Source: Cetobacterium sp. (GTDB taxonomy: Bacteria > Fusobacteriota > Fusobacteriia > Fusobacteriales > Fusobacteriaceae). Taken from it: a stretch of DNA of 64,000 bases. This document shows, piece after piece, positions 1 to 64,000 of this stretch. Position 1 is the first letter of the stretch. Each line of letters opens with the position of its first letter. The position numbers were made by a program, and so were the translations under genes. The notes beneath the pieces are model-generated. The model did not search any database and had not been told where the DNA came from. It worked only from the letters and a program-made list of their open reading frames with translations. The stretch is from positions 4,475-68,474 of the forward strand of contig NZ_JBOFXD010000050.1 in assembly GCF_051653945.1 (NCBI RefSeq), read 5' to 3'.

Positions 1-79
1 TCTAAAAAGATTGACTTTTACAAAAATAAATGGTAACTTTATTGTAGAATATGCAAATAATTCAAGGGAGTGATTTAGA

Positions 80-910
80 ATGAGAGTAATTATAACTGAG
101 AAAAATATTGGGGACTGGGCAGCAGTTTATGTTGCAAAGAAAATATTAGCTGCAAAGCCTACTGCTGAAAAACCATTTGTATTAGGTTTACCAACTGGGG
201 GAACACCTTTAGCAATGTATAAGAGATTAATTAAATTTTATCAAGATGGAATTATATCTTTTGAAAATGTAGTAACATTCAATATGGATGAGTATGTTGG
301 ATTATCTCCAGCTAACGATCAAAGTTATCACTACTATATGTATGAGAACTTCTTTAAACACATAGATGCAAAAGAGGAAAATATTAACATATTAAACGGA
401 CTGGCAACTGACTATAAAAAAGAGTGTGAAGATTATGAAGCTAAAATAAAGGCTATTGGTGGAATTGATCTATTTTTAGGAGGAATCGGACCTGATGGAC
501 ATATTGCTTTCAATGAACCTGGATCATCTTTAAGTTCAAGAACTAGAGATAAAGAGTTAACTATGGATACAATAATTGCAAATGCTAGATTCTTCGGTGG
601 AGATATAGATAGAGTTCCAAAGTTATCTTTAACTGTTGGAGTTGGAACTATTCTTGATGCAAAAGAAGTTTTAATAATGGTTAATGGGCATAATAAAGCA
701 AGAGCATTGCATCACGCAGTTGAGCAAGGTGTAAATCATATGTGGACTATCAGTGCACTTCAATTACATCCAAAAGGAATTATTGTTTCTGATGAAGCTG
801 CTTGTACAGAGTTAAAAGTTGGAACTTACAGATACTTTAAGGATATTGAAAAGAGTAATTTAGATACAGATTTATTAATAGAAGAGTTATATAAAAGTTG
901 TGGAAAATAG
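80..910 (+). CDS. nagB: Glucosamine-6-phosphate deaminase
   Basis: [19 protein letters not shown] and [17 protein letters not shown] motifs; RBS GGGAG upstream; adjacent to nagA. Confidence 0.97.
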
Positions 911-925
911 GGAGATGAACTAGTA

Positions 926-2065
926 ATGAAAGCTATTATAAATGGAGAATTATTTATAGGAAATAAGTTTTATACTGGAAAAGTTTTAATAATGGATGGA
1001 GAGAGAATAGTTGATATAATACCTCAAGAGGAGTTAGCAACTACTTATGAAAGTATTGAAACTATAGATGCTGAAAATGCATATGTAACTCCAGGATTTA
1101 TAGATTTACAACTAAATGGTTGTGGAGGAGTTTTATTCAATGATAATATATCGTTAGAAACTTTAGAAACAATGCACAAAACGAACTTAAAATATGGATG
1201 TACTTCATTCACTCCAACACTTATTACAACTGGAGATGAAAGTATTGAAAAAGCTATTGAGTTAGTTAAAGGTATTGAAAATAAAGGCGAGTATGGAGTT
1301 GTTGGATTACATATTGAAGGACCATATATCTCTTTACAAAAGAAGGGGATTCATAATCCTAAGTTTATAAGAAAAGCTGATGAAGCTATGATAGATAAAA
1401 TGGTAGAAGCTGGAAAAGAAAATGTAAGAATAGTTACATTAGCTCCAGAAAATACAGATAAAAAAATAATTTCGAAACTAAACGCAGCTGGAATACATGT
1501 AGCAGTAGGGCATTCTAACGCCACTTATGAGCAAGTGAAAGAAAAAGAAGGTTTCGGAATAACTCTTGCAACTCATCTATACAATGGAATGTCATCTTTC
1601 AATCACAGAGAACCTGGAGTTGTAGGTGCTGTATTTGATAGTGATATTAAAGCTGGAGTAATTGCTGATGGATTCCACTGTCATTATTCTGCTATAAAAT
1701 CAGCTATTAAAGTTATGGGAGAAAGATTATATTTAGTCACTGATGCTGTTGCTCCTGTTGGAACAGATATGGAGTATTTCTACTTCGAAGGAAACAAAGT
1801 TTTCTATAAGGATGGAAAATGTTTTGGAGAGGATGGAACTTTAGGTGGTTCTGCATTAACTATGGATGCTGGAGTTAGAAACTTAGTTAAATATTGTGAT
1901 ATAACTTTAGAAGAAGCTGTGAGAATGGCAACTTTGTATCCTGCAAAAGCTGTAAATATTGATAATGAGTACGGAAAGCTACAACCTGGATGTTTTGCTG
2001 ATATCGTATTTTTAGACAAGCATTTAAATCTTAAAAAAGTTATTGCAAAAGGAAAGTTAGTATAG
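926..2065 (+). CDS. nagA: N-acetylglucosamine-6-phosphate deacetylase
   Basis: PGFIDLQLNGCGG, GLHIEGPY, THLYNGM and GTLGGS amidohydrolase motifs. Confidence 0.97.
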   Translation: MKAIINGELFIGNKFYTGKVLIMDGERIVDIIPQEELATTYESIETIDAENAYVTPGFIDLQLNGCGGVLFNDNISLETLETMHKTNLKYGCTSFTPTLITTGDESIEKAIELVKGIENKGEYGVVGLHIEGPYISLQKKGIHNPKFIRKADEAMIDKMVEAGKENVRIVTLAPENTDKKIISKLNAAGIHVAVGHSNATYEQVKEKEGFGITLATHLYNGMSSFNHREPGVVGAVFDSDIKAGVIADGFHCHYSAIKSAIKVMGERLYLVTDAVAPVGTDMEYFYFEGNKVFYKDGKCFGEDGTLGGSALTMDAGVRNLVKYCDITLEEAVRMATLYPAKAVNIDNEYGKLQPGCFADIVFLDKHLNLKKVIAKGKLV

Positions 2066-2072
2066 TTTGATA

Positions 2073-2100
2073 AGGGGTAGATTATTCTACCTCTATTTTT
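2073..2100 (+). terminator. Rho-independent terminator after nagBA
   Basis: AGGGGTAGA-ttat-TCTACCTCT hairpin followed by a T-run. Confidence 0.75.
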
Positions 2101-2200
2101 ATATAAATTATAAAAAAGAAAAAATAATTTTTCACCGAATAAACTTATATAAAATAGTGTCTTGATTTTAGGAAACACTTTTTAAGGAGGGCAGAAAATT

Positions 2201-2719
2201 ATGAAAAGGAAATGGATTTTAAAAGGTATTTTTTTAGGAAGTGTGTTCTTCATATCTATACTACTTATAAAACCTGTTGGGATTTCAACACAGTTTAGTG
2301 TTGCATCTGGAATGATTCAAACAATATTTCAAGAGGGTATAATTTTTAAAGAGGGTGCTGAATTTTATAGTTTAATCGATTATTACAATCAAGATGGAAT
2401 TGCTAAAAGTATAGTAACTCCATATAACTACGGAATTATATTTGTTGTCGGTGTTTTTTTAGGAGGTATGCTCGGTAGAATATTTTTTAGGAAAAAAGAG
2501 GAGTTTATACAAAAGGAGAGTTTACTAGAAAAAGATGAAATATCTAGAGTTAAACTTTTTCTAGGTGGAGTACTTTTACTTTTCGGAGCTAGAATGGCTG
2601 GTGGATGTACAAGTGGACATATGATGAGTGGAGTTATGCAACTATCTGTCAGTAGTATTATTTTTACGATAGTTTTATTCCCTATAGCTGTAATTGTTGC
2701 TAAAAGGATAGGTGATTAA
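2201..2719 (+). CDS. YeeE/YedE family sulfur-compound (thiosulfate) transporter half
   Basis: Hydrophobic helices; FGARMAGGCTSGH motif typical of YeeE/YedE. Confidence 0.8.
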   Translation: MKRKWILKGIFLGSVFFISILLIKPVGISTQFSVASGMIQTIFQEGIIFKEGAEFYSLIDYYNQDGIAKSIVTPYNYGIIFVVGVFLGGMLGRIFFRKKEEFIQKESLLEKDEISRVKLFLGGVLLLFGARMAGGCTSGHMMSGVMQLSVSSIIFTIVLFPIAVIVAKRIGD

Positions 2720-2720
2720 T

Positions 2721-3308
2721 GTGAGAAATCTATTTTTTGATAATGTACCACTTTTAGGATTGATATTAGGTTTACTTTTTGGATTAGCACTATATTATGC
2801 TGGAGCAACAAATAGAGTTGTTATATCTAAAATGTTAAAACTTCAAGATTTAACTCTTATGAAAATAATTGTCTTTGCTATAGGATTTAGTATGGCTCTT
2901 TTATATTTAAGTGTAGCTTTAAATTTAATTCCTTTGGATCACTTCAGTATTAAGCCTATGAATTTTGGAGTGATACTAGGAAGTGCGATTTTAGCTTTAG
3001 GTTTTGGAATGATTGGACTTTGTCCTGGAACTGCAGTAGCAAGTTTTGGAGCAGGATATTTAAAAAGTATATATGTGCTTTTAGGTGGTTTAGTTGGAGC
3101 GTTTTTATTTACACTTTCTTATCCCGTATTTAATAGTATCGGACTTTTTAAAAATCTTCTTGGTGGGAAAACTACTTTACTGTTTTTATCTGAAAAATAT
3201 AATTTTCTTATACACGGAACACCTTGGATAGGGGTATTTATAGGAATTGTTTTAATTGCAATATCTCTAGCCATTCCATACTCATTATCTGAGGATGAGA
3301 AAAAATAA
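2721..3308 (+). CDS. YeeE/YedE family transporter, second half
   Basis: GFGMIGLCPGT motif; multi-TM; GTG at 2721 with GGTGA SD is a more plausible start than 2712. Confidence 0.78.
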   Translation: MRNLFFDNVPLLGLILGLLFGLALYYAGATNRVVISKMLKLQDLTLMKIIVFAIGFSMALLYLSVALNLIPLDHFSIKPMNFGVILGSAILALGFGMIGLCPGTAVASFGAGYLKSIYVLLGGLVGAFLFTLSYPVFNSIGLFKNLLGGKTTLLFLSEKYNFLIHGTPWIGVFIGIVLIAISLAIPYSLSEDEKK

Positions 3309-3311
3309 AAT

Positions 3312-3343
3312 AAAGGTATAGAGTTTTAAAACTCTATACCTTT
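3312..3343. terminator. Bidirectional terminator between convergent genes
   Basis: Perfect palindrome AAAGGTATAGAGTTTT/AAAACTCTATACCTTT overlapping the nnrD stop. Confidence 0.75.
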
Positions 3344-4162
3344 TATAATTTTAGGAAGTATGTTTACTATATCAGTTGGAGTTATACAGTAGTAATTTTC
3401 TGAAAAATGCTCTCCACTTTTTCCATGTATATATGCTCCAAATAAAGTTGCATCTAGAGGGGAATATTTTTGACTTATAAAAGATCCAATTATCCCACTT
3501 AAAACATCCCCCATTCCCCCAGTTGCCATAACACTATTTCCTGTTGTATTTATAAAGATATTTTCTCCATCAGTAATTAAAGTTTTATGGTCTTTTAAAA
3601 GTAATATACAACTATACTTTTGGGCAAACTCTTTTGCTATAGCTACTCTATTTACTTTTATGTATTCTATATCTAAATTTGTAAGTCTTGAAAACTCCCC
3701 GTAGTGAGGTGTTAAAATTGTGGGGTAAGTTCTATTTTTTAAAAAATCTAGATTACTATTTTTAGCTAACATTGTCAATCCATCTGCATCAATAACTATA
3801 GGTTTTGGGAAATTTAAAAGTAGCTCTTTTAAAAGGTACTCATTTTTTTGATTTATTCCAAATCCACTTCCAAAAACTATGCACGAGAATCTTTCTAAAT
3901 TATCTAATATGTTTATCTCATCTAAATTAACTATCATAACCTCGTTTAGTTTTATAGAAAAAATATCAAAAGTTTCACGATAACTTCCTAAAGTTGTAAG
4001 TCCTGAACCAGATTTTACAGCTCCCATACTTGCAAAAAAACCAGCTCCTACCATTCCAGAACTTCCACATAAAATCAGAGTATGGCCAAAATCTCCTTTA
4101 TATGATTCTAACTCTCTAGGTCTATATATATCTTTTGCATAATCCAAATCTATAATAATCAT
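3326..4162 (-). CDS. nnrD: ADP-dependent NAD(P)H-hydrate dehydratase (YjeF C-terminal domain)
   Basis: YKGDFGH, VIDADGL, ILTPHYGEF and ATGGMGDVLSG motifs. Confidence 0.92.
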   Translation of the reverse strand: MIIIDLDYAKDIYRPRELESYKGDFGHTLILCGSSGMVGAGFFASMGAVKSGSGLTTLGSYRETFDIFSIKLNEVMIVNLDEINILDNLERFSCIVFGSGFGINQKNEYLLKELLLNFPKPIVIDADGLTMLAKNSNLDFLKNRTYPTILTPHYGEFSRLTNLDIEYIKVNRVAIAKEFAQKYSCILLLKDHKTLITDGENIFINTTGNSVMATGGMGDVLSGIIGSFISQKYSPLDATLFGAYIHGKSGEHFSENYYCITPTDIVNILPKIIKGIEF

Positions 4163-4219
4163 ATAAAAACCTCCTTAAATTACTCGGAATAATAATTATT
4201 TTTAATTTGTTAAAAATAA

Positions 4220-4247
4220 ACTACATATAATGTTAATTATATGTAGT
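4220..4247. other. Putative dif-like site-specific recombination site (11-6-11)
   Basis: ACTACATATAA-TGTTAA-TTATATGTAGT: perfect inverted arms around a 6-bp spacer; the inner ATAA/TGT..A/TTAT matches the canonical dif core; 73 bp past the stop of a tyrosine recombinase. Confidence 0.7.
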
Positions 4248-4320
4248 TTTGTTTCGAAAATAACAGTTATTTACATTAAAATTATTTGTAGTATTCAGTA
4301 ATATATCTTTAAAATAGAAT

Positions 4321-5313
4321 TTAAAAGTCATCATCCATAGATTGCACAGGTATTTTATCAAGGACCTTCTTTTCAATTAATGATTTTGCATTTATATAAA
4401 CTTCAGTAACTTTTGTATCTGAGTGACCTAAAAAATCTCTAATCTCTATTAAATCTGCTCCATTTAACGAAAGTTCAGTTGCAATAGCATGACGAATATT
4501 ATGTGGACTAATATCCTTATTTATAACTTGTCCCATTTCTTGAACAACATTATATAGAGCTCTATATGATAAAGGTCTGTTTTTTTCAAAGGAACTACAG
4601 AAAAGATATCTCTCTTCTAGCTCCTCTTCGTCCATCCCATATACATTAATTAAGTAATTTTTATAGTCTGCAATTTTATTTATCAGAAAATTATGTAGTG
4701 GTTTATACTGCTCTCTTCCACTTTTTGTTTTTTCTAATTTTACAAAATACTCTCCATTTCTTTTTAGTATATGTTTAAACTGTAAAGATAGTAACTCCTG
4801 ACTTCTCATCCCTGTATAAAAAAGCGTATGTAGAATAAGAGTGTTTCGATACTCCTTCTCTCCATTAACTTTATAGTTTTTCAATATCTCTTTTATATCA
4901 TCAAAAGATACCTTTAATATATTGTCCAAATTTCTTGCTGTTTTAAAAAGTCCAATATATTTAAATGGATTATCATATCCATTTTTTTCCAACTCTTTAT
5001 AAAGAGATTTCAAAGATGATATAACTTTATTTACAGATGTTTTTTTCATCTCCCGCTCATTCAGAAGATGAGATAAATAATCCTCTATATCACTTTTTTC
5101 TATTCCAGTCATAAGCTCAATTATTTCATCTCCCTCTATTGGAGAATCTCCATCATAAACATAAGTTAAAAAATCCTTTAGATAGAAAAAATAATCTTTC
5201 ATTGTTTTTGGAGATTTGTATATTTCAAATATACTTTTTTTCTCCTCTTTGCCTTTTCTCTTTCTACGTTGGGTACTTATTTCATGTTTTTCTTTAATAA
5301 CTATCTCGTTCAA
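4321..5313 (-). CDS. Tyrosine recombinase, XerC/XerD-like
   Basis: Catalytic set intact: TGMRSQE (R), KTKSG (K), HNIR (HxxR), LGHS (H), EVY (Y); embedded among housekeeping genes. Confidence 0.92.
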   Translation of the reverse strand: MNEIVIKEKHEISTQRRKRKGKEEKKSIFEIYKSPKTMKDYFFYLKDFLTYVYDGDSPIEGDEIIELMTGIEKSDIEDYLSHLLNEREMKKTSVNKVISSLKSLYKELEKNGYDNPFKYIGLFKTARNLDNILKVSFDDIKEILKNYKVNGEKEYRNTLILHTLFYTGMRSQELLSLQFKHILKRNGEYFVKLEKTKSGREQYKPLHNFLINKIADYKNYLINVYGMDEEELEERYLFCSSFEKNRPLSYRALYNVVQEMGQVINKDISPHNIRHAIATELSLNGADLIEIRDFLGHSDTKVTEVYINAKSLIEKKVLDKIPVQSMDDDF

Positions 5314-5364
5314 TGCCCCTCCTAAAAAAGTCCTATCATTTTATTTATGGAAATTAATAGAGAA

Positions 5365-6045
5365 CTATATAACATCATCTCTTTCAATCTCTCTAACTTC
5401 ACACGGAACCATATCCTCTAAAGTCAACTTACCAAAAGTTTCTCTTTTTAAATATGTAACTTCATTTCCAACAGCTTTTAGCATTTTCTTAACTTGATGA
5501 AACTTTCCCTCTTTTATATTTAAAAGTATCTCTTTAGAATTTACAATCTCCGCTTTTGCAGGTTGAGTTATATATCCACCAATATCCACTCCAGCTTCAA
5601 GTTTTTCAATCTCTCCCTCTCCAATATCATCTCTTAGAGAAACACGATATATTTTGTCCACATGTTTTTTAGGAGATGTCAACTCATGTGCCAATTTACC
5701 ATCATTTGTAAAAAAAAGTAATCCTTCAGTATCTTTATCTAATCTCCCTACAGGAAATAGGTCTTTTTTATTTACCCATTCAGGCAGTAGTTCCATTACT
5801 GTTTTTTCCTTTTTATCTTCAGTAGCAGTTATATACCCATCTATTTTATATAGCTTATAATATCTAAACTCTTTATATATAACTCTTCTACCCTTATATT
5901 CTACCACTGTATTTTTCTCATCTATATTTTTATTATTATCTTTACAGATACATCCATCTATAGTTATTTCAGCAGAAGATATCAGTTTCTTTACCTCGCT
6001 TCTGCTTCCAATTCCACACTCTACTAAAAATTTATCTAATCTCAA
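5365..6045 (-). CDS. rsuA: RsuA-family rRNA pseudouridine synthase
   Basis: N-terminal S4 domain (MRLDKFL); FPVGRLDKDTEGLL catalytic motif; EGKFHQVKKM. Confidence 0.9.
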   Translation of the reverse strand: MRLDKFLVECGIGSRSEVKKLISSAEITIDGCICKDNNKNIDEKNTVVEYKGRRVIYKEFRYYKLYKIDGYITATEDKKEKTVMELLPEWVNKKDLFPVGRLDKDTEGLLFFTNDGKLAHELTSPKKHVDKIYRVSLRDDIGEGEIEKLEAGVDIGGYITQPAKAEIVNSKEILLNIKEGKFHQVKKMLKAVGNEVTYLKRETFGKLTLEDMVPCEVREIERDDVI

Positions 6046-6295
6046 TTTTAATCCTCCTAAATAGTAATAATATAATTATAGTTCTTATGAATTATAAAAT
6101 CAAGTTTTATAATTTATAATTTATTTTTTTAACTAGTTTTTTATATGTCTACTTTTTTTAAATAAGTTATAATATCAAATTACAAATTTAAAAAAATAAT
6201 AATTTTTTTAAATTTTTAGTTGTTCAACTAATTAAAGTTGTGTTATAATAAATAGCAAATATTTAAATTCTTATTTTTCAGGAGGGTATACAAAA

Positions 6296-6838
6296 ATGGT
6301 TGATTTCAAAAAAATTGATTTAATGATCGAATACATCGAAGAGGGAACTATTCCAGAGGGTAAGAGTTTCAATGAATTTGCAATAGACTTTTATCTTGAA
6401 ACAAAAACTTTAACTTTATCAAAATACTTAAGATTAAAGGATAGAAGTTCAAAGTTACCTAAAATTATGAATACTAAAAAAGCTGGAGAGGTTCTTTTTG
6501 AAACGGAAAAAAATGATGAAATAAAGTCATTCTTATCTAGAAAAGGATTTAAAACTCTTCCAGAACTTAACTATACAGCAGTAATGCTTCTTAGAAAAGT
6601 AGATCTTTTTGCAAACTGGCAAAAACTTGTTTTCTTTTTCGAAGGAGGAAGAACAATACAGGAGATTAACAGTTCACTTAAAAAAGAGTTACTACCTATG
6701 GAAGTTGAAAAGCTAGAAAGATTTGTAAAAGAGGAGCTTCGTCTAAATGACCAAGAACTTAACTGGTTTTTAGGAAAGATGGAAAAAGTCGAAAAAGATA
6801 AAGCTTTATATAGAGCTATAAGAAAACTTACTAAATAG
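6296..6838 (+). CDS. Conserved hypothetical protein
   Basis: Strong RBS GGAGGG; host-like codon usage; no recognised motif. Confidence 0.8.
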   Translation: MVDFKKIDLMIEYIEEGTIPEGKSFNEFAIDFYLETKTLTLSKYLRLKDRSSKLPKIMNTKKAGEVLFETEKNDEIKSFLSRKGFKTLPELNYTAVMLLRKVDLFANWQKLVFFFEGGRTIQEINSSLKKELLPMEVEKLERFVKEELRLNDQELNWFLGKMEKVEKDKALYRAIRKLTK

Positions 6839-6851
6839 GGAGAACAAAATT

Positions 6852-7280
6852 ATGAAAAAATTATTATGTGGATTTTTATTACTTTCATCTATGACATTTT
6901 CAGCAGAAGTTTCTAGAAAAGAAGCAGATGCGTTAAAAGATAGATTAAAGATGTATACTACAGGATACCAAAACAGAGCTTTTACTATGAAAAATCACTT
7001 AGGAAAAAGAGAACTTGTAATAGACTCTAAATTGAGAGATTTACCTCAAACTTCAAGAACTGCTTTTGGGGATAACAAGTACAATAGAAATAGTGATTGG
7101 GAAATGAATAGAGAGAAGAGAGGGATTCAATACTTCTCAGTTCCTGGAACAGCTAGAAGAAAAGCTGTACAAAAAATAGATGGAAAATATGTTGTATTCT
7201 TCTACAACGCTATTGGTAAAAATGATAATATGGTTGAAGATACATTAGAAGATGTAAAAAAGGCATTAGAAAGAAACTAA
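6852..7280 (+). CDS. Secreted hypothetical protein
   Basis: Signal peptide MKKLLCGFLLLSSMTFSA; RBS GGGAG. Confidence 0.8.
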   Translation: MKKLLCGFLLLSSMTFSAEVSRKEADALKDRLKMYTTGYQNRAFTMKNHLGKRELVIDSKLRDLPQTSRTAFGDNKYNRNSDWEMNREKRGIQYFSVPGTARRKAVQKIDGKYVVFFYNAIGKNDNMVEDTLEDVKKALERN

Positions 7281-7300
7281 TCGCCATAATATGTATATAT

Positions 7301-7332
7301 AAAAAGACACAGAAAATTCTGTGTCTTTTTTT
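7301..7332. terminator. Bidirectional terminator
   Basis: AAAAAGACACAGAA-AA-TTCTGTGTCTTTTT between convergent genes. Confidence 0.75.
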
Positions 7333-8198
7333 TAATCTATTAAACTTATAAGTAACTCAATCTCTTCTTTCCAAATAGTTTCATCTATTGTTTCCATAAC
7401 TATAGGAATATTTCTAAATCTATCGTCATTCATGAACTTTTTAAAGAAATCCATACCAAGAGTTCCCTCTCCTATACTGTGATGTCTATCTTTTTTACTT
7501 CCTACTCCAAACATAGAATCATTTAAGTGTATCCCCTTCAGATATTTAAATCCAACAATATTTTCAAAAGCATCCATAGTTGTATTATACTCCTCCTCTG
7601 TTGAAAGAGCATAACCAGCTGCTACTGTATGACATGTATCTAAACAAACACCTATTCTACTTTTATCTTCAATAAGGTTTATTATATCTCTTAAATGTTC
7701 AAACTTATAACCCATATTTGACCCTTGTCCCGCTGTGTTTTCTAAAACAACTATAACATTTGGAACAGCTTTATGTGCCTTATTTATTGAATCAGCTATA
7801 AGTTTTACACACTCATCTTCACTTATCTCTTTTAGATGACTTCCTGGGTGAGTGTTCAGATATATAAGTCCCAATTGATTTACTCTTTCCATCTCATCTA
7901 AAAAAGCATTTAGTGATTTCTCTCTTTTTTCCTCATCAGGACTTCCTAAATTTATAAGATATCCATCATGTGGTAAAATTTGCTCTGGAGTGAACTTATA
8001 TCTTCTCATAGCATCTTTAAACTCTAAAATCTCATCCTCTGTATATGGTTTTGCATCCCATCTTCTCTGATTTTTAACGAACATTCCAAATCCATTTGCT
8101 CCTATAGCCATTGCATTTTTAAAAGCGTTAGCTACTCCACCTTGTATAGATACATGAGCACCTAAATATGTATTTTTAATTTTTTCCTCTCTTGTCAT
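7332..8198 (-). CDS. nfo: Endonuclease IV (AP endonuclease)
   Basis: LGAHVS, HPGSH, ENTAGQG, CLDTCH and HLNDS zinc motifs; start moved to ATG 8198 (SD AGAGGTG). Confidence 0.95.
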   Translation of the reverse strand: MTREEKIKNTYLGAHVSIQGGVANAFKNAMAIGANGFGMFVKNQRRWDAKPYTEDEILEFKDAMRRYKFTPEQILPHDGYLINLGSPDEEKREKSLNAFLDEMERVNQLGLIYLNTHPGSHLKEISEDECVKLIADSINKAHKAVPNVIVVLENTAGQGSNMGYKFEHLRDIINLIEDKSRIGVCLDTCHTVAAGYALSTEEEYNTTMDAFENIVGFKYLKGIHLNDSMFGVGSKKDRHHSIGEGTLGMDFFKKFMNDDRFRNIPIVMETIDETIWKEEIELLISLID

Positions 8199-8362
8199 AT
8201 ATACACCTCTATCTAAATTGATTGTTATTTTACTATTCGTATATAGTATAACATAATCTATACTTTTTGAATAGACAATGTAATGAAAATACTTTCTTGA
8301 AATATATTGAAATACTAAAGATATCGTTATAAAATAAGATATCAAAAGATTTAGGAGGAGAT

Positions 8363-9454
8363 ATGATTAAGATACTTTCTTGTACAAAGGAAAAAGATAG
8401 TTGGATTGTTGAAGTAGAGTCACATAATCTATATATAGATGGTAAAGGTGGACAGATAGGAGATCAAGGTTATATAGGGGATACAAAATTTCTAACTGTT
8501 ATAGATGATAAAAAAATTATAGTTGAAAATGAAATTGCTCCAGATGAATATACATATACTGTAGATACTAATAGAGTTTTTGATATTGGGGTACAACATA
8601 CAGCTCAACATCTTTTCTCTGCTATAGCATATAATGACTACGGGTTAAATACTGTTGGATTTAGAATGACTGAAACTTATACAACAGTGGATTTAGATTC
8701 TAAAGATTTGGATGAAGAGTTTGTAGAGGAATTGGAAAGAAAAATTAATAGTGCTATAGGAGAGGGGAGGGCTATCTTAGAAAAAATAGTTACTAGAGAT
8801 GAAGCTAACTCTATCGATACATTTAGAAAAAAAATAAGTGATAAAGTTATCGGTGATGTCAGAGTTATAACAATAGATAATATTGATACAAGTGCTTGTG
8901 CTGGGTACCATGTATCTGACATATCAGAGATTAGAGTGTTTAAAATTGTAAGTTTTGAAAAAATTAAAGGAAATTATACTAGATTCTATTTTTTAAGTGG
9001 AGAGAGAGCCATTGAAGATTTTGTTAAGAAGAATAAAACTATCAAAGAGCTAAATCGAATATTTAGTTGTAGAGATAACGAGATAATCTCTATGGTAGAA
9101 AAATTTAATAACGAAAAAAAAGAGGTTGAAAATAGATTTAAAGAACTTAATTTAAAATATTGTAATTTTTTATCTACCGAGTTATTAAGTTCAGCTATTG
9201 AAAAGGATGGAAAGAAATATATCGTATATAGAGATGATAAGGATACAATAACAAACTTAAATAAAATTATACCAGGAGATTATATTTTTATAGGTATTTG
9301 GGAAGATGCTGGATTAATATCTAGTAAAACTATTGATTGTGGGGAACTATTAAAGGAGTTTTCTAAAGTACTAAACATAAAAGGTGGAGGAAAAGGAGAG
9401 AGAGCAAACTTTAAAGGTGATGTTTCAGTAGCGGAGATTACAAATATATTGTAA
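8363..9454 (+). CDS. Alanyl-tRNA editing protein AlaX-like with DHHA1 tail
   Basis: GGQIGDQG, QHTAQHLFSA and CAGYH zinc motifs; C-terminal GGGKG. Confidence 0.85.
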   Translation: MIKILSCTKEKDSWIVEVESHNLYIDGKGGQIGDQGYIGDTKFLTVIDDKKIIVENEIAPDEYTYTVDTNRVFDIGVQHTAQHLFSAIAYNDYGLNTVGFRMTETYTTVDLDSKDLDEEFVEELERKINSAIGEGRAILEKIVTRDEANSIDTFRKKISDKVIGDVRVITIDNIDTSACAGYHVSDISEIRVFKIVSFEKIKGNYTRFYFLSGERAIEDFVKKNKTIKELNRIFSCRDNEIISMVEKFNNEKKEVENRFKELNLKYCNFLSTELLSSAIEKDGKKYIVYRDDKDTITNLNKIIPGDYIFIGIWEDAGLISSKTIDCGELLKEFSKVLNIKGGGKGERANFKGDVSVAEITNIL

Positions 9455-9513
9455 AAGTATGAAATATCTGTTATAATGGAAATTAGGTATTTATTAGTAA
9501 CAATGGAGGAAAT

Positions 9514-10560
9514 ATGTCAAATAAAATAAATTTACTTAATTTAAACGAACAAGAGCTTACAGATTTTATAGTTTCTTTAGGAATGAAGAAATTTTACGGA
9601 AAACAAATATTTACATGGTTAAATCAAAAAATAGTTAGAGATATTAACGATATGACAAACATATCATTAAAGGATAGAGAATTACTTTCTGAGAAAGCAT
9701 ACATCCCTTTCTTAAACCTATTAAAGCACCAAGTTTCTAAAATAGATAAAACTGAAAAGTTTTTATTTAAATTAGAAGATGGAAATACAATTGAAAGTGT
9801 TATCTTAAGACACAAAGAGAGAACAACTCTTTGCATCTCATCTCAAGTTGGATGTGCTGTTAAGTGCGGATTCTGTGCTACAGGTCTTGGTGGATTTACA
9901 AGAAACTTAGATGTACATGAGATTACAAATCAGTTCTACACAATTGAAAGAAGACTATTAAAGCAAGGATTACAAATTAATAACATTGTATTCATGGGTA
10001 TGGGAGAGCCAATGCTTAATATCAATAATGTTATTAAAGCTATTGATATCTTATCAAGTGAAAAAGGTGTTAATGTTTCTAAGAGAAGAATCACAATTTC
10101 AACTTCTGGAATAATTCCTGGAATTGAAAAATTATTAGAAGAGAGAATCCCAGTAGAGTTAGCTATATCTTTACATAGTGCTATTGATGAAAAGAGAAGC
10201 GAATTAATGCCAATCAATACAAAATATCCATTACAGGATTTATTCCCAATATTACAAGAGTATCAAAGACAAACTAAAAGAAGAATCACTTTTGAGTATA
10301 TCTTAATCAATGATTTCAATGTATCTGATAATGATATCGCTTACTTAGCTGATTTCGTTCACAACTTTGATCATATATTAAATCTTATTCCATGTAATCC
10401 AGTAGATGGAAAAGATTACCAAAGACCTTCTCAAAAGAAAATTGAAAAAATCTTTAATTACTTAAAAGATTTTAGAAAAGTAAATGTAACTGTTAGAGGA
10501 GAAAAGGGAACTGATATAGACGGTGCTTGTGGACAATTAAGACAAAAAAATCTAAAATAA
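9514..10560 (+). CDS. rlmN: 23S rRNA (A2503-C2) methyltransferase, radical SAM
   Basis: [21 protein letters not shown] and DIDGACGQL motifs. Confidence 0.96.
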
Positions 10561-10578
10561 TTAAAATGGAGATATTTT

Positions 10579-12798
10579 ATGAAATGGAAAATTCTTAAGT
10601 ATGTTGCCATATTTATTGTATCTTTAGGCATTGTTGGAGGAATTGGAGCAAGTCTTTTAGTAAATAAATACTATAAAGAACTACCAAATGTTTCAGAGCT
10701 AGTTGAGAATTATAGTCCTCCTATTCCTACTACAATTTATGATAGAAATGGACAAGTAATTGATGTTATTTCAAAAGAAACAAGAGAACCTGTGGATATA
10801 GAACGTATACCACAAAATTTACAAAATGCTTTTATAGCCATAGAGGATAGACAGTTTTTATCGCACTATGGAATCGATCCATTTAGAATTTTGGGTTCTG
10901 CCATAGTCAACTTAAAGTCTGGAAGAGCAGCTCAGGGTGGAAGTACAATAACTCAGCAATTAGCTAGAAATGCTTTTCTATCTCATGAAAAAAAGTTCTC
11001 TAGAAAAATAAAAGAGATTATAATCACGTTTGAAATTGAAAGAAAGTATACAAAAGATGAAATAATGGAGAAGTATCTAAATGAAATCTATTTTGGTTCA
11101 GGTGCTTATGGTGTAAAAACAGCAGCTCATAACTTTTTTAGAAAAGATGTCAATGATGTTAATCTAGCTGAGTCTGCTCTTTTAGCAGGAATCCCAAATA
11201 GACCAAACATGTACAATCCAAGAACTAATCTTGAAAAATCTTTAGTTAGACAAAAACTTATATTAAAACAGATGCAAAAATTTGGCTTAATAACTGAAAC
11301 TGAGTACAGTAATGCTTTAAATCATAAATTTGTAAATGAATCAAAAGCTTTATCAAAAGATTTCAAAGATGAAAACACAACGATAATTTATAATGCTCTT
11401 GATAAGAAGATAGAGTTTAATGCTCCAGATTTTACAGATTTAGTTCAGAAGTTTCTATTTGAAAATTTTGAAGAGAAACAGATTTATAACGATGGACTTC
11501 TTGTTCAAACTACTTTAGATTTAAACATTCAAAAAGTTGCTAAAGATAAATTTGAAAACTATCCACGTTTAAAAAATGATAAAAAACTTCAAGGTGCTAT
11601 GATAACAATCGATGCTAAAAATGGAGAGGTTATAAGTATTATAGGTGGAAAAGACTTTAAAACTGGAAACTTCAATAGAGCTGTTCAAGCTAAGCGTCAG
11701 GTTGGGTCATCTTTCAAACCTTTCATCTATTATACAGCTTTAGAAAAAGGGTTTGAAGAAAACTTAGTTGTAGAGGATTCAAGAATTGTATTTGGAACTT
11801 GGGCTCCTAGAAACTTTGGAGAGAGATATTATAACGGTATGACATTGATGCAAGGTTTTGATAAATCTCAGAATATAGTTTCTATAAAACTTTTAAATAA
11901 AGTTGGAATCCCAGCTCTTATGGATACTATGAAGAAAATTGATGCTGGATTTGTTGTACCAAACAATTTAACAGCAGCTTTAGGAACAACTGAGGGAACT
12001 CCACTACAGGTAGCTCAATCATATGCAGTTTTTGCAAATGGTGGATATTCAATTAAACCATTCTATGTTATAAAGGTATCTGATAAGTTTGGAAATACTT
12101 TATATGAGGCTAAACCTCAAATAGAACAAAAATTTGAAAGTGCTGACATTGCCCTTATGACTAACATGATGAAAAACTCTGTTAAGCAAGGAACAAGTAG
12201 AAGTGCTCAAGTTAAAATAAACAATGTCCCTATTGAGCAGGGAGGAAAAACTGGTACTACCAATAACTCTAGAACAGTTTGGTATTCAGGTATGACTCCA
12301 GATTATGTTACAACAATATATGTTGGATATGACAATAATGATCCTTTATACAAAGCAACAGGAGGGGGAGTAGCAGCACCTCTTTGGAAAAATTTCTACC
12401 AAGAGATTATAGAAAAAGGTTACTACACTCCAACTACATTTACATTCCTAGATAACCATGTTAAAAATGGAGATTTAACTTATCAAGAGTTAGATCCTAT
12501 ATCTGGATTATTAAATGGTAGTCCTTCTGACAAAACTTTCCTATTGAGAAGAGGAAGAATTGCAGTGGAGAAAGACAGTAAATATACTAATGGTATTGCA
12601 GGTGTTCTTGGATACTATGTTCCTACTCAAGAGACAACTTCAAAAAGTGAAGCTATGTCTTCTGATGAGGTAACTGGTCCTCCAGTCACACAACAAGTTA
12701 CTCAACCAGTGCAACAGCAGCAACAAAATCAACAAAAACCTCAACAACAAAAGAAAGAGGAGAAAAAAGGATTCTTCCAAAAATTGTTCAATTTCTAA
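10579..12798 (+). CDS. Class A penicillin-binding protein (PBP1A family)
   Basis: N-terminal TM; transglycosylase EDRQF/QGGSTITQQLAR/RKIKE; transpeptidase SSFK, SQN and KTGT. Confidence 0.95.
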   Translation: MKWKILKYVAIFIVSLGIVGGIGASLLVNKYYKELPNVSELVENYSPPIPTTIYDRNGQVIDVISKETREPVDIERIPQNLQNAFIAIEDRQFLSHYGIDPFRILGSAIVNLKSGRAAQGGSTITQQLARNAFLSHEKKFSRKIKEIIITFEIERKYTKDEIMEKYLNEIYFGSGAYGVKTAAHNFFRKDVNDVNLAESALLAGIPNRPNMYNPRTNLEKSLVRQKLILKQMQKFGLITETEYSNALNHKFVNESKALSKDFKDENTTIIYNALDKKIEFNAPDFTDLVQKFLFENFEEKQIYNDGLLVQTTLDLNIQKVAKDKFENYPRLKNDKKLQGAMITIDAKNGEVISIIGGKDFKTGNFNRAVQAKRQVGSSFKPFIYYTALEKGFEENLVVEDSRIVFGTWAPRNFGERYYNGMTLMQGFDKSQNIVSIKLLNKVGIPALMDTMKKIDAGFVVPNNLTAALGTTEGTPLQVAQSYAVFANGGYSIKPFYVIKVSDKFGNTLYEAKPQIEQKFESADIALMTNMMKNSVKQGTSRSAQVKINNVPIEQGGKTGTTNNSRTVWYSGMTPDYVTTIYVGYDNNDPLYKATGGGVAAPLWKNFYQEIIEKGYYTPTTFTFLDNHVKNGDLTYQELDPISGLLNGSPSDKTFLLRRGRIAVEKDSKYTNGIAGVLGYYVPTQETTSKSEAMSSDEVTGPPVTQQVTQPVQQQQQNQQKPQQQKKEEKKGFFQKLFNF

Positions 12799-12804
12799 CT
12801 ATAC

Positions 12805-12845
12805 AAAAGGAGAGAGAAGTTAATTCTTCTCTCTCCTTTCTATTT
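12805..12845. terminator. Bidirectional terminator
   Basis: AAAGGAGAGAGAAG-ttaatt-CTTCTCTCTCCTTT. Confidence 0.75.
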
Positions 12846-12857
12846 TATATGATATTT

Positions 12858-13655
12858 TTATAAAAATATCTCTTGAAGTTTCTTTGCTACTCCATTTTCT
12901 GCATTAGTATTTATCACTTCATTCTCAGGTAATAAAGCTTTTAATCTCGGACTTCCATTTCCCATGATAAATCCTTTTCCTACAGATGATAGCATTTCAA
13001 GGTCATTTAGTCCATCTCCAAAAGCGATTGTATCTTTAAGATCAATACCCTCAGCTTTTAAAACTTCCTCTATTGCACTAGCTTTAGAAACGCCCTCTCT
13101 CATAACCTCTAAACAAGATCCAAGAGAAAGAGTGATATTTAATCCTTCATTAAATTGTTTTCTTAATTTTTTCTCTAATTCAGAGATATGCTCTTCATCA
13201 TCACATATAAAGAAAAATTTTGTAATCTCTTTTCCTACTAAAGATTGGAAAGGAGCTATCACATGATGAAATCCTGATTCTTTATGAAAAAGTAGTGCGT
13301 CCTCTAAAGGTTTCTCCGCATACCACTCCTCATCTAAATAGACATTCTTATGTAATTTTTCATTATAATTATAATTTAATAACTCTTTAGATAAATGAGC
13401 TGGAATATTGTGAGATATAATCTCTTTGTTATTATAGTCATGCACCTTAGCACCATTTGAAGTGATTAAGAAGCTATCTAACTCTAACATATCTTTAAAT
13501 GTTATTGCATCATTGTGGTGTCTTCCTGTCGCTATTATAAACTTCACTCCAGAATTTACAACCTTTCTTATAGTTTCTTTTGTTTCTTCAGATATAGTGT
13601 GATGCTCATTTAAAAGTGTTCCATCTAAGTCACATATAATTGCTTTGTATTTCAT
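12858..13655 (-). CDS. Cof-type HAD-IIB hydrolase
   Basis: DLDGTLL, ATGR, SKASA and AFGDGLNDLEM motifs. Confidence 0.93.
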   Translation of the reverse strand: MKYKAIICDLDGTLLNEHHTISEETKETIRKVVNSGVKFIIATGRHHNDAITFKDMLELDSFLITSNGAKVHDYNNKEIISHNIPAHLSKELLNYNYNEKLHKNVYLDEEWYAEKPLEDALLFHKESGFHHVIAPFQSLVGKEITKFFFICDDEEHISELEKKLRKQFNEGLNITLSLGSCLEVMREGVSKASAIEEVLKAEGIDLKDTIAFGDGLNDLEMLSSVGKGFIMGNGSPRLKALLPENEVINTNAENGVAKKLQEIFL

Positions 13656-13673
13656 TTGTTCTCCTTAAAATTT

Positions 13674-14414
13674 TTAGAAGTAGTACTTTGCTCCTACTCC
13701 TACTAAATATAAAACTCCGTCGTCTACAATAGGTGAGTCTGAAATCTCACTAGAGAATTTCTCCACACCTAAGAATGCCATAAGAGCCACGTTGTCAGTT
13801 AATCTATAATCAGCTGTTAAATTAAGCCCCATTGAATAAGCTGAATCCGCTTTATAAGCTCTGTCAATTTTACTATTTCTTTTTGCTTCGTCTGAAGTTA
13901 CACCAAAGTAATAATCAGTATAATCTCCTGAATATCCTTTAACATGAATAGAAGGTACTATTGTAAGTTTGTCATCTACTTTATAAGCTTTAAATGCACT
14001 TATCTTTCCCTCTCCTCCGTGTTCTCCTACTTGAGCAGAAAGCCCAGTTCTAACTCCGTAGAATCCAGTATCAGCATCTAATCTAATTCCAAACATAGCT
14101 TGGAACTTTCTATCATCAATATTGTCGTATCCTTTTGCTAAGTCAGCACCATCTACAGCAAATCCAGCTAATGGATCAACAAATAGCGACGCAGCAAAAG
14201 CATCATCTTTATAAAATTGGTATCCTACAGTTACACCTTTAACATATAAATCATAATAATTAATATCTAATAGAGGCATTGGATATGCTTTATCTTCTGC
14301 ACCCTTATACATACTGTCTGAAACTCCTACTCCAGCTCCTATCCCAAATTTATTTTCAGCTAATGCTGTAGCAGAAAGCGTTAATGCTAATAACCCCATT
14401 AATATTTTCTTCAT
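13674..14414 (-). CDS. MipA/OmpV family outer-membrane beta-barrel protein
   Basis: Signal peptide from ATG 14414 (SD GGGAGG); beta-strand pattern; C-terminal aromatic (KYYF); YYFGV motif. Confidence 0.85.
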   Translation of the reverse strand: MKKILMGLLALTLSATALAENKFGIGAGVGVSDSMYKGAEDKAYPMPLLDINYYDLYVKGVTVGYQFYKDDAFAASLFVDPLAGFAVDGADLAKGYDNIDDRKFQAMFGIRLDADTGFYGVRTGLSAQVGEHGGEGKISAFKAYKVDDKLTIVPSIHVKGYSGDYTDYYFGVTSDEAKRNSKIDRAYKADSAYSMGLNLTADYRLTDNVALMAFLGVEKFSSEISDSPIVDDGVLYLVGVGAKYYF

Positions 14415-14430
14415 ATTAATCCTCCCTAAG

Positions 14431-16233
14431 TCACTTTTTCCCATAACTTTTTTCTTCTCTTTTAACTTTTATAAAGTTATATTTCCCAGATACTTTTCTT
14501 TTAAAATTAAAAAGATTATTTGTTGGAAATATTCCAATTCTTCTAATTTCAAATAGATCATCAGAAAAAACTATACTACCTGAATCAGTAGCTACTGCAA
14601 ACTCATAGCCAGCCTCTTGAGGTATTCTTTTTACCTCTTCATTTAAACTACCATAAGGATATGCAAAAGATAATAAATCTTTTCCTATTATTTTTTCAAT
14701 ATTAGATTTTGAATTAATTATCTCAGATTTTACCTGTTCAATTGACAATTCCCCTAGTCTTGGATGAGTAGATGTATGCCCACCAAACTCTATTCCATAG
14801 TTTTGCATCTCTAGAAGTTCATCTTGATTCATTAAAGTAAATCTTTTTTCAGGATTTTCAAGATTGTCCACATCCCATTTATTATACTCTATCCCATCTA
14901 GTATATATATAATACCTTTAAATTGATATTTTTTCAAGATAGGAAAAGCATTTTCATAGTTATCTTTATATCCATCATCAAACGTAAGCATAACCCATTT
15001 CTTATCTTTATCAAATCTTTGTTTATACCTATTATTTAGCAAATCTTCAAAAGTTACAGTTTCGTATCCTTTCTTTTTAAGGTATTTCATCTGTTCTTCG
15101 AACTGCTCAGTAGTTACATAAGTGCCGTGAACTCCCTTTTCACTTTCATCTTTTATAACTCTGTGGTACATAATAACAGGCATCTCATATTTTTTCTTTT
15201 TTACAATCTCTCTTTGATAAATCTTTTCAATATTCTCAACTATAGACTCTATTGAGAACTCCTCTATAATTTTTTCTCTTAAAGACTTTAAATCATCTTT
15301 ACTTATATTGAAACCTTTATCAATTTCTGGGATAACATCTATCCATCTAAATGTAGGAGTCTTATTTAAAGAGATATCCCCAAAATTTGATTTTAAAGCT
15401 GTATTTAATCTATCTAAAGTTACAATTCCTACAGACTCCGCTTCTCCTATTGCTAAAATAGGAACTTCACAAAGAATAGATTCAACTGCAACTCTTCCTG
15501 CTCCTATAACAATAGAGGACTCTCTTATTTTCTCAGAAACATTATTCACATATCCTAAAAATTCAACATTCCCTGTAAATTTTTTAAATCTTGCTGGAAC
15601 CTCTTTTCCTCCAATAACTTGAATCTTAAAATCTTTTCTTTTATGAAGGATATCAAGTAAGTTGTAAGTAACATCTCCCTTAGGTCCAGAAAGTCTTCCT
15701 ATTATAGATATAACTTTTTGATTCTTTTGTATATCGTCAACAGATTTTTTTTGATACTCCTTTGTATTGATCATATTTCTAAGAACTGTTATATTTTCAG
15801 GTTTAACCTTTAAATCATTAACAACATGATCTCTTATATTTTCACAAACACTTAAAGAGTAATCTCCAAATGCTTTAACTATTTTTCTACTCAAGTGCAC
15901 AGGTTGTCTCCCGTGTATTGTTGTAATCAGGGGAATCTTTGCTATTTTACAAGCTATTGCACAACTCCAAGATGATGCTCTTGAATGAGCATGTACAACT
16001 TGAATATCCTTCTCTTTTATAATCTTAAGAAGTTTTCTAACTTGGCTAACTCTATCTTTAAATTTTCTTTTATTAAACTCTATTTTTTCATATTGTGCAT
16101 TTGTAGGTTTAGTTAAAGTATCTGAAACTATATAAACTTTATTCCCTCTCCTAATAAGTTCATCACTTAGAACTGTTCCGTACACCTCAGCACCAGTTAC
16201 TTCTAACTGTGAAAGTGCCATAAGTATATTCAT
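14431..16233 (-). CDS. GT4 glycosyltransferase fused to a C-terminal polysaccharide deacetylase (NodB/CE4)
   Basis: N-terminal TGAEVY/HAHSR/TIHG GT4 pattern; C-terminal PVIMYHRV, LTFDDGY, GGHTSTH and FAYPYG. Confidence 0.88.
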   Translation of the reverse strand: MNILMALSQLEVTGAEVYGTVLSDELIRRGNKVYIVSDTLTKPTNAQYEKIEFNKRKFKDRVSQVRKLLKIIKEKDIQVVHAHSRASSWSCAIACKIAKIPLITTIHGRQPVHLSRKIVKAFGDYSLSVCENIRDHVVNDLKVKPENITVLRNMINTKEYQKKSVDDIQKNQKVISIIGRLSGPKGDVTYNLLDILHKRKDFKIQVIGGKEVPARFKKFTGNVEFLGYVNNVSEKIRESSIVIGAGRVAVESILCEVPILAIGEAESVGIVTLDRLNTALKSNFGDISLNKTPTFRWIDVIPEIDKGFNISKDDLKSLREKIIEEFSIESIVENIEKIYQREIVKKKKYEMPVIMYHRVIKDESEKGVHGTYVTTEQFEEQMKYLKKKGYETVTFEDLLNNRYKQRFDKDKKWVMLTFDDGYKDNYENAFPILKKYQFKGIIYILDGIEYNKWDVDNLENPEKRFTLMNQDELLEMQNYGIEFGGHTSTHPRLGELSIEQVKSEIINSKSNIEKIIGKDLLSFAYPYGSLNEEVKRIPQEAGYEFAVATDSGSIVFSDDLFEIRRIGIFPTNNLFNFKRKVSGKYNFIKVKREEKSYGKK

Positions 16234-16248
16234 TATTAAATCCTCCTA

Positions 16249-17376
16249 CTACTTTAAATTTTCTGGATTCAATACTTCTAACTCTTCAATTACAAAGATA
16301 CCATCTTTTCTAATTAAAACATCATCAAACCAAATCTCTCCACCACCGAAGTCTGGTCTTTGAATTAGAACTAAATCCCAATGTATAGCCGATTTATTTC
16401 CATTATCAGCTAATTTATATGCTTGCCCTGGAGTTAAATGTATACTTCCAGCAATTTTTTCATCAAATAGTGTATCCTTCATAGGTTTTAAAATATATGG
16501 ATTTACACCTATTGCAAATTCACCAATGTGTCTTGCTCCATCATCTGTATTTAAAATTTCATTTAATCTTTCAGTATTGTTCGAAGTAGCTTCTATAATT
16601 TTTCCATTTTCAAATTTGAAACAAACATTTTCAAAAGTTGTTCCTTGATAAACAGATGGAGTATTATATGATATGATTCCATTTATAGAATCTCTTACTG
16701 GAGCTGAGTAAACCTCTCCATCAGGTATATTTCTAAGTCCACAACATTTTACTGATGGGATATCCTTTATAGAGAATGTTAAATCTGTTCCAGGTCCAAC
16801 AATTCTAACTTTATCTGTTCTATCTAAAAGTGCTGTTAAAGAATCCATAGCTCTACTCATTTTAGAATAATCTAAGTTACAAACATTATAATAGAAATCT
16901 TCAAAAGACTCTAAAGATGTATTTGCAAGTTGAGCCATTGAATTATTAGGATATCTCAGTACAACCCATTTTGTATTATTAACTCTTTCTGATAAATGAA
17001 CTGGCTTCATAAAGTAATCTGTATATATTTTCATTTTAGCTGAATCTATATCAGATAATTCTGATGCATTCTCAGAACCTCTAATAGCAATATAAGCATC
17101 CATGTCTTTCATTCTTTCTAATTCATATTTTGCCATTAACTCTGCCTGTGTTTGATCCATACCTTTTAAAAGTTCTCTTGTAACACTTTGATCTTTTATT
17201 GTCACAAAAGGGTGTCCTCCAGCAGCGTAAACCTCTTTTACTAAAGCTTTAACTAAATTCTTAGAGTCCTCTCCTATAGATTCAATTAAAACCTTTTCTC
17301 CTTTTTGTACTCTACATGAGTAAGTAACTAAATTTTTTGCTAGTATTTCAATTCTTTGATCCACGGTAACCTCCAT
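16249..17376 (-). CDS. Aminopeptidase, M29 (AmpS/AmpT) family
   Basis: NIPDGEVYSAP, GEFAIG, TLFDEKIAGSIHL and SAIHWD motifs. Confidence 0.92.
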   Translation of the reverse strand: MEVTVDQRIEILAKNLVTYSCRVQKGEKVLIESIGEDSKNLVKALVKEVYAAGGHPFVTIKDQSVTRELLKGMDQTQAELMAKYELERMKDMDAYIAIRGSENASELSDIDSAKMKIYTDYFMKPVHLSERVNNTKWVVLRYPNNSMAQLANTSLESFEDFYYNVCNLDYSKMSRAMDSLTALLDRTDKVRIVGPGTDLTFSIKDIPSVKCCGLRNIPDGEVYSAPVRDSINGIISYNTPSVYQGTTFENVCFKFENGKIIEATSNNTERLNEILNTDDGARHIGEFAIGVNPYILKPMKDTLFDEKIAGSIHLTPGQAYKLADNGNKSAIHWDLVLIQRPDFGGGEIWFDDVLIRKDGIFVIEELEVLNPENLK

Positions 17377-17498
17377 TTAATCACGTATTATATTCTATAA
17401 TTATACAATGAAAAGTTATAAATATATAGTTAATTTTTTACAAATCCTCTTTTAAGTTAAAAAAAAGATGTTATAATAACATATTATGTGGAGGTGAT

Positions 17499-18236
17499 TT
17501 GATGAAACTATTTTTTTCCCCAAGCAAGGGAATGCACTATAAAACTTTTAAATATTCTGAGGATAATGATATTACAAATATTCCATTTAAAGAGAAAACA
17601 GACTTTTTAGTATCAGTCTTAAAAAATTTTTCTGAAGATGAGGTTTCAACTAAATTAAAAATAAAAGGTAAGATACTAGATGATGTTTTAAATATATATA
17701 GTAATTTTTATAATCAAGTGGAGAGAGAAGCTATCGCTCTTTATGATGGTGTTAGTTATAAGCAACTATGTATAGAAAATTTTTCTAGAGAAAGCTATAA
17801 CTATATGAGAGATAATGTTTTTATCTTTTCAGCTTTATATGGAGTTTTAAATGCCTGTACTCCAATAAAACCATACCGTTTAGATATGACAAATAAAATA
17901 CTTGAAATATCTCCATACGATTTCTGGAGAGAGGACATAGAAAACTATTTACTACAGTTTAAAAATGAAACTTTTATAAATATTGCGTCAAATGAGTTTT
18001 CTAAAATTTTAAACAGAAAAGTTTTTAATGTGGTAGATATTGAGTTTAGACAATATGAGGGAGATAAAATAAAAAATATTAGTACAGAAGCTAAAAAAGC
18101 TAGAGGTGCCTTATTAAATTATCTTATTGAGAATAAAATAGATTGTGTTGAAGATATTAGAAATTTTAACTCTCTTGGCTATATATTTTCTTCAGAACTA
18201 TCTTCTGAAAAAGCTATTTTCTTCATAAAAAAATAG
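17499..18236 (+). CDS. yaaA: YaaA family (peroxide stress/DNA-binding) protein
   Basis: FSPSK, LYDGVSY, SALYG, PYRLDM and AKKARG motifs. Confidence 0.88.
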   Translation: MMKLFFSPSKGMHYKTFKYSEDNDITNIPFKEKTDFLVSVLKNFSEDEVSTKLKIKGKILDDVLNIYSNFYNQVEREAIALYDGVSYKQLCIENFSRESYNYMRDNVFIFSALYGVLNACTPIKPYRLDMTNKILEISPYDFWREDIENYLLQFKNETFINIASNEFSKILNRKVFNVVDIEFRQYEGDKIKNISTEAKKARGALLNYLIENKIDCVEDIRNFNSLGYIFSSELSSEKAIFFIKK

Positions 18237-18260
18237 GTTAGATTTTTCTAACCTATTTTT
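18231..18260. terminator. Bidirectional terminator
   Basis: AAATAGGTTAG-ATTTTT-CTAACCTATTT. Confidence 0.7.
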
Positions 18261-19740
18261 TATCTATCAAATCAGCAACTATTTTAGCTGATCCATAAAT
18301 AGTAGGAAGTCCACTTCCTGGATGAGTTCCACCACCGACTACAAATAAATTTTTATATCCTTCCAATTCATTATGCGGTCTAAACCATAACATCTGCATA
18401 ATATTATGCGATAGATTGAATACAGCACCTCTATATACATCATAGTCTAACTCCCAATCATTTGGAGTTATTACTTTTAACTCCTCAATGTGATCTCTTA
18501 TCCCTTTAAACTCTCCTATTTTTTCTAATTTATCTAAAAGAAGTTGAGTAAAATCATCCTTTTCTAATTCCCAATCTATTTGAGAGCTATTATTAGCTAC
18601 TGGAACTAAAACATAAACTGAAGATTTTCCTTTAGGAGCTAATGTAGTGTCTGTAACTGATGGATTTTGAATATAGAAAGAAAAATCTCCACCCACATCT
18701 TTATTTTCAGATATTTTTTTAACATTTTTTTTATAATCTTTTGCAAAAATTATGTTGTGATGAGAAATATTTTTATAAACTTTATTTATTCCTAAATACA
18801 GCATGAATGTTGAACACGAATATTTTTTCTTTTCTAAATTTTTATCAGAATACTTACTTCTCAACTCTTGTGGAATTAAATTTTTCATTGCTGTTGAAAA
18901 ATCAGCATTTATTATTACAGAATTTCCTTCTATAACACTTCCATTATCTAACTTAACACCGATAGCTTTTTTATCTTCAAACAGAATCTCCTTAACTGGA
19001 GTTTCTAAAAATATCTCCCCTCCTTTTTTTATAATGAGCTCACTCATTATCTTTGAAACTCTATTTAGTCCACCTTCAATATGAAAAACTCCATATTTAT
19101 GTTCAAGATATGAGATCATAGAAAAAGTTCCAGGAGCAACCCATGGGGACATTCCTATATACTTAGCTTGGAAAGTAAAAGATAATTTTAACTCCTCCTC
19201 TTTGTAATAATCTCCTAAAACATCATATATTGATCTATGAGCATCTAAATAAGGAATGGCTTTTAAAAAATTAGGTTTTAAATAATCAACCAAAGAAAGA
19301 TATGGAACTTTTAAACAAGGTTCTAGTTTTGAAAATTTTTTAGCCTCTCTATTCATATAGGCATCGTAAGATTTTGAGCTATATGGAAATATTTTTTCCA
19401 TCTCTCCATACATAAGAAATTTTTGATTATATGAATAGGGATTAAAATCATCTAGCCCATAAAATTTTAATCTATACATTGGATTTATTTCTATAAGATT
19501 TAACTGTTCGTCTAATCTCTCCCCAGATTCAATAAATATCTCCTCTAAAACTTGTGGCATTAGAAAAAATGTTGGTCCTAAATCGAATTTGTAATCTCCT
19601 AAATTAAAAGAAGAATTTCTTCCACCTACATAAGGTTTTTTCTCGTAAATTTTAACAGAATATCCTTTACTAGATAAAAGTAGTCCTGCTGCTAATCCTC
19701 CAGGACCAGCCCCTACAATTATAATTTTTTTCTTTTCCAT
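18253..19740 (-). CDS. Phytoene/diapophytoene desaturase family FAD oxidoreductase (CrtI/CrtN-like)
   Basis: IIVGAGPGGL Rossmann motif, FDLGPTF, VINADF and C-terminal GGGTHPGSGLP; start at ATG 19740. Confidence 0.88.
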   Translation of the reverse strand: MEKKKIIIVGAGPGGLAAGLLLSSKGYSVKIYEKKPYVGGRNSSFNLGDYKFDLGPTFFLMPQVLEEIFIESGERLDEQLNLIEINPMYRLKFYGLDDFNPYSYNQKFLMYGEMEKIFPYSSKSYDAYMNREAKKFSKLEPCLKVPYLSLVDYLKPNFLKAIPYLDAHRSIYDVLGDYYKEEELKLSFTFQAKYIGMSPWVAPGTFSMISYLEHKYGVFHIEGGLNRVSKIMSELIIKKGGEIFLETPVKEILFEDKKAIGVKLDNGSVIEGNSVIINADFSTAMKNLIPQELRSKYSDKNLEKKKYSCSTFMLYLGINKVYKNISHHNIIFAKDYKKNVKKISENKDVGGDFSFYIQNPSVTDTTLAPKGKSSVYVLVPVANNSSQIDWELEKDDFTQLLLDKLEKIGEFKGIRDHIEELKVITPNDWELDYDVYRGAVFNLSHNIMQMLWFRPHNELEGYKNLFVVGGGTHPGSGLPTIYGSAKIVADLIDKK

Positions 19741-19884
19741 TCCCTCACCTCCCATTACGTGTTTACTTTATATATTTTCATATATTAGTGTATACTCGAC
19801 CAAATTCAACTTTCTTTTTTAAAAACATTTTTTTTGTGATATAATTTTTCTAGCTATTTTAGTAATTGGAGGAGGTTTATAAAG

Positions 19885-20655
19885 GTGTTTGTTGAAGAAA
19901 GAAAACAAAGCATTTTAAATATATTAAAACAAAAAGAAAAAGTTTCTGTTAATGAATTAAGCGATCTTTTTTCTGTGAGTAAAGTTATCATCAGAAAAGA
20001 TCTCTGTCAAATGGAAGAGGAAAACCTTTTAATTAGAACTCATGGTGGAGCTATCTTAAAAAGAAAAGTTGTAGATAAGATTATTTTAAAAGATATTGCT
20101 AAAGAGGATTTAGAAGAAAAAACAGCATTAGCAGAAAAAGCTATTTCTCTTATTCAAGATGGGGATATAATTTTTTTAGACGATTCTACTGAAATGATAA
20201 TCGTTGCAGCACTTTTACAAAAGAGAAAAATAAAGATTTCTGTTATAAGTAACGTACTTGAAATACAAAAGATTTTATCTGAAAATAAAGGAATTGAGAT
20301 TATATCTTTAGGTGGAGTATATGATTCAAGAACAGATTCTTTTATAGGAGAAATGGCTCGAGAAAATTTAGAGTATTTTAATCCAAATAAGGTTTTTATA
20401 GGAATCGGTGGAATAAATGTAGATAAGATGCAGTTAAGTACCTATACTATTGATGAAGGAAAATTTAAAAGTACTGCACTTAAAGTCGGACAAGAAAGTT
20501 TTATAATAACTCAAAGTAAAAAATTTTATCAGGATTCTATATTTAATTTTTCTAAGATTAAAGAGGGAATGACAATTATTACAGATTATAATCTTTCTGA
20601 AGATTTTGAAAAAAAACTTATAGAAAACAACATTAAAATAATAAAACACAAATAA
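19885..20655 (+). CDS. DeoR/GlpR family transcriptional regulator
   Basis: HTH VSKVIIRKDL...RTHGGA followed by a sugar-binding domain. Confidence 0.9.
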   Translation: MFVEERKQSILNILKQKEKVSVNELSDLFSVSKVIIRKDLCQMEEENLLIRTHGGAILKRKVVDKIILKDIAKEDLEEKTALAEKAISLIQDGDIIFLDDSTEMIIVAALLQKRKIKISVISNVLEIQKILSENKGIEIISLGGVYDSRTDSFIGEMARENLEYFNPNKVFIGIGGINVDKMQLSTYTIDEGKFKSTALKVGQESFIITQSKKFYQDSIFNFSKIKEGMTIITDYNLSEDFEKKLIENNIKIIKHK

Positions 20656-20752
20656 CTTTAATCAGTTCTAGGGTAATGATTACTTCAGAACTAAAAAAAT
20701 CCCCTCTCATAATTATTGATTACTCTCTAATTAGGAGGGGGATTTTTATATA

Positions 20753-22240
20753 TTAATTTTCTTTTGGAGGTTCTGTTTCATCTTTTTCTTCATTTTTTTT
20801 ACAGCAATTTAACTTCTGAAGTTTCTCTTTTGCTAAATCTTTTCCACCAATTCCAAAAGCTATTGCAAAGGCCACTGCTAAAGCACCAACAGTAAATCCA
20901 AATGCTAAATTTATAATCTCATTAGCTATTCCCATCTGTCTTAGTCCCATAGCTCCAACAAAAACTATTATAGCTACTTTTGCTATATTTGATATCTGAT
21001 TTTTATTTACTAAAGATGTATTTTTTATTATTTTAGCAACATAGTTTGCTATAACAATTCCAATTGCTATAACTATAACACCTAATAAAATATCTCCCAA
21101 TAAGATTGTTAATTTTAAACTCAAATCTTGTAGTGATCCAAAATTTAAAATCTCTATTGATTGAATTATTGCAAAGTAAATTATTAAAATTTTTGAAAAC
21201 TTACCAATTAATTTAGAGTAATTATTTTCAATAGTTTTTAATCCTGCTTTTTCAAGATGTGAATCAAATTTTAAACCTATTAATAAATTTGTTATTATAC
21301 TTTCTATGATTCTACCAAAGTATAGTGCAACAACTAAAACTAATGCTACGCCTACTAAATTTGGAACATAGTTAAATAAGATATTTAGCATACTTATTAC
21401 AGGGGATATAATTATATCTAATCCTAAATAGTTTAAAGATGCTGAAAATACTGGTATTAATACTAATACATAAACTATATTGGCTACTACACTTGAAAGT
21501 TTCCCCTCAAATAATACTTTACCATCTACGCTTAGTTTCTCATCAAGTTTAAAAGAATCTAAAACACCTTTTAAAATATCTCTTAATTTCGAAGCGATAA
21601 ACCAACCTACAACTAAAACTAATGTAGCAGCAACCAAACTTGGAATATAATTTAAGAATTTAGTCAACATATCAGTAATTGGAATTAATATTTTGTCTAA
21701 TTTTAACGCTGCTAAAACTCCTGGTAAAATAAGTATAAATATTACTAATGAAATAATTTCACTAAATATTTTAGATAAAGATATTCCATTCTCGTTTGAA
21801 TGTATCTTTTCATCAACTTTCATTTTTTTAAAGAATAGCTCAGAAAACTTTTGAGAAAGTTTTGCTAAAATAATTGCAACTATTAAAAGTACTATTCCTC
21901 CTAATACATTAGGAATATATGAAAAGATTGGATCTAAAAGATTTAAAATAGGATTTACCAATCTACTAAATCCTAGTTTTTCCATAATTATACCTATTAT
22001 AAAGATTACAAAGATATAGTAGATAAACTTAAGAAGTATTTTTATTGCTGATGTACTTGTTCCACCCTCTTTTCCAGTGATCTCATGTTCTAAGTTAGAA
22101 AATAGTTTTGTTTTAGTTAGGATATGCTCTAACTTACTAACTACAATTGATGCTAAAGCCAATCCCACCAATAGTATAATAACCGATGCAATGATATTAA
22201 GTGTTACATTGTTGAGAATTAAAAGTTTAATCTCTTCCAT
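20753..22240 (-). CDS. Mechanosensitive channel / TM-helix-repeat (CmpX-like) membrane protein
   Basis: Repeated YIPN(L/V)xxxxxxLxxxxxxA units; C-terminal AFAIAFGIGGK. Confidence 0.8.
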   Translation of the reverse strand: MEEIKLLILNNVTLNIIASVIILLVGLALASIVVSKLEHILTKTKLFSNLEHEITGKEGGTSTSAIKILLKFIYYIFVIFIIGIIMEKLGFSRLVNPILNLLDPIFSYIPNVLGGIVLLIVAIILAKLSQKFSELFFKKMKVDEKIHSNENGISLSKIFSEIISLVIFILILPGVLAALKLDKILIPITDMLTKFLNYIPSLVAATLVLVVGWFIASKLRDILKGVLDSFKLDEKLSVDGKVLFEGKLSSVVANIVYVLVLIPVFSASLNYLGLDIIISPVISMLNILFNYVPNLVGVALVLVVALYFGRIIESIITNLLIGLKFDSHLEKAGLKTIENNYSKLIGKFSKILIIYFAIIQSIEILNFGSLQDLSLKLTILLGDILLGVIVIAIGIVIANYVAKIIKNTSLVNKNQISNIAKVAIIVFVGAMGLRQMGIANEIINLAFGFTVGALAVAFAIAFGIGGKDLAKEKLQKLNCCKKNEEKDETEPPKEN

Positions 22241-22445
22241 TTTTTTACCACCCTCCTATTTCTTCTATTTTATTTATAATCAGGCAAATTATAAATATTG
22301 CTATAAAAATTGTTATTGATAAAACCATATTCATCACTTCCTAATTAATTTTATTTATAACTTTTTTTACTAATATTTTTAAACATTTCTTTTTTTAATA
22401 TTTACTTTTTTATGTTTTTTGTGGTATTACTAATAATATAAGGAG

Positions 22446-23015
22446 GTGGATAAATTGAATTTAAGATTTATTAAAAAGATATTTTCTTTTGTTTTTTTAT
22501 TATTAATGATTATCGGTTGTTCTAATAATCCTTATAAATGGGAATCAACTCAAGTTGCTATCAATAATTCATATAAACTGCAAACAGGAGATATTATTAT
22601 AAAAAATAAACTAGTTACTGACCCTATCTCTTGGTTGGGACATAGTTCTGTTATGATTAGTGATACTCATATTGGAGATTTTCCCATGCCAGGTAGTGAT
22701 TATTACACAATCAGTGTAAAAGCTTGGCTTAATGAATCTGACCGTAAAGTTATTGTCTTAAGATATTCAAAATTCAATCAACAATTTAAAGAGGCCTTTT
22801 TGAAAAATGTAGAAAAGTATGGTCATGGTAAATATAAACCATCTTTTTTTAAAAATAATGAAACAGATTTCTACTGCTCTAAGTTTGTTTGGTTTTTATT
22901 TTTTAAAACTTCTCAAGATTTAGGATATAATTTAGATTTAGATTCAAATAAAGGTCCTATTATTTTCCCGTATGATTTCTTAAACTCTGAAAATTTAGAA
23001 CAAGTTATTCTTTAA
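22446..23015 (+). CDS. Lipoprotein, YiiX/YebB-like permuted NlpC/P60 (papain-like) hydrolase
   Basis: Lipobox IIGC; GDIII, GHS (His) precedes FYCSKFV (Cys). Confidence 0.75.
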   Translation: MDKLNLRFIKKIFSFVFLLLMIIGCSNNPYKWESTQVAINNSYKLQTGDIIIKNKLVTDPISWLGHSSVMISDTHIGDFPMPGSDYYTISVKAWLNESDRKVIVLRYSKFNQQFKEAFLKNVEKYGHGKYKPSFFKNNETDFYCSKFVWFLFFKTSQDLGYNLDLDSNKGPIIFPYDFLNSENLEQVIL

Positions 23016-23093
23016 CTCATTTTAATTTGTTGACCTCCTATTTTAAAAGTTGTATAATTTATAAGAAGTTTTAATTACTAAAAGGAGAAATTA

Positions 23094-23666
23094 ATGGATA
23101 GGCAAGTTACAATTGAATCAGTTAAATTAGTTGAACAACTGAAAAAAATATTTCCTAAAGATGGTTATCATCTTATCAGTTTACAGGAAAAGTTTTACAT
23201 TTGGGAGAAATATATGGATATTTCAAAAGATAAACCTATTGAGGAATATGATACTGGAATAAAAACAAAAGATTTATTAAGTCCAAATGAAAAAAAGTTC
23301 TATGAAAATCTACATGGGAATATAAAGCCTGAAAACCTTATAAATTTTAATCTAAAACCAAAATTAATTGAAAATAGTGATGATACTCTTAGTAAAACTT
23401 TAATTCTAGGAGAGGATTTTATAAATACTAAAAATCAGAGAGTTTTAAAATTTACTTTTTTAAATTTTAGAGGTTATGATATTGAAGAGTTGAAGCAGAA
23501 AAAGTTTTCTGAGAAAGACTTTATCGATTCTTTAGTAAATAGTTTTCATCCAAATAGCGTTGATAAAATAGAAGTAGACGAATCAGAGTATTATTTTTTT
23601 GAAACTGAAAAAATCGTTATTCCAGGTATTATTATCTTAGCTGTTTCTATACTTTTTATGATTTAA
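23094..23666 (+). CDS. Hypothetical protein with C-terminal TM anchor
   Basis: RBS AAGGAG; hydrophobic C-terminus. Confidence 0.75.
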   Translation: MDRQVTIESVKLVEQLKKIFPKDGYHLISLQEKFYIWEKYMDISKDKPIEEYDTGIKTKDLLSPNEKKFYENLHGNIKPENLINFNLKPKLIENSDDTLSKTLILGEDFINTKNQRVLKFTFLNFRGYDIEELKQKKFSEKDFIDSLVNSFHPNSVDKIEVDESEYYFFETEKIVIPGIIILAVSILFMI

Positions 23667-23734
23667 AGATATTTAAAGGATTTAAAAGATATTTTATGTA
23701 TATATTTGTATAAATATATTACGGAGGTCTTATT

Positions 23735-24034
23735 ATGTATTATAGAGAATATTTTTTCTATCTAAAAGAAAGATTACCAGAGAAATGCTATGAAGTGCTT
23801 AAAGAGTGTTATAAAACACAAAAAAATGATATAGAAAGTAATTTTAAATTATTGCACAACTCTGTAGTAAAAGTTGAAACTGTTGATATTTTATTACCTA
23901 TTAAAGAAACTTACTACCATATGGATTATGAAATTCTATTGAGAGAAGAACTTATAATGAAAGATCACTCAAGAGAGAATCGTTATAAACTTGATCGTTT
24001 TGGTATATATCTTTTACACTATTTAAATGATTAA
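23735..24034 (+). CDS. Hypothetical protein
   Basis: RBS GGAGG; 99 aa. Confidence 0.7.
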   Translation: MYYREYFFYLKERLPEKCYEVLKECYKTQKNDIESNFKLLHNSVVKVETVDILLPIKETYYHMDYEILLREELIMKDHSRENRYKLDRFGIYLLHYLND

Positions 24035-24057
24035 ACTTAAAAATAAACGGAGGCACT

Positions 24058-24312
24058 ATGAAAGAAGCAAAGAGCTTTGCTGATACCTTATATCTTTTAA
24101 TGGAGGATTTTGAATACACTATTCCAGAACTGGAAGATGATATTTTTTCACTTTTATGTGATGAGTTTCAACTTACACTAACAGAGGAAAATAAGCATCT
24201 TTATTTTCTTTTGGAGAGTTCTAATTTAGATCAAAATATTAAGCTAAATACTGAAAGAGTTGAATATGATGGAGAGGAGTTCTTTATTATAACATCTGTA
24301 AAAGTAGCTTAG
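24058..24312 (+). CDS. Small acidic hypothetical protein
   Basis: RBS GGAGG; followed by a terminator. Confidence 0.7.
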   Translation: MKEAKSFADTLYLLMEDFEYTIPELEDDIFSLLCDEFQLTLTEENKHLYFLLESSNLDQNIKLNTERVEYDGEEFFIITSVKVA

Positions 24313-24338
24313 GGAATAGTTTAACTATTCCCTTTTTT
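24311..24338. terminator. Bidirectional terminator
   Basis: AGGGAATAGTT/AACTATTCCCT hairpin with T-run. Confidence 0.7.
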
Positions 24339-24909
24339 CATACCCTATTTCTTTTAATTTATCCACTATCTCTTTATCACTTAAAATTTCTAAATTCAAA
24401 AGTTCTTCATAAGGATTGCCAGTCAATTTTAAAAGTTTAGCAAAAGCAGGTTCTGTTTTTACACCCTCTCTTTTTAAGATGATTATCATCTCCTTAAATT
24501 TTGAATTAGCACAATTTAATAATCTACTTTCAATAATCATATGCCTATATCCGTTTGTTTGAGCAGGTATAAGCTTTGAAGCATATATTTCTATCTCTAT
24601 ATTATCTACAAAAAAGTTAGTTATAACTACTTCATCACTTAAAAATTTATCTGAAATTTTAAAGTCTTTTAATTGGGAGAAGTTTTTAATAATAATGTTT
24701 TTTAAACTCTCTTTATTTTCCAGATTAATTTGACACACTATATCTAAATCACTTTTTTCTATATCAATTTCAATTGGTATAGTTCCAACTAAAATTGGTT
24801 TAAATTCTTTTAAAATATTAAAAATATCTATTTTTTTTAATATTTTGTAACTTTGCATCTGCTTTAAATTTCCATTTTTTAAATACTCTATATTTTTAAA
24901 TTTCTCCAT
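24325..24909 (-). CDS. DUF4269-like (nucleotidyltransferase-fold) protein
   Basis: LVGTIPIEIDIEKSDLDIVC, NGYRHM and KTEPAFAKLL pattern; start at ATG 24909. Confidence 0.8.
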   Translation of the reverse strand: MEKFKNIEYLKNGNLKQMQSYKILKKIDIFNILKEFKPILVGTIPIEIDIEKSDLDIVCQINLENKESLKNIIIKNFSQLKDFKISDKFLSDEVVITNFFVDNIEIEIYASKLIPAQTNGYRHMIIESRLLNCANSKFKEMIIILKREGVKTEPAFAKLLKLTGNPYEELLNLEILSDKEIVDKLKEIGYEKRE

Positions 24910-24996
24910 ATACAACTCCATTTTCGTTTGTTTTATAATTATTAAGTACTTTTTTAAAACGTCATTTCTTTTTTGTTTTACTATTTAAAAACATAT

Positions 24997-25025
24997 TTGA
25001 CATTTATATACATTTATAGTACTAT
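24997..25025 (+). promoter_or_regulatory. Consensus sigma70 promoter
   Basis: TTGACA (24997-25002), 17 bp, TACTAT (25020-25025). Confidence 0.75.
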
Positions 25026-25031
25026 ATCTAT

Positions 25032-25148
25032 GAAACCGAATTTGATTGAATAGATCTATATACCCCCCAAAAATCTATTTTAATCTTTTTTATTTTTTAA
25101 CACTCCCCCGTGTTAATAAAAACTCCTTTTCCCCAAAAGGAGTTTTTT
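25032..25148 (+). ncRNA. Candidate small RNA with three C-rich-loop hairpins
   Basis: Lies between a consensus promoter and an intrinsic terminator (AAAACTCCTTTT-CCCC-AAAAGGAGTTTT); no ORF with an RBS. Confidence 0.6.
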
Positions 25149-25236
25149 TATTCTCCAATAATTTTAAAATAAAAAAGGAAATAAAAATTTTATAAGAATA
25201 ATATTTCAGAAGTTTAGAACTATAGGAGGTTTATAT

Positions 25237-25605
25237 ATGAAAAAATTACTTTTAAGTTTAACTATTTTATTGTCACTTACAACTTTTGCCAACTCTAAAG
25301 AGGATATGATCGAAATGGGATTGATGAATAAGTTTCCTACTTTAACAGATGGTAAAACAGCTATCAATGTTTATGAATATGATGTTGATTTAGACCACCA
25401 CAAAATAGAGCTAAAAGTAGAACTAAAAGGCGATGCTTCAAAAGAGGAATATAATAAATTAGACAAAGCAAAACTAGAAACACTTGCTTCTGAAATGGCA
25501 AAATATACTCAAACTGAATCAGGAAAAACTCTTCCAGTTTATGTTGAGATTGAACTAGATAGAGATATGCTTCCAGATGAAATTTTATATAAAAATACTT
25601 TTTAA
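25237..25605 (+). CDS. Secreted/periplasmic hypothetical protein
   Basis: Signal peptide MKKLLLSLTILLSLTTFA; RBS GGAGG. Confidence 0.82.
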   Translation: MKKLLLSLTILLSLTTFANSKEDMIEMGLMNKFPTLTDGKTAINVYEYDVDLDHHKIELKVELKGDASKEEYNKLDKAKLETLASEMAKYTQTESGKTLPVYVEIELDRDMLPDEILYKNTF

Positions 25606-25619
25606 ATAAAAATTAAACT

Positions 25620-25664
25620 AAAAAGGCAACTTTCAATTTTTAATCATTGAAGTTGCCTTTTTTT
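25620..25664. terminator. Bidirectional terminator
   Basis: AAAAAGGCAACTTTCAAT...ATTGAAGTTGCCTTTTTTT. Confidence 0.75.
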
Positions 25665-25747
25665 AAAATCTAATACCCCCGTATTTATTCATATAATATC
25701 ATATTCTCAAACTAATTTCAAGTTGTTTGTTCATTTTTTGTAGTTTT

Positions 25748-26179
25748 TTACTCAAAATCATCTATTAAAAAAATTTTTTTAATCCTATCTGAGATTTGCT
25801 CAAAATAAATTGACTTATCTATATAATAATCTATAAAAGTTTCATCTAAAATATTATAATTTTCTAATCCCTCTAATAAATCTGAGCGATTAATAATCAG
25901 TCTATCTTTAAAAATTTCATTGATATATTTTTTTATATCTTTAGCTGAAAAAATAGATATATATTTATCAAAAAATAGATGCAAACTATTCTTTGTATAA
26001 TTTTCATAAAGCTCCACTGCATCAAAGTGATTTTTTATATAGTTTATATTATTCACGTACTTTTTAAACTCATCAATAGGAATTACAGATCCTGAGATAT
26101 AAAATATACTGTCTATATAAACTAGATAGGGTTGTATCTTGTAGATTGTTTCTAATTTCTTATCTATTAAACTATTCAT
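25748..26179 (-). CDS. Hypothetical protein
   Basis: RBS AGGAGGAGAGG; 143 aa; no motif recognised. Confidence 0.72.
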   Translation of the reverse strand: MNSLIDKKLETIYKIQPYLVYIDSIFYISGSVIPIDEFKKYVNNINYIKNHFDAVELYENYTKNSLHLFFDKYISIFSAKDIKKYINEIFKDRLIINRSDLLEGLENYNILDETFIDYYIDKSIYFEQISDRIKKIFLIDDFE

Positions 26180-26295
26180 GCCTCTCCTCCTTGTTTAATC
26201 CCATATCTGTTATTCTATTCTACGAAATAGTTTCTATATTTCTTTTTTTTGAATAAAAAAAGTAACAACATCACATTGTTACTTTTTCTAATTAA

Positions 26296-27093
26296 CTACC
26301 CCATCAAAGGTTGATAGATGTTTAAAAGTTCTTCACCCAAAAATCTTTCTCCTACTTTTTTAAATCTATCTATATCTCCTGTTACGAAATAGTCTATATT
26401 TATTTTTTCTTTTCTACTTTTTTTAAATCCATTTTTTAACGCCAACTTATTTAATTCAAACAGCACATGCATAGCAGTTTCTTCAGCTGGATCCACTATT
26501 TTTGTATCTATTAATTTTTCAATCTCACTTCTTATTAAAGGGTAGTGTGTACAACCTAAAATTAAAGTATCGATATCTTTTGGTAATAGATCCACATATG
26601 ATTTTAAAAGTTTTGTATTTCTGTCGTTATCCTCCCACCCTCTCTCTATCATAGGACAAAGAAGATCACAACCTCTTTGAAAAACTTCATATTTTGGATT
26701 TAAAGTTTTTATTACCTTTTCATAAATCCCACTTTTAGCAGTTAGTGGTGTTGATAAAACACCTATTTTTTTATTTTTACTTTGCTTTATAGCCATAGCT
26801 GCACCAGGTTGGATTACTCCTATTATTGGAACACTTGTAAACCTTTCTCTGAGAGTATCTAAAGCTGCTGCTGTTGCAGTATTACAAGCTATAACTATTA
26901 TATCCACTTGATTATCTATTAGAAACTCTCCTATGTTTAAACAAAGTTCTTGAATCTCTTTTACACTTTTACTTCCATAAGGGGAGTTCATACTATCTCC
27001 ATAATATATTACATCTGCAAAGTCTATTTTTTCTTTTATTTTTTTTAACACGCTTAATCCGCCAACTCCAGAATCAAAAACACCAATTTTCAC
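26296..27093 (-). CDS. murI: Glutamate racemase
   Basis: GVFDSGVGGLSV, IACNTAT and LGCTHYP motifs. Confidence 0.96.
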   Translation of the reverse strand: MKIGVFDSGVGGLSVLKKIKEKIDFADVIYYGDSMNSPYGSKSVKEIQELCLNIGEFLIDNQVDIIVIACNTATAAALDTLRERFTSVPIIGVIQPGAAMAIKQSKNKKIGVLSTPLTAKSGIYEKVIKTLNPKYEVFQRGCDLLCPMIERGWEDNDRNTKLLKSYVDLLPKDIDTLILGCTHYPLIRSEIEKLIDTKIVDPAEETAMHVLFELNKLALKNGFKKSRKEKINIDYFVTGDIDRFKKVGERFLGEELLNIYQPLMG

Positions 27094-27119
27094 TTTGCCC
27101 CTCCCTTTTTAATTATATT

Positions 27120-28319
27120 TTATTTTCCAAAAATATTTATAAATACTGTAATTAAAGAAGCATTAGTGAAGTCAATAAATAAAGCTCCTACTAAAGGTAG
27201 CACGAAAAATGCTGTTGGTGATGGTCCATTTGCTGCTGTAAACGATTCCATGTTTGCCATTGCATTTGGTGTTGCTCCCATTCCAAATCCACAGTGCCCT
27301 GATGCCATTACAGCTGCATCATAATCTTTTCCCATAATTCTAAATGTTATGAAGTATGCATATAACGCCATTATTGTTGTTTGAACTAAAAGAATAACTA
27401 CCAGTGGAATTGCTAATGCTGCTAACTCCCATAACTTCATAGACATTAAAGCCATTGCTAAGAATAGTTGTAAAGATATATTTCCAACTACATTTATTGT
27501 ATGTAGTGGTAACTCTGTATCTTTGTTATCTATAACATTTCTTATAATAGCAGCTACTAACATTGGCCCTATATATGCAGGTAAAACTATTCCCACTTTT
27601 TTAGATAGAGGTATTAATAATCCTCCAATTCCCATTGATATAACAATGTAAACAATTGCATGAAAAAGATTTTCTTCTGTAATTTGCTCTTTTACAACAT
27701 TTTTTGAATCTTCTTCTGGGATTAAAAACTCCTCCTCTTTATGCCCAACCAATCCATAACGTTGCATCACTCTTTTTGCAACTGGTCCACCAATCATACA
27801 TCCAGCAACTAATCCAAATGTTGCTGAAGCTATTGCAACTGACATAGCTCCTGTTGCTCCTGCTGCTTCAAGAACTGGTCCAAATGCTCCAGATGTTCCA
27901 TGCCCTCCAGTTAATGGTACTGATCCTGCTGCTATTCCTAACAGTGGATTTAAACCAAAAAACTTAGCTAATGTAACTCCTACAAGGTTTTGAATTATTA
28001 CTAACAAACTTGCTACACACAAAAATATAAATACCTGAATACCACCTTTTTTTAACAGTTTTAAACTTGCTAAGAAACCTATTGTTGTAAAGAATGCTAT
28101 CATTAAAAGATCTTTTAATGCTCCATCAAATGAGAACGTAAATGTTTGTGAAAGTCTACCAATCAATGTAAATACTGAAAATATTACTCCACCAATTACT
28201 GGAGCTGGTATAAAGAACTTTTCAAAAAAATTAACTTTTTTCTTAACCCATCTTCCAAGCAATAATAAAACAACTGCTACTGCTAAAGTTTCTGCCATGT
28301 TAAATTGATATTCAAACAT
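27120..28319 (-). CDS. gltS: Sodium/glutamate symporter
   Basis: FIPAPVIGG, GGHGTSGAF and GFGMGATPNAMANM motifs; start at ATG 28319 (SD GGAGGG). Confidence 0.93.
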   Translation of the reverse strand: MFEYQFNMAETLAVAVVLLLLGRWVKKKVNFFEKFFIPAPVIGGVIFSVFTLIGRLSQTFTFSFDGALKDLLMIAFFTTIGFLASLKLLKKGGIQVFIFLCVASLLVIIQNLVGVTLAKFFGLNPLLGIAAGSVPLTGGHGTSGAFGPVLEAAGATGAMSVAIASATFGLVAGCMIGGPVAKRVMQRYGLVGHKEEEFLIPEEDSKNVVKEQITEENLFHAIVYIVISMGIGGLLIPLSKKVGIVLPAYIGPMLVAAIIRNVIDNKDTELPLHTINVVGNISLQLFLAMALMSMKLWELAALAIPLVVILLVQTTIMALYAYFITFRIMGKDYDAAVMASGHCGFGMGATPNAMANMESFTAANGPSPTAFFVLPLVGALFIDFTNASLITVFINIFGK

Positions 28320-28608
28320 AAAATCCCTCCTACTATATTTTTGTATTTCATCTTGGCACAAGTATACTTCTTAAAAAGTACAATTTCAAATATATAAATA
28401 ATATATAATCTATTTCTTAAATATATACATATTTTATATTTAATCTCTATTTGAGCGTTTTAGTCATTTTTTATCAATTTTTGAAAAATATTTTTTCTAA
28501 ATAAATACAAATTGAAATTAACTTTTACATAATTTTTTTTAAAGGAGATTTACCATTTTAACAGAATAATAAAATATAAGATAATTTTATTTTTAAGGAG
28601 GGATTTCA

Positions 28609-29148
28609 ATGCAAGAGTTTAACAAAAAAGTTTTTACCTATCTTTTAGTAACAGGAATTCTATTTAGTTTAGTTGGAATTTTTGGAATTTTTAGCCCCAC
28701 TATATTCTCCATATATTTAGTTGATATACTTGCAGCATTTTTCTTAGTTAGCGGTGTTAAAAACTTTACTAAAGGATTCCAATTTAGAAAGGTACCTAAC
28801 TTCCATTGGGGACTTTATATCTTTATAGGTGTTTTAGAGGTAGTAATCTCTTTATCTCTATTTAGCACTCCATTTGCTAGTCAAATATATATGATTATAT
28901 ATGCTGGAATTTTCATGATTTTCAAAGGAATATTCATTGTTTTAAACATTTTATTCAACAGAAAAATATTCCCAAGTTTAGTTGATTTTAGTTTAGGTTC
29001 TGGTGTTATAGATCTACTATTTGGTGTGCTTTTAGTTGCACTACCATTTTTCTCTCAACAGTTTATATTCTTATGTATTGCTTGGTATATACTCTTTAGT
29101 GGAGCAAACTTAATCTTATCAGCATTTTACTTTAAAAGATCACAATAA
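28609..29148 (+). CDS. HdeD/DUF308 family membrane protein
   Basis: Six hydrophobic helices in two internal repeats. Confidence 0.75.
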   Translation: MQEFNKKVFTYLLVTGILFSLVGIFGIFSPTIFSIYLVDILAAFFLVSGVKNFTKGFQFRKVPNFHWGLYIFIGVLEVVISLSLFSTPFASQIYMIIYAGIFMIFKGIFIVLNILFNRKIFPSLVDFSLGSGVIDLLFGVLLVALPFFSQQFIFLCIAWYILFSGANLILSAFYFKRSQ

Positions 29149-29169
29149 AATTTATTGACCAAATATAGT

Positions 29170-29201
29170 AAAGAGGGTAGAACTCAGTTCTACCCTCTTT
29201 T
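29170..29201. terminator. Bidirectional terminator
   Basis: AAAGAGGGTAGAAC-tca-GTTCTACCCTCTTT. Confidence 0.78.
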
Positions 29202-29203
29202 GC

Positions 29204-30103
29204 TTATTTTTTAACTATTAGTTGCTCTTTTTCTCCATCTATCTCTAAAACTTCTCCAAACTCTAGTGTCAACATTGGAGTACAGTGTCCAGATCTTAAA
29301 TTATAACAAACTGGTTTTTTTAAATCTTTAAAATGACTATCAAAAACATCCTGTAAAGACATATCATCCTCACTTGATTTGTCACAACTCTTAAAATCTC
29401 CCAGCACTACCCCAGAAACTTTATCAAAAATTCCTCGGTTTTTTAACTGCCACAACATTCTATCCACCTTATATGTTGTTTCTCCAATATCCTCTAAAAA
29501 TAGAATTTTATTGTCATACTCTAAATCAAACTCTGTTCCTAAATTTGATACTAAAACTGCTAAGTTTCCTCCAATTAGTTGTCCACTTCCTTTTAAACTG
29601 TTATAAAAGTATATTTTTTCATTAAAGTTTTTCATTATATAACTTTCATTACTACTCATAACTTTTATAAAATCATTTAAAGTATCTAAACTATAGTCTT
29701 CTGAAAAATTACTTACAGCCATAGGTCCATGAAAAGTTTTCAGATGGCATTTTTTAAAAAATGCCATATGTAAAGAGGTCACATCACTATATCCTATAAA
29801 AGGTTTTGGATTATTTTTTATAACTTCATAATCTAAAAGTGAAAGCATTCTAATGCCTCCATATCCACCTCTTACACACATAATTGCATCTACATCTCTA
29901 TCTTGAAAAAAACTGTTAATATCTATAGCTCTATCCTCATCTGTTCCAGCAAAAGAGTACCATACATTTTTTACACTTTTTCCAATTTTAATTTTAAAAC
30001 CTAATTTTTCTAAGTTTTCAATGGCACTTTTCAATTTATCTTTATTAGCACTACTTGCTGGTGCAACCAGTCCAAGAGTATCTCCTATTTTTAATCTTTT
30101 CAT
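29204..30103 (-). CDS. LD-carboxypeptidase (peptidase S66)
   Basis: RGGYG, GYSDVT (catalytic Ser), GGNL, LEDIGE and GHC motifs. Confidence 0.93.
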   Translation of the reverse strand: MKRLKIGDTLGLVAPASSANKDKLKSAIENLEKLGFKIKIGKSVKNVWYSFAGTDEDRAIDINSFFQDRDVDAIMCVRGGYGGIRMLSLLDYEVIKNNPKPFIGYSDVTSLHMAFFKKCHLKTFHGPMAVSNFSEDYSLDTLNDFIKVMSSNESYIMKNFNEKIYFYNSLKGSGQLIGGNLAVLVSNLGTEFDLEYDNKILFLEDIGETTYKVDRMLWQLKNRGIFDKVSGVVLGDFKSCDKSSEDDMSLQDVFDSHFKDLKKPVCYNLRSGHCTPMLTLEFGEVLEIDGEKEQLIVKK

Positions 30104-30116
30104 ATATTACCACAAC

Positions 30117-30656
30117 CTAACTAAACATTAGATTACAAATCCACACTGCTGCTAAAATTCCAGCTATATCAGCTAATAGTCCTGCTGCAACTGCATGTCT
30201 TGTTTTTCTAATACTAACAGCTCCAAAGTAAACTGCTAAAACATAGAAAGTTGTTTCTGTTGATCCCATCATAACTGAAGCCATTCTTCCAATCATAGAG
30301 TCTGGTCCGTAAGTTAAAAAGATATCATTTAAAATCCCTGTTGACCCTCCTCCTGAAAGAGGTCTCATAATAGCCATTGGTAAAACCTCTCCAGGCATTC
30401 CTATAAACTCTAAAATTGGGTTTAAGTATCTTATTATTACATCAATAGCTCCTGAGCTTCTAAAAACTCCAATTGCTACTAGCATAGCAACTAAAAATGG
30501 AATGATTCTAATAGCTGTAGAGAATCCCTCTTTTGCTCCTTCACAAAACACCTCATATACTTTTACTTTTTTTACAAAGTACGCATATGAAACTATAAAT
30601 AGTATAATTAAAGGAATTGCATATAGAGATATTCTTTCCATTATAAGTGTAAACAT
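30117..30656 (-). CDS. spmB: SpmB/YjiG family nucleoside-recognition (Gate) membrane protein
   Basis: RPLSGGG and GSTETTFYVLAVYFG motifs. Confidence 0.88.
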   Translation of the reverse strand: MFTLIMERISLYAIPLIILFIVSYAYFVKKVKVYEVFCEGAKEGFSTAIRIIPFLVAMLVAIGVFRSSGAIDVIIRYLNPILEFIGMPGEVLPMAIMRPLSGGGSTGILNDIFLTYGPDSMIGRMASVMMGSTETTFYVLAVYFGAVSIRKTRHAVAAGLLADIAGILAAVWICNLMFS

Positions 30657-31282
30657 TACTCATCCCCTCCCACAGCATCTGTTTTTACAACTGTTTCTCT
30701 TTTAAATGAAGGCAACTTTTGTAAAACTTTACATGATACAACTGCAACTATTGTTGAAATTGCTGTTGCTATTATTGTTGGAGCAATTATTTCTGTCACG
30801 TTTGCTGAGTTTGCTGCTGCTCTATAAGCTATTACACTTGATGATATTAAAGTAACAGAAGATGTATTTATAGCTAAAAACAATACCATTGCATTTGAAG
30901 CTTCCTCTTTGTTATCATTTAGCTCTTGTAACTCCTGCATAGCTTTAATTCCTAATGGAGTAGCTGCATTTCCTAATCCAAAGAAATTTGCTGCTACGTT
31001 AGCTACAATACTTCCAACTGCTGGATGATCCTCTGGAATCTCTGGAAATAATCTTTTCATTACGGGTCTTAAGCCTCTTCCCAAAGCCTTAACTAATCCC
31101 GCTTCTTCAGCAACTTTCATCAATCCTAACCAAAAGGCCATAATTCCAATAAGCCCTATTGCTATCTCCACCGCTGTTTTCGACGATGATATAACAGAAT
31201 CTGTTACCGCTTGTACATTTCCTGTAAACATTGAAACAACAATTCCAATTAATATAAGTCCTAACCATATTGCGTTTATCAT
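30656..31282 (-). CDS. spmA: SpmA/YjiH family Gate-domain membrane protein
   Basis: ANFFGLGNAATPLGIKAM and FLAINTSSV motifs. Confidence 0.88.
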   Translation of the reverse strand: MINAIWLGLILIGIVVSMFTGNVQAVTDSVISSSKTAVEIAIGLIGIMAFWLGLMKVAEEAGLVKALGRGLRPVMKRLFPEIPEDHPAVGSIVANVAANFFGLGNAATPLGIKAMQELQELNDNKEEASNAMVLFLAINTSSVTLISSSVIAYRAAANSANVTEIIAPTIIATAISTIVAVVSCKVLQKLPSFKRETVVKTDAVGGDE

Positions 31283-31297
31283 GCTTGTTCCCTCCCT

Positions 31298-32839
31298 TTA
31301 TTCTCTTTCTGTAATTTTATTTGATAAATAAAATAATATAACCACTATTATTATATTTACAGATGATAGTGCCGCCCCTTCTAAAAGCTTTTTATCTGAA
31401 AAAAGTGAATAGTTAACTAAAGCTATAGTTGGAAAATCTCTTCCAAGCTGCATTGAGTATGAGATTGTAAACTCTCCCAAAATTATTGCAAATATCTGTA
31501 AATAAGTACCTAAAAATACATTTTTTAAAATAGGACACTCTATTAATAAAAATGTTTTAAAAGGTGAAAGTGCATCAATTTTTGCTAAATCCAATATATC
31601 CTTTGGAAACTCTCTCACATATTGATACATAAAAGAGTAAGCTATTGGAACTGTCACTAAAAAATAACCAATAACTAAAAGTATCCAGAGTTTTATATCA
31701 TAAAGTATATTTATATAGATTAAAGCAATCCCTAGAAATGCACTTGAAAATCCCATTGTAGAAAAAACAATAGCACTTGTTACTTTGGTAAAATTTTTAA
31801 GTAATAGGTACGTAAAAACAATTACAAATACTGGTGTTATTGATGCTAAAAGTAGAGAGTTTCTAATTCCTTGTAAAACTGGATAGTATGCGTTAAAATC
31901 ACTAGAAAAAAGTTTATAAAATCCTTCTAAAGAAAAACTACCAGTATAATAGTTATAAAAACCATAGAATACTCCTATAAGAACAACTGAACACTCTAGC
32001 AATAGATATATTGTTGTCCAAATCGTTGTCAGTATGGAAACTTTTCTTTCTCTGAAATCATCTTGTAACTCATAAGGTGGGTACAAATCACCTAAGAGAT
32101 TTAGAACTATTAAAAAGAAAAATTGTACAACTCCTAACACAAGAGCTTTTGAAAAATTTGCATCTCTTAAAAGAGTATTTGCAATTTCAACCTCTAGGTT
32201 AGAGTAGCGAATTCCTCCCAATGCTAAGACAATTCCAAAGGAAGCAAAGGTATATATAAAAACTAAAAACATTCCTCTAAAAACTTGAGGAAATATTAAC
32301 GGAAGTTTAATTTTAAAAAATATATTAATCTCATTTAAGCCATCTATTTTAGCTGCTTCAACTATATTTTTAGGTATATTTCGCATTCCCTCACTTAGAT
32401 ACTTTATCATAATGGGACTATTATAAAATACATTTGCAAGTATTATAGCTTTTAGTGTATACAAAACACTAAAGTTTTTAAGAATCGGGAGATTAAATAT
32501 AAGTGTAAAAGCCACTACTGTTGATATGGTTGGAAAGAAAAATGGAATAAATATAAGCCCCTCTAATATTTTAGTCAGTGGATTCTTTTTATAGCTCATA
32601 TAATAAGCTGGGATAATGGCAATTACTGTTGAAAATATAACTGACAATATCCCTTGAGTTAAAGATATTTTAAAAAGTTGAAAGTTTTCATAAAAACTCA
32701 AACTTCTAATCTCTTCAAAATGAAAGAAATCCTTTATAAAAAATATTAGAGGGATTCCCCATAGAATAAGATATATATAGCTATAGGTTTTATTTTTCCT
32801 CATTATTTTTTCAATACCTCTATTAGTTGTTTTTTCCAA
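31298..32839 (-). CDS. ABC transporter permease, ThiP/FbpB-like (two TM repeats)
   Basis: Two EAA-type loops (EAAKIDG, DLAKIDA); follows the binding-protein gene; exact start uncertain. Confidence 0.82.
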   Translation of the reverse strand: MEKTTNRGIEKIMRKNKTYSYIYLILWGIPLIFFIKDFFHFEEIRSLSFYENFQLFKISLTQGILSVIFSTVIAIIPAYYMSYKKNPLTKILEGLIFIPFFFPTISTVVAFTLIFNLPILKNFSVLYTLKAIILANVFYNSPIMIKYLSEGMRNIPKNIVEAAKIDGLNEINIFFKIKLPLIFPQVFRGMFLVFIYTFASFGIVLALGGIRYSNLEVEIANTLLRDANFSKALVLGVVQFFFLIVLNLLGDLYPPYELQDDFRERKVSILTTIWTTIYLLLECSVVLIGVFYGFYNYYTGSFSLEGFYKLFSSDFNAYYPVLQGIRNSLLLASITPVFVIVFTYLLLKNFTKVTSAIVFSTMGFSSAFLGIALIYINILYDIKLWILLVIGYFLVTVPIAYSFMYQYVREFPKDILDLAKIDALSPFKTFLLIECPILKNVFLGTYLQIFAIILGEFTISYSMQLGRDFPTIALVNYSLFSDKKLLEGAALSSVNIIIVVILFYLSNKITERE

Positions 32840-33765
32840 TTTTCCATATTTTTATTCACATATTCCGCATCTAATTTAACTATTTTATCTGTTGTAGGTA
32901 CATATTTATAGTCATCTGGTAACTTATAGTTTATAACAGGGAACATATAATTTTTTTCAAGAGCAAGTTTTTGGAACTCAGGTTCTAACACAAAGTTTAA
33001 AAACTCCTCAGCTGATTTTTTTATATTTTTCTTATTAACTAAAGCAGCACCCTCTAAATATATATATCCTCCCTCTTCAGGTATATAACTTTTATATTTA
33101 TTTTCATTTCCATCTTGATAGAAGTAGATTGAGCTCGAAGCATATCCACTCATAATAGCTCCCTCTCCTACAGAGAATTTAGCAAAAGAATCCGACCATC
33201 CTGAAGAAACTGTTAATACACTTGGTTTTAAACTCTCCCAAAACTTTAACCAATTTTCTCCGTAAACCCCAATAGTCCAAAGCATAAACGCTTCTCCTGT
33301 AAAACTTCTTGGGTCTTGAACCAATAGCTCCTTTGGATATTTTTTTAAATCTTCAAAAGTTTTTAAATCTGAACCTATTTTTTCATAGTTATAATTTAGT
33401 GCGAGCATTCCATAATCAATAGGTGTAACTGACCACTCCTTATCAATTACAAACTCCTCTCTTGCAATATTTCCAGCAGTAGTTGGTTTATATTTTTTTA
33501 TAAGATTATCTTTCTTAGCTTCTAAATAGTTTATATCTGTTAGACCTACAATTATATCAGCCTTTGGATTTTTCTTTTCTAATTTCATTCTAGGTATAAC
33601 TCCATCAATTGGAACATACTTAATCGTTGCCCCTGTTTTCTCCTTAAAAATTACCCCAGCTGAACTTTCAATCCATTTCATTGACTCTGGTCCATAAACT
33701 ACAATCTCTTCTCCAAACGATACTAAACTCATTAAAAATAATCCTGTTAAAACTGTTTTTTTCAT
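32803..33765 (-). CDS. Thiamine/iron-type ABC substrate-binding protein (ThiB-like)
   Basis: Signal peptide; PIDYG, QDPRS, GWSDSFAKF and SYASS-like motifs. Confidence 0.8.
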   Translation of the reverse strand: MKKTVLTGLFLMSLVSFGEEIVVYGPESMKWIESSAGVIFKEKTGATIKYVPIDGVIPRMKLEKKNPKADIIVGLTDINYLEAKKDNLIKKYKPTTAGNIAREEFVIDKEWSVTPIDYGMLALNYNYEKIGSDLKTFEDLKKYPKELLVQDPRSFTGEAFMLWTIGVYGENWLKFWESLKPSVLTVSSGWSDSFAKFSVGEGAIMSGYASSSIYFYQDGNENKYKSYIPEEGGYIYLEGAALVNKKNIKKSAEEFLNFVLEPEFQKLALEKNYMFPVINYKLPDDYKYVPTTDKIVKLDAEYVNKNMENWKKQLIEVLKK

Positions 33766-33791
33766 TTCATCCCCTTTAATTATTTTAATTT

Positions 33792-36700
33792 TTACAGTTT
33801 AATTTCTAAAAACTCACCAGACACTTTATAGTTGTCTATCTCTCCTAAACTATATAGATGATTTTCTACAATTTCAATATACTCATCTAACTGGGCTTGA
33901 TTTATTCCTCCAGTTTTATAATCTATTACAAGAATATTTCCGTCACTTGTTGGTGTAGGTTTTTTTATCATAATTCTATCTATTCTTTTTAACTTTCCCT
34001 CATCATATATCTCATACTCTGGGTATATATAGTCCCACTCCTCTGAGAAAATAATTGGGTTGTCATTAAAGAACTTTTTAAACTCTGGTCCTTCAAGAAT
34101 ATTTTTTAGCCTTTCCTCTCCTATTATAGATGCATATTTTGAGTAAGTTCTATTTTTTGCCTCTATATGTTCATCTAAACTATTATTTATTATAAACTCT
34201 AAATAGTAGTGAATGGCATTACCCACTCTTCTTTTTTCCTCTGTCACTATATCAACTAAAAGCATTCTATTTGGCTGTTCACACTCTTCTATACTCTTTT
34301 CAATAAAATCTATAGAATCTAATAGCTCTATATTCTTTACTCTATGTACACTTTCATTTTTTTCAGTCCTACTAATTTTACCACACTTTACGTTAAATAG
34401 TCCATCTATTGAGTTCTTTAAATATTTATTTTCGCTTCCTCCCATAACTAAAAATAAATTTTTCTTAGCTCTTGTAAGAGCAACATAGATATTATTTATC
34501 TCCTCTTGGTCTTTTTTTATCTCTAACTCCTTTAAAAAGTTATAACTATCTCCTAGATAACCTAAGATTTTTTCATATTTTTTATCTACAAATATAAAAT
34601 TCTCTATTTCGTTAAAAGGCGATTTAAAATCTATATGGAACTGTATCCCACTCTCTAAACCTCTTTTTTGTCCCTGATGGAAATAGTAAACTGTTTCAAA
34701 CTCTAACCCTTTAGATTTATGGATACTTAAAAGAGTTATAGCCTTTTCCTCCTCTAAAGATACCTGCTTAAATTTAGGATTATCTTTTTCATTTATGAGT
34801 GAGTTATAAAAATCAAATATATTTCCATGCTCTTTAGACATCTCTAAAAATTGGAATATATTTTTTAAATCTGATTTTCCAGAGAATATTTGAGAGATAT
34901 TAAATGCCTCTATTACATCTAAAACAAAGTTTTTATTCTCCAATCCCTTTTTAGCTATTTTCTCTATTCTATTTAAAACATCTAAAAGACTGCTTGGAGC
35001 ATCTTCTGGCATCTCTTCTAATTTTTCTATAATCTCTTTATTTTTTAAGACAATTTTCAATTCAGCATTCCCTATTTTTATAACATCACTTCTTAAAAAT
35101 TCAAGGAGTGAAAATACATCTCTATTCACAACAAATTTTAAGATTTTAAAAATCGGATTAACTGCTCTGTGATATATAATAGAGTCATTGGAATCTATTA
35201 CAAAAGGTATTTTTCTATCACTTAAAGCAATAGCTATCTCATTTAGCTGTTTATTACTTCTTGCAATTATACCTATCCCACCATAGTTCCCATCAAAATT
35301 AGTTTCAATAGAATCCACCATAGTTTCTACCATATTTTCCTCTTCTAAAACTTCATCCTCATCCTCTAAAGGTTCTTTTTTTGTTAAAACTTCAAAGTAT
35401 CCAAGTTCATCACTTTTTCCATCCACTGGAGTAAACTCCCACTTATAACTGTGATCCTCTAAAGCTGCAACCTCTTCATATGTTTCAGCTACTCCATTAA
35501 ATACACCATTTGTAAAATCCACTATATTTTTACAACTTCTATAGGAAACACTCATAGTTTCCTCTTCTACTCCTATTATGCTTGGAAGGTTTTCAAAAAG
35601 AGCTTTCTCTCCCCCTCTCCAACCATATATACTTTGCTTTTCATCTCCAACACATATTAGATTTTCACAACTATTTATAAGTCCTTTTAAAATTCTCCAC
35701 TGAAGAACACTTGTATCTTGGAACTCATCTATAAACACTGTTTTAAATTCACTATCAAATATATCTTTAAAGTAATCTGTTATATATCCATCCTTTATAA
35801 GATTTATCTCTTCTCTATCTATATATTGGAACATATAACTACTTATATCTAAATGGGTAAATCGTTTTTCATTAAATTTTATATTATCATATATCAAGTA
35901 TAAATTTTCAATAAAGTATAGTATCTCCCTTTCAAAAGATAGAACCTCTCTGTTGAAAACCTCTTTAGATATCTCCTCTTTCAGTTGATCGAAGGCTCTT
36001 TGTAAAATCTCTATCTCACAATCTAAGTCAATCTTACTTGTTGTTTTTACTCTCCGCCCATCCCAACACTTATCACTTTTAATAATTTCATTCCAATTTT
36101 CAACTGCATGTTCTCTATGAACTGAACTATCTTTTTCTAAAACCCATTTTATGATTTTACTCATGTAGTCAGATAGATCTTTGCCATCTTTCTTTTTCTC
36201 TTTTACAGCTAAAAAAGCATCAGTTAAGTGTTTAATCAACTTCTCTATAGATATATCTGAGTCACACTCATCCTTATTTTTTAACTTTTGAGACTGTTCA
36301 ATTAAAATTAGTTTCCATCTATTATCAATTAGATTTTTTAGTATATCCAAATACTTTTCTATACTACGCTCTGTTCTGTTTTGTAGAAAAATTTTAAATC
36401 TATCAAACTCATTTTTATCCTCTACAATTTTTTCAAAACATTTTAATAGAATCTCAATATTCTCAGTATCATCTATAATCTCATATGAAAATATATTTAG
36501 ATATGGAGCTATCACATTTTTAAATATATTATTTATAAAACCATCAATTGTTGAAATTTTTAATCTATCTTTATTATCTAAAACCTCATAATAAACTTTT
36601 CTAACGTTTTCAAAAGAAAGGTCTATCTCTGGGTATAAGTTTTTTAAATTTTCATATAGTGATGACTCTTTATCTCTATACATCTCCTCTAAAAATAGGA

Positions 36701-36857
36701 TAACCCTCTCTTGAATTTCAGATGTAGCTTTTTTCGTAAAAGTCATTACTAAAACATTCTTATAATTTTCACCTTTTAAAAGAGTAGCTAAATACTCTAA
36801 AGATAGTCTATATGTTTTTCCTGTTCCAGCACTAGCTTTTAAAACTATCCCTTTCAT
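33792..36857 (-). CDS. addA: AddA-like UvrD helicase-nuclease
   Basis: ASAGTGKT, FIDEFQDT, GDEKQSIYGWRG, SIHKSKGLEF, YVALTRAK; C-terminal RIDR/DYKTG nuclease. Confidence 0.9.
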   Translation of the reverse strand: MKGIVLKASAGTGKTYRLSLEYLATLLKGENYKNVLVMTFTKKATSEIQERVILFLEEMYRDKESSLYENLKNLYPEIDLSFENVRKVYYEVLDNKDRLKISTIDGFINNIFKNVIAPYLNIFSYEIIDDTENIEILLKCFEKIVEDKNEFDRFKIFLQNRTERSIEKYLDILKNLIDNRWKLILIEQSQKLKNKDECDSDISIEKLIKHLTDAFLAVKEKKKDGKDLSDYMSKIIKWVLEKDSSVHREHAVENWNEIIKSDKCWDGRRVKTTSKIDLDCEIEILQRAFDQLKEEISKEVFNREVLSFEREILYFIENLYLIYDNIKFNEKRFTHLDISSYMFQYIDREEINLIKDGYITDYFKDIFDSEFKTVFIDEFQDTSVLQWRILKGLINSCENLICVGDEKQSIYGWRGGEKALFENLPSIIGVEEETMSVSYRSCKNIVDFTNGVFNGVAETYEEVAALEDHSYKWEFTPVDGKSDELGYFEVLTKKEPLEDEDEVLEEENMVETMVDSIETNFDGNYGGIGIIARSNKQLNEIAIALSDRKIPFVIDSNDSIIYHRAVNPIFKILKFVVNRDVFSLLEFLRSDVIKIGNAELKIVLKNKEIIEKLEEMPEDAPSSLLDVLNRIEKIAKKGLENKNFVLDVIEAFNISQIFSGKSDLKNIFQFLEMSKEHGNIFDFYNSLINEKDNPKFKQVSLEEEKAITLLSIHKSKGLEFETVYYFHQGQKRGLESGIQFHIDFKSPFNEIENFIFVDKKYEKILGYLGDSYNFLKELEIKKDQEEINNIYVALTRAKKNLFLVMGGSENKYLKNSIDGLFNVKCGKISRTEKNESVHRVKNIELLDSIDFIEKSIEECEQPNRMLLVDIVTEEKRRVGNAIHYYLEFIINNSLDEHIEAKNRTYSKYASIIGEERLKNILEGPEFKKFFNDNPIIFSEEWDYIYPEYEIYDEGKLKRIDRIMIKKPTPTSDGNILVIDYKTGGINQAQLDEYIEIVENHLYSLGEIDNYKVSGEFLEIKL

Positions 36858-39386
36858 TTAAAACTCCCTCCTACAGATATTTCCATACTCACAGTATAAA
36901 CATCCACTTTTCTTCTCACTTAAAAAGTAGTTCTCACCTTTAAAAAACTCTATCAATCGCTCTTTTAAAAGCTCTCTTGTGAGTTTAGGTTTTTCTTGAT
37001 TCTCTATACTTCCTTCAAAAGCGTTATATATAGATTTTTGAGCAGCATTTTCATCTCCATATAGCATAATTGTATAAAAATCCAATTGGTTATCTATTTT
37101 ACTTCCTGTTTTAAAATCTATAATATGGTTGTTTGTTGTTGTTTCAATTACAAGGTCAACTCTACCATTTAAAGTAACCTCTACATCCCCTTTTAAAAAC
37201 GGCTCTTTTCTACTGTTTTTCTCACTCTCTATACGTTTAACTTTCTTTTCTATGTACAGATTTTCTATCTCTTTATAGAACTTCACTATATTTTTTGTAA
37301 AACGTGGAATTAATATCTGAGTAAAATAGTTATCTAGATATACTGGAACTCTTTTTCTATTGGCATAAAAACTCTTATATAGTAGTTCCTCTACCTCTTC
37401 ATTTGTCACTGAATAGTCTGAAACATTCAGAATCTTTTTCCACATCTTATCCGTTAATTTTTCAAAAACCTCGTGTACATACGTTCCTATAAATTTAACT
37501 GACAAACCTAAAGAGTCCTCTTTTTCAAAAGAGCTTAGTCCACAAATTTTATCTAAATAAAATCTATATTCACACCTAGTCAAAGTGTCATAATCATATG
37601 GACCTATACTTAGCTCTCTATTTTTAAAGTCATCTCTATTTTTCAACAATTCTTTTTGAATAAACTCTCCAATATCATTTGATTTAAATGTCATTAATCT
37701 CTCTAGTATGTCCTCACTATAAATAGTTTTTTCAAGTTTACCTATACCATATCTATTTAAGACTTCAGAAAGTATAGGAGATACTCCCTCTCCACTATTT
37801 TCATTTTTTATATAGATAACTGTATTATATCTATTTTTTAAAAATCCTTGATAAAATCTATACTTTTCCTCTTTTCTTTCCTTTTCATAGTAAGTAAATC
37901 CATTCTCTTTTTTCTGTTTCTCTGTTAAATAAAGAGAATCTCTTTTTACTCTAGGAAGGTATCTTGTACTTATATTTATAAAAATTGACTCTCTTGATGG
38001 AGTAACCTTACAATTTTCCATTGGTTTTATTAGATATTTCCCCTCACTGTCATCATTTCTTATAATCTCAACATCATTGAAGTATTGAAGTAAGAATTTT
38101 AAAATATCTCCACCATTTCTAAAGCAACTTTTAATCTCTCTTTCCTCAAGCATTATCTCAGTTGTTTTAGCATATCCCATATACTCTTGAAGTTTATCAT
38201 AAAAATCTACATATATTTTCTCTCTAAACATATCTAGTGATAAAAGTTCATTGAAGTATGTAATAAATTTATCTATACTTTCAATTTTTGATACTTTTAC
38301 AATATCTTCATAGATTTCAGAGATTTTTTCATTACTCTCTGTTCCTATATACTTATAATCCCAATCTATTTGATTATAGATGTACTCCATATCCTCTTTT
38401 GTTATTCCATAGTATTCTTGCATCTCTAAATTTTTAATTCCCTCTAAAAATTTTTTAATAGGAATTAGGTTATCCATTCTAGGTTCCATTGCTCCTATAA
38501 GTTCACTTTGAGCATTTAAAAATTTAAAAAACTTAGTGTCATTTAAAGTATAGAAGCTACCTCTCATAAAGTTATTCGGAAATATTTTGGAATACTCATT
38601 TGTATCAGCTTCTGGAGAAAAAATATTAGTCATATGATTTTTCATTTTCATAATATCTAATAGATTCCCTATAAGTTCTAATTCATCTTGAACCTCTAAT
38701 AGTGATATCTCTACTTTTTGTGTTCTAGGTAGGTGTACCTCTTTTAACTCAAGATTTTCCTCATCAAAAACTCCAGGTTCCCCTTGAACTCTAATTACAA
38801 CCTCTATAAACTCCTCTAGCTTAGATATTACATATTTATCTAAAGGTGAAAAATTCACTATATCTACAAACACTATTTTTTTATATTTTTTAAAGATTGT
38901 TAAATCTAGATATTTTATATCCTCAACCCAGTCTTTTGGTATATAGTTTCTTTCAGTCAAATATACCTCATACTTTTCCTTAAATCTATGAAATATTTCA
39001 AAATATTTTTTTTGCCACTCCTCTAGCTCTATATCCTTTTCACACAAACTTCTGTTTAATTCAGTATAGTATTTAAAAAACTTATCTGAAAACTCAATGG
39101 ATTCAAAATAGTTATTTATATTTATCTCTGCAAACTCTTTTTTCATATAGTTATATAAACTCACAAATCTTTTTGCTTCACTTAAAATTATCTTATCTGT
39201 ACTAAACGCTACCCCTTTAAACTCATCTATTGTTAAATAAAGTGGATCTGGTTCAAAGATATTTCTTTTACTCTCTTTTCTCTGACTATTTTTTAAAGGA
39301 TAGTCAGAAAACACATATACAACAGAGGGATCTTTTTTCAATCCCTGAATTAAAGACCCCCCGTAACTTATATACTCAAACTTCAT
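36858..39386 (-). CDS. addB: AddB-like PD-(D/E)XK nuclease partner
   Basis: C-terminal CEYRFY, GRVDL, IDFKTG and CLYCEYGNIC Fe-S motif; abuts addA. Confidence 0.85.
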   Translation of the reverse strand: MKFEYISYGGSLIQGLKKDPSVVYVFSDYPLKNSQRKESKRNIFEPDPLYLTIDEFKGVAFSTDKIILSEAKRFVSLYNYMKKEFAEININNYFESIEFSDKFFKYYTELNRSLCEKDIELEEWQKKYFEIFHRFKEKYEVYLTERNYIPKDWVEDIKYLDLTIFKKYKKIVFVDIVNFSPLDKYVISKLEEFIEVVIRVQGEPGVFDEENLELKEVHLPRTQKVEISLLEVQDELELIGNLLDIMKMKNHMTNIFSPEADTNEYSKIFPNNFMRGSFYTLNDTKFFKFLNAQSELIGAMEPRMDNLIPIKKFLEGIKNLEMQEYYGITKEDMEYIYNQIDWDYKYIGTESNEKISEIYEDIVKVSKIESIDKFITYFNELLSLDMFREKIYVDFYDKLQEYMGYAKTTEIMLEEREIKSCFRNGGDILKFLLQYFNDVEIIRNDDSEGKYLIKPMENCKVTPSRESIFINISTRYLPRVKRDSLYLTEKQKKENGFTYYEKERKEEKYRFYQGFLKNRYNTVIYIKNENSGEGVSPILSEVLNRYGIGKLEKTIYSEDILERLMTFKSNDIGEFIQKELLKNRDDFKNRELSIGPYDYDTLTRCEYRFYLDKICGLSSFEKEDSLGLSVKFIGTYVHEVFEKLTDKMWKKILNVSDYSVTNEEVEELLYKSFYANRKRVPVYLDNYFTQILIPRFTKNIVKFYKEIENLYIEKKVKRIESEKNSRKEPFLKGDVEVTLNGRVDLVIETTTNNHIIDFKTGSKIDNQLDFYTIMLYGDENAAQKSIYNAFEGSIENQEKPKLTRELLKERLIEFFKGENYFLSEKKSGCLYCEYGNICRREF

Positions 39387-39395
39387 TGTTCCCTC

Positions 39396-39899
39396 CTATT
39401 TTTTAATAGGTGTTGCACACTCTACAGCTGCACCCTTTAGTATCTCAACTCCATGAACTAATGCATCTATTACAAAGTTTAGATTCTCTGTTGCTCCTTT
39501 TGGACTTCCTGGAAGATTTAAAATTATGCTACCTTTTCTTATTCCACATCTTGCTCTACTTAACATGGCTTTTGGTGTTATCTCAAATGATTTAGCTCTC
39601 ATATACTCAGCTACTCCTGGAGCTTCTCTTTCAATCACTGCAAGTGTCGCCTCAGGTGTGACATCTCTTTTTGAAAACCCTGTTCCGCCATTTGTTACAA
39701 TCAAATCAGCTACATCTTCATCAGCTAATTTTATTAACTCTTCACAAATCTCTTCATAAGTATCTGGAAGCATATTATAATAAACAGTTTCATAGCTTAG
39801 ATGTTTTTCAAAAATCTCTTTTAATCTTTGTCCTGTTACGTCTACTCTCTCTCCTCTTGAACCCTTATCACTTAATGTTACTATAGCTACTCTTATCAT
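39396..39899 (-). CDS. mog: Molybdopterin adenylyltransferase MogA/MoaB family
   Basis: TLSDKG, TNGGTGFSKRDVTPEA and LPGSPKG motifs. Confidence 0.88.
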   Translation of the reverse strand: MIRVAIVTLSDKGSRGERVDVTGQRLKEIFEKHLSYETVYYNMLPDTYEEICEELIKLADEDVADLIVTNGGTGFSKRDVTPEATLAVIEREAPGVAEYMRAKSFEITPKAMLSRARCGIRKGSIILNLPGSPKGATENLNFVIDALVHGVEILKGAAVECATPIKK

Positions 39900-39909
39900 A
39901 ACTTCCTCC

Positions 39910-41331
39910 TTATAGTATTGGTGCCAACAATTTAGAAATCGATTCTAACACCCTATCTTTTTTTCCTCTATTTTTATACTCTTCCAATGTCACTCTTTTA
40001 GAATCTAAAATATCTTTATCTATTCTTTTTTCTAATTCAGTGATGTTATTTCCCAAAATCAGAAGACTTATTTCAAAATTTTGGTACATACTTCTGTAAT
40101 CAAAGTTTGCAGTTCCTAAAAACGCAATCTCTCCATCTATAACAACTAATTTACTATGGATAAATCCATATTTATATTTATATACCTCAGCTCCTAATTC
40201 AATTAGCTCCCCATAAAAGTATTGATTAGCCCAGTAAACAAAAGCATGATCTCCAACACTTGGTATCACTATTTTAATTTTTACTCCTGAAACTAAAGCG
40301 GCCTTTAAAGCATCTAAAATAGGCTCATCTGGAATAAAATATGGTGTTTCTATATGTATACTTTTTTCCGCTTTTATTATCAAACTTAAAAATGTATCCT
40401 TTATAGTATGAAACTCATAATTGGGTCCTGAACTTACAACTTGAATTGGAGTTAAGCTATGATCATCTTTATCTATAGCAATATTTTGAAATATATCTGT
40501 TGTATCCTTTTTTAAGAATTTCCAACTTCTTTCAAACTCATGCAAATAATCTATTATAGCTTCTCCTTTTAAAGAGAATCCTATATCTTGCCAACTCCCC
40601 AAACGACCCTTACCAATATAGTCTTTCCCTATATTTAATCCACCTGAAAAACATATTTTGTTATCTATAAGAGCTATTTTTCTATGATCTCTATAGTTAG
40701 CTCTTAAATTTCCAACTTTTATAAATGGAAAGTACGATGGAAAAAATACTTCAAACATGATTCCTGCCTTTTTTAACTTTTCAATTCTTTTTCTAGAAAC
40801 CCCTCTTGTTCCAGCTCCATCTACTATTATTTTTATCTCCACTCCCTCTTTAACCTTTTCTAAAAGTAAATCGTAAATTGGAGACCCTACCTCATCATCA
40901 TCAAATATATAATACTCCATATATATAGATTTTTTTGCATTTTTTATAGATAGTGTTAGATTTTCAAAGTAATAGTTAGCTTCTGGATAAAATGTAAAAC
41001 TGTTATTATGAGTCATTTTTCCTAAAAGAACACCATCTAAATATCTACTTAATCCTATCCATTTTTTAATACTAACCATAGATTTTTTATTTAAATTTTT
41101 TAAATAGCCATGACTATTTTTTAAATAATATTTTTCTAAAGCTCTACGTTTTTTAAAGCTAATACCAAAAAATAGATACATTACAAATCCAAAATAAGAT
41201 GTCAATAACAATATTGTTATCCAAAATAGTGTGAATACAGGCCTTCTTCTTTCAAAGAATATAATGATACATGCAAATATAATATTAACAAACACTAAGT
41301 AGTCCTTTAATGCTATAAATATCTCTTTCAT
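39910..41331 (-). CDS. cls: Cardiolipin synthase
   Basis: Two N-terminal TMs; two HKD motifs (HRKIALID, HSKLVVID). Confidence 0.93.
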   Translation of the reverse strand: MKEIFIALKDYLVFVNIIFACIIIFFERRRPVFTLFWITILLLTSYFGFVMYLFFGISFKKRRALEKYYLKNSHGYLKNLNKKSMVSIKKWIGLSRYLDGVLLGKMTHNNSFTFYPEANYYFENLTLSIKNAKKSIYMEYYIFDDDEVGSPIYDLLLEKVKEGVEIKIIVDGAGTRGVSRKRIEKLKKAGIMFEVFFPSYFPFIKVGNLRANYRDHRKIALIDNKICFSGGLNIGKDYIGKGRLGSWQDIGFSLKGEAIIDYLHEFERSWKFLKKDTTDIFQNIAIDKDDHSLTPIQVVSSGPNYEFHTIKDTFLSLIIKAEKSIHIETPYFIPDEPILDALKAALVSGVKIKIVIPSVGDHAFVYWANQYFYGELIELGAEVYKYKYGFIHSKLVVIDGEIAFLGTANFDYRSMYQNFEISLLILGNNITELEKRIDKDILDSKRVTLEEYKNRGKKDRVLESISKLLAPIL

Positions 41332-41356
41332 CTAGTCACCTCTAACTTTTTTAGAA

Positions 41357-41384
41357 AAAAGGAAGAGTCGCAACTCTTCCTTTT
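41357..41384 (-). terminator. Intrinsic terminator after the RelA/SpoT-domain gene
   Basis: AAAAGGAAGAGT-cgca-ACTCTTCCTTTT. Confidence 0.7.
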
Positions 41385-42180
41385 ATTTGAATTTTAAATC
41401 CAACTCTCTGAAATTATCTTCTAAACCTTTTCCATTAGAAAACTCTTTTTTTATTTTTTTTATGAACATACCCATTTCGTCAGCACTTCCAACGATTCTA
41501 TTAAAAATACCTAAGTACTCTGTTATAATTGGATTATCAACATCATATGGGTATCTCATCAAGTGATCTATCTCACTCCAAGCCTCTTCAAAAACTGTTC
41601 TCACTTGTATTTCTACAAGTACCTCATCTTGCTTTGTAACTGGTACACCAATTAGATAGTGAACCGATCTATAACCATGATCTCTCACAATTATCTCACA
41701 ATCTAAGTCTTGAATCGTATTTTTCAAATCTTGGATATTGTAATCCCCTCGTCTAATGTTTATCTGAGGAGTTTCCTTTGTATCCCATAACTTCGTTATT
41801 TCGCAATGAATTCCACGCCAATCATCTTTAAATAGATGCAATACACGTATTCCTATAAGGTCAGTTATAATTTCTTTATAGTTTTCTACATTTATCCCAC
41901 GATCTGCATATTTGCGACCTTTTCTTATTATTTTTTCAACAAGATGTGTTGCTCTTTTTACTCTTCTTCTAACTGAGTGAACTCCTACATTATCAATTAA
42001 TTTAGATACAATATGTTCAGCTTCTTTTTCTAAATAAGGAACTAATTTTATATAGTCAGCATAAATTTTCATAAGCTCATCCCAATTAAGGCCAGTAGAG
42101 TTAAAATACTCCTCTGTTATACAGAAAGCTTTAAAAAATTCTTCCCTATCTATCTTATTATCTAATTTCAAATTAAACAC
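41383..42180 (-). CDS. RelA/SpoT synthetase-domain protein (small alarmone synthetase-like)
   Basis: RRVK, DLIGIR, GYRSVHY and EIQVRT..AWSEIDH motifs; no hydrolase or regulatory domains. Confidence 0.87.
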   Translation of the reverse strand: MFNLKLDNKIDREEFFKAFCITEEYFNSTGLNWDELMKIYADYIKLVPYLEKEAEHIVSKLIDNVGVHSVRRRVKRATHLVEKIIRKGRKYADRGINVENYKEIITDLIGIRVLHLFKDDWRGIHCEITKLWDTKETPQINIRRGDYNIQDLKNTIQDLDCEIIVRDHGYRSVHYLIGVPVTKQDEVLVEIQVRTVFEEAWSEIDHLMRYPYDVDNPIITEYLGIFNRIVGSADEMGMFIKKIKKEFSNGKGLEDNFRELDLKFK

Positions 42181-42184
42181 CTCT

Positions 42185-43180
42185 TTATAGTTTTCTAGGT
42201 ATCTTCTCTAATGAAATTTCACAAGTCTTTCGATAAGCTACTGCTTCAGTAGTTTTTATCTCTCTTTTTTCTACTGGAGTTATTGTAACTATTCTTTCTC
42301 TTATATTAAAGTCATTACCTTTAATAATGTGAACTCTTTCAAGAGATATTCTATCTTCTTCAATTAACTGAACTTTATCTAAATCACATCTAAAGTTTAC
42401 CCAACTCTGAAGTGTTGGAGTTTTATCAATAAGATTTAATAAAGCTAGAGAGTATAGTGAGTTCTCCTCTTGCAATAACTTCTCTTTCTTTATCTCCTCT
42501 AATCCTAAAATCTCTTTCTCTAATAAATCTAACTTCATAACCTCTATTCTATTTTCAAAAGCTACTTTACCAGTTACTAGTTTCCCACTTATTTCAATAA
42601 GCTGTCCCATAAAGATCTCTTTTAAAAGCTTTACATTAAACATAAATCTCTTTATATTGCTATATTGATATATCTTGTAGTAACAGTTATTTACTATTGT
42701 ATTAAAAGATCCATCATCTTTTAAGTCAATCTCTAAACCTAATTTAAACTCTCTGTTTTTTAGTTCTAAATATTTTTTTCTATTTATCTCAACTATTCTA
42801 CTATGACAGTCTTTCAAATTTAGTTGACCTATTTTTAAATCGGTAACTCCAAAAGTCTTTATCAGGTTTTGATTTTTCATATCTTTTATTGTAGAAAATT
42901 CAATTGGTAACCTATCCAATTTTAAAGAGCTATACCTTATCTCTAAAGCACTCTCTATTATTTTAAAATCTTCATTTTTAACTTCTAATACTTCTGGGTC
43001 TCTTATTTCTATTTCTTCCTCAATCTCTTCTGAACTCTTCTCTTCAGATTCAATTTCAACCTTTTCAGCAGTATCTACTACTACTTCTATAGTTTCATCT
43101 AAAATCTTATCTTCTACTATTTCATCAGAAATATCTGGAGTTACCGAAAAAGCTTTTTTCCAATATATGACTCTTTTAAT
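42185..43180 (-). CDS. Hypothetical protein; frame is open 87 codons upstream of the called TTG (acidic E/D/V/I-rich segment) with no canonical start
   Basis: Manual translation 43180-42920 has no stop and no ATG/GTG/TTG; GAA/GAT/GTA-rich codons look coding. Confidence 0.7.
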   Translation of the reverse strand: MKRVIYWKKAFSVTPDISDEIVEDKILDETIEVVVDTAEKVEIESEEKSSEEIEEEIEIRDPEVLEVKNEDFKIIESALEIRYSSLKLDRLPIEFSTIKDMKNQNLIKTFGVTDLKIGQLNLKDCHSRIVEINRKKYLELKNREFKLGLEIDLKDDGSFNTIVNNCYYKIYQYSNIKRFMFNVKLLKEIFMGQLIEISGKLVTGKVAFENRIEVMKLDLLEKEILGLEEIKKEKLLQEENSLYSLALLNLIDKTPTLQSWVNFRCDLDKVQLIEEDRISLERVHIIKGNDFNIRERIVTITPVEKREIKTTEAVAYRKTCEISLEKIPRKL

Positions 43181-43968
43181 TCAGATTCATCCAGTGGTGT
43201 TAAGCTAAGGTAACCCTTTAACTCTTTTAAAAACTCCTCTTCACTGTGCGGTAACAATTTTATTCCTAGCTCGTTTAATCTTTCAATTGTTTTTGTTTTT
43301 AATACATTTGAATTACTCACAGCATATATAACATCTTTCGGGTTTACATCTGTTAATACAACCTCTAACACATCTATAAAGTCTGAGTTATTTAAATCTA
43401 ATCCTAAAATTAGCGTCGGATAATTTTCTATATCCTCTTTTATATTTTTGAAAAAGTTTTTGTAAAAATCTAAAACTTTTAATTTTCTAAAATCTTGGAT
43501 AGAAACGAAAATCTTTTCATGTCTATTGACGTCACCAAGAATTTTATAATGCTTAACCTCTCCATTTGATGCTATTGGAAACTCTTCATCTGTAGGTAGT
43601 ATTTTTACTACTTTGTTGCAGTTTATATCGTCTAAAACTATATCATAATCTGTTGAAAAAACAGCATTAATCTTATTACTTTCAGAGAAAATATTTAACA
43701 CCTCTGCAGTTTCTCTGTTTGTTTCGTACAAATTTTTGATTTTTTTCAATAATGAACTTCTACTGCTAACAACTCCATCTAAATAAACTTGGCTAACTTG
43801 GAATAAAGAGTTTTCATCTCTTATATAGCCCTTTATATTTTCTTTCATATCTTTCATTAACAGTTTTGCTAACTCTCTTCTTGTTGGATATCCAGCGTTT
43901 CTTACTAAAAAATCCCCTAAAAAAAGATTAATTTTGTCTGTATCATTAAATTTATTGAAAAAACTCAT
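43141..43968 (-). CDS. SIR2-like (SIR2_2) domain protein with degenerate motifs
   Basis: LFLGDFL (for GAG), FSTDYD (for TTNYD), YKILGDV (for KxHG) and LILGLDL; RBS AGAGGTG. Confidence 0.78.
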   Translation of the reverse strand: MSFFNKFNDTDKINLFLGDFLVRNAGYPTRRELAKLLMKDMKENIKGYIRDENSLFQVSQVYLDGVVSSRSSLLKKIKNLYETNRETAEVLNIFSESNKINAVFSTDYDIVLDDINCNKVVKILPTDEEFPIASNGEVKHYKILGDVNRHEKIFVSIQDFRKLKVLDFYKNFFKNIKEDIENYPTLILGLDLNNSDFIDVLEVVLTDVNPKDVIYAVSNSNVLKTKTIERLNELGIKLLPHSEEEFLKELKGYLSLTPLDESELKESYIGKKLFR

Positions 43969-44110
43969 AGTAACACCTCTCTTTCTTTAAAAAATAAACA
44001 CTTTGGCAATATAAGTATATCTTAATTTCATCTATTTAACAAGTATATTATTTAAAAAAAATTAAAAAAAGCCCGTAAATAACAGTTTATTACTTACAGG
44101 CTATTAAAAT

Positions 44111-45166
44111 CTATTTAATTATAAAAGAACTTGCGATAACTTTTCCATCTTCAGTATATAATACTGCTCCTTGTCCTGGAGTAACAGCTCTTACGCTATC
44201 CTCTGTAAATAAAATCTCTATTGTATCTTTATCCACTACTTTTACTTTACATGAATGTAGTTTATCTCTAGAACGTGCTTTTACAAAACAATCTATTCCA
44301 TCTAACTCTTTTACATCCTCTACTAAAAATAGGTTAAGTTGATTTGCAACTAAGGTATTCTTCATAAGATCTTCGTTACTTCCAACAATGACTCTGTTGT
44401 TTTTTCTATCTAGCTCTATAACATAAAGTGGGTTTGCTGATGCTATTCCCAATCCTTTTCTTTGTCCTATTGTATAGAATGCTAATCCATTGTGTTTTCC
44501 TAAAACTTTTCCTTTTAGATTAACAATTTGTCCTGGCTTTCCGATTTTTCCACCAGTTTTTTCCATTAAAAACTCTTTTAACTTTCCATCTTCAACAAAA
44601 CATATCTCTTGAGAGTCTTTTTTAGCGTAAACTCTTACACCCAAATCTTTTGCTAACTCTCTAACAGCTGGCTTCTCCATTTTTCCAATTGGAAAAATAA
44701 TATATTTTAAATTTTCTTTTTTTATTTGAGATAAGAAATAAACTTGATCCTTATTCATGTCATCACCAATAGCTAATGTACCATCGATAATATTTGCATA
44801 GTGACCAGTTGCTAACGCTTCTGCACCTAACTCTTTTGCAAACTCAATAAGCTTTCCAAATTTTATTTTTCTGTTACAAACCATACATGGATTTGGAGTT
44901 CTTCCTGAACTATACTCATCTACGAAATAGTCAATAACCTCTTTTCCAAAATCCTCTGTTACATCTAAAAGATAGTGTTCGATACCTAAATCATCACATA
45001 TTCTTTTAGCATCCTTATCCTCTTCTCCACAAGTTTTCATTGTTACACCAAAAATTTTGTAACCTTGCTTCTTTAAAAGGTAAGCCACTGTAGAAGAGTC
45101 TACTCCTCCACTCATAGCTACTGCTATAACTTTGTTTTCATTCTCTTTATTAAACTCTAAGTTCAT
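44111..45166 (-). CDS. mnmA: tRNA 2-thiouridylase
   Basis: AMSGGVDSS, TPNPCMVCN, ATGHYA, KDQVYFL and TPGQ motifs; start at ATG 45166. Confidence 0.96.
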   Translation of the reverse strand: MNLEFNKENENKVIAVAMSGGVDSSTVAYLLKKQGYKIFGVTMKTCGEEDKDAKRICDDLGIEHYLLDVTEDFGKEVIDYFVDEYSSGRTPNPCMVCNRKIKFGKLIEFAKELGAEALATGHYANIIDGTLAIGDDMNKDQVYFLSQIKKENLKYIIFPIGKMEKPAVRELAKDLGVRVYAKKDSQEICFVEDGKLKEFLMEKTGGKIGKPGQIVNLKGKVLGKHNGLAFYTIGQRKGLGIASANPLYVIELDRKNNRVIVGSNEDLMKNTLVANQLNLFLVEDVKELDGIDCFVKARSRDKLHSCKVKVVDKDTIEILFTEDSVRAVTPGQGAVLYTEDGKVIASSFIIK

Positions 45167-45199
45167 AAATATTACCATCCTTAATAAAATATTCTATTA

Positions 45200-45826
45200 T
45201 TATTTGTAGAAGGCAAATATAATAGTTGCAATTCCAAAGATTAGAATTATTAGTCCTGAAAGTTTGCTTAGTTTTAAAAGAATATCCATAGTTACTTTCT
45301 TTTTAAAATGGTATATTAAAAAGATTGTTGTAAACCATAGTGATGCTCCTCCAATTCCAATTCCAACTCCTAATTCTAATACTGTCATTTCTCTAATAGG
45401 GCTATCTAATATCCCAAGAAGTGTATAAATTCCTGCTATTACAAGAATTGAAGAGATATTAAATATTGCTAGTAAAAACGTTTCAAAATAATCTTGCACT
45501 AAAGTATAGTCGTCATCTTCAACCTCTTTAACTTTAGGCTTTCCAAAAAATTTTTTACTTCCCACAAAAATTAAAAATACACTTATCAACACTTTTAGCG
45601 GAGTTTCGAATTTAATAATATAACATTCAACTCTACTTATAAATAGAAATGATATAATACCATAAATTATGTCTACAGTTACCATTCCCAGTGCTGATAC
45701 ATACGCTTTTTTCTCGCCTTCGATCATAGCCTTTTCCATACAATAAATGCCCACTGGTCCAAAGGGAAGCGATAATATTAAACCTGTTATAATCCCTTTC
45801 AAAAAAATCATAATTTTTCTCCTCAA
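45200..45826 (-). CDS. LysE family translocator
   Basis: SLPFGPVG N-terminal motif; six TMs. Confidence 0.85.
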   Translation of the reverse strand: MRRKIMIFLKGIITGLILSLPFGPVGIYCMEKAMIEGEKKAYVSALGMVTVDIIYGIISFLFISRVECYIIKFETPLKVLISVFLIFVGSKKFFGKPKVKEVEDDDYTLVQDYFETFLLAIFNISSILVIAGIYTLLGILDSPIREMTVLELGVGIGIGGASLWFTTIFLIYHFKKKVTMDILLKLSKLSGLIILIFGIATIIFAFYK

Positions 45827-45910
45827 AAGTGTATTTCTATAAATGTTTTTTCAATTATAATTCTAGCATAATTCTACTAAAATATAAAGTACTTTCCTTT
45901 AATTGGGACT

Positions 45911-46528
45911 TTACAGGCTTAGTTGTTTCAATTTAGATTTAACCATATTAAAAAATTGTTTTCTATCCTCTTCATTATCTCTAATATCCATATTATCTAT
46001 ATTTATTTTCAATACAACTGTTTCATTGTATTCATTAAAAAAATTAGAGTATTCCTCATTTAAAGATGTCCAATACCCTTTTTCCACTCCAAGTTCAAAA
46101 TCTCTTCCTCGTTCTTTTATCTTTTTTATAGCATTATCAACAGTTGTTTCTAAATAGATAATCAATAACGGACTAGTTCTTGCTGAGATTAGTTTTTCCC
46201 AAAAAGATTCATACAACGAAAATTCATCTGCTGTCATAAACCCATTTCTTAAATGCATTTTAGCAAATAAATAGTCACCATAGATACTTCTATCCATTAT
46301 GCAACCATTAAATTTAGAAGCTTCCTCTATTATCTCTATTCTTTTGTTTAAAAAATACATCTGACTTAATAAAGAGTATCTCTCTTTATTTGAATAGAAT
46401 TTATCTAAAAAAGGGTTATCTATATACGGTTCTTGAAAAAACTCTATTGATAACTCTTTAGCTAATAACTCTCCTAAAGTTGTTTTCCCAGCTCCAACAA
46501 CTCCTTCTATACAGATAACATTTTTCAT
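45911..46528 (-). CDS. Deoxynucleoside kinase
   Basis: EGVVGAGKTT, FQEP, DRSIYGD and IKERGR motifs. Confidence 0.92.
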   Translation of the reverse strand: MKNVICIEGVVGAGKTTLGELLAKELSIEFFQEPYIDNPFLDKFYSNKERYSLLSQMYFLNKRIEIIEEASKFNGCIMDRSIYGDYLFAKMHLRNGFMTADEFSLYESFWEKLISARTSPLLIIYLETTVDNAIKKIKERGRDFELGVEKGYWTSLNEEYSNFFNEYNETVVLKINIDNMDIRDNEEDRKQFFNMVKSKLKQLSL

Positions 46529-46532
46529 AATC

Positions 46533-47165
46533 TTATGCTAACACTCCTTTTTGAAGGAATCTTTTTAAGTTACTTGTTACCATTCCAATTGCAACTTTGT
46601 TCTCTCCACCTCTTGGAATTATAACATCTGCATATCTTTTACTTGGCTCACAGAACTCTAAATACATTGGTTTTACAGTTTTTAAATACTGATTTTTAAC
46701 AGATTCAAAACTTCTTCCTCTCTCTGTCATATCTCTTTCGATTCTTCTTAAGATCATCTCATCAGCATCTGTATCTACGAATATTTTTACATCAAACAGC
46801 TCTCTAATCTCAGGAACAGCAAATATAAGTATTCCTTCAACGATTATTATTTTTGATGGTTGTATCTTTATGCACCCATCTTTTCTAGAGTGAGTTGTAA
46901 AATCATAGATTGGTCTATCTATTGACTCTCCATTTACAAGTTTAGTTAAGTGCTCTCTTAATAAATCAAACTCTATTGAATCTGGATGGTCAAAATTAAC
47001 TGCAGCCTTCTCCTCTATCGTTAAATTAGTTAGCTCTTTATAATAAGCATCTTGTTCAACTAGTACTGCATCTTCTGATTTGAAAGCCTTTACTAAATTA
47101 TGTGCTATTGTAGTTTTTCCGCTTCCACTTCCTCCAGCTACTCCGATCAATATGCAATTTTTCAT
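46533..47165 (-). CDS. udk: Uridine kinase
   Basis: GGSGSGKTT, NFDHPDS and VEGIL motifs. Confidence 0.95.
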   Translation of the reverse strand: MKNCILIGVAGGSGSGKTTIAHNLVKAFKSEDAVLVEQDAYYKELTNLTIEEKAAVNFDHPDSIEFDLLREHLTKLVNGESIDRPIYDFTTHSRKDGCIKIQPSKIIIVEGILIFAVPEIRELFDVKIFVDTDADEMILRRIERDMTERGRSFESVKNQYLKTVKPMYLEFCEPSKRYADVIIPRGGENKVAIGMVTSNLKRFLQKGVLA

Positions 47166-47326
47166 TTTTTGTTTTCCTCCTTAAGTGTTACTGCCTATAT
47201 TTTTTTAAATCTTATACATTATAGCACATTTTTCAAAAAAAAATAAAATATAATATAAATATAGACTATATATTTTTTTTGATGTATACTTTACGATATA
47301 GTTGTTTTTAAAGGAGAAGATTTTTT

Positions 47327-47464
47327 ATGAGTATGACTGAAAAAGAGATTAACCTTCAGATGAAAAAGGCATTGGAAAAGGTTCCCTTTGAAATAAGAAA
47401 AATTAAATTTGTACTGTCTATAGTAAAGACAGTTAAGAGAATTAAAAAAATTTTTAAATTTTAG
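47327..47464 (+). CDS. Small basic protein (45 aa), absent from the ORF track
   Basis: AAGGAG SD at 47311-47316; MSMTEKEINLQMKKALEKVPFEIRKIKFVLSIVKTVKRIKKIFKF; its stop overlaps the next gene's RBS. Confidence 0.6.
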   Translation: MSMTEKEINLQMKKALEKVPFEIRKIKFVLSIVKTVKRIKKIFKF

Positions 47465-47473
47465 GAGGAAGAT

Positions 47474-47755
47474 ATGACAGAAGAATTAATGAAAAAAATA
47501 GATAGAATTAATGAGGAATTTGAAAAAAAAGAATTCTTTATAAAAGAGGATATATTAGAGCTTTTTGAACAAAGAGAGGATTTAAGAGAAAAATTAGATG
47601 CTATAAAGTTTAAAAAGATAGAGTTCTTTACAGTAGAGGATGAGAACTGTGTTGGATTCACTTTAGAGGATGTTCAAGTTAACTTCTTTATTGAGTTTGG
47701 AGAAGACGAAGAGGGCGAGTGGTACGAAGCTACTGCTGAAATAATCTCTTTCTAA
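47474..47755 (+). CDS. Small acidic hypothetical protein
   Basis: RBS AGGAGG; 93 aa, E-rich. Confidence 0.8.
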   Translation: MTEELMKKIDRINEEFEKKEFFIKEDILELFEQREDLREKLDAIKFKKIEFFTVEDENCVGFTLEDVQVNFFIEFGEDEEGEWYEATAEIISF

Positions 47756-47773
47756 GAGTAAACCTAACAAAAG

Positions 47774-47807
47774 AAAAACCAAGGATTAATTCTCCTTGGT
47801 TTTTTTT
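47774..47807. terminator. Bidirectional terminator
   Basis: AAAAACCAAGGA-ttaattc-TCCTTGGTTTTT. Confidence 0.72.
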
Positions 47808-48349
47808 ATATTATCTATTGCTGATAAAAACTCGTCCATAGTTATTCCATATCTATTTAATTTAGATAGAAATTGTTTTGCATTAGAATATCCTATTCTT
47901 AACTCTGTTCCAAGCTTTTCTCTTAGCTCTTTAGACTCAGTAAATCCAGAAAGTTTATTGTCCATTAGAATTTCCATAGTAAACACAGCCTCTGTATTTT
48001 GAACTACTTCGCACTTTGCATTTTCTAAGGCTTTTATTATAGCTTCTGGAGTTGCATTTTCAACACCGACATCTCCATCTTTTGACCCTTCTTTTCTACT
48101 TATATAGGCTTGTTTTGCTTCTGGAAAAAACTTTAAAATATATTTTCTTAACTCTTCTCCTACGAAATCTGGATCTGTTAAAACTATTATTCCTTTATTT
48201 TCATAAGCAACTCTTAGCTTTTCTATATTTCCTTTTTTTCTAATAGCAAACCCATTAGTTTGTATAATCTCAGCATCTACTGCTGCTTTTACCGCTGATA
48301 TATCATCTCTTCCTTCAACGACAATAACTTCTTTAATTGTTTTTTTCAT
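47786..48349 (-). CDS. rnmV: Ribonuclease M5 (TOPRIM)
   Basis: EVIVVEGRDD and TDPDFVGEELR motifs; start at ATG 48349. Confidence 0.93.
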   Translation of the reverse strand: MKKTIKEVIVVEGRDDISAVKAAVDAEIIQTNGFAIRKKGNIEKLRVAYENKGIIVLTDPDFVGEELRKYILKFFPEAKQAYISRKEGSKDGDVGVENATPEAIIKALENAKCEVVQNTEAVFTMEILMDNKLSGFTESKELREKLGTELRIGYSNAKQFLSKLNRYGITMDEFLSAIDNIKKTKEN

Positions 48350-48481
48350 AAATTTATATCCTCTCAAACTTCAAACATGAATTTTATACTTAATTGTAAC
48401 ATTTTTTTATATGTAATACTATTTTTTATTTTTATATGATTATAGGTCTTTTTACTTGTGATTAAATTATTTAATTATAGG

Positions 48482-48511
48482 TTGACACACCTTCTATTTA
48501 TATGCTAGAAT
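48482..48511 (+). promoter_or_regulatory. sigma70 promoter of guaA
   Basis: TTGACA, 18 bp, TAGAAT with TGn extended -10. Confidence 0.7.
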
Positions 48512-48533
48512 GTTCCAAAAGTAAATATATTCA

Positions 48534-48596
48534 TTCGTATAAGTTGCAAATATGGTGCAACGTCTCTACAACTAACCGTAAATTAGTTTCTATGAA
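48534..48596 (+). ncRNA. Purine (guanine-type) riboswitch aptamer
   Basis: UCGUAUAA-GUUGCA-AAUAUGG-UGCAAC-GUCUCUAC-AACUAA-CCGUAAA-UUAGUU-U-C-UAUGAA; C at the discriminator position; upstream of guaA. Confidence 0.93.
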
Positions 48597-48677
48597 AAAG
48601 ATAAAAGGGATTAGTCTACCTTCTGTTTTTTTATAGAGTATGATTATCTCTTTTTTTATTATATTTTGGAGGTTTTT

Positions 48678-50216
48678 ATGAAGAAAAATAGCATCATTAT
48701 TCTTGACTTTGGTTCTCAGTATAACCAGTTAATAGCAAGAAGAGTAAGAGAAATGGGAGTTTACGCTGAGGTTGTTCCTTATTTCGAACCGTTAGAGGAT
48801 ATTTTAGCTAGAAAACCAAAAGGTATCATTCTTTCAGGTGGACCTGCATCAGTTTATTTAGATGGATCACCAACAATTGATAAAGCATTATATGAACAAG
48901 GAATCCCTGTTTTAGGAATCTGCTACGGAATGCAATTAACTTCTCAATTATTAGGTGGAAATGTTGAAAGAGCTGATAAGCAAGAGTTTGGAAAAGCTGA
49001 GCTTATTATTGACGAATTAGAAAGTCCATTATTCAAAGATGTTCCTAACTTAAACCAAGTTTGGATGAGTCATGGAGACCACGTAACAGTATTACCAGAA
49101 GGATTTAAGCAAATCGCTCATACAGATTCTTGTATAGCTGCTTCTGCTAATGTTGAAAAAAATATCTACTGTATCCAATACCACGCTGAGGTTACTCACT
49201 CTGAGTATGGAGCAAAGATGCTAGAAAACTTCGTATTTGGAGTTGCTAAATGTGAAAAAAACTGGTCAATGGGTAACTACATTGAAGAAACAGTTAAATC
49301 TATAAAAGAAACTGTAGGAGATAAGAAAGTTTTACTTGGACTTTCTGGAGGAGTTGACTCTTCTGTTGCTGCTGCATTAATACACAAAGCTATTGGAGAT
49401 CAATTGATCTGTATTTTCGTTGATACAGGACTTCTTAGAAAAGACGAAGCTAAAAACGTAATGGAAATCTATGGAGAGAACTTCCACATGAACATCAAAT
49501 GTGTTGATGCTGAAGAGAGATTCCTAAGCAAATTAGCTGGAGTTACTGATCCTGAAGCTAAGAGAAAAATAATTGGAAAAGAGTTCGTTGAAGTATTCAA
49601 TGATGAGGCATCTAAATTAACTGATGTTAAATTCCTTGCTCAAGGAACAATCTATCCAGACGTAATAGAGTCTCAATCTGTAAAAGGACCTTCTGCTACG
49701 ATTAAGTCTCACCACAACGTTGGAGGACTTCCTGAGGATATGCAATTTGAACTACTTGAGCCTTTAAGAGAGTTATTCAAAGATGAGGTTAGAGCTGTTG
49801 GAAGAGAGTTAGGGATTCCTGCTCACATGGTTGACAGACACCCATTCCCAGGTCCAGGACTTGGAATCAGAATCTTAGGAGCTGTTGATAAAGAGAAAGC
49901 TGATATCTTAAGAGAAGCTGACGATATCTTTATTAAAGAGTTAAGAGCTGCTGATTTATATAAAGAGGTTAGCCAAGCTTTCGTAGTACTTTTACCTGTT
50001 AAGTCAGTTGGAGTTATGGGCGACGAAAGAACTTATGAGTACACTGCTGTTTTAAGATCAGCTAACACTATTGACTTTATGACTGCTACATGGTCTAGAT
50101 TACCATATGAGTTCTTAGATAAAGTTTCTAATAGAATCATAAATGAGGTTAAGGGAATCAACAGATTAACTTACGATATCTCATCTAAGCCACCAGCTAC
50201 AATAGAGTGGGAGTAA
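48678..50216 (+). CDS. guaA: GMP synthase (glutamine-hydrolysing)
   Basis: [33 protein letters not shown] and KPPATIEWE; start at ATG 48678. Confidence 0.98.
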
Positions 50217-50227
50217 GAAATATATAT

Positions 50228-50267
50228 TCGTGCAGTCCCTTTTTATGAGGGGTTGCACGATTTTTTT
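50228..50267 (+). terminator. Terminator after guaA
   Basis: TCGTGCAGTCCCT...AGGGGTTGCACGA followed by T7. Confidence 0.8.
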
Positions 50268-50302
50268 ACTCATGCGTACTACCTGAGTACTATTCGTTAT
50301 TT

Positions 50303-51198
50303 TCAACTCCTATTTAGCTCTTCTAATCTATTAGCAACTTCTTCCTATTTATTCGGGTAAAGATGTGAATATGTCTGTAACGTTGTTTGAATATCTTCGT
50401 GCCCTAATCTCTCGGCAATAATCAGCGGAGAGAACCCCATCTCTATAAGAAGTGAAGCATGGGAGTATCTCAGGTCATGAACTCTTATCTTTTTTACTCC
50501 AGAATTTTGACATCCTCTTTTCATCTCATGATGGAGAAAAAATTTTGTCATGGGAAACAGTCTTTCATCTGATCTATAATCATATCTTCTTTCTGAAAAT
50601 TTCCTTATCTCCTCACAGAGAAATTTTGAGATGCTCTTGAATCAGATTCTCTCCCTTATGTCTTGTATAGCTCTATGTAACTCTATCTTTACATCAAGTA
50701 GTTCTCCACTTCTCATTCCTGTCCAGAAGATAAGCTTAAACATTATCTTTGACATGTACTTATTTTCAATAGCACTTATAAATTTACGAAATTTTTCTTT
50801 TGTCCAGAAAAGCATTGTAGCAGCTCTTTTCTTTCCTATACTTCCAGATATTCTAGCTGGATTGGATGAGAGCTTATAATACTTCATAGCATAATTGAAG
50901 ATTACACTTACTTGATTATTAATAGTTTTTAGATAGGTAGGACTGTATTCATTCTCATGAACTAATAGAGTATTTTGCCATTTTCTTATGGTTGTAGGTT
51001 TCAACCTTGCTTTGCAATAATCCATGTAAATGCTTACTAAAGTTTTAAAATAGTTGTTCCTTGCTCTCTTATTATAAAATTCTTTCTCATGAATCAAAGC
51101 ATCTCTTTTGGTTTTAAAACCCTCTTTCTTCTTTTTAATCTTTTTTCCGAGTAAAATGATACGTAGTAAGTTCCATTATCTTTTTTATATACAAGCAT
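50303..51198 (-). pseudogene. Phage/ICE-type tyrosine integrase, fragmented
   Basis: N-terminal arm-binding-like MLVYKKDNGTYYVSFY...GFKTKRDAL; WTGMRSGEL; HDLRYSHAS/LGHEDIQTTLQTYSH; several frameshifts and a TAG at 50345-50347 before EEVANRLEELN. Confidence 0.88.
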
Positions 51199-51789
51199 AT
51201 CTCATCCCTTAGATGGAATTGTTCAGCAAATTAATAGATTCAACTTATCAATTACTACAGATGAGCTGAAAGAGATATTTGGAACACTTACCTAATTTAA
51301 AAGGGAAGATTCAGTAGAACTAATGAAATTTTAAAAATTTATCAGATATAAAAAAAGCAAAAAAAGAACAGATGGGGAAGTGGGGTAAATGGCAAGATAT
51401 TTAAAATTAAAGTATTCAAAATTAGAATTTATAATTGCAAAACTTTCAGTTAAGTATGATGAATTTACAGATTATCTTTTTAACAAAGTTCATGATTATT
51501 TTTCTCTGAGTTACAGTGAATTCTCTATTGTCTTTTTGATATTATGACAAAGAACTTTATTCCGTTTTATAAAAGTTTATTTTTTATTTTCAAAAAATCC
51601 AGTTACTAGATTCATTACTAAACCTTATTTTTTATTTCTTCGTAGAAAAAGAAAAAAAGAAATTCAAAGATTAAATAAAGCTTCCTTTTACAATTAAGGA
51701 AAAAAATTATTAAAATTTTTTTATAGTCATTTTTAATCTATAAAAATAGTAGCTCTTCCAGAATTAATAAATTAGTTCTGGAAGAGCTT

Positions 51790-51945
51790 TTAACTCCTTT
51801 TATCCTTACCCATCTGTGATTCTCATCCCAATCAGGAAGCTTTTCTATTATTCCAAGAGATCAAATTGACTTCTCTAGTCTAACCTTTAGATTCTTCACC
51901 AATAGCTCCAATTTTTTCTATGATATCAAATTTAATTTCTACCAT
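51790..51945 (-). pseudogene. YdbC/PC4-like ssDNA-binding protein remnant
   Basis: GGAGG RBS; MVEIKFDIIEKIGAIGEESKG*TREVNLISWNN; the conserved Trp codon is TAG (51880-51882); later frameshift before the DENH/MGK-like segment. Confidence 0.7.
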
Positions 51946-52055
51946 TATTTCCTCCTAGATTTTAAAAATTTCTTATAAACTCTTTTTCTTACAAATTTAA
52001 ATCATAGATATCGCACATTAACTAATCAATTTCGGATTCTAATTCTAAACTATTT

Positions 52056-53168
52056 TTATTTTTTAATTTGATAAATATTATAAATGTATTTAGTTACATC
52101 CAAAACTACCTTTTTCTCTTTATACGATAATAATAGAATGATTAAAATCACTAATCCTACTATCCCTATTATTAGTGAAGTTTTTGGTGAATTATTTTTA
52201 TAGCTTTCATCTTCAGAATTATCTAGAATTAATTTTTTTATTAAATACAATAAAGAAGAGAGTGTCACTATAATAATAATATTTATTGCTAATAAAAGTA
52301 TAATTATTTCTAAACTTGATTTAGCTTTTGCTGCTTCTCCAAAAAATTGTGTATTTATAGAAATAAAAGTGAAAATAGATACAAAAATACCCATAATTGT
52401 AATTATTGATCCTTCTGATTTTTTGATTTTATTTTCTATTTTTTTTGATTTTTTATCAGTTTTATCAATTAATGATTTCATTTTCTCGGATTTTCCAATT
52501 AAATCATCTATTTCTGCTCTTATTTCTTCATATTTTTTTTCTATTTCTCCATATTCCTTTATTATTTTCATTAATTTGTTATCAGCCATTATTGTTAACT
52601 CTTTATATTTTTTCTTTATAAAATCATCATATGTTATTTTTTTATTTGGTTTGTTTGATGGAATTACTTGTATTTCTTTACAAAGAAATACAATATTTTC
52701 ACCATCTACTCCCTTTATAATTTTCTCTTTAAATTTTTGACTTGTCTCTGCCCATTCAAAAACTTCCTCTAAAAAATTTTTTTCAATGTTAATTTGAATA
52801 TTCTTATACTCTCCACCTTTATCTCCCGTTTCTACTGAAAAGTTTTCTCTTAAAAAAACATACGTATTCAAATCTTGATTTTCATATACTTCTAATATTT
52901 GTACAGAAGAACCTATCTGCAAAAATAAAAGATTCATCTTTTTCATATAATCTATTAAAACGCTTTTAAAATACATGTCAATTATTTCATCAGTTTCAAA
53001 TATTTTTTGATCTCCCTTTTTTAGATTTTCTGGACTAATTAGAGATTCATCTTTTTTTGAATACTCTATTATTTTCATTCTCATTTTTTCTTTTAAATCG
53101 TCATAATTAATTTTTTTTCCTTTAATATTTTCACTTATTATTAAATGTAAATCTTCTATTTCAGGCAT
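52056..53168 (-). CDS. Hypothetical protein: soluble N-terminus, coiled coil, three C-terminal TM helices
   Basis: RBS GGAGGAG; very AT-rich; IITIMGIFVSIFTFISIN and two further hydrophobic segments. Confidence 0.8.
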   Translation of the reverse strand: MPEIEDLHLIISENIKGKKINYDDLKEKMRMKIIEYSKKDESLISPENLKKGDQKIFETDEIIDMYFKSVLIDYMKKMNLLFLQIGSSVQILEVYENQDLNTYVFLRENFSVETGDKGGEYKNIQINIEKNFLEEVFEWAETSQKFKEKIIKGVDGENIVFLCKEIQVIPSNKPNKKITYDDFIKKKYKELTIMADNKLMKIIKEYGEIEKKYEEIRAEIDDLIGKSEKMKSLIDKTDKKSKKIENKIKKSEGSIITIMGIFVSIFTFISINTQFFGEAAKAKSSLEIIILLLAINIIIIVTLSSLLYLIKKLILDNSEDESYKNNSPKTSLIIGIVGLVILIILLLSYKEKKVVLDVTKYIYNIYQIKK

Positions 53169-53406
53169 TTTTCTCCTCCTTTGAAGTTCTTATACTCCAG
53201 TTTATATTTTATTTATAAAATTTTTAAAAATATCAGTTATTTTAAATCTAATCTCTTGTTCCAAAGCACTGTGCAGCGAATTCTTTCCATTCTTATATAT
53301 ATCAACTTTTGGAAATATGTCTCTAAAGAAAAAAGAGCTTCTTTTCAATTCTCACTAAACTATCTTATCTATTTCATCCGCTTCTATTCTTCCTTTTTAT
53401 CTAAAA

Positions 53407-54864
53407 TCATTTAATAATTTTTTCATAAATAAAATTATCAATTTCTTCTCCAGATTTTAATTGTTTAAAGCTAGTTATTTCCTCTTCATTCTCTAAATCT
53501 ATAACTATTGGAAAATCTTTTAAAAATGAGTTTTTATAGATAAAATACCCATTGGCTTTAGGAACAGAAATTTGCTTTAAAAGATCCGTCGCTATATTAG
53601 AGTTAAGATATTTTTCTATAATATCTTCAAACTTCTGATATTCTTTTTTCAGTTCAAATCCACAAGCACTATCTGTATAAAAACATTCATTTGTTAAGAC
53701 AAAATCATTCTTATTATTTATTTCTGAAAATACAAATTTTCTATTGTAAAAATGAATTGCTTTTCTTGGATTCCATAATTCATACCATTTTTTATTACTT
53801 TTCAAAAAATATTCCCTTGTCAATAGCTCTTCTTTGTGTTCTACCAAGTATTTGAGCAATTGCGGATTCATTTCTTCGATTTCGTTTTCATCAACTAGAA
53901 CATTTTTATTATTTTTATCAAAATTATAGGGATAAAAAATATAATAACCACTTTCTATAAGTTTTCCATTTTTTATATCCTTTCCCTTATAAGCTTTCTT
54001 TAGATAATTATAATTCATTCCATATTCTTTTATAGTTTTTTCTGAAATTAAATATACTGAATTATTTCCTGTTACTATCCCTTGAGAAATCGAAATACTT
54101 ATATCAGCTAAACTAATTTTTGATTTTTTTTTGCATCGTTCTACAATTCCATTTTGAGAATCCTTCTGGATTATCCATTGTGGCTCTATTAAATTTTCTT
54201 GTTCCAATAGTAGTTCTTTCCCATTAAAATCTAAATTTTCTTTAATTTTTATCAAATTATTACCATTACTTTTTTCTTTTTCTGTAGAAAATATACATGT
54301 GTATGTTTGAGCCGTTTCAAATATTTGTGAATCTTGAAAATCAATAATTAGTTTAATATTTGTTTCTCTTAATAAAAATTCTCTTAATTTTTGTCCATAA
54401 TTTCTTTTATAAAAATAAGAGGGGCAAATATAAGTCAAATTACCTTTATTTTTTAAAAGATTAATAGCTTTTTCAATAAATAAAACATAAAAATCATACT
54501 TGCCGTTAGCCGAGTAAAAAATTTTCTTACTTTCCTCTTTGTGAGGAACTTTATGGAATCCTATATATGGTGGATTTCCTACTATAATATCAAACCCACC
54601 TTTCTCTTTAAAAACTCTTGCAAATTCAAGCTTCCAAAGGAAATATGGTTTTCTCTTTTGTTTCCTTAATTTTTCAAGCTCTTTTATCTTATCGCTATTT
54701 CCAGAGTGGCTCAAAGTTTCCTGTATAAGAATCCATTCTGTATCTTCTATTTGTCTTTTTATATTTTTCTTAACTTCATTATTTCTCTCTTTGAAAAATT
54801 TCTTATGAAGCTCATCTAACTTCATCATTATATCAATCTTAAGATCCTCTATCCCACCAAACAA
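53407..54864 (-). CDS. C-terminal part of a type IIG/Eco57I-like N6-adenine methyltransferase (catalytic and specificity domains)
   Basis: FDIIVGNPPY motif IV; YDFYVLFIE; TaqI-C-like TRD; frame continues upstream to the A7 run. Confidence 0.85.
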   Translation of the reverse strand: MFGGIEDLKIDIMMKLDELHKKFFKERNNEVKKNIKRQIEDTEWILIQETLSHSGNSDKIKELEKLRKQKRKPYFLWKLEFARVFKEKGGFDIIVGNPPYIGFHKVPHKEESKKIFYSANGKYDFYVLFIEKAINLLKNKGNLTYICPSYFYKRNYGQKLREFLLRETNIKLIIDFQDSQIFETAQTYTCIFSTEKEKSNGNNLIKIKENLDFNGKELLLEQENLIEPQWIIQKDSQNGIVERCKKKSKISLADISISISQGIVTGNNSVYLISEKTIKEYGMNYNYLKKAYKGKDIKNGKLIESGYYIFYPYNFDKNNKNVLVDENEIEEMNPQLLKYLVEHKEELLTREYFLKSNKKWYELWNPRKAIHFYNRKFVFSEINNKNDFVLTNECFYTDSACGFELKKEYQKFEDIIEKYLNSNIATDLLKQISVPKANGYFIYKNSFLKDFPIVIDLENEEEITSFKQLKSGEEIDNFIYEKIIK

Positions 54865-54923
54865 TCCTTTTTGAAATGATAAAGTAGGAGCATTTAATTT
54901 TTCAGCTTCCGTATAAGTTTCTT

Positions 54924-56984
54924 TTAAGTTTTTTTGAGTAACTTTTCATCAAATAACTTTACTCCTTCAAACTCTTCTAATAAAGAATTTCCAGTCATAA
55001 AATTAAAATCCAGATTAGGAAGAGGTCTTATATCATTATTCTGAGTATCTACTACTATAGATAACCATAATCTTAGCTTTGCAATTTCAACCGCACTTGG
55101 CTCTATATCTACACCGTACAGAGAATTTTCTATAGTCTCTATTTTCAATCTGTAAAGAGATCTAGTTCTATATGCTTTATCTCTCACTACTCTATACTTA
55201 TCAAAGTTCAAATCCTTTGTTTCAAGAGATTCTGCAATTATGATATATTGAGTCAGAGTATTTCTAGCTTTAACTATCTCATTTAACATTCCAAGAGGAA
55301 AAGCTCCTGAACCTATTGCTGGATCTGCAACTTTAACATTTTTTAAGACATCATCTATACGTTTTGCATTATTCCTAATGAACTCTGGCATTCCCCATAT
55401 AAGTTTAACTGTAGTATTTTTTTCCTCTAATGCTTTCATATAATCCATCTCAAAGAGATGCTCATCATATTCTTTTGTAAATTCTCCTAGTTGAATAAGA
55501 TAATCTATCCCATCTCTAGTCAGATTAGGTACTTCATTCATAAGATAATTAATGATTGACTCTTTACACATATAATGAACTATCTCTCTTGGAGTATAGA
55601 ATGCTCCCTTAGATTTTCTATCTTTTACATCCAGAAGGTTTTCAAATACTTTTCCAAGCATCTCTGGGTCAACTGCTACCTCTGTTTCATAAGGTTCATT
55701 TTCATTTATTGTAAAATTATATCTATCAAAAATATCTAAAATTCCATCCCCTTTTGAATTTGAGAATATCTCATCAGGAATTTTAAAATCTGTATTCTTC
55801 CAATCATAATCATCATAAGGTTCAAATAATCCACCATTTAAGAAAGGAATTTTACAATTGAACCTTTTAAAATATTGATTTGCTCCTCTATCTAAATTTA
55901 GAGCATCATAGAACATATATTCCAAATAGTCATTAAAAAATGTTCTTTCTTTTCCTGTGTTTTTCTTGATTGTTATATGTCTTTCAAAAAGGGTTCTGAT
56001 AAATTTTTTATCTCCGCTTCCCCATGGTTCTTCAAATTTAACTATATTTTTAAAAGCACTTGCTAAATTATCAGCATCTTTGATCTCCATTTCCATGACT
56101 TTTGAAGGATTTAATTTATAGTTTCCTGAATTTGACATTGAAAAAGCCTCCGATAATATATCTTTCTCATCTCCGATAGCCCTATCATAAACAGCATTAA
56201 AATCTTCGTTACTTAATTCGGTAGGAACAATTTTTACACCTAACCATCCTTTCTTCTGAAGGAAATATAAAAATGCCAATTGCCCCATTAATTTTTTTGC
56301 AAAACCTTCTGAAAAAGATTCAGGATTTTCCATGTTTTGTCTTTTTGCTTCTACCATAAATTCACTATTAGTTTCTAAATATTCTTTCAGATCCAAATAT
56401 TTTTTCTTATAATCATCAAAGAACTCATTAGTTACCTTCTCAAGCTGGAATAGCTTTTCTAATTCATCTAAGCTAATCGCATCATTTATCTTAGTCAAAG
56501 TCATCATCTGTTTTTTTACTGTATGACTAGCTTCACCCTCTCCAACCACATAAGAGAGTCTTTTTGCTGGAGTTAATTTTTCTTTTATTCCCTTTTCAGT
56601 AAAAGTATATTCCAACTTCACAAATGCCATTCTCCAATGTGAATCAGAGTCATTATAAAATGCAACTAATGCTCCATCTTTTCTATATTCTCTCAATATC
56701 TTAGCAATTATCTCTCTCTGTTTACCTTTTGCCCTTGTTGGATCTTTACTATCCTTAGTTTTTACCACAATTATATAATTTTTTTGTCCATCTTTGTCTG
56801 TATAATCCCCAAGAATCTGATATGATTCAATGTAGTTTCTATATTCTTTCCAGATGGCAGTTGAAGGTTTTCTATCTCTAACTGTCACGTTCAAAACTCT
56901 TGCTACGAAGTCTGAAAATCTTTCTATATTAAATCTATTCTCTATCAGACTGCTGATTAAACTTAATTTTTCCTTCTCATCCAT
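54924..56984 (-). CDS. N-terminal part of the same type IIG-like methyltransferase
   Basis: IPFLNGGLF, LGKVFENL, GAFYTPREIV, DPAIGSGAF (motif I) and LYGVDI; stops 3 nt after an A7 run. Confidence 0.85.
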   Translation of the reverse strand: MDEKEKLSLISSLIENRFNIERFSDFVARVLNVTVRDRKPSTAIWKEYRNYIESYQILGDYTDKDGQKNYIIVVKTKDSKDPTRAKGKQREIIAKILREYRKDGALVAFYNDSDSHWRMAFVKLEYTFTEKGIKEKLTPAKRLSYVVGEGEASHTVKKQMMTLTKINDAISLDELEKLFQLEKVTNEFFDDYKKKYLDLKEYLETNSEFMVEAKRQNMENPESFSEGFAKKLMGQLAFLYFLQKKGWLGVKIVPTELSNEDFNAVYDRAIGDEKDILSEAFSMSNSGNYKLNPSKVMEMEIKDADNLASAFKNIVKFEEPWGSGDKKFIRTLFERHITIKKNTGKERTFFNDYLEYMFYDALNLDRGANQYFKRFNCKIPFLNGGLFEPYDDYDWKNTDFKIPDEIFSNSKGDGILDIFDRYNFTINENEPYETEVAVDPEMLGKVFENLLDVKDRKSKGAFYTPREIVHYMCKESIINYLMNEVPNLTRDGIDYLIQLGEFTKEYDEHLFEMDYMKALEEKNTTVKLIWGMPEFIRNNAKRIDDVLKNVKVADPAIGSGAFPLGMLNEIVKARNTLTQYIIIAESLETKDLNFDKYRVVRDKAYRTRSLYRLKIETIENSLYGVDIEPSAVEIAKLRLWLSIVVDTQNNDIRPLPNLDFNFMTGNSLLEEFEGVKLFDEKLLKKT

Positions 56985-56994
56985 TTTCTTCCCC

Positions 56995-59900
56995 TTATGC
57001 TAAATATTCAGATAATATTACCTCTACATTACCTGTTGTTATATCTATATTTTTTTTCTTTGTTTCTCTGTAAACATCTGGAATCTCATTAAAAACATGT
57101 TCCAATATTTTATGTGGATTAGAATCACGCTTCATAACATCATTTGCTTCATTTACTATTTTTTTCAAAATATCCTTAGGAATGATTCCAGCTTCCCCTA
57201 ACTCTTTTATCTTTTTAACTTTTTTCTCCTCATCTCCCGAGAACTTTCTATAACTGTCCAGTGCTTTCACAAGTTTCAAAAACTCTGCGTCTTTTCCAGC
57301 TTTCTTTTGAGGTGTCTGGATTATATTTTTCTCTTTAGATTCGGTAAAGTAATATTTGTTGCATTTTAGAAGTTCGTAGAAATCATCTCCCATAGGAATT
57401 TTAGCCTCTTCCATCTTACATTTTATATGCTTTACTGCTTCAAAAAATGTCAGCTCTCTTGTATTTATATCCTGATCTGTGATATATACTCTTTTCAGCT
57501 CTCCATCTCTTATGAAAGATATTACACTAGGTTTTTCGATTGTAGAATCATACTTAGAACTTCTGCTCTTTTTAGGAAGCTCTTTTATCTTTACAAAAAG
57601 ATCTTCATCCCTGTCTCTTATCTCTCTTATCTCTTTCAGATATTCAAGCTCTGATTCTTCCCATTCATCCTCTACATCCAATCTCTTATTTAATTGAGAA
57701 TAAAGCAGCTCTCCAGAAAGTTCATGCCCTCCAACTACCTCATCCTCTGTAAGATATTTAAAATCATCTCCGAGAGTCTTTTGGAAAGAGTTTATCTTAC
57801 TTGTAATATTGTCTCTTAGTCCTAGATGTTCATTCGACTTTGAAGTAGGGAAGAAATTAAATACATATATCTTATCAAATTTTGTTCCTACCCTGTTAAT
57901 TCTTCCTACCCTCTGCATTATTCTTGTGGGATTCCATGGAAGATCATAGTTGATAAGTACATTTGCTCTATGAAGGTTTATTCCCTCTGCCAGTACATCT
58001 GTCGTTATCAGAATATTATATCTATCCTCTTTAGACTTTTCATAGTTGGGATCGTAATTGGCACGGATTCTATCCTTTAAAGAGATGTTTGAACTTCCAG
58101 TAAATTCTATAATTGGCTCATTTAATGCCTCTTTCAATTTTTCTTTCAGATAATTAGCTGTCTCTTGAGATTCTGTGAATATTATTTTCTTTGTACCTTT
58201 TAAGATGCTATTAGTTTTCAGTTCTTTTATAAAATAATCGAGCTTAGGATCTACAGTTATCTTTTCAATCTCTAAATAGATACTTCTTAATACTTGCAAA
58301 TCTGACTCTAAATCTCTTTTAAACTTGTCATCAAATTCCTCTACTAAAAATCTTTCAATCTCCTCTTCTTCTACTAGTCTCATCAGTTTTTCATCATTTT
58401 CATCTGCCAGTAGATCATACACATTATATTTTTTACTTATGTATATAACTCCCTCATTGTACATCTCCAAGAATTTTTCATAAGATTCTTTAAATCTCTT
58501 AACAGTATTAGAGAAGGCAAAGAAACTGCTTTCTAACCTTTTTAGTAGTAGTGCTTTCATGAATCCTTTCATATTCATCTGACCTACCAGAAGGGTTCTT
58601 GTATCTGAGTCAGGATTCTTCAAGTAAGTTAAACTTTTATATCTTGAGTAATTCAGACTTGTTATTAAAGTTAAGATATTTTCAAAGATTGCATCCATCT
58701 TCTCATCAAATGAGTAGATTATCTGTTCTGGTGTTCCCAGTTCTGGGAATACAAGTCCTTGCTTTTCCATATCATCTTTATAATATTTTTTTATCTCACT
58801 TCTAACTCTTCTTACCATAATTTTTCTTAGTACTTTGTCTCTTATAGCATTTGAGTTTTCATCAATTATTCTATCCAATTTTTCTCTACTTGCTTCTGTA
58901 TTAGCATCCTTATGGAGCTTTATCGCTTTCTTTTCTTTGGTATCTAATTTTTTGAAAAAATCCTCAATATCTGGATTATCCTCAATTACGTTAGAATTAT
59001 TTCTCTGCTGAAAAAGAGAAATCAGATTCAAAAGATCTGATGAATAGTTATTCTGAGGGGTTGCAGAAATAAGAACAACTTTTTTATCAACGCAAATCTG
59101 ATGAAGCTTAGTATAATTTGAAGTTGCTGAGTTTCTGAATCTGTGTGCCTCATCTATAAATATATGTCTAAAATAGTCATTTGGATATTCATCAATTATC
59201 TTATCCAATTTTCCCAGTGAGACTACTGTTGCGGAAACTCCAAAATCTTCAAGAACTCTTTTCCAATAATCTTGAAGCACTGGTGGACATATAACCAAAC
59301 TTCTTCCATGCTTCAGTTCTCTAGCCAATAATGCTGTTATATATGTCTTTCCTAGTCCAACTACGTCTGCAAGAAATACTCCATTATATTTATTAAGAAT
59401 TTTTTTTGCCTGATTAACTGCATCTATCTGATACTGGAACTTTGTAAATCCATCTGGAAGAAACTCCCCTTTAAACTCCCTCATATCAGCATTAATCTCT
59501 TCATAGAAATATTCATAGAGGAATTTCAGATATAGTTCATATGGAGTTATCTCATCATTTATCCAAGTTTTTTGAGTTATAGTCTCTATATATTCCTTTG
59601 AGATCTCAACTCCCTCTTTCCATAGCTCTTCAAACTTTTCCAGAGCATACTCAACATCTCTCCTATCCTTTAACTCTACATTGAATTCCAGATTACCCTT
59701 TAATCCGCTATAAGAGAAATTACTTGATCCCGTTACGACTTTTCCAAAATCCTCAGACTTCTCCAGATCTTTTCTCATTATATATACTTTCGCATGGATC
59801 TTATCTCTCGGATAAACCCTTACTTCTAACTTTCCATTTTGAATCAACTCTATGAATTTTTTGATTCCTTCCTCTACTTTTAAGGAATCCTCTGAGTTGT

Positions 59901-60198
59901 TCATCTCATCTATTACTTTATCAGTAGTTATATTCTTTACATCTTTATTTGATAGAACGATATTATCTCCACCCTGTGCTAGTGAATACATACTGGCAAT
60001 TTTCTTATCTACATTTATCCCCACTAAAATTCTTATTTTTTCTGTTTTTTCTAAAGCTTGATAGACCTCATAAAAACCAGATGCCCTAAAATATCCTACT
60101 AAGACATCTAAGTATTTAGTATTGTTTATCAAAATCTTAGAAAATCTTTCAGCCAATGATTTTCCCTGTTCATTGGTAAAAAATGTTAAATCATCCAT
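56995..60198 (-). CDS. SNF2-family helicase with N-terminal PLD-like nuclease domain
   Basis: HAKVYI...TGSSNF (PLD); LADVVGLGKT, DEAH, SATP, EGINLH and QRVGRINR (SF2). Confidence 0.9.
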   Translation of the reverse strand: MDDLTFFTNEQGKSLAERFSKILINNTKYLDVLVGYFRASGFYEVYQALEKTEKIRILVGINVDKKIASMYSLAQGGDNIVLSNKDVKNITTDKVIDEMNNSEDSLKVEEGIKKFIELIQNGKLEVRVYPRDKIHAKVYIMRKDLEKSEDFGKVVTGSSNFSYSGLKGNLEFNVELKDRRDVEYALEKFEELWKEGVEISKEYIETITQKTWINDEITPYELYLKFLYEYFYEEINADMREFKGEFLPDGFTKFQYQIDAVNQAKKILNKYNGVFLADVVGLGKTYITALLARELKHGRSLVICPPVLQDYWKRVLEDFGVSATVVSLGKLDKIIDEYPNDYFRHIFIDEAHRFRNSATSNYTKLHQICVDKKVVLISATPQNNYSSDLLNLISLFQQRNNSNVIEDNPDIEDFFKKLDTKEKKAIKLHKDANTEASREKLDRIIDENSNAIRDKVLRKIMVRRVRSEIKKYYKDDMEKQGLVFPELGTPEQIIYSFDEKMDAIFENILTLITSLNYSRYKSLTYLKNPDSDTRTLLVGQMNMKGFMKALLLKRLESSFFAFSNTVKRFKESYEKFLEMYNEGVIYISKKYNVYDLLADENDEKLMRLVEEEEIERFLVEEFDDKFKRDLESDLQVLRSIYLEIEKITVDPKLDYFIKELKTNSILKGTKKIIFTESQETANYLKEKLKEALNEPIIEFTGSSNISLKDRIRANYDPNYEKSKEDRYNILITTDVLAEGINLHRANVLINYDLPWNPTRIMQRVGRINRVGTKFDKIYVFNFFPTSKSNEHLGLRDNITSKINSFQKTLGDDFKYLTEDEVVGGHELSGELLYSQLNKRLDVEDEWEESELEYLKEIREIRDRDEDLFVKIKELPKKSRSSKYDSTIEKPSVISFIRDGELKRVYITDQDINTRELTFFEAVKHIKCKMEEAKIPMGDDFYELLKCNKYYFTESKEKNIIQTPQKKAGKDAEFLKLVKALDSYRKFSGDEEKKVKKIKELGEAGIIPKDILKKIVNEANDVMKRDSNPHKILEHVFNEIPDVYRETKKKNIDITTGNVEVILSEYLA

Positions 60199-60290
60199 TT
60201 TGTCCCCCTATTTTATTAGTTTTTCTTATGAAAATTATATCACTTTTTTTCGTCACTTGCTATGAGATAATGTTAAAAGCTAAACAAACA

Positions 60291-60332
60291 AAAAGAGTAG
60301 AATATTCTTGACTTCAGAATACTCTACTCTTT
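60291..60332 (-). terminator. Terminator between the Abi operon and the helicase operon
   Basis: AAAGAGTAGAATATTCT...AGAATACTCTACTCTTT. Confidence 0.7.
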
Positions 60333-60364
60333 CTCAATCCTATTTAATTTTAAAAATAGATTTC

Positions 60365-61369
60365 TTAATTTTTGATTTTATCATTCTCTTCATCTATAGT
60401 TTTTTTTCTGGACTCGATATATCTTTTAATTTCTTCACCTAACTCTCGCTTTTCCTGTTCAAGTATTTTTTCAATTTCTTCAATTTTTTCTAAACTATTT
60501 ATTACATCTTGAATAAATTTAGGTGTTGTTTTATAAGCTATTTTATTTGAAATTTCATTTTTTCTCTCTCCTAATTCAGATAATTTAATAGAGATATTAT
60601 TTTTTTCAAAATTTGATTTATTTCTTTCTTTAATATATTCTTCTCTTTGACTAATTGATAAAAATTCGTTATCTGTTTTTATTAAACTATCTAAAATTCC
60701 TATCTGTTTATCATAGGAATAAAATAACTGTAAATAAGTATTTTCTTCCAATATAATACTCTCATATTTTTTCAGTTCTGGAATATATATTTGATATAAA
60801 TTCAAACAATTAATAAGCTCTGATAAATATTTATCACAGTAATCTTTACAAAAATTATGCAGTTTTTGTATATCTTTGTAAAAATTATTTGAAAGATAAA
60901 GTTCTAATCCTAAAGTATTCATTTTTTTATGAATATTAAATAATATTTTTTTATTTTCAATGATTATTTCTTGAGTATTTTCAATATTTTTGATGTCAAT
61001 TTTTTGAAAATTAATATTTTCATATACTATTCTAGTTGTATGAAAGTCGGCTGCATCCATGATTTCTGCAAGTTTTTTTATATCTAAATCTAACTCAACT
61101 TTCATATCCTGAATTTTTTGTTTATTGGTTTCATATTTTCTGTTGCTCCAGTAAATCAAAAACGATCCTAAAATACCTAAAAATATTCCTAAAAATTCTA
61201 ACCACTTTCCATTATCTAAGTCTTTCGCAAATAAAAACGGATAACTCTCGTATAATTCATTGGCTCCAATCAAACCAAAGTTTATGATTATTAATACTCC
61301 TGATACTCCTAACAGGATTTTTCCAATTTCTTTTATTGTCTTTTTATGAGATTTTTTCATTAATTCCAC
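60365..61369 (-). CDS. Hypothetical protein with two N-terminal TM helices and a long coiled coil
   Basis: Very AT-rich; hydrophobic segments at about aa 17-35 and 55-75; 12 bp downstream of abiF. Confidence 0.78.
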   Translation of the reverse strand: MELMKKSHKKTIKEIGKILLGVSGVLIIINFGLIGANELYESYPFLFAKDLDNGKWLEFLGIFLGILGSFLIYWSNRKYETNKQKIQDMKVELDLDIKKLAEIMDAADFHTTRIVYENINFQKIDIKNIENTQEIIIENKKILFNIHKKMNTLGLELYLSNNFYKDIQKLHNFCKDYCDKYLSELINCLNLYQIYIPELKKYESIILEENTYLQLFYSYDKQIGILDSLIKTDNEFLSISQREEYIKERNKSNFEKNNISIKLSELGERKNEISNKIAYKTTPKFIQDVINSLEKIEEIEKILEQEKRELGEEIKRYIESRKKTIDEENDKIKN

Positions 61370-61381
61370 CTTTTTAGAATC

Positions 61382-62314
61382 TTATAAATTTTCCATTTTA
61401 TGCCAGTTTATTGGAAATCCCATCGCTTCCAAAATTTGATTTATCTCAATAACTCTCAAATTTTTTTCTAGTTCTTCACAACTTTTTATCAAAGAGGATG
61501 TAAGAATACTATACTCTGCTTTCGTCAAAAAGATCCTAAGTCCTTGATATACTCCAAATAAGTTTTGTCTACTCTTAGAATTAATAAATTCATTAGAGGA
61601 GATTGTAACTTTTGTTTTTAAATTATAAGTTCTTTCATTATGGGCACACACATTTCTAAAATTCCCAGCTACTTTTAAAAATGATTCCATAAATTCTTTT
61701 GAGACCCTAATTTCTGAGCCATACTCTTTCTCATAGATAGCTTTCACAGAGTTTATAACTCTATCTTTTACAGTGTTCTTTATTACTGTAAAAAATATAC
61801 TCATTTCTCCAAATGTTAAAAAATGAATTAAAACCCATAGAGGAATATTATTTTTCTCCTTATAGTGCTTCAAAACTTCAATTTTATAATCTTTTAATAA
61901 ATTTTTCATTCTTTTTACAATTATATGAATATTATCCAAATTATATGAATTCAAATAGTAGCAATCATAATCTAAATATCTATTAACAACTCTTTCATGC
62001 TTATTATTAGTATTTATTTCAGAAAAATGATAAGAAATCAAAGTTTTCATTACCCTCTCAAACTCGGTTATAGAGTTAAAAAATGCCATTCTTAAGCTTT
62101 TATCAAATTCAAAGAGACTTATAATTTCCCTTATGTGAACTCCAACTTTATACTTATCGCTTCCTTTCTCTTGCAAAAAAGGGGTTTTATAAAAGTTGAT
62201 TACTGAATAATAATTATTTCTCATGAGATAAAATTTAGTATAATCATCACAAGTGATTCCTCTTTTAGTTAAAATATCTATCTGTTTCTCAAAATCTGAA
62301 AATGGTTTATCCAA
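61382..62314 (-). CDS. Abi family (AbiD/AbiF, Abi_2) HEPN ribonuclease
   Basis: KPFSDFEKQIDIL..RG, NYYSV, FDKSLR, PLWV....TFG and HEPN RNVCAH; TTG start with GGGAGG SD. Confidence 0.9.
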   Translation of the reverse strand: MDKPFSDFEKQIDILTKRGITCDDYTKFYLMRNNYYSVINFYKTPFLQEKGSDKYKVGVHIREIISLFEFDKSLRMAFFNSITEFERVMKTLISYHFSEINTNNKHERVVNRYLDYDCYYLNSYNLDNIHIIVKRMKNLLKDYKIEVLKHYKEKNNIPLWVLIHFLTFGEMSIFFTVIKNTVKDRVINSVKAIYEKEYGSEIRVSKEFMESFLKVAGNFRNVCAHNERTYNLKTKVTISSNEFINSKSRQNLFGVYQGLRIFLTKAEYSILTSSLIKSCEELEKNLRVIEINQILEAMGFPINWHKMENL

Positions 62315-62333
62315 AATTTCCTCCCAGTAATAT

Positions 62334-62413
62334 AAAAAGCCCCCTTTGCAAAAAGGAGGCAGTCTATAGTCTATGCCCGTATTTTTTCAAATAACTCGCA
62401 TAGCACGATCAGT
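62334..62413 (-). ncRNA. Candidate abiF-type leader/antitoxin RNA ending in an intrinsic terminator
   Basis: CUAUGC/GCAUAG stem with inner UAUUU/AAAUA; GCCUCCUUU-UUGC-AAAGGGGGC plus U5; between the promoter and abiF. Confidence 0.65.
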
Positions 62414-62419
62414 TATAAA

Positions 62420-62448
62420 ATAATACCTTTTTTTTACGTTTTTGTCAA
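62420..62448 (-). promoter_or_regulatory. sigma70 promoter for leader RNA/abiF
   Basis: TTGACA (62448-62443), 17 bp, TATTAT (62425-62420). Confidence 0.75.
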
Positions 62449-62546
62449 TTGTTTATTTGAATTTGAACCCATTATAGCATATTTCATTTTTTTTCACAGC
62501 ATTTTTCGTAATTTTTCTGATATTTTTTTATATTCAACAGAAAACA

Positions 62547-62575
62547 TTGAAATTTCTATGAAAATTTTATATAAT
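62547..62575 (+). promoter_or_regulatory. sigma70 promoter for the large structured RNA
   Basis: TTGAAA (62547-62552), 17 bp, TATAAT (62570-62575). Confidence 0.7.
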
Positions 62576-62580
62576 ATTAC

Positions 62581-62812
62581 TGCAAGAGATTGGAAGGAAA
62601 TGTCTGCGGACACATAATTAATCGGACGATTTTTGTGTAACTTAGTTAATCGCCTTCGACAAGATCTTATTAAATAATCTAAGAGGCAAGTTGACGTTTG
62701 AACTTACTAAAATAAATTAGTAAGTCGTAAAATTTTAAGAGAATTTTTTACTTTCTCTCCTTTTTTATATTCAAAATACATTTTTAATTTTAAAATTTTT
62801 ACTTCTCTTGTA
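62581..62812 (+). ncRNA. Candidate large structured ncRNA (~230 nt), possibly ARRPOF-like
   Basis: 9-bp closing stem TGCAAGAGA/TCTCTTGTA encloses several hairpins; no ORF; next to mob genes. Confidence 0.6.
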
Positions 62813-62978
62813 AAACTCATTAAAACCACGTTTTTAAAGCTTTTATATTTTCTTCGAGATATTTTATATGTCTTAAAATCTATTTTAAAAGCTCAATCTT
62901 TAGAACCACATCTTTGTAAAAATAAAATTTTATTATCCCTATCCCACCAGTATTTTTCATCTCCAATCAAAACTCTTT

Positions 62979-63311
62979 TTATAATGCCAATATCCTCTTT
63001 GATCCCCCTGTACTGAAAAAATATGCTTCTATAAGAAAAATGATTCCACTAAAAATATTCAGAGAGAAAATTCCTATGAAATATCTGCTTATCTTTCCTT
63101 TAAAATCTTGTATGAGATAATCTGAATTTTTCTCAAACTCTGCAACATTTTCTCTGAAACTCACTTTTATAAGCTCTTGGCTATTCTGAGTTTTAGAGAT
63201 CACGTTCATTACTTCCTGATTTTCTCTTTTTAAATTCTCGCTGTTGCTTTTCCAATTCTTCTCGTTTTCTTTCTTCAAATCTTCTATGAGCGAGGGTAGG
63301 ATTTTGGACAA
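62979..63311 (-). CDS. Mob-region coiled-coil protein with C-terminal hydrophobic segment (possibly degenerate)
   Basis: GAGG SD; lies directly after the relaxase remnant. Confidence 0.5.
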   Translation of the reverse strand: MSKILPSLIEDLKKENEKNWKSNSENLKRENQEVMNVISKTQNSQELIKVSFRENVAEFEKNSDYLIQDFKGKISRYFIGIFSLNIFSGIIFLIEAYFFSTGGSKRILAL

Positions 63312-64000
63312 TTCTGTAACCTCTCTCTGTTAGCTCCGCCTGATTCTCTATAGATCTCCTCTGCAATTGAATTAGAATTTCCTTCTCTACCTCTTCTCTT
63401 TTCAAACTCTCTAGCAAACTCTGCAATGTCTTTATATTCAATTTCCTCTAGCTTCTCTAGATACTCCTGTTCTGTTCCCTCTCTTGCTATTTTCCACCCC
63501 CTCCTTGCTAAGAATATCTTGGTTAAATGTCTTTTGGAGAGTAGAGAGTCTAAACTTATCCTTATTCCCCACAAGTATCTTTTTATACACTATAAAGGTT
63601 ATATTTTTTCTCTGCTCCTCCCAATCAGTTCTATACCCTTTCCTCTATATATTCTTCAGAACCTCTTCTCTGTTTTTGCTCTCCTGTGAAGTCTTGATAA
63701 TTACCTTTACCAGATTTAAACTGTCACTCTCTTTGGTAATTCCATTTTTGATTGTCACATACTTATTTTTATCCCAAGTAATTATCTTCCCTTTCTCTCT
63801 ATTTTTTGTGGAATCTCCAATCCATGAGTTAAGCAGATTTCATGATATGCTCTCGGTCTGTATGAGTGGCTATAAATACCTCATGTCCTAGAAAAGCTTT
63901 CTCACAGAATTCTACTCCAATTTCCAGTGCCTTTTCTCTATCTACCTCTCCAGCTTTAAAACTTTGAATTATATGTTTGTATTCTCTCCTTCTCCTCTTT
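63193..64000 (-). pseudogene. MOBP-type relaxase remnant (5' end outside the window)
   Basis: REYKHIIQSFKAGEVDREKALEIGVEF..GHEVFIATHTDREHI; the HxH motif is cut by an apparent deletion; several frameshifted fragments follow. Confidence 0.8.

What the first reader, a model, noticed from the sequence alone, without database searches (positions are those of the whole stretch)
24997..25148. Standalone sRNA candidate displaying three C-rich (anti-Shine-Dalgarno) loops
Seen: a consensus promoter (TTGACA-17-TACTAT) and, about 115 nt later, a strong terminator, with no RBS-led ORF between them. The interval folds into AUAGAU-[cuauauaCCCCCCaaaa]-AUCUAU, UUAACAC-[UCCCCC]-GUGUUAA and the terminator stem with a CCCC loop. 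C-runs are rare in this AT-rich DNA and all three fall in loops. Known: staphylococcal RNAIII and RsaE use C-rich loops to pair with G-rich RBSs, and this genome's RBSs are GGAGG/GGGAG. Inference: a trans-acting translational repressor.
Basis: partly seen in the sequence, partly recalled or inferred. Interest (0 to 1): 0.7.

Follow-up and report, generated by a model that had tools for sequence, protein, structure and literature searches.

The report
Five-copy C-rich-loop small RNA family
This stretch is one of five dispersed copies of a previously undescribed ~118-nt small RNA gene of Cetobacterium and a few related Fusobacteriaceae. It shows runs of C in hairpin loops and probably silences genes by pairing with G-rich ribosome-binding sites, which is a familiar design in a phylum where few regulatory RNAs are known.

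Summary
TTGACA-17-TACTAT (24997-25025) is followed by a ~118-nt unit (25032-25149). It folds into SL1 (C6 in a 17-nt loop), SL2 (UCCCCC loop) and an intrinsic terminator (CCCC loop).

The genome holds five dispersed paralogues, each with its own -35/-10 and its own terminator. Each sits in a locus that is syntenic across Cetobacterium species.

Covariance models find the family in 19 of 22 Cetobacterium genomes (1-5 copies). Single copies occur in three other Fusobacteriaceae genera, including the F. ulcerans group. None was found in the two genera searched most widely (38 genomes) or in other families of the order.

Promoter position, both C-run loops and the SL2 sequence are conserved across genera. 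Stems show compensatory changes. There is no conserved ORF and no Rfam match. Two of the five copies face a convergent gene, so it is not a leader.

Best reading: a new family of sibling trans-acting sRNAs that works like LhrC or RsaE/RoxS, by anti-Shine-Dalgarno pairing without Hfq. A discrete transcript and the targets are not shown.

The scan holds no look-alike sequence. It has noted the same kind of RNA in other phyla.

The parts
24997..25002 (+). -35 hexamer TTGACA
   Evidence: TTGAC(A/T) is kept at the same distance from the conserved 5' end in all five paralogues and in members from four genera, while the sequence upstream of it is unrelated.
25020..25025 (+). -10 hexamer TACTAT, 17-nt spacer. 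It lies inside a 12-nt perfect palindrome, TATAGTACTATA (25015-25026).
   Evidence: The paralogues have TATACT or TATTAT at the same place. The distant members have TG/GG-extended TATACT, TAAACT or TAAAAT.
25032..25149 (+). Predicted sRNA transcript (~118 nt), from the inferred start (G 25032 or A 25033) to the end of the U tail.
   Evidence: Family-wide sequence conservation starts 6-7 nt after the -10 hexamer and stops at the T run. CM R1 scores it 136 bits. The ends are inferred, not mapped.
25032..25043 (+). Conserved single-stranded 5' segment, GA(A/G)AC(C/U)
   Evidence: A2, A4 and C5 are invariant in both alignments. It is unpaired in the fold.
25044..25085 (+). Stem-loop 1: a 12-bp interrupted stem with a 17-nt loop (25056-25072) that carries the C6 run (25063-25068).
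   Evidence: One pair is G-C in 21 members and A-U in 8. Two pairs switch between G-U and A-U, and 99% of cells are paired. In the four-genus alignment the core 5 bp show two pairs with changes on both sides. The C run is predicted unpaired (0.8-1.0) in all 35 members tested.
25086..25096 (+). U-rich single-stranded linker
   Evidence: Its length varies by 1-4 nt between subtypes.
25097..25116 (+). Stem-loop 2: UUAACAC / UCCCCC / GUGUUAA
   Evidence: A 17-nt core (AACACUCCCCCGUGUUA) is unchanged in most members from four genera. The exceptions are one Cetobacterium copy with a compensatory C-G to U-A change plus a loop C to U change, three Cetobacterium copies that change the last stem base, one with an extra loop C, and one MAG copy with two substitutions.
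25118..25149 (+). Rho-independent terminator: 13-bp stem, CCCC loop (25131-25134), U7 tail (25143-25149)
   Evidence: Five stem pairs show compensatory changes between subtypes. The loop is C-rich in most Cetobacterium copies and in the neighbouring genus, but not in the F. ulcerans-group or termite-gut members.

Best explanation
The interval is a gene for a ~118-nt non-coding RNA. It has its own sigma-70-type promoter and ends at its own intrinsic terminator.

It is one of five dispersed paralogues (siblings) in this Cetobacterium genome. It belongs to an uncatalogued family found in Cetobacterium and three further Fusobacteriaceae genera.

The RNA is G-poor. It presents two conserved runs of five or six C in the loops of two hairpins. 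In Cetobacterium there is a third run, in the terminator loop.

Most likely mechanism (inferred): the exposed C runs pair with G-rich ribosome-binding sites (GGGGG or GGGGAG type) of several mRNAs. This blocks 30S binding and lowers translation, and often mRNA stability. It would work without Hfq, which the genome lacks, as the UCCC/C-rich-loop sRNAs of low-GC Gram-positive bacteria do. The siblings have different promoter spacers, so they may feed different signals into one regulon.

Shown here: anatomy, copy number, conservation, covariation, absence of an ORF, independence from neighbouring genes.
Inferred: transcript ends, action in trans, pairing at Shine-Dalgarno sites, repression.
For: - Five copies at 81-100% identity. 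Homology starts at the -35 hexamer and ends at the T tail.
- Each copy lies in a locus whose +/-1.5 kb flanks align in other Cetobacterium species. In the more distant species the sRNA is 93-94% identical where the flanks are 75-78%.
- CM searches: Cetobacterium 19/22 genomes with 1-5 copies; the neighbouring genus 3/3; the F. ulcerans-group genus 6/21; the termite-gut genus 4/4; none in the other genera. The three weak hits in two further genera proved false on inspection.
- Structure: 97.2% of cells are paired, against 35-58% when partners are slid. 44 cells have changes on both sides, against 15 +/- 4.5 in shuffles.
- The C runs are conserved across genera and predicted unpaired in 35 of 35 members.
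- No ORF is shared by the subtypes.
- Neighbouring genes are unrelated, and two of the five copies are followed by a convergent gene.
- No Hfq and no CsrA in a genome scored 100% complete.
- GGGGG precedes a start codon in 204 of 783 occurrences, and about 171 predicted initiation regions carry it.
- Predicted duplexes of loop 1 and loop 2 with initiation regions are far stronger than with internal coding windows: at -14 kcal/mol or better, 122 against 18 (loop 1) and 91 against 18 (loop 2).
- The LhrC precedent has the same design and size (PMC4132741).
Against: - No transcript ends are shown. The metatranscriptome contigs that hold the core carry the flanks of the sibling on contig C110, and they extend 52-606 nt upstream of the predicted start.
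- Two contigs from a related strain run from SL2 through the terminator into the downstream 122-aa gene. This fits DNA carry-over, read-through or assembly breaks at the repeat.
- Enrichment of pairing at initiation regions follows almost automatically from C-rich against G-rich sequence, so it names no target.
- The top candidates are heterogeneous: PTS EIIBC, an MFS transporter, a PL8 lyase, an oxidoreductase, a type I restriction subunit and proteins without a family match. They have no clean orthologues across genera.
- A C5-6 run mismatches the majority GGAGG site at its A.
- The near-total invariance of the whole SL2 hairpin, stem included, is more than a 6-nt seed needs. No long complement to it exists elsewhere in the genome.
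Confidence: 0.6

Rival explanations
1. Protein-binding decoy or partner RNA. The repeated C-rich loops would be binding sites for an RNA-binding protein, most plausibly the KH/R3H proteins KhpA/KhpB. Several gene copies would titrate or deliver that protein, as CsrB/RsmXYZ do for CsrA.
For: - Fusobacteria lack Hfq, ProQ and CsrA, and KhpA/KhpB are their main sRNA-binding proteins (PMC11039985).
- A crystal structure of T. thermophilus KhpB holds a C-rich 10-mer (cited in bioRxiv 10.64898/2026.10.12.757534).
- This genome has no Hfq or CsrA and has one KhpB-like Jag_N match.
- The SL2 stem and loop are almost invariant across four genera, which suits recognition of a shape.
- Multicopy genes with repeated loop motifs are typical of decoy RNAs.
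Against: - Only two conserved motifs per RNA; known decoys carry many more.
- The Jag_N match is below Pfam's cut-off (24.3 against 25 bits).
- No sequence preference of fusobacterial KhpA/B is known. The F. nucleatum paper holds neither 'C-rich' nor 'CCCC', and no passage I read states an RNA sequence preference.
- Binding KhpB would not exclude base-pairing.
Confidence: 0.15
2. A base-pairing RNA, but not an SD blocker. The C runs would pair with G-rich sites elsewhere, such as coding regions, 5' UTR structures or other sRNAs (a sponge), or would activate translation by opening a structure.
For: - About three quarters of GGGGG occurrences are not at start codons.
- Internal coding windows also give duplexes down to -20 kcal/mol.
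- FoxJ of F. nucleatum shows that fusobacterial sRNAs can activate (PMC11005410).
Against: Strong predicted sites are 5-7 times more frequent at initiation regions than inside genes. All characterised C-rich-loop sRNAs act mainly at SD sites (PMC4132741).
Confidence: 0.12
3. A cis-acting leader or attenuator of the downstream 122-aa gene (25237-25605). Transcription from the promoter would either stop at the terminator or read through.
For: - The gene is co-oriented, and its start codon lies 88 nt past the U tail.
- Type A synteny with it is conserved.
- Two RNA-library contigs of a related strain bridge SL2, the terminator and the gene.
Against: - The same RNA sits at four other loci next to unrelated genes. 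Two of these are followed by a convergent gene.
- No alternative antiterminator fold is predicted, and no leader peptide is conserved.
- No riboswitch or leader family matches at Rfam's thresholds.
- The bridging contigs may be DNA.
Confidence: 0.05
4. A dispersed repeat (MITE- or REP-like element) or a small protein gene, with no RNA function of its own.
For: It is multicopy and about 120-160 bp long. An unconserved TTG ORF of 49-50 codons runs through the copies of types A and B.
Against: - No terminal inverted repeats or target duplications were seen.
- Every copy is fixed in a syntenic locus across species.
- The boundaries coincide with a promoter and a terminator.
- Stems covary.
- The ORF has no SD and is absent from type C and from the other genera.
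Confidence: 0.03

Closest known systems
LhrC1-5 of Listeria monocytogenes (PMC4132741)
   Same: - Five copies of a 111-114-nt, G-poor sRNA.
- Redundant C-rich (UCCC) sites in a hairpin loop and in the terminator loop, which pair with the SD of target mRNAs and block translation.
- Hfq is dispensable.
- Here too there are five copies of ~118 nt and C runs in two hairpin loops plus the terminator loop. UCCC is present in SL2 and in the terminator loop.
   Different: - No sequence or CM similarity: no LhrC hit even at E <= 10.
- A different phylum.
- The copies are dispersed. In C. somerae ATCC BAA-474 they lie on the chromosome and on three records titled plasmids. By my recollection, lhrC1-4 are tandem.
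- The motifs are C5-6 runs rather than CUCCC...UUUU.
- The regulator is unknown (LisRK for LhrC).
RsaE/RoxS of Bacillales and the staphylococcal UCCC-motif sRNAs (RNAIII, SprD; FsrA in B. subtilis)
   Same: C-rich motifs in unpaired regions pair with G-rich SD sequences in low-GC bacteria and do not need Hfq (summarised in PMC4132741). This is the mechanism proposed here.
   Different: No Rfam match. RsaE/RoxS is usually single-copy and has a different fold. Its link to redox and central metabolism (my knowledge) has no counterpart shown here.
6C RNA of Actinobacteria (my knowledge: two hairpins, each with a loop of six or more C)
   Same: Two hairpins, each presenting a run of C in the loop, conserved across genera.
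   Different: No CM match. 6C occurs in high-GC hosts and is not multicopy.
FoxI and FoxJ, the characterised sRNAs of Fusobacterium nucleatum (PMC11039985, PMC11005410)
   Same: Same phylum. They are trans-acting repressors that work without Hfq, ProQ or CsrA.
   Different: They are sigma-E-dependent and restricted to F. nucleatum, F. periodonticum and F. hwasookii. The present family has a sigma-70-type promoter. It was not found in the two genera searched most widely (38 genomes), where the only weak hits were a coding region and an unrelated terminator.

Membership tests
Trans-encoded base-pairing sRNA gene (generic class) | Own promoter, conserved in position | tested here: met
   TTGAC(A/T)-17-TAnnnT sits at a fixed distance from the conserved 5' end in all paralogues and in four genera. 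The sequence upstream of it is unrelated.
Trans-encoded base-pairing sRNA gene (generic class) | Own intrinsic terminator | tested here: met
   The stem covaries between subtypes.
Trans-encoded base-pairing sRNA gene (generic class) | No conserved ORF | tested here: met
Trans-encoded base-pairing sRNA gene (generic class) | Independent of the neighbouring gene | tested here: met
   Five loci with unrelated neighbours. Two have a convergent downstream gene.
Trans-encoded base-pairing sRNA gene (generic class) | Discrete transcript of the predicted size | tested here: inconclusive
   RNA-library contigs hold the core of a sibling, but they give no ends and may include DNA.
Trans-encoded base-pairing sRNA gene (generic class) | Demonstrated pairing with, and regulation of, a target mRNA | not testable with these tools
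   Only duplex predictions are available.
LhrC (Listeria) | Match to the family's covariance model | tested here: not met
   cmscan of all 4227 Rfam models gave nothing at gathering score. At E <= 10 it gave only terminator-driven hits to other families.
LhrC (Listeria) | Multicopy, ~110 nt, redundant C-rich sites including the terminator loop | tested here: met
   This is a likeness of design, not of descent.
RsaE/RoxS | Match to the family's covariance model | tested here: not met
6C RNA | Match to the family's covariance model | tested here: not met
Cis-regulatory leader or riboswitch | Constant position upstream of, and co-oriented with, one gene family | tested here: not met
Protein-titrating decoy RNA (CsrB/Rsm type) | A cognate RNA-binding protein encoded in the genome | tested here: inconclusive
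   CsrA and Hfq were not found. One KhpB-like Jag_N match lies just below the cut-off.
Protein-titrating decoy RNA (CsrB/Rsm type) | Many repeated binding motifs per RNA | tested here: not met
   Two conserved C-run loops, three in Cetobacterium.

The most novel reading that the evidence does not exclude
The siblings are not primarily SD blockers. They would be a multicopy set of decoy or adaptor RNAs for the KH/R3H proteins KhpA/KhpB, recognised through the invariant SL2 hairpin and the C runs. That would be the first CsrB-like titration system for Khp proteins, in a phylum that lacks Hfq, ProQ and CsrA.
Probability: 0.1. Interest if true: 0.8.

Novelty: new member of a known kind. Interest (0 to 1): 0.5.

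Why it matters
Fusobacteriota branch far from the model bacteria, lack Hfq, ProQ and CsrA, and have only a handful of characterised sRNAs, all from the F. nucleatum group.

This family would be the first sRNA described for Cetobacterium, which by my knowledge is a dominant gut symbiont of freshwater fish. It would also be the first for the F. ulcerans group.

It would show that the C-rich-loop, multicopy, anti-SD design of Firmicutes sRNAs also arose in this phylum. The five differently promoted copies and the near-invariant second hairpin give clear handles for experiments: deleting all copies, loop mutations and Khp pull-downs. As a kind of regulator it is familiar, so the gain is a new family and a new host lineage rather than a new principle.

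Tried and rejected
- **Rfam.** The whole window at gathering score gave only a purine riboswitch elsewhere. The locus at E <= 10 and nine family members at E <= 0.1 gave only weak terminator-driven or chance hits.
- **Expression.** Two run searches and the single read-laying run showed that RNA libraries hold the core. The contigs belong to the C110-type sibling, extend upstream of the predicted start, and break at the repeat or hairpin. No transcript ends follow from them.
- **Homologues in two further genera.** Three weak R2 hits (E 0.02-0.03) proved to be a coding region and an unrelated terminator and were rejected. Pattern hits in Bacteroides, Verrucomicrobia, Dehalococcoidales and Phyllobacterium records did not match the model.
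- **Targets.** Duplex ranking of 2642 self-called initiation regions gave a heterogeneous list. There was no preference for the bases that would extend SL2 pairing, and no long complement to SL2 or loop 1 beyond the genes' own antisense.
- **Conservation check of targets.** This failed because the top candidates lack clear orthologues, at 28-37% identity to paralogous families.
- **Shared neighbour.** The two 122-aa ORFs next to two of the copies are unrelated.
- **Literature.** There is no paper on Cetobacterium sRNAs. The two F. nucleatum sRNA papers I searched hold none of 'C-rich', 'anti-SD', 'anti-Shine' or 'CCCC'.
- **Earlier notes of this scan.** No look-alike sequence was found.

Full report
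**1. The observation**

The sequence is as described. TTGACA lies at 24997-25002, a 17-nt spacer follows, and TACTAT lies at 25020-25025. About 118 nt later there is an intrinsic terminator: a 13-bp stem, a CCCC loop and a U7 tail at 25118-25149.

Folding 25032-25150 as RNA gives three hairpins at -24.9 kcal/mol. Shuffles average -9.3 +/- 2.4 (z = -6.45).

It is a 12-bp interrupted stem (25044-25055 with 25073-25085) around a 17-nt loop that holds CCCCCC (25063-25068).
- **SL2** is UUAACAC / UCCCCC / GUGUUAA (25097-25116).

C runs are rare in this 28.8% G+C genome. Only 0.013% of 119-nt windows carry two C5 runs plus a third C4 run on one strand. They form 13 clusters in 2.73 Mb, and five of them are copies of this element.

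A promoter-like match alone means little here: 19 sites were found against 23 expected.

**2.

A search of the window's own assembly finds five copies. They lie on contigs C50 (the window), C110, C54, C108 and C29, at 81-89% identity to the window copy.

In the alignment, homology begins at the -35 hexamer and ends at the T tail. Every copy keeps TTGACA, a -10 hexamer (TACTAT, TATACT or TATTAT) and a terminator. The DNA outside these limits is unrelated.

Three subtypes exist:
- Type A, the window copy.
- Type B, whose terminator is built on CCCUCC...GGAGGG.
- Type C, with a 3-nt deletion and an SL1 stem in which G-C has become A-U.

Each copy sits in a locus whose +/-1.5 kb flanks align in other Cetobacterium species. 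The copies are therefore old, fixed paralogues and not mobile repeats. For type A, the RNA is 93-94% identical in species whose flanks are only 75-78% identical.

Record titles identify the genus. They show that C. somerae ATCC BAA-474 carries copies on its chromosome and on three records titled plasmids.

**3. Family and distribution**

A 29-sequence alignment (A1) gives a consensus fold of SL1, SL2 and the terminator.

On that fold 97.2% of cells are standard pairs, against 35-58% when partners are slid by 1-3 columns. There are 44 cells with changes on both sides, against 15 +/- 4.5 in shuffles. Most covariation is in the terminator. SL1 has one fully compensated pair and two G-U/A-U pairs. 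SL2 hardly varies.

Model R1 was searched over 151 genomes of the order. Model R2, built from a four-genus alignment, was searched over 131 genomes of the family. Results:

| Genus | Genomes with the RNA | Copies |
|---|---|---|
| Cetobacterium | 19/22 | 1-5 |
| Neighbouring genus that includes 'Cetobacterium sp. SF1' | 3/3 | 1 |
| Genus that includes F. ulcerans (title) | 6/21 | 1 |
| Termite-gut genus that includes 'Fusobacterium sp. PH5-44' | 4/4 | 1 |
| The other families of the order (56 genomes) | 0 | - |

In the two genera sampled most heavily, 22 and 16 genomes, the only hits were three weak ones. They proved to be a coding region and an unrelated terminator.

The distant members keep the following:
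- the promoter at the same distance;
- the 5' GAGAC;
- the SL1 core, with two pairs changed on both sides;
- a C5 run in the SL1 loop;
- a 17-nt core of SL2 (AACACUCCCCCGUGUUA) in every member from the other three genera fetched here. The few departures are one Cetobacterium copy with a compensatory C-G to U-A change and a loop C to U change, three Cetobacterium copies that change the last stem base, one with an extra loop C, and one F. ulcerans MAG copy with two substitutions.

Their terminators differ and do not have C-rich loops. The third C loop is therefore lineage-specific.

Both conserved C runs are predicted unpaired (0.8-1.0) in all 35 members folded.

**4. What it is not**

- **Not a known RNA family.** No Rfam model matches the locus or other members.
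- **Not protein-coding.** The only ORF of any length is a TTG ORF without an SD. It is shared by types A and B and absent from type C and the other genera.
- **Not a leader.** The neighbours are unrelated: DUF4269 and a 122-aa secreted-looking protein here; LrgB, aminopeptidase P, a glutamate symporter and a solute-binding protein elsewhere. In two of the five loci the next gene is convergent.
- **Not a look-alike of anything noted in this scan**.

**5. Expression**

Many RNA-labelled public runs hold 50-60% of the sampled words of the 125-nt unit, but only 6-15% of an 801-nt stretch around it.

Laying four of them showed that the contigs cover 25031-25122 and then continue with the promoter and terminator of the type B sibling. 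They extend 52-606 nt upstream of the predicted start and stop in or just after the terminator.

Two contigs from a 93%-identical strain run from SL2 through the type A terminator into the downstream gene.

Contigs break at repeats and hairpins, and RNA libraries can hold DNA. The data show presence, not a discrete transcript. This is the main gap.

**6. Mechanism**

The genome has no Hfq and no CsrA, as reported for fusobacteria (PMC11039985).

GGGGG is used as a Shine-Dalgarno (SD) variant. 204 of 783 occurrences lie 3-13 nt before a start codon that opens an ORF of at least 60 codons. About 171 such sites lie in the 2642 initiation regions I called. GGAGG remains the majority.

Predicted duplexes of loop 1 and loop 2 are much stronger with initiation regions than with internal coding windows. 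At -14 kcal/mol or better the counts are 122 against 18 for loop 1 and 91 against 18 for loop 2.

This is what an anti-SD RNA should show. It also follows almost automatically from the base composition, and it singles out no target:
- The best candidates are functionally mixed.
- They are not conserved as orthologues.
- No extended complement to SL2 exists.

I therefore commit to SD occlusion by the C-run loops as the most likely mechanism (about 0.6). The basis is anatomy and the close precedent of LhrC: five copies, 111-114 nt, G-poor, redundant UCCC sites in a hairpin loop and the terminator loop, Hfq dispensable (PMC4132741).

**7. Rivals**

The near-invariance of the whole SL2 hairpin is more than a short seed requires. 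KhpA/KhpB are the major sRNA-binding proteins of F. nucleatum. A KhpB crystal structure holds a C-rich 10-mer. This genome has one KhpB-like match just below the cut-off. A Khp-binding decoy or adaptor role is therefore the most interesting alternative (about 0.1-0.15), and it is compatible with base-pairing.

Pairing at sites other than the SD (about 0.12), a leader role for the 25237 gene (about 0.05) and a plain repeat or small ORF (about 0.03) are less likely, for the reasons given above.

**8. Verdict**

The finding gains from five siblings and conservation across four genera.

It is a new, uncatalogued family of a well-known kind of regulator, in a phylum with few known sRNAs. Earlier notes of this scan describe analogous C-rich-loop sibling families in other phyla. 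This makes the design look widespread and lowers the surprise.

Interest is moderate (0.5).

Noticed in passing
window 48515-48612 (+): A purine riboswitch aptamer (RF00167, 62.3 bits against a gathering score of 37). It is the only Rfam match in the window.
   Followed up: no
G000:C114:~9995-10085 (+), outside the window: A second, unrelated candidate sRNA with C-rich loops. It is intergenic and has a hairpin with a CCCCC loop, followed by a terminator whose loop is CCCCCC.
   Followed up: no
G000:C69:15300-15499 (+), C83:141-340 (-), C106:4287-4486 (-), outside the window: Three copies of a GC-rich repeat with four C5-6 runs within ~50 nt, placed just after a terminator-like hairpin. Its nature is unknown.
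   Followed up: no
window 25015-25026: A perfect 12-nt palindrome, TATAGTACTATA, spans the -10 hexamer of the type A promoter. It is kept in 7 of 8 type A orthologues. It could be an operator, but its conservation is confounded with that of the -10 hexamer.
   Followed up: partly
L026:1435-1606 (-) (G014:C1:~92709-92810): One Cetobacterium species has a single copy in which SL2 and the usual terminator are replaced by a different terminator hairpin directly after the linker. This is a natural 'SL1-only' variant.
   Followed up: no
G021:C2:119472-119629 and 119826-119983; G017:C12:~3076-3150 and C25:~877-951: One species has two type C copies in tandem, about 200 nt apart. Another has two partial copies made of SL2 plus the terminator only.
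   Followed up: no
L033, L034, L035, L043, L047 (C. somerae ATCC BAA-474): The five siblings are spread over the chromosome (types A and B) and three records titled plasmids, of 688, 199 and 145 kb (type C copies).
   Followed up: partly
G000:C48:5845-5991 (+), outside the window: A KhpB-like Jag_N match (24.3 bits, cut-off 25) in a 253-codon open frame. Hfq and CsrA were not found in this genome, which is scored 100% complete.
   Followed up: no

Follow-up and report, generated by a model that had tools for sequence, protein, structure and literature searches.

Probable programmed −1 ribosomal frameshifting in a conserved SIR2-like gene of Cetobacterium and related Fusobacteriaceae

The heptamer A_AAA_AAG is the site of −1 ribosomal frameshifting in the E. 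coli dnaX gene, a chromosomal, non-mobile gene that is expressed as two isoforms with a common N-terminus, tau and gamma. The dnaX slip site is preceded at about 10 nt by an SD-like element and followed at about 6 nt by a helix, which is a local stem-loop, and the AAG codon is read only by tRNA-Lys(UUU). Work in E. coli indicates that it is this use of tRNA-Lys(UUU) as the sole reader of AAG that makes A_AAA_AAG shifty. To our knowledge, only a few cellular, non-mobile bacterial genes have a conserved programmed frameshift, namely dnaX, cdd, copA and csoS2, along with some predicted cases.

The same heptamer is found in transposases of the IS3 family (IS911, IS150, IS3411; OrfA/OrfAB), where it is found towards the 3′ end of ORF A, a few codons ahead of the stop; the shift joins two domains, the downstream ORF lacks a start of its own, and the stimulators differ among members of the family. 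In IS3411-type elements, a second structure is located 44–104 nt downstream (PMC5009743). In the plant RNA viruses BYDV, RCNMV and PEMV2, the structure at the slip site must pair with a sequence far downstream, and such long-distance pairing can couple frameshifting to downstream events (PMC5009743). These plant virus elements are found in eukaryotic viral RNAs, with untranslated partners at kilobase distances that are reached through bulge-loop contacts. A 2016 review of recoding gives distant-acting elements only for the plant viruses, IS3411-type elements (44–104 nt) and T7 gene 10. In the literature, we found no report of frameshifting tied to SIR2, Fusobacterium or Cetobacterium.

The locus described here is contained in a 64,000-nt stretch of Cetobacterium sp. 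DNA (contig NZ_JBOFXD010000050.1, positions 4,475 to 68,474), which we refer to as the window. A SIR2_2/ThsA-like ORF of 275 aa, recognized by Pfam SIR2_2 and a ThsA profile, occupies positions 43141–43968 of the minus strand, and its 3′ end reads ATT GGA AAA AAG CTT TTT CGG TAA. A preliminary description of this DNA had pointed to a phased A_AAA_AAG three codons ahead of the stop of this ORF, to a −1 frame open into an acidic ORF with no start codon above 42919, and to predicted product sizes of 275 and about 594 aa, all of which were borne out at the sequence level. The heptamer is read at 43153–43159 (minus strand) in the phase of the 0 frame, and the 0-frame TAA stop is at 43141–43143 (minus strand). 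The open −1 frame spans 42185–43180 of the minus strand (331 codons), and its earliest ATG, GTG or TTG is the TTG at 42919, above which 87 codons are start-less. The part of this frame that would be read after a shift (42185–43159, minus strand; 322 aa) consists of an acidic, variable linker (about 43004–43152, minus strand) followed by a C-terminal domain (42188–43003, minus strand; 272 aa in the AF2 model), such that the predicted slip product is 272 + 322 = 594 aa.

We consider it very probable, chiefly from sequence comparison, that this is a single gene from which programmed −1 ribosomal frameshifting produces isoforms of 275 and 594 aa. Ribosomes on the SIR2-like ORF would meet A_AAA_AAG with lysine tRNAs in the P and A sites, and a fraction of them would slip back one base into the −1 frame (...G-K-K-A-F-S-V-T-P...) and translate the acidic linker and the C-terminal domain of about 270 aa, yielding the 594-aa protein, while the unshifted ribosomes would stop three codons later and release a 275-aa, SIR2-only protein. 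The slip is probably aided by two stimulators, an SD-like GAG(G) element, which is weak in the window, and a downstream RNA helix. The 5′ arm of this helix begins 6 nt past the heptamer and holds the 0-frame stop; in Cetobacterium, the helix would be closed by a non-local 3′ arm in the codons of an F-G-V-T-D motif, and in other genera the structure would be an ordinary local hairpin. What is observed directly, as presented below, is the heptamer, the relation between the two frames and the existence of fused relatives.

The likeness to dnaX extends to the heptamer, the placement of the helix, probably the reading of AAG, and the chromosomal, non-mobile setting with two predicted isoforms sharing an N-terminus; an SD-like element in a comparable position is common across the family but weak in the window. 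By analogy with tau and gamma, both isoforms may be needed in some ratio. The locus differs from dnaX in that shifting would make the longer isoform and in that the gene family is unrelated. As in the IS3 family, the heptamer is close to the end of the first ORF, the candidate stimulators vary among members, and the shift would fuse two domains, the second of which has no start of its own, but the locus is non-mobile and contains no transposase domains.

A total of 64 split loci from Cetobacterium, Fusobacterium and other Fusobacteriaceae were compared, representing 48 distinct junctions, with SIR2 identity falling to about 26%. Within the genus, 18 of the 22 additional genomes contain the C-domain, as do 8 of 14 genomes from elsewhere in the family. 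Each of the first 18 loci, among which SIR2 identity is as low as 36%, has its C-domain in the −1 frame, a phased A_AAA_AAG and a stop exactly three codons on; the same arrangement was seen in loci of greater divergence and in 37 loci from metagenomes. Phased A_AAA_AAG is present in 42 of the 48 distinct junctions and phased A_AAA_AAA in 4 more (46/48 A_AAA_AAR), and the last two consist of one with A_AAU_UUU (L027) and one without a clear heptamer (L023), which has a GTG start at −4. The distance from heptamer to stop is three codons in 44/48 junctions. The second ORF is in the −1 frame relative to the SIR2 ORF in all 64 split loci; counted by source, this relation holds for 26 of the 27 genome loci that are not duplicates (the 27th is in frame), over more than 15 different spacer lengths, and for 37/37 metagenome loci.

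In a codon alignment of 15 Cetobacterium species, synonymous difference was 0.01–0.08 at codons 264–284, compared to about 0.3 gene-wide. This dip sits inside the otherwise variable, indel-rich acidic linker, in which the heptamer and the next 30 nt form an island of near-perfect conservation. The codon that precedes the 0-frame stop in the window, CGG, is very rare (79 among the 683,288 codons of the long genomic ORFs). An additional slip by way of this rare codon, at U_UUU_CGG, was considered and found not to be general, because most species carry C_UUU.

A purine-rich, SD-like element, AAAGAG, is located at 43171–43176 (minus strand), 11 nt 5′ of the heptamer. Its GAG codon is invariant in the 15 Cetobacterium species, and the GAG(G) element sits 10–11 nt ahead of the heptamer. 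The copy in the window reads GAGT where relatives read GAGG, and its calculated anti-SD pairing is only −2.4 kcal, compared to −5.8 kcal in L002. Anti-SD pairing of −4 kcal or lower was found in 69% of the 48 junctions relative to 11% of background windows, an enrichment for which the P value is overstated because the junction sequences are related; across the junctions that have the element, it is positioned 8–19 nt upstream of the heptamer. As for the decoding of AAG, all five tRNA-Lys genes found in the 121-contig assembly have the UUU anticodon; the absence of a tRNA-Lys(CUU) gene is provisional in an assembly of this kind. Four near-complete relatives were also searched for tRNA-Lys(CUU) by crude pattern matching, which is a weak test and returned two hits, neither of which is a tRNA.

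In most lineages, an RNA helix begins 5–8 nt past the slip site. In relatives from other genera, this is a local hairpin beginning at that distance, with z-scores of −3.3 to −4.9, and in six of the seven tested none of 200 shuffled sequences was as stable. The hairpin arms vary by lineage and the complementarity is kept, as in GGUAAUAAUG/CAUUAUUACC, GGUAAUAUCU/AGAUAUUACC, GGUAGUAU/GUACUACC and UUGGUGAGGAC/GUCCUCACCAA. The locus with the different heptamer, A_AAU_UUU, has a perfect 11-bp stem that follows after 6 nt, and the predicted structures in L020 and L026 are weak. No local structure was found downstream of the heptamer in the window (z +1.24), and RNAalifold gave −2.6 kcal for the local 100 nt. 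A small hairpin formed by TCAGA/TCTGA, 14 nt downstream, was discounted because of its low stability and its distance from the slip site.

The Cetobacterium mRNA is instead predicted to form a long-range helix. The 5′ arm, UCGGUAACUCCAGA (43134–43147, minus strand), starts 6 nt after the heptamer and includes the 0-frame stop, and the 3′ arm, UUUGGAGUUACCGA (42840–42853, minus strand), is located about 300 nt further on, where the mRNA encodes the conserved C-domain motif K-T-F-G-V-T-D. The arms are 14 nt long and complementary, giving a helix of 12–14 bp, and a 12-nt block is 100% complementary. The pairing is present in 25/25 Cetobacterium-type loci, with the 3′ arm 190–900 nt downstream in Cetobacterium, or 144–900 nt when the sister genus is counted (L022, in which the pairing is also present). 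One position of the helix has changed from C-G to U-A via U·G intermediates in at least three lineages, another has changed from A-U to U-A, and three positions show single changes that are compatible with wobble; one metagenome sequence (L051) has a C·A mismatch. The helix was present in both the MFE and centroid folds of a 336-nt segment (z −4.3).

Because most columns of the helix are invariant, a column-shuffle control was uninformative, and an all-against-all scan of distant 12-nt window pairs in the aligned mRNA of 15 species was used instead. It was found that the helix is the sole pair, out of 1.65 million, with 12/12 positions paired in all 15 species. Single-sequence duplex z-scores were modest, −1.5 to −3.6 for most. 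The two arms are also both under coding constraint. Judged from these alignments and folds, conservation of the pairing is well supported, and we infer that the helix acts as a frameshift stimulator; as it closes about 290 nt of translated mRNA, its formation in vivo may be inefficient.

The position of this 3′ arm, hundreds of nucleotides away in coding sequence, sets the Cetobacterium helix apart from the local stem-loop of dnaX. It also differs from the apical-loop/internal-loop contact of IS3411-type elements, in that the main helix is itself made with the distant partner, which is up to 900 nt away. With the plant virus elements it shares the pairing of a structure at the slip site with a sequence far downstream, and it differs from them in that the RNA is a bacterial mRNA and the partner is inside the ORF that the shift opens. 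We tentatively propose, at somewhat less than even confidence, that the Cetobacterium shift is driven by this helix and that its layout makes the device self-limiting and translation-sensing, thereby fixing the isoform ratio. Shifted ribosomes would melt the helix while translating the 3′ arm, so that the next ribosome would be less likely to shift, and the device would perhaps also set translation of a downstream alarmone synthetase-like gene. We know of no bacterial chromosomal gene with such a self-limiting helix, in which the 3′ arm is in the shift-opened ORF.

The same junctions bear on transcriptional slippage, in which RNA polymerase would add one A at the run and part of the mRNAs would encode the fusion in frame. 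One added A would yield exactly the −1 reading, and the run is longer in some lineages, reaching A8 in L038 and L041 and A9 in L026 and L061–L064. We regard this explanation as very unlikely, because the run in Cetobacterium is only A6, which is too short for efficient slippage by bacterial RNA polymerase, and because the run is always in the X_XXY_YYZ phase. Furthermore, L065–L068 interrupt the run (AAGAAAAAAG) but retain A_AAA_AAG, L027 uses A_AAU_UUU, and a downstream helix at 5–8 nt and an upstream SD-like element are stimulators of ribosomes and not of polymerase.

It is even less likely that the locus consists of two separate genes, with the C-domain ORF started at a non-canonical start codon or by termination-reinitiation and the heptamer being incidental. 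Public annotation does split the locus in two, with the C-domain called as a hypothetical protein of 230–319 aa, and an ATG or GTG overlaps the stop in L020, L021, L023, L037 and L040. In-phase heptamers are also common: the window contains 102 copies of A_AAA_AAG relative to 79 expected, and long ORFs of the genome contain 414 in phase relative to 375 expected. Therefore, the heptamer by itself is not beyond chance, and the lack of depletion means that the heptamer alone may shift only weakly; judged from the aligned loci, it is the conservation of the heptamer together with its context that is beyond chance. Separate genes would not account for a relative frame that is always −1 whatever the linker length, for a −1 frame that is always open across the heptamer, or for the near-perfect conservation of the heptamer and the following 30 nt in a variable linker. 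Moreover, the first start codons of the −1 frame in the first 18 loci are scattered between −64 and +233 nt with respect to the stop, none of them conserved. Residues E80, I81 and S85, which are invariant in an eight-sequence alignment (A2), lie upstream of the first possible start in the window, and initiation there would cut off two strands and a helix that are modelled with pLDDT >90.

In-frame fusions of the two domains, known among relatives, are further evidence against separate genes. A full HMMER search with the C-domain gave just 58 representative clusters, and it was found that all 10 of the long homologs tested carry an N-terminal SIR2_2 domain and a C-terminal C-domain in one frame; L024 and L025, of the same family, are also in-frame fusions. 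The in-frame and split states are interleaved on the tree, with at least five changes between them, and the split state, with its shift-prone site, persists through whole clades. The equivalent position in the in-frame fused relatives L024, L042 and L025 holds no informative A run. The candidate −1 programmed frameshift put forward in the preliminary description is therefore supported by the comparison of orthologs, in which the heptamer stays phased, no separate start is conserved, and fused relatives exist; the downstream helix, the upstream element and the missing catalytic His described here go beyond that description.

The least likely explanation is a DNA-level lesion (an assembly error, a pseudogene or a phase-variable homopolymer switch). 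Indels are frequent at homopolymer runs, but an A6 run is too short for phase variation, and both halves are still open and conserved. The split arrangement recurs in 17 Cetobacterium species genomes, on 8 contigs from metagenomes and in several further genera, such that assembly error is ruled out by dozens of independent assemblies, and no in-frame Cetobacterium allele was found in those genomes and contigs or in a search of 5.8 billion proteins. That search, which admitted proteins of 286–910 aa, also found no Cetobacterium protein of about 594 aa. The alternatives raised earlier, an A7 run misassembled as A6, phase variation, and an indel after a TTG at 43163 that heads a 16-codon ORF in the +1 frame, were not upheld.

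The domains that the frameshift would join were compared with known proteins. The SIR2-like domain matches Pfam SIR2_2 (33.3 bits, compared to a cut-off of 24.5) and, as a profile, ThsA (6lhx, E 5.7e-11), and its AF2 model (pLDDT 82.6) matches the SIR2 folds of Thoeris ThsA, DSR2, Avs5 and KomC with TM scores of 0.6–0.67. Residues 258–275 are predicted to be disordered, and the slip site falls in this disordered tail. The layout of ThsA, an N-terminal SIR2 domain and a second, C-terminal domain, resembles that of the gene described here. In contrast to defence SIR2 NADases of the ThsA type, the catalytic His is missing in 46/46 family members: YKMHGD of ThsA (H152) aligns with YKILGD, and the position is occupied by Leu or Phe in 41/46 members and by other non-His residues in 5/46. 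In addition, TTNYD of ThsA aligns with STDYD, such that Cetobacterium has Asp in place of the catalytic Asn (N112), and GDF in place of the GAG loop. NADase activity is therefore doubtful, and this His-less domain is probably a non-NADase module for assembly or ligand binding. The C-domain is modelled by AF2 with a pLDDT of 92.9, and searches gave no fold match in PDB or BFVD (TM below 0.2) and no sequence match to Pfam, NCBIfam, PADLOC or PDB profiles. Thoeris markers are absent, as there is no SLOG domain in the C-domain and no ThsB among the neighbours, which are mnmA and a rel-like gene.

The rel-like gene, downstream in the operon at 41383–42180 (minus strand), encodes a RelA_SpoT small alarmone synthetase-like protein (Pfam 1.8e-20) that matches RelP (6ewz, E 1.2e-12); its start is the GTG at 42180 or, more likely, a TTG 9 nt further on. 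A promoter-like site, recognized by consensus match only, is located 5′ of the SIR2-like gene at 44014–44042 (minus strand), and a terminator-like hairpin follows mnmA at 44070–44102, which together suggest that the operon begins here, apart from mnmA. A palindromic, terminator-like hairpin (41357–41384, strand not assigned) ends the SIR2/C-domain/rel unit. The transcription unit thus appears to run from the promoter-like site through the SIR2-like ORF, the −1 ORF and the RelA_SpoT gene to the putative terminator. The order SIR2, C-domain, rel is maintained across genera (60–97% identity). Unlike the defence SIR2 genes, this locus shows conservation and synteny and is linked in an operon to a rel-like gene; by gene order, it is core-like and is not a defence island. 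The SIR2-like gene probably functions jointly with the small alarmone synthetase-like gene, with which it appears to be co-transcribed.

Taken as a programmed −1 frameshift, the locus adds a family-wide conserved case, which includes Fusobacterium of the human gut and Cetobacterium of the fish gut. It also puts right a systematic misannotation, whereby the two parts are called as separate genes, one for a SIR2 family protein and one for a hypothetical protein whose start is arbitrary. The loci provide a natural series in which one slip site is combined with hairpin 3′ arms from about 20 to 900 nt away, and this series is a test bed for the effect of distance and of ongoing translation on frameshift stimulation. 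Finally, the analysis defines a family of His-less, ThsA-like SIR2 proteins to which a C-domain without a fold match is attached and to which an alarmone synthetase-like gene is linked.

The last sense codon of the 275-aa short isoform (43144-43146, minus strand) is CGG, and it lies inside the 5′ arm (43134-43147) of the long-range helix. CGG is almost unused in the genome (79 of 683,288 codons), and an ARAGORN search of the whole genome found no tRNA-Arg(CCG) and detected tRNA-Arg(UCG). Despite this rarity genome-wide, the codon is invariant in Cetobacterium, and its retention may be explained by its position in the helix arm.

The GGTAACC-type sequence in the 5′ arm is also complementary to a second GGTTACC site (about 42905-42915, minus strand; codons of K-L-D-R-L-P), located ~240 nt 3′ of the A_AAA_AAG heptamer, which could serve this arm as a shorter alternative to pair with. 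When all distant pairs of 12-nt windows in the aligned mRNA were scanned, the sole other helix conserved at 11/12 positions in all 15 species was an AT-rich inverted repeat (43737-43752 and 43952-43967), which pairs the opening codons of the SIR2-like gene with a site ~200 nt inside it. This repeat may affect translation initiation.

The heptamer itself is not avoided: in-phase A_AAA_AAG occurs 414 times in the long ORFs of the genome, compared to 375 expected.

Directly upstream of the SIR2-like gene is mnmA (44111-45178, minus strand), the product of which makes the 2-thio modification at U34 of tRNA-Lys(UUU); this is the tRNA proposed to slip on A_AAA_AAG. Between mnmA and the SIR2-like gene lies a terminator, and the two are neighbours only in Cetobacterium, so their adjacency is probably a coincidence.

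Immediately 3′ of the C-domain ORF is a small alarmone synthetase-like gene (41383-42180, minus strand), which retains this position across genera. Its conservation, at 60-97% identity, far exceeds that of the frameshifted gene, at 25-97%. Near its 5′ end a Shine-Dalgarno sequence (AAGAGG) precedes a TTG, which suggests that translation truly starts at this TTG, 9 nt further 3′ than the annotated GTG.

In a relative from another genus, the split SIR2/C-domain locus L027 (G032:C1, about 1167890-1167960) contains a different heptamer, A_AAU_UUU, followed by a 6-nt spacer with the stop inside and a perfect 11-bp hairpin (-23.4 kcal). L027 represents the same proposed recoding site in an independent form.

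Follow-up and report, generated by a model that had tools for sequence, protein, structure and literature searches.

The abiF gene of this Cetobacterium sp. raises the question of whether the DNA just ahead of it encodes an RNA that restrains the AbiF toxin and, if so, what class of RNA that is. The locus lies within the 64,000-nt stretch of DNA that was analysed (the window), and all features described below are on its minus strand. A preliminary description had read it as a type III toxin-antitoxin-like module, in which a promoter, a structured leader RNA and a terminator precede an intact Abi_2 gene. It had proposed that an abundant short RNA restrains the RNase, which could give abortive infection and explain why a decayed mobile element is retained.

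The gene itself (61382..62314) begins with a TTG codon at 62314 and encodes a 310-aa protein of the Abi_2/HEPN type. The protein matched Pfam Abi_2 (PF07751) at 1.4e-33, with 117.2 bits against a gathering cut-off of 25.6, and the match extended over residues 29-231, which correspond to profile positions 2-184 of 184. PADLOC returned an AbiD match at 5.4e-44. In a sequence search of the PDB, the sole significant match was 8vz6_A (PbAbiF; E = 4e-12, residues 3-237), and the RNVCAH motif at residues 220-225 aligned on RNSCCH of that protein, the HEPN Rx4H motif being intact. R220, N221 and H225 were invariant across 21 homologues. An AlphaFold2 model of the protein (pLDDT 88.7, pTM 0.86) was compared with the PDB using Foldseek, and the top match was again 8vz6_A (E = 1e-9, TM 0.74/0.77), the next having E = 0.47. 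By sequence and predicted fold, the 310-aa protein is a true AbiF, an intact HEPN member of the AbiF/AbiD family.

A sequence read and a promoter scan located a -35 box, TTGACA (62443..62448), and a -10 box, TATTAT (62420..62425), with a 17-nt spacer, exactly as had been claimed. This promoter matched 11 of 12 consensus positions and had the joint top score of the promoter-like sites between 60000 and 64000; its TTGACA is kept in the two Fusobacteriaceae relatives L150 and L151 and in most Leptotrichiaceae loci. Transcription is predicted to start at about 62413, and a leader or small RNA of about 80 nt is predicted from there to the end of the U-run (62334..62413), both ends being placed from the promoter and terminator only. 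The leader was described as GC-richer, and its G+C content was indeed 41%, compared with 29% in the window as a whole and 26% in the ORF. Folding of a 106-nt leader sequence gave -27.6 kcal/mol (z = -3.1), and none of 200 shuffled sequences was as stable. Covariation and folding both identified a 6-bp outer stem formed by CUAUGC (5' arm, 62398..62403) and GCAUAG (3' arm, 62371..62376), within which lie a GA/GG internal loop and then an A/U inner stem with one bulged U. Of the bulged hairpin proposed earlier, the outer stem thus stands as drawn, whereas the inner UUAUUU/AAAAUA helix pairs only with one U bulged out.

The hairpin is followed by an intrinsic terminator (62334..62360; -13.2 kcal/mol), which has a 9-bp G+C-rich stem with a UUGC loop (62360-62339) and a U5 run (62338-62334) and agrees with the terminator first noted. 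Three terminator-like sites, the leader terminator among them, were present within 4 kb, with 0.7 expected. A terminator occurs at the same place in every related locus, with a different stem sequence. A Shine-Dalgarno sequence, GGGAGG (62320..62325), lies 5 nt ahead of the TTG start; it was verified together with the start codon and the intact 310-aa reading frame carrying RNVCAH. It is the sole content of the 24 nt between the U-run and the start codon (62315-62338), and at the sequence level abiF has no promoter of its own. This arrangement is not due to chance, because the whole layout is kept in relatives with compensatory base changes.

The conserved RNA motif (62362..62414) consists of a 5' single strand, GAUCGUG, the hairpin, and a 3' single strand, ACUAUAGAC, and was captured in a covariance model designated R1. 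On the leader, R1 scored 46.9 bits (E = 3.5e-6), and the model matched nothing else in the window or the rest of the 2.73-Mb genome. Loci L150-L152 were excluded from model building and still scored 52-53 bits. The outer stem was common to 29 distinct leaders, with 99.4% of cells paired, although the related loci include many near-identical copies from metagenomes and the independent leader lineages number only about eight. Compensatory changes were found in four of the six outer-stem pairs, and double-change cells numbered 27 compared with 5.9 in shuffles, none of 500 shuffles reaching 27. Slid controls for the outer stem were all paired in 55% of cells or less, and RNAalifold recovered the same stem independently. 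The outer stem reads CUGUAC/GUACAG in L150 and CUAUAC/GUAUAG in L151; in the closest relatives two stem pairs are altered on both sides, and the loops and flanks are identical. Inner stems were present in nearly all of 27 folded leaders, with differing sequences, and the single-stranded flanks of the outer stem, GAUCGU on the 5' side and AGACU on the 3' side, were conserved. The only repeat in the leader is a 7-nt duplication of AUAGACU, which is missing from L150 and L151. An additional helix, pairing GAUCGU with ACUGUA (columns 9-11 and 51-53 of the alignment), was considered and rejected, with only 54% of cells paired. The comparison supports the conclusion that selection maintains the structure of the leader RNA and that the RNA is passed on together with abiF.

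Related loci were obtained by alignment-based searches; a single-protein search of genome contigs gave none. The leader RNA was common to L150 and L151, whose AbiF proteins are 82-85% identical to the one studied here, and to some 60 loci from Leptotrichiaceae and metagenomes. The homology with L150 and L151 extends from 62454 and 62458 to 61391 and 61398, respectively, its limits coinciding with the -35 box and the abiF end, and the flanks are unrelated. The extent of this homology indicates that the RNA and the toxin move as one unit of about 1.07 kb, and the unrelated flanks of these two closest relatives indicate that the module is not tied to the decayed mobile element found here. Among 80 metagenome loci, 76 carried the motif upstream of abiF, and the other four include two cut contigs and one distant homologue. 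In genomes of the order, every member of this abiF clade that was identified has the RNA. Within its own family, 95 genomes (G000 and 94 others) contained no copy besides that in the window. In Leptotrichiaceae (for example L002, L005, L006, L007 and L003), the same RNA class (38-58 bits with R1) and the same layout accompany AbiF proteins 39-46% identical to this one, although the bacterial family is different; those loci often have the order leader-fic-leader-abiF-relB-yafQ, whereas the copy in the window is solitary. Yet other leaders precede a second Abi_2 gene of the Cetobacterium genome and the more distant homologues. Viral contigs gave 70 pattern matches for the GAUCGU subtype, the only one searched, and none passed R1 at E<=0.1, as expected of chance matches. 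Of 187 genomes of the order, 14 had Cas13a-type repeats, and the Cetobacterium genome had none. Some leaders have stretches of up to 10 nt in common with the 5' part of these repeats (GAUAUAGAC...); permuted repeats did equally well in 9% of trials, and kinship was rejected as not significant.

Downstream of abiF lies a 331-aa ORFan (60365..61360) with a Shine-Dalgarno sequence, AAGGTGG, and an ATG codon 21 nt past the abiF stop; it is probably co-transcribed with abiF. A terminator with a 19-bp stem and a T-run (60290..60334) closes the abiF-ORFan transcription unit. The ORFan matched no Pfam, PADLOC or NCBIfam family, and the 187 genomes of the order gave only a marginal match (E = 3e-4). 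It was rejected as a third component of the module, since no homologue lies beside any related abiF and the homology to L150 and L151 stops at the abiF stop codon, placing it outside the conserved module.

Searching for the RNA independently of the gene yielded 25 matches, of which about 12 lie ahead of an intact abiF and about six ahead of a truncated or frameshifted one; the other seven have no abiF behind them. The abiF of this clade is almost never found without the RNA, yet the RNA persists beside decayed or replaced abiF genes, and in four or five genomes it is present with its cognate abiF absent. This asymmetry, in which the toxin is lost and the antidote kept, is expected of a toxin-antitoxin pair. 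Leptotrichiaceae have this promoter-RNA-terminator cassette ahead of other genes as well, namely Fic genes (L130, L136, L137, L140, L052, L056 and L087), a DUF3644/REase-like gene (L126) and a DUF4041 gene (L146). For fic the leader is facultative, being found in seven of 19 distinct upstream regions (one of the seven decayed), whereas for abiF it is near-obligate. In the fic-linked copies homology breaks just past the terminator.

The closest parallel in arrangement is AbiF(Cd)-RCd22 of the C. difficile prophage phi027 and phage phiC2. That locus consists of a SigA-type promoter, a structured RNA of about 100 nt, a Rho-independent terminator, a ribosome-binding site and a promoterless Abi_2 gene, and RCd22 acts in trans as well as in cis (Saunier et al. 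2025, bioRxiv 10.1101/2025.04.15.648962). The parts of the Cetobacterium locus occur in the same order, in keeping with the type III toxin-antitoxin-like layout proposed at the outset. At the protein level the two AbiFs share 28% identity over 240 aa, and their R..H motifs align. RCd22 comprises two hairpin copies of the RF03085 family, whereas the leader here is one hairpin of another class; the C. difficile pair sits in a phage lysis module and the present one in a chromosomal island; and, of the two genes, the one studied here has the TTG start. RF03085 (Weinberg et al. 2017) is likewise a hairpin RNA located 5' of abiF, and it differs from the leader in its stem, in its loops and in which nucleotides are conserved. 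In PbAbiF-AbiFr, a Prevotellaceae AbiF dimer was solved with its ncRNA (8VZ6; Zilberzwige-Tal et al. 2025, as summarised in PMC12737573 and by Saunier et al.); one ncRNA is reported to be bound per monomer, R210 and H215, the equivalents of R220 and H225, to be essential, and AbiFr to inhibit through C32 and U38 of a single-stranded bulge. The PbAbiF protein and the present AbiF are only 21% identical in the structural alignment, and the conserved unpaired bases here are stem flanks, in contrast to the inhibitory bulge of AbiFr. The antitoxins of ToxIN, CptIN and TenpIN are tandem repeats that the toxin processes into pseudoknot units, whereas this leader is a single hairpin with no repeat array, and the toxin is a HEPN protein rather than one of the ToxN/Kid fold of classical type III systems. 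Those systems also have an RNA gene and terminator directly upstream of the RNase toxin gene, and they are associated with abortive infection (PMC12283969).

On balance, we favour the interpretation that the locus is a self-contained AbiF-type toxin/RNA module of about 1.07 kb, a type that has recently been grouped with the type III toxin-antitoxin systems. The analysis itself establishes the sequence elements, the conservation of the RNA structure, the linkage of RNA and gene, and the family and fold of the protein. Transcription and termination, together with binding, neutralisation, toxicity and a role in defence, are inferred from PbAbiF-AbiFr and AbiF(Cd)-RCd22. By analogy with these, the strong sigma-70-type promoter would drive synthesis of a short non-coding RNA (about 80 nt) made up of the 5' single strand GAUCGU, the covarying 6-bp outer stem, the variable inner stem, a 3' flank (A/G-C-U) and the terminator. 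Most transcripts would terminate and release free RNA, and a minority would read through and carry abiF, the translation of which the TTG start may hold low. The RNA would bind the AbiF homodimer and block the HEPN RNase centre (R220/H225), serving both as an attenuator in cis and as an antitoxin in trans. Should the supply of RNA fail, for example upon phage infection, AbiF would cut RNA and the infection would be aborted. The leader is unlike RF03085 in sequence and in the design of its internal loop, and binding in the manner of PbAbiF or RCd22 is therefore an extrapolation.

The leader had implicitly been equated with the known abiF RNA motif, and this identification failed when the Rfam model was applied. 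RF03085 gave no match at E<=10 in a 171-nt scan of the leader (62300-62470), in the surrounding 4 kb (60000-64000) or in the whole genome, and none at E<=5 in 12 related loci. As a positive control, the same model (gathering score 37 bits) found its targets in phage phiC2, with scores of 37.6 and 19.5 bits. The consensus features of RF03085, namely a 6-bp CCCGCC stem, an A bulge, AGC/GCU and a CAAAUC 3' internal loop, were all absent from the leader, and in the reverse test R1 did not match RCd22 of phiC2. Weak matches to other Rfam families (PyrG_leader and others, E 0.35-10) merely reflect the terminator and were rejected. The leader does share with RF03085 its position relative to abiF and a hairpin of similar size ahead of a terminator, but in view of these searches we regard it as extremely improbable that it is a divergent member of that family. 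The leader is a distinct, clade-specific conserved RNA outside the RNA-family catalogue.

A simpler role for this RNA, as a throttle acting only in cis with no antitoxin activity in trans, is possible but unlikely. A strong promoter coupled to an efficient terminator, perhaps with a hairpin that binds a protein or RNase, would keep expression of a dangerous gene low. The identical cassettes ahead of Fic, DUF3644+REase and DUF4041 genes fit such a generic cis-regulatory role equally well, and the RNAs that lack a cognate abiF, as well as the absence from the leader of the RF03085 features mutated or contacted in studied systems, point the same way. A throttle alone accounts less readily for a leader that is facultative for fic and near-obligate for abiF. 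Moreover, a terminator would suffice for it, yet a second hairpin with conserved flanks has been kept across 40% protein identity, and the leader of the homologous C. difficile system performs both jobs. Much less probable still is that the inverted repeat acts as DNA, either as a repressor operator or as a recombination or cassette junction. The element lies between promoter and terminator and would be transcribed whenever the promoter fires. Compensatory changes would preserve a DNA palindrome as well, and the cassette does mark an exchange point of downstream genes, as in the fic-linked copies; however, G-U pairs in the outer stem (three cells) would become C-A mismatches in the complementary strand, and the inner stems use G-U pairs too. 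Between the arms, moreover, lie 20-25 nt that include a second stem of variable sequence, and the conserved flanks are asymmetric (GAUCGU versus RCU) and non-palindromic. Because the cassette is duplicated before Fic and defence-type genes and outlives decayed abiF, the promoter-RNA-terminator unit may alternatively be a portable module, acting as an orphan antitoxin against incoming AbiF (anti-addiction) or as a common RNA gate on several unrelated toxic effectors; whichever the role, AbiF would be bound via the single-stranded flanks of the stem rather than a bulge as in AbiFr. We consider this proposal speculative and doubtful.

The toxin/RNA module that we favour leaves the known mechanism unchanged. 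AbiF toxins held by cis-encoded RNAs were reportedly recognised in 2025 as toxin-antitoxin systems and likely ancestors of Cas13. To our knowledge, RF03085 is the single catalogued class of AbiF-associated RNA, and a literature survey, which did not extend to the original AbiF ncRNA report (Cell, 2025), found no paper tying abiF of Fusobacterium or Leptotrichia to an RNA. What is new here is that in Fusobacteriales the same protein family is paired with a structurally different RNA that is invisible to the catalogue model. Model R1 detects both the cassettes and the orphan RNAs at loci where annotation gives only 'Abi family protein'. By analogy with the studied systems, the hairpin RNA probably keeps an AbiF-type RNA-cutting toxin in check, the two forming a compact phage-defence cassette. 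These loci provide more natural AbiF-RNA pairs with which to study how recognition of RNA partners arose in HEPN RNases, a question of particular interest in an order where Cas13a is common.

On the minus strand, a -35 box (TTGACA, 62448-62443) is followed, after a 17-nt spacer, by a -10 box (TATTAT, 62425-62420). With 11 of the 12 consensus positions matched, this predicted promoter shares the top score for promoter-like sites in 60000-64000. The leader contains a hairpin with outer arms CUAUGC and GCAUAG (62403-62398 and 62376-62371, minus strand) and a terminator with a 9-bp G+C-rich stem (62360-62339, minus strand) and U5, one of three terminator-like sites in 4 kb (0.7 in shuffled sequence). 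GGGAGG lies 5 nt from a TTG start at 62314, and the abiF ORF runs uninterrupted for 310 codons on the same strand to 61382. TTG and GTG starts recur in the clade. The leader (80 nt, predicted start to U-run) has a G+C content of 41%, compared to 29% for the window and 26% for the ORF; folded as a 106-nt segment, it reaches -27.6 kcal/mol (z = -3.1). The promoter, hairpin leader, terminator, SD and intact abiF proposed in the preliminary description were all found where it had placed them.

The abiF product covers the full Pfam Abi_2 profile (1.4e-33) and matches PADLOC AbiD (5.4e-44); no NCBIfam model matched. The sole real match among all PDB sequences was 8vz6_A, 'Abi family protein' (E = 4e-12, residues 3-237), in which RNSCCH aligned with the RNVCAH of the abiF product. 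According to published summaries of Zilberzwige-Tal et al. 2025 (PMC12737573; Saunier et al. 2025), 8VZ6 shows the PbAbiF dimer bound to its ncRNA, as solved by cryo-EM, and R210 and H215 of PbAbiF are reported to be essential. For an AlphaFold2 model generated from 21 homologues (pLDDT 88.7), the structural search gave one significant match, again 8vz6_A (TM 0.74/0.77, E = 1e-9); next in rank came a Cas13d chain (E = 0.47). The abiF product shares 28% identity with the C. difficile/phiC2 AbiF. The gene encodes an intact AbiF-family HEPN protein, an ordinary though divergent member of that family.

The preliminary description had linked the leader to the known abiF RNA motif, described in 2017 (RF03085, Rfam 15), and covariance searches with this model did not bear out the link. 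No match was obtained at E<=10 on a 171-nt leader scan, on a 4-kb scan around the leader or across the whole 2.73-Mb genome, and 12 related loci gave none at E<=5. The positive control, the intergenic region 5' of phiC2 abiF, returned the two published hairpins of the C. difficile RNA RCd22 at 37.6 and 19.5 bits. The RF03085 consensus (CCCGCC stem, A bulge, AGC/GCU, CAAAUC internal loop) has nothing in common with the leader hairpin here.

Among 187 genomes of the order searched at the protein level, the window's genus (22 species) had no close AbiF homologue, and Leptotrichiaceae had homologues of 39-46% identity, all with an upstream design identical in kind. Metagenome contigs supplied 80 further loci, and 5.8 billion proteins yielded two closer relatives (85% and 82% identity), one from a 'Fusobacteriaceae bacterium'. 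In an alignment of 29 distinct leaders, which represent about eight independent lineages and otherwise close copies, the outer 6-bp stem was paired in 99.4% of cells, with two-sided changes in four of its six pairs. Double-change cells numbered 27, versus 5.9 +/- 2.0 in shuffles (0 of 500 as high), and slid controls were all <=55% paired. RNAalifold predicted exactly the same stem. Unpaired conserved bases adjoin it, 5' GAUCGU (GGAAUG in one subclade) and 3' R-C-Y; a helix between these two flanks was considered and found unsupported (54% paired). Inside the outer stem, almost all of 27 folded leaders have an internal loop plus another stem (3-7 bp), whose sequence varies among subclades. The cleanest evidence for a conserved RNA structure comes from the two closest relatives (L150 and L151), in which CUAUGC/GCAUAG is replaced by CUGUAC/GUACAG and CUAUAC/GUAUAG while loops and flanks are unchanged. 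As judged from these alignments, the leader is a conserved RNA despite its failure to match RF03085.

A covariance model of the conserved motif, R1, matched once in the window's genome, at the abiF leader (46.9 bits), with no other match in the 64-kb window and none in leaders of more distant Abi_2 clades or in phiC2. Three loci outside the R1 seed (L150-L152) were recovered at 52-53 bits. The motif lay 60-120 nt 5' of abiF in 76 of the 80 metagenome loci; in the remaining four, the contig was cut within 45 nt (two loci), the homologue was only 25% identical (one) or the 5' half of the leader had been replaced (one). In blastn comparisons with the two close relatives, homology extended from 62454/62458 to 61391/61398, beginning a few bases ahead of the -35 box and ending in the final codons of abiF; the flanks were unrelated. 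These limits indicate that promoter, RNA, terminator and abiF form an inherited unit of ~1.07 kb, in agreement with the extent originally assigned to the module. The GAUCGU subtype was not found in viral contigs. As far as searched, the predicted RNA is confined to Leptotrichiaceae and three Fusobacteriaceae genomes.

R1 alone gave 25 matches in 20 of 151 genomes of the order: the window's own and 19 of 52 Leptotrichiaceae, with none in 94 other genomes of the window's family. About 12 matches precede an intact abiF, about six a truncated or frameshifted abiF or a 26-codon remnant, and seven something else: Fic-domain genes (four), a gene for a DUF3644 + EC042_2821 restriction-endonuclease-like protein (L126:331-1362, minus strand), a DUF4041 membrane protein gene (L146:1676-3052, plus strand), the latter two in Leptotrichiaceae genomes, or nothing. 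Many Leptotrichia loci have the order leader-fic-leader-abiF-relB-yafQ (L052, L056, L087, L110, L113, L115 and L094 from metagenomes; L131/L023 from genomes), the entire promoter-RNA-terminator cassette being duplicated 5' of fic beside a type II RelB/YafQ pair. Otherwise conserved bases are altered in some of the copies on the fic side (GAUCG to GAUUG, AGAC to AGAU), and the one in L063 is partly deleted. A leader was present in 7 of 19 distinct fic upstream regions, visibly decayed in one. From these counts, abiF almost always comes with the RNA, fic only sometimes does, and the RNA outlives decayed abiF. Such asymmetry is what a toxin-antitoxin relationship would predict, and a purely cis-regulatory reading also has room. 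One metagenome contig type (L072) carries leaders of both subtypes, GGAAUG and GAUCGU, on opposite strands ~840 nt apart (502-552, minus; 1389-1437, plus), which suggests divergently arranged cassettes.

Downstream of abiF, 21 nt past its stop, an SD-preceded 331-aa ORFan (60365-61360, minus strand) follows with no terminator before it and is probably co-transcribed. It is absent from all related abiF loci. Pfam, PADLOC and NCBIfam gave no matching family, and the 187 genomes gave no homologue beyond a marginal match (E = 3e-4). Its N-terminus is hydrophobic and the remainder long, charged, repetitive and very AT-rich. The next gene encodes a 1067-aa PLD-nuclease and SNF2-helicase protein (56995-60198, minus strand; PADLOC 'HKD+Snf2' 1.7e-47, DrmD-like), placing the module within a defence-gene cluster. 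Upstream, a MobA/VirD2 relaxase fragment (63829-63999, minus strand, continuing past the window end; Pfam Relaxase 1.9e-13) and subsequent overlapping short ORFs in three frames (62979-63590, minus strand) would fit a mobilisation gene that has decayed. Within the window, one Rfam family alone exceeded its gathering score, the purine riboswitch aptamer (RF00167, 62.3 bits, 48515-48612, plus strand).

The genome's second, distant Abi_2 gene (L149:455-1616; G000:C61:6754-7915) is organised in the same way, with an RNA that differs: TTGACA-17-TATGAT, a ~95-nt leader starting GAUCCGU, a long hairpin (ACCCCUAU...AUAGGGGU, with CCGUGAGGC in its interior), a terminal U-run, then AAGGAGG and ATG. Loops resembling this one, YNGAGGNG, are also seen in the leaders of further distant Abi_2 genes (L011, L013, L018, L025, L029, L032); neither RF03085 nor R1 matched the scanned subset. 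Cas13a-type CRISPR repeats (GAUAUAGACC/U-ACCCC...GGGGACUAAAAC; L153-L164) were found in 14 of the 187 genomes, 10 Leptotrichiaceae and four of the window's family, and not in the window's genome. Kinship between these repeats and the leader was considered and rejected: up to a 10-mer is common to the 5' part of the repeat and some leaders, and permuted repeats did equally well in 9% of trials.

The best-supported reading, which we regard as probable, is that the locus follows published AbiF logic with a new RNA. RCd22 of C. difficile is transcribed from a SigA promoter and mostly stops at its own terminator. [quoted passage not shown] 2025, bioRxiv 10.1101/2025.04.15.648962). Here the near-consensus promoter, the terminator tight against the SD and the TTG start codon suggest that the leader RNA would be plentiful and AbiF protein scarce. 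It is possible, though doubtful, that the leader acts as an attenuator only. A palindrome acting at the DNA level is very unlikely, given the G-U pairs in the stem, the asymmetric flanks and the transcribed position of the element. Least likely of all is a divergent RF03085, a reading at odds with the unsuccessful model searches.

Summaries of the 2025 work treat AbiF and its ncRNA as a toxin-antitoxin pair and a likely ancestor of Cas13. A literature search that did not extend to the primary 2025 AbiF-ncRNA paper found no paper describing the leader RNA. By comparison with catalogued families, the predicted leader RNA is a distinct class, without representation in Rfam 15. The system type is already known.
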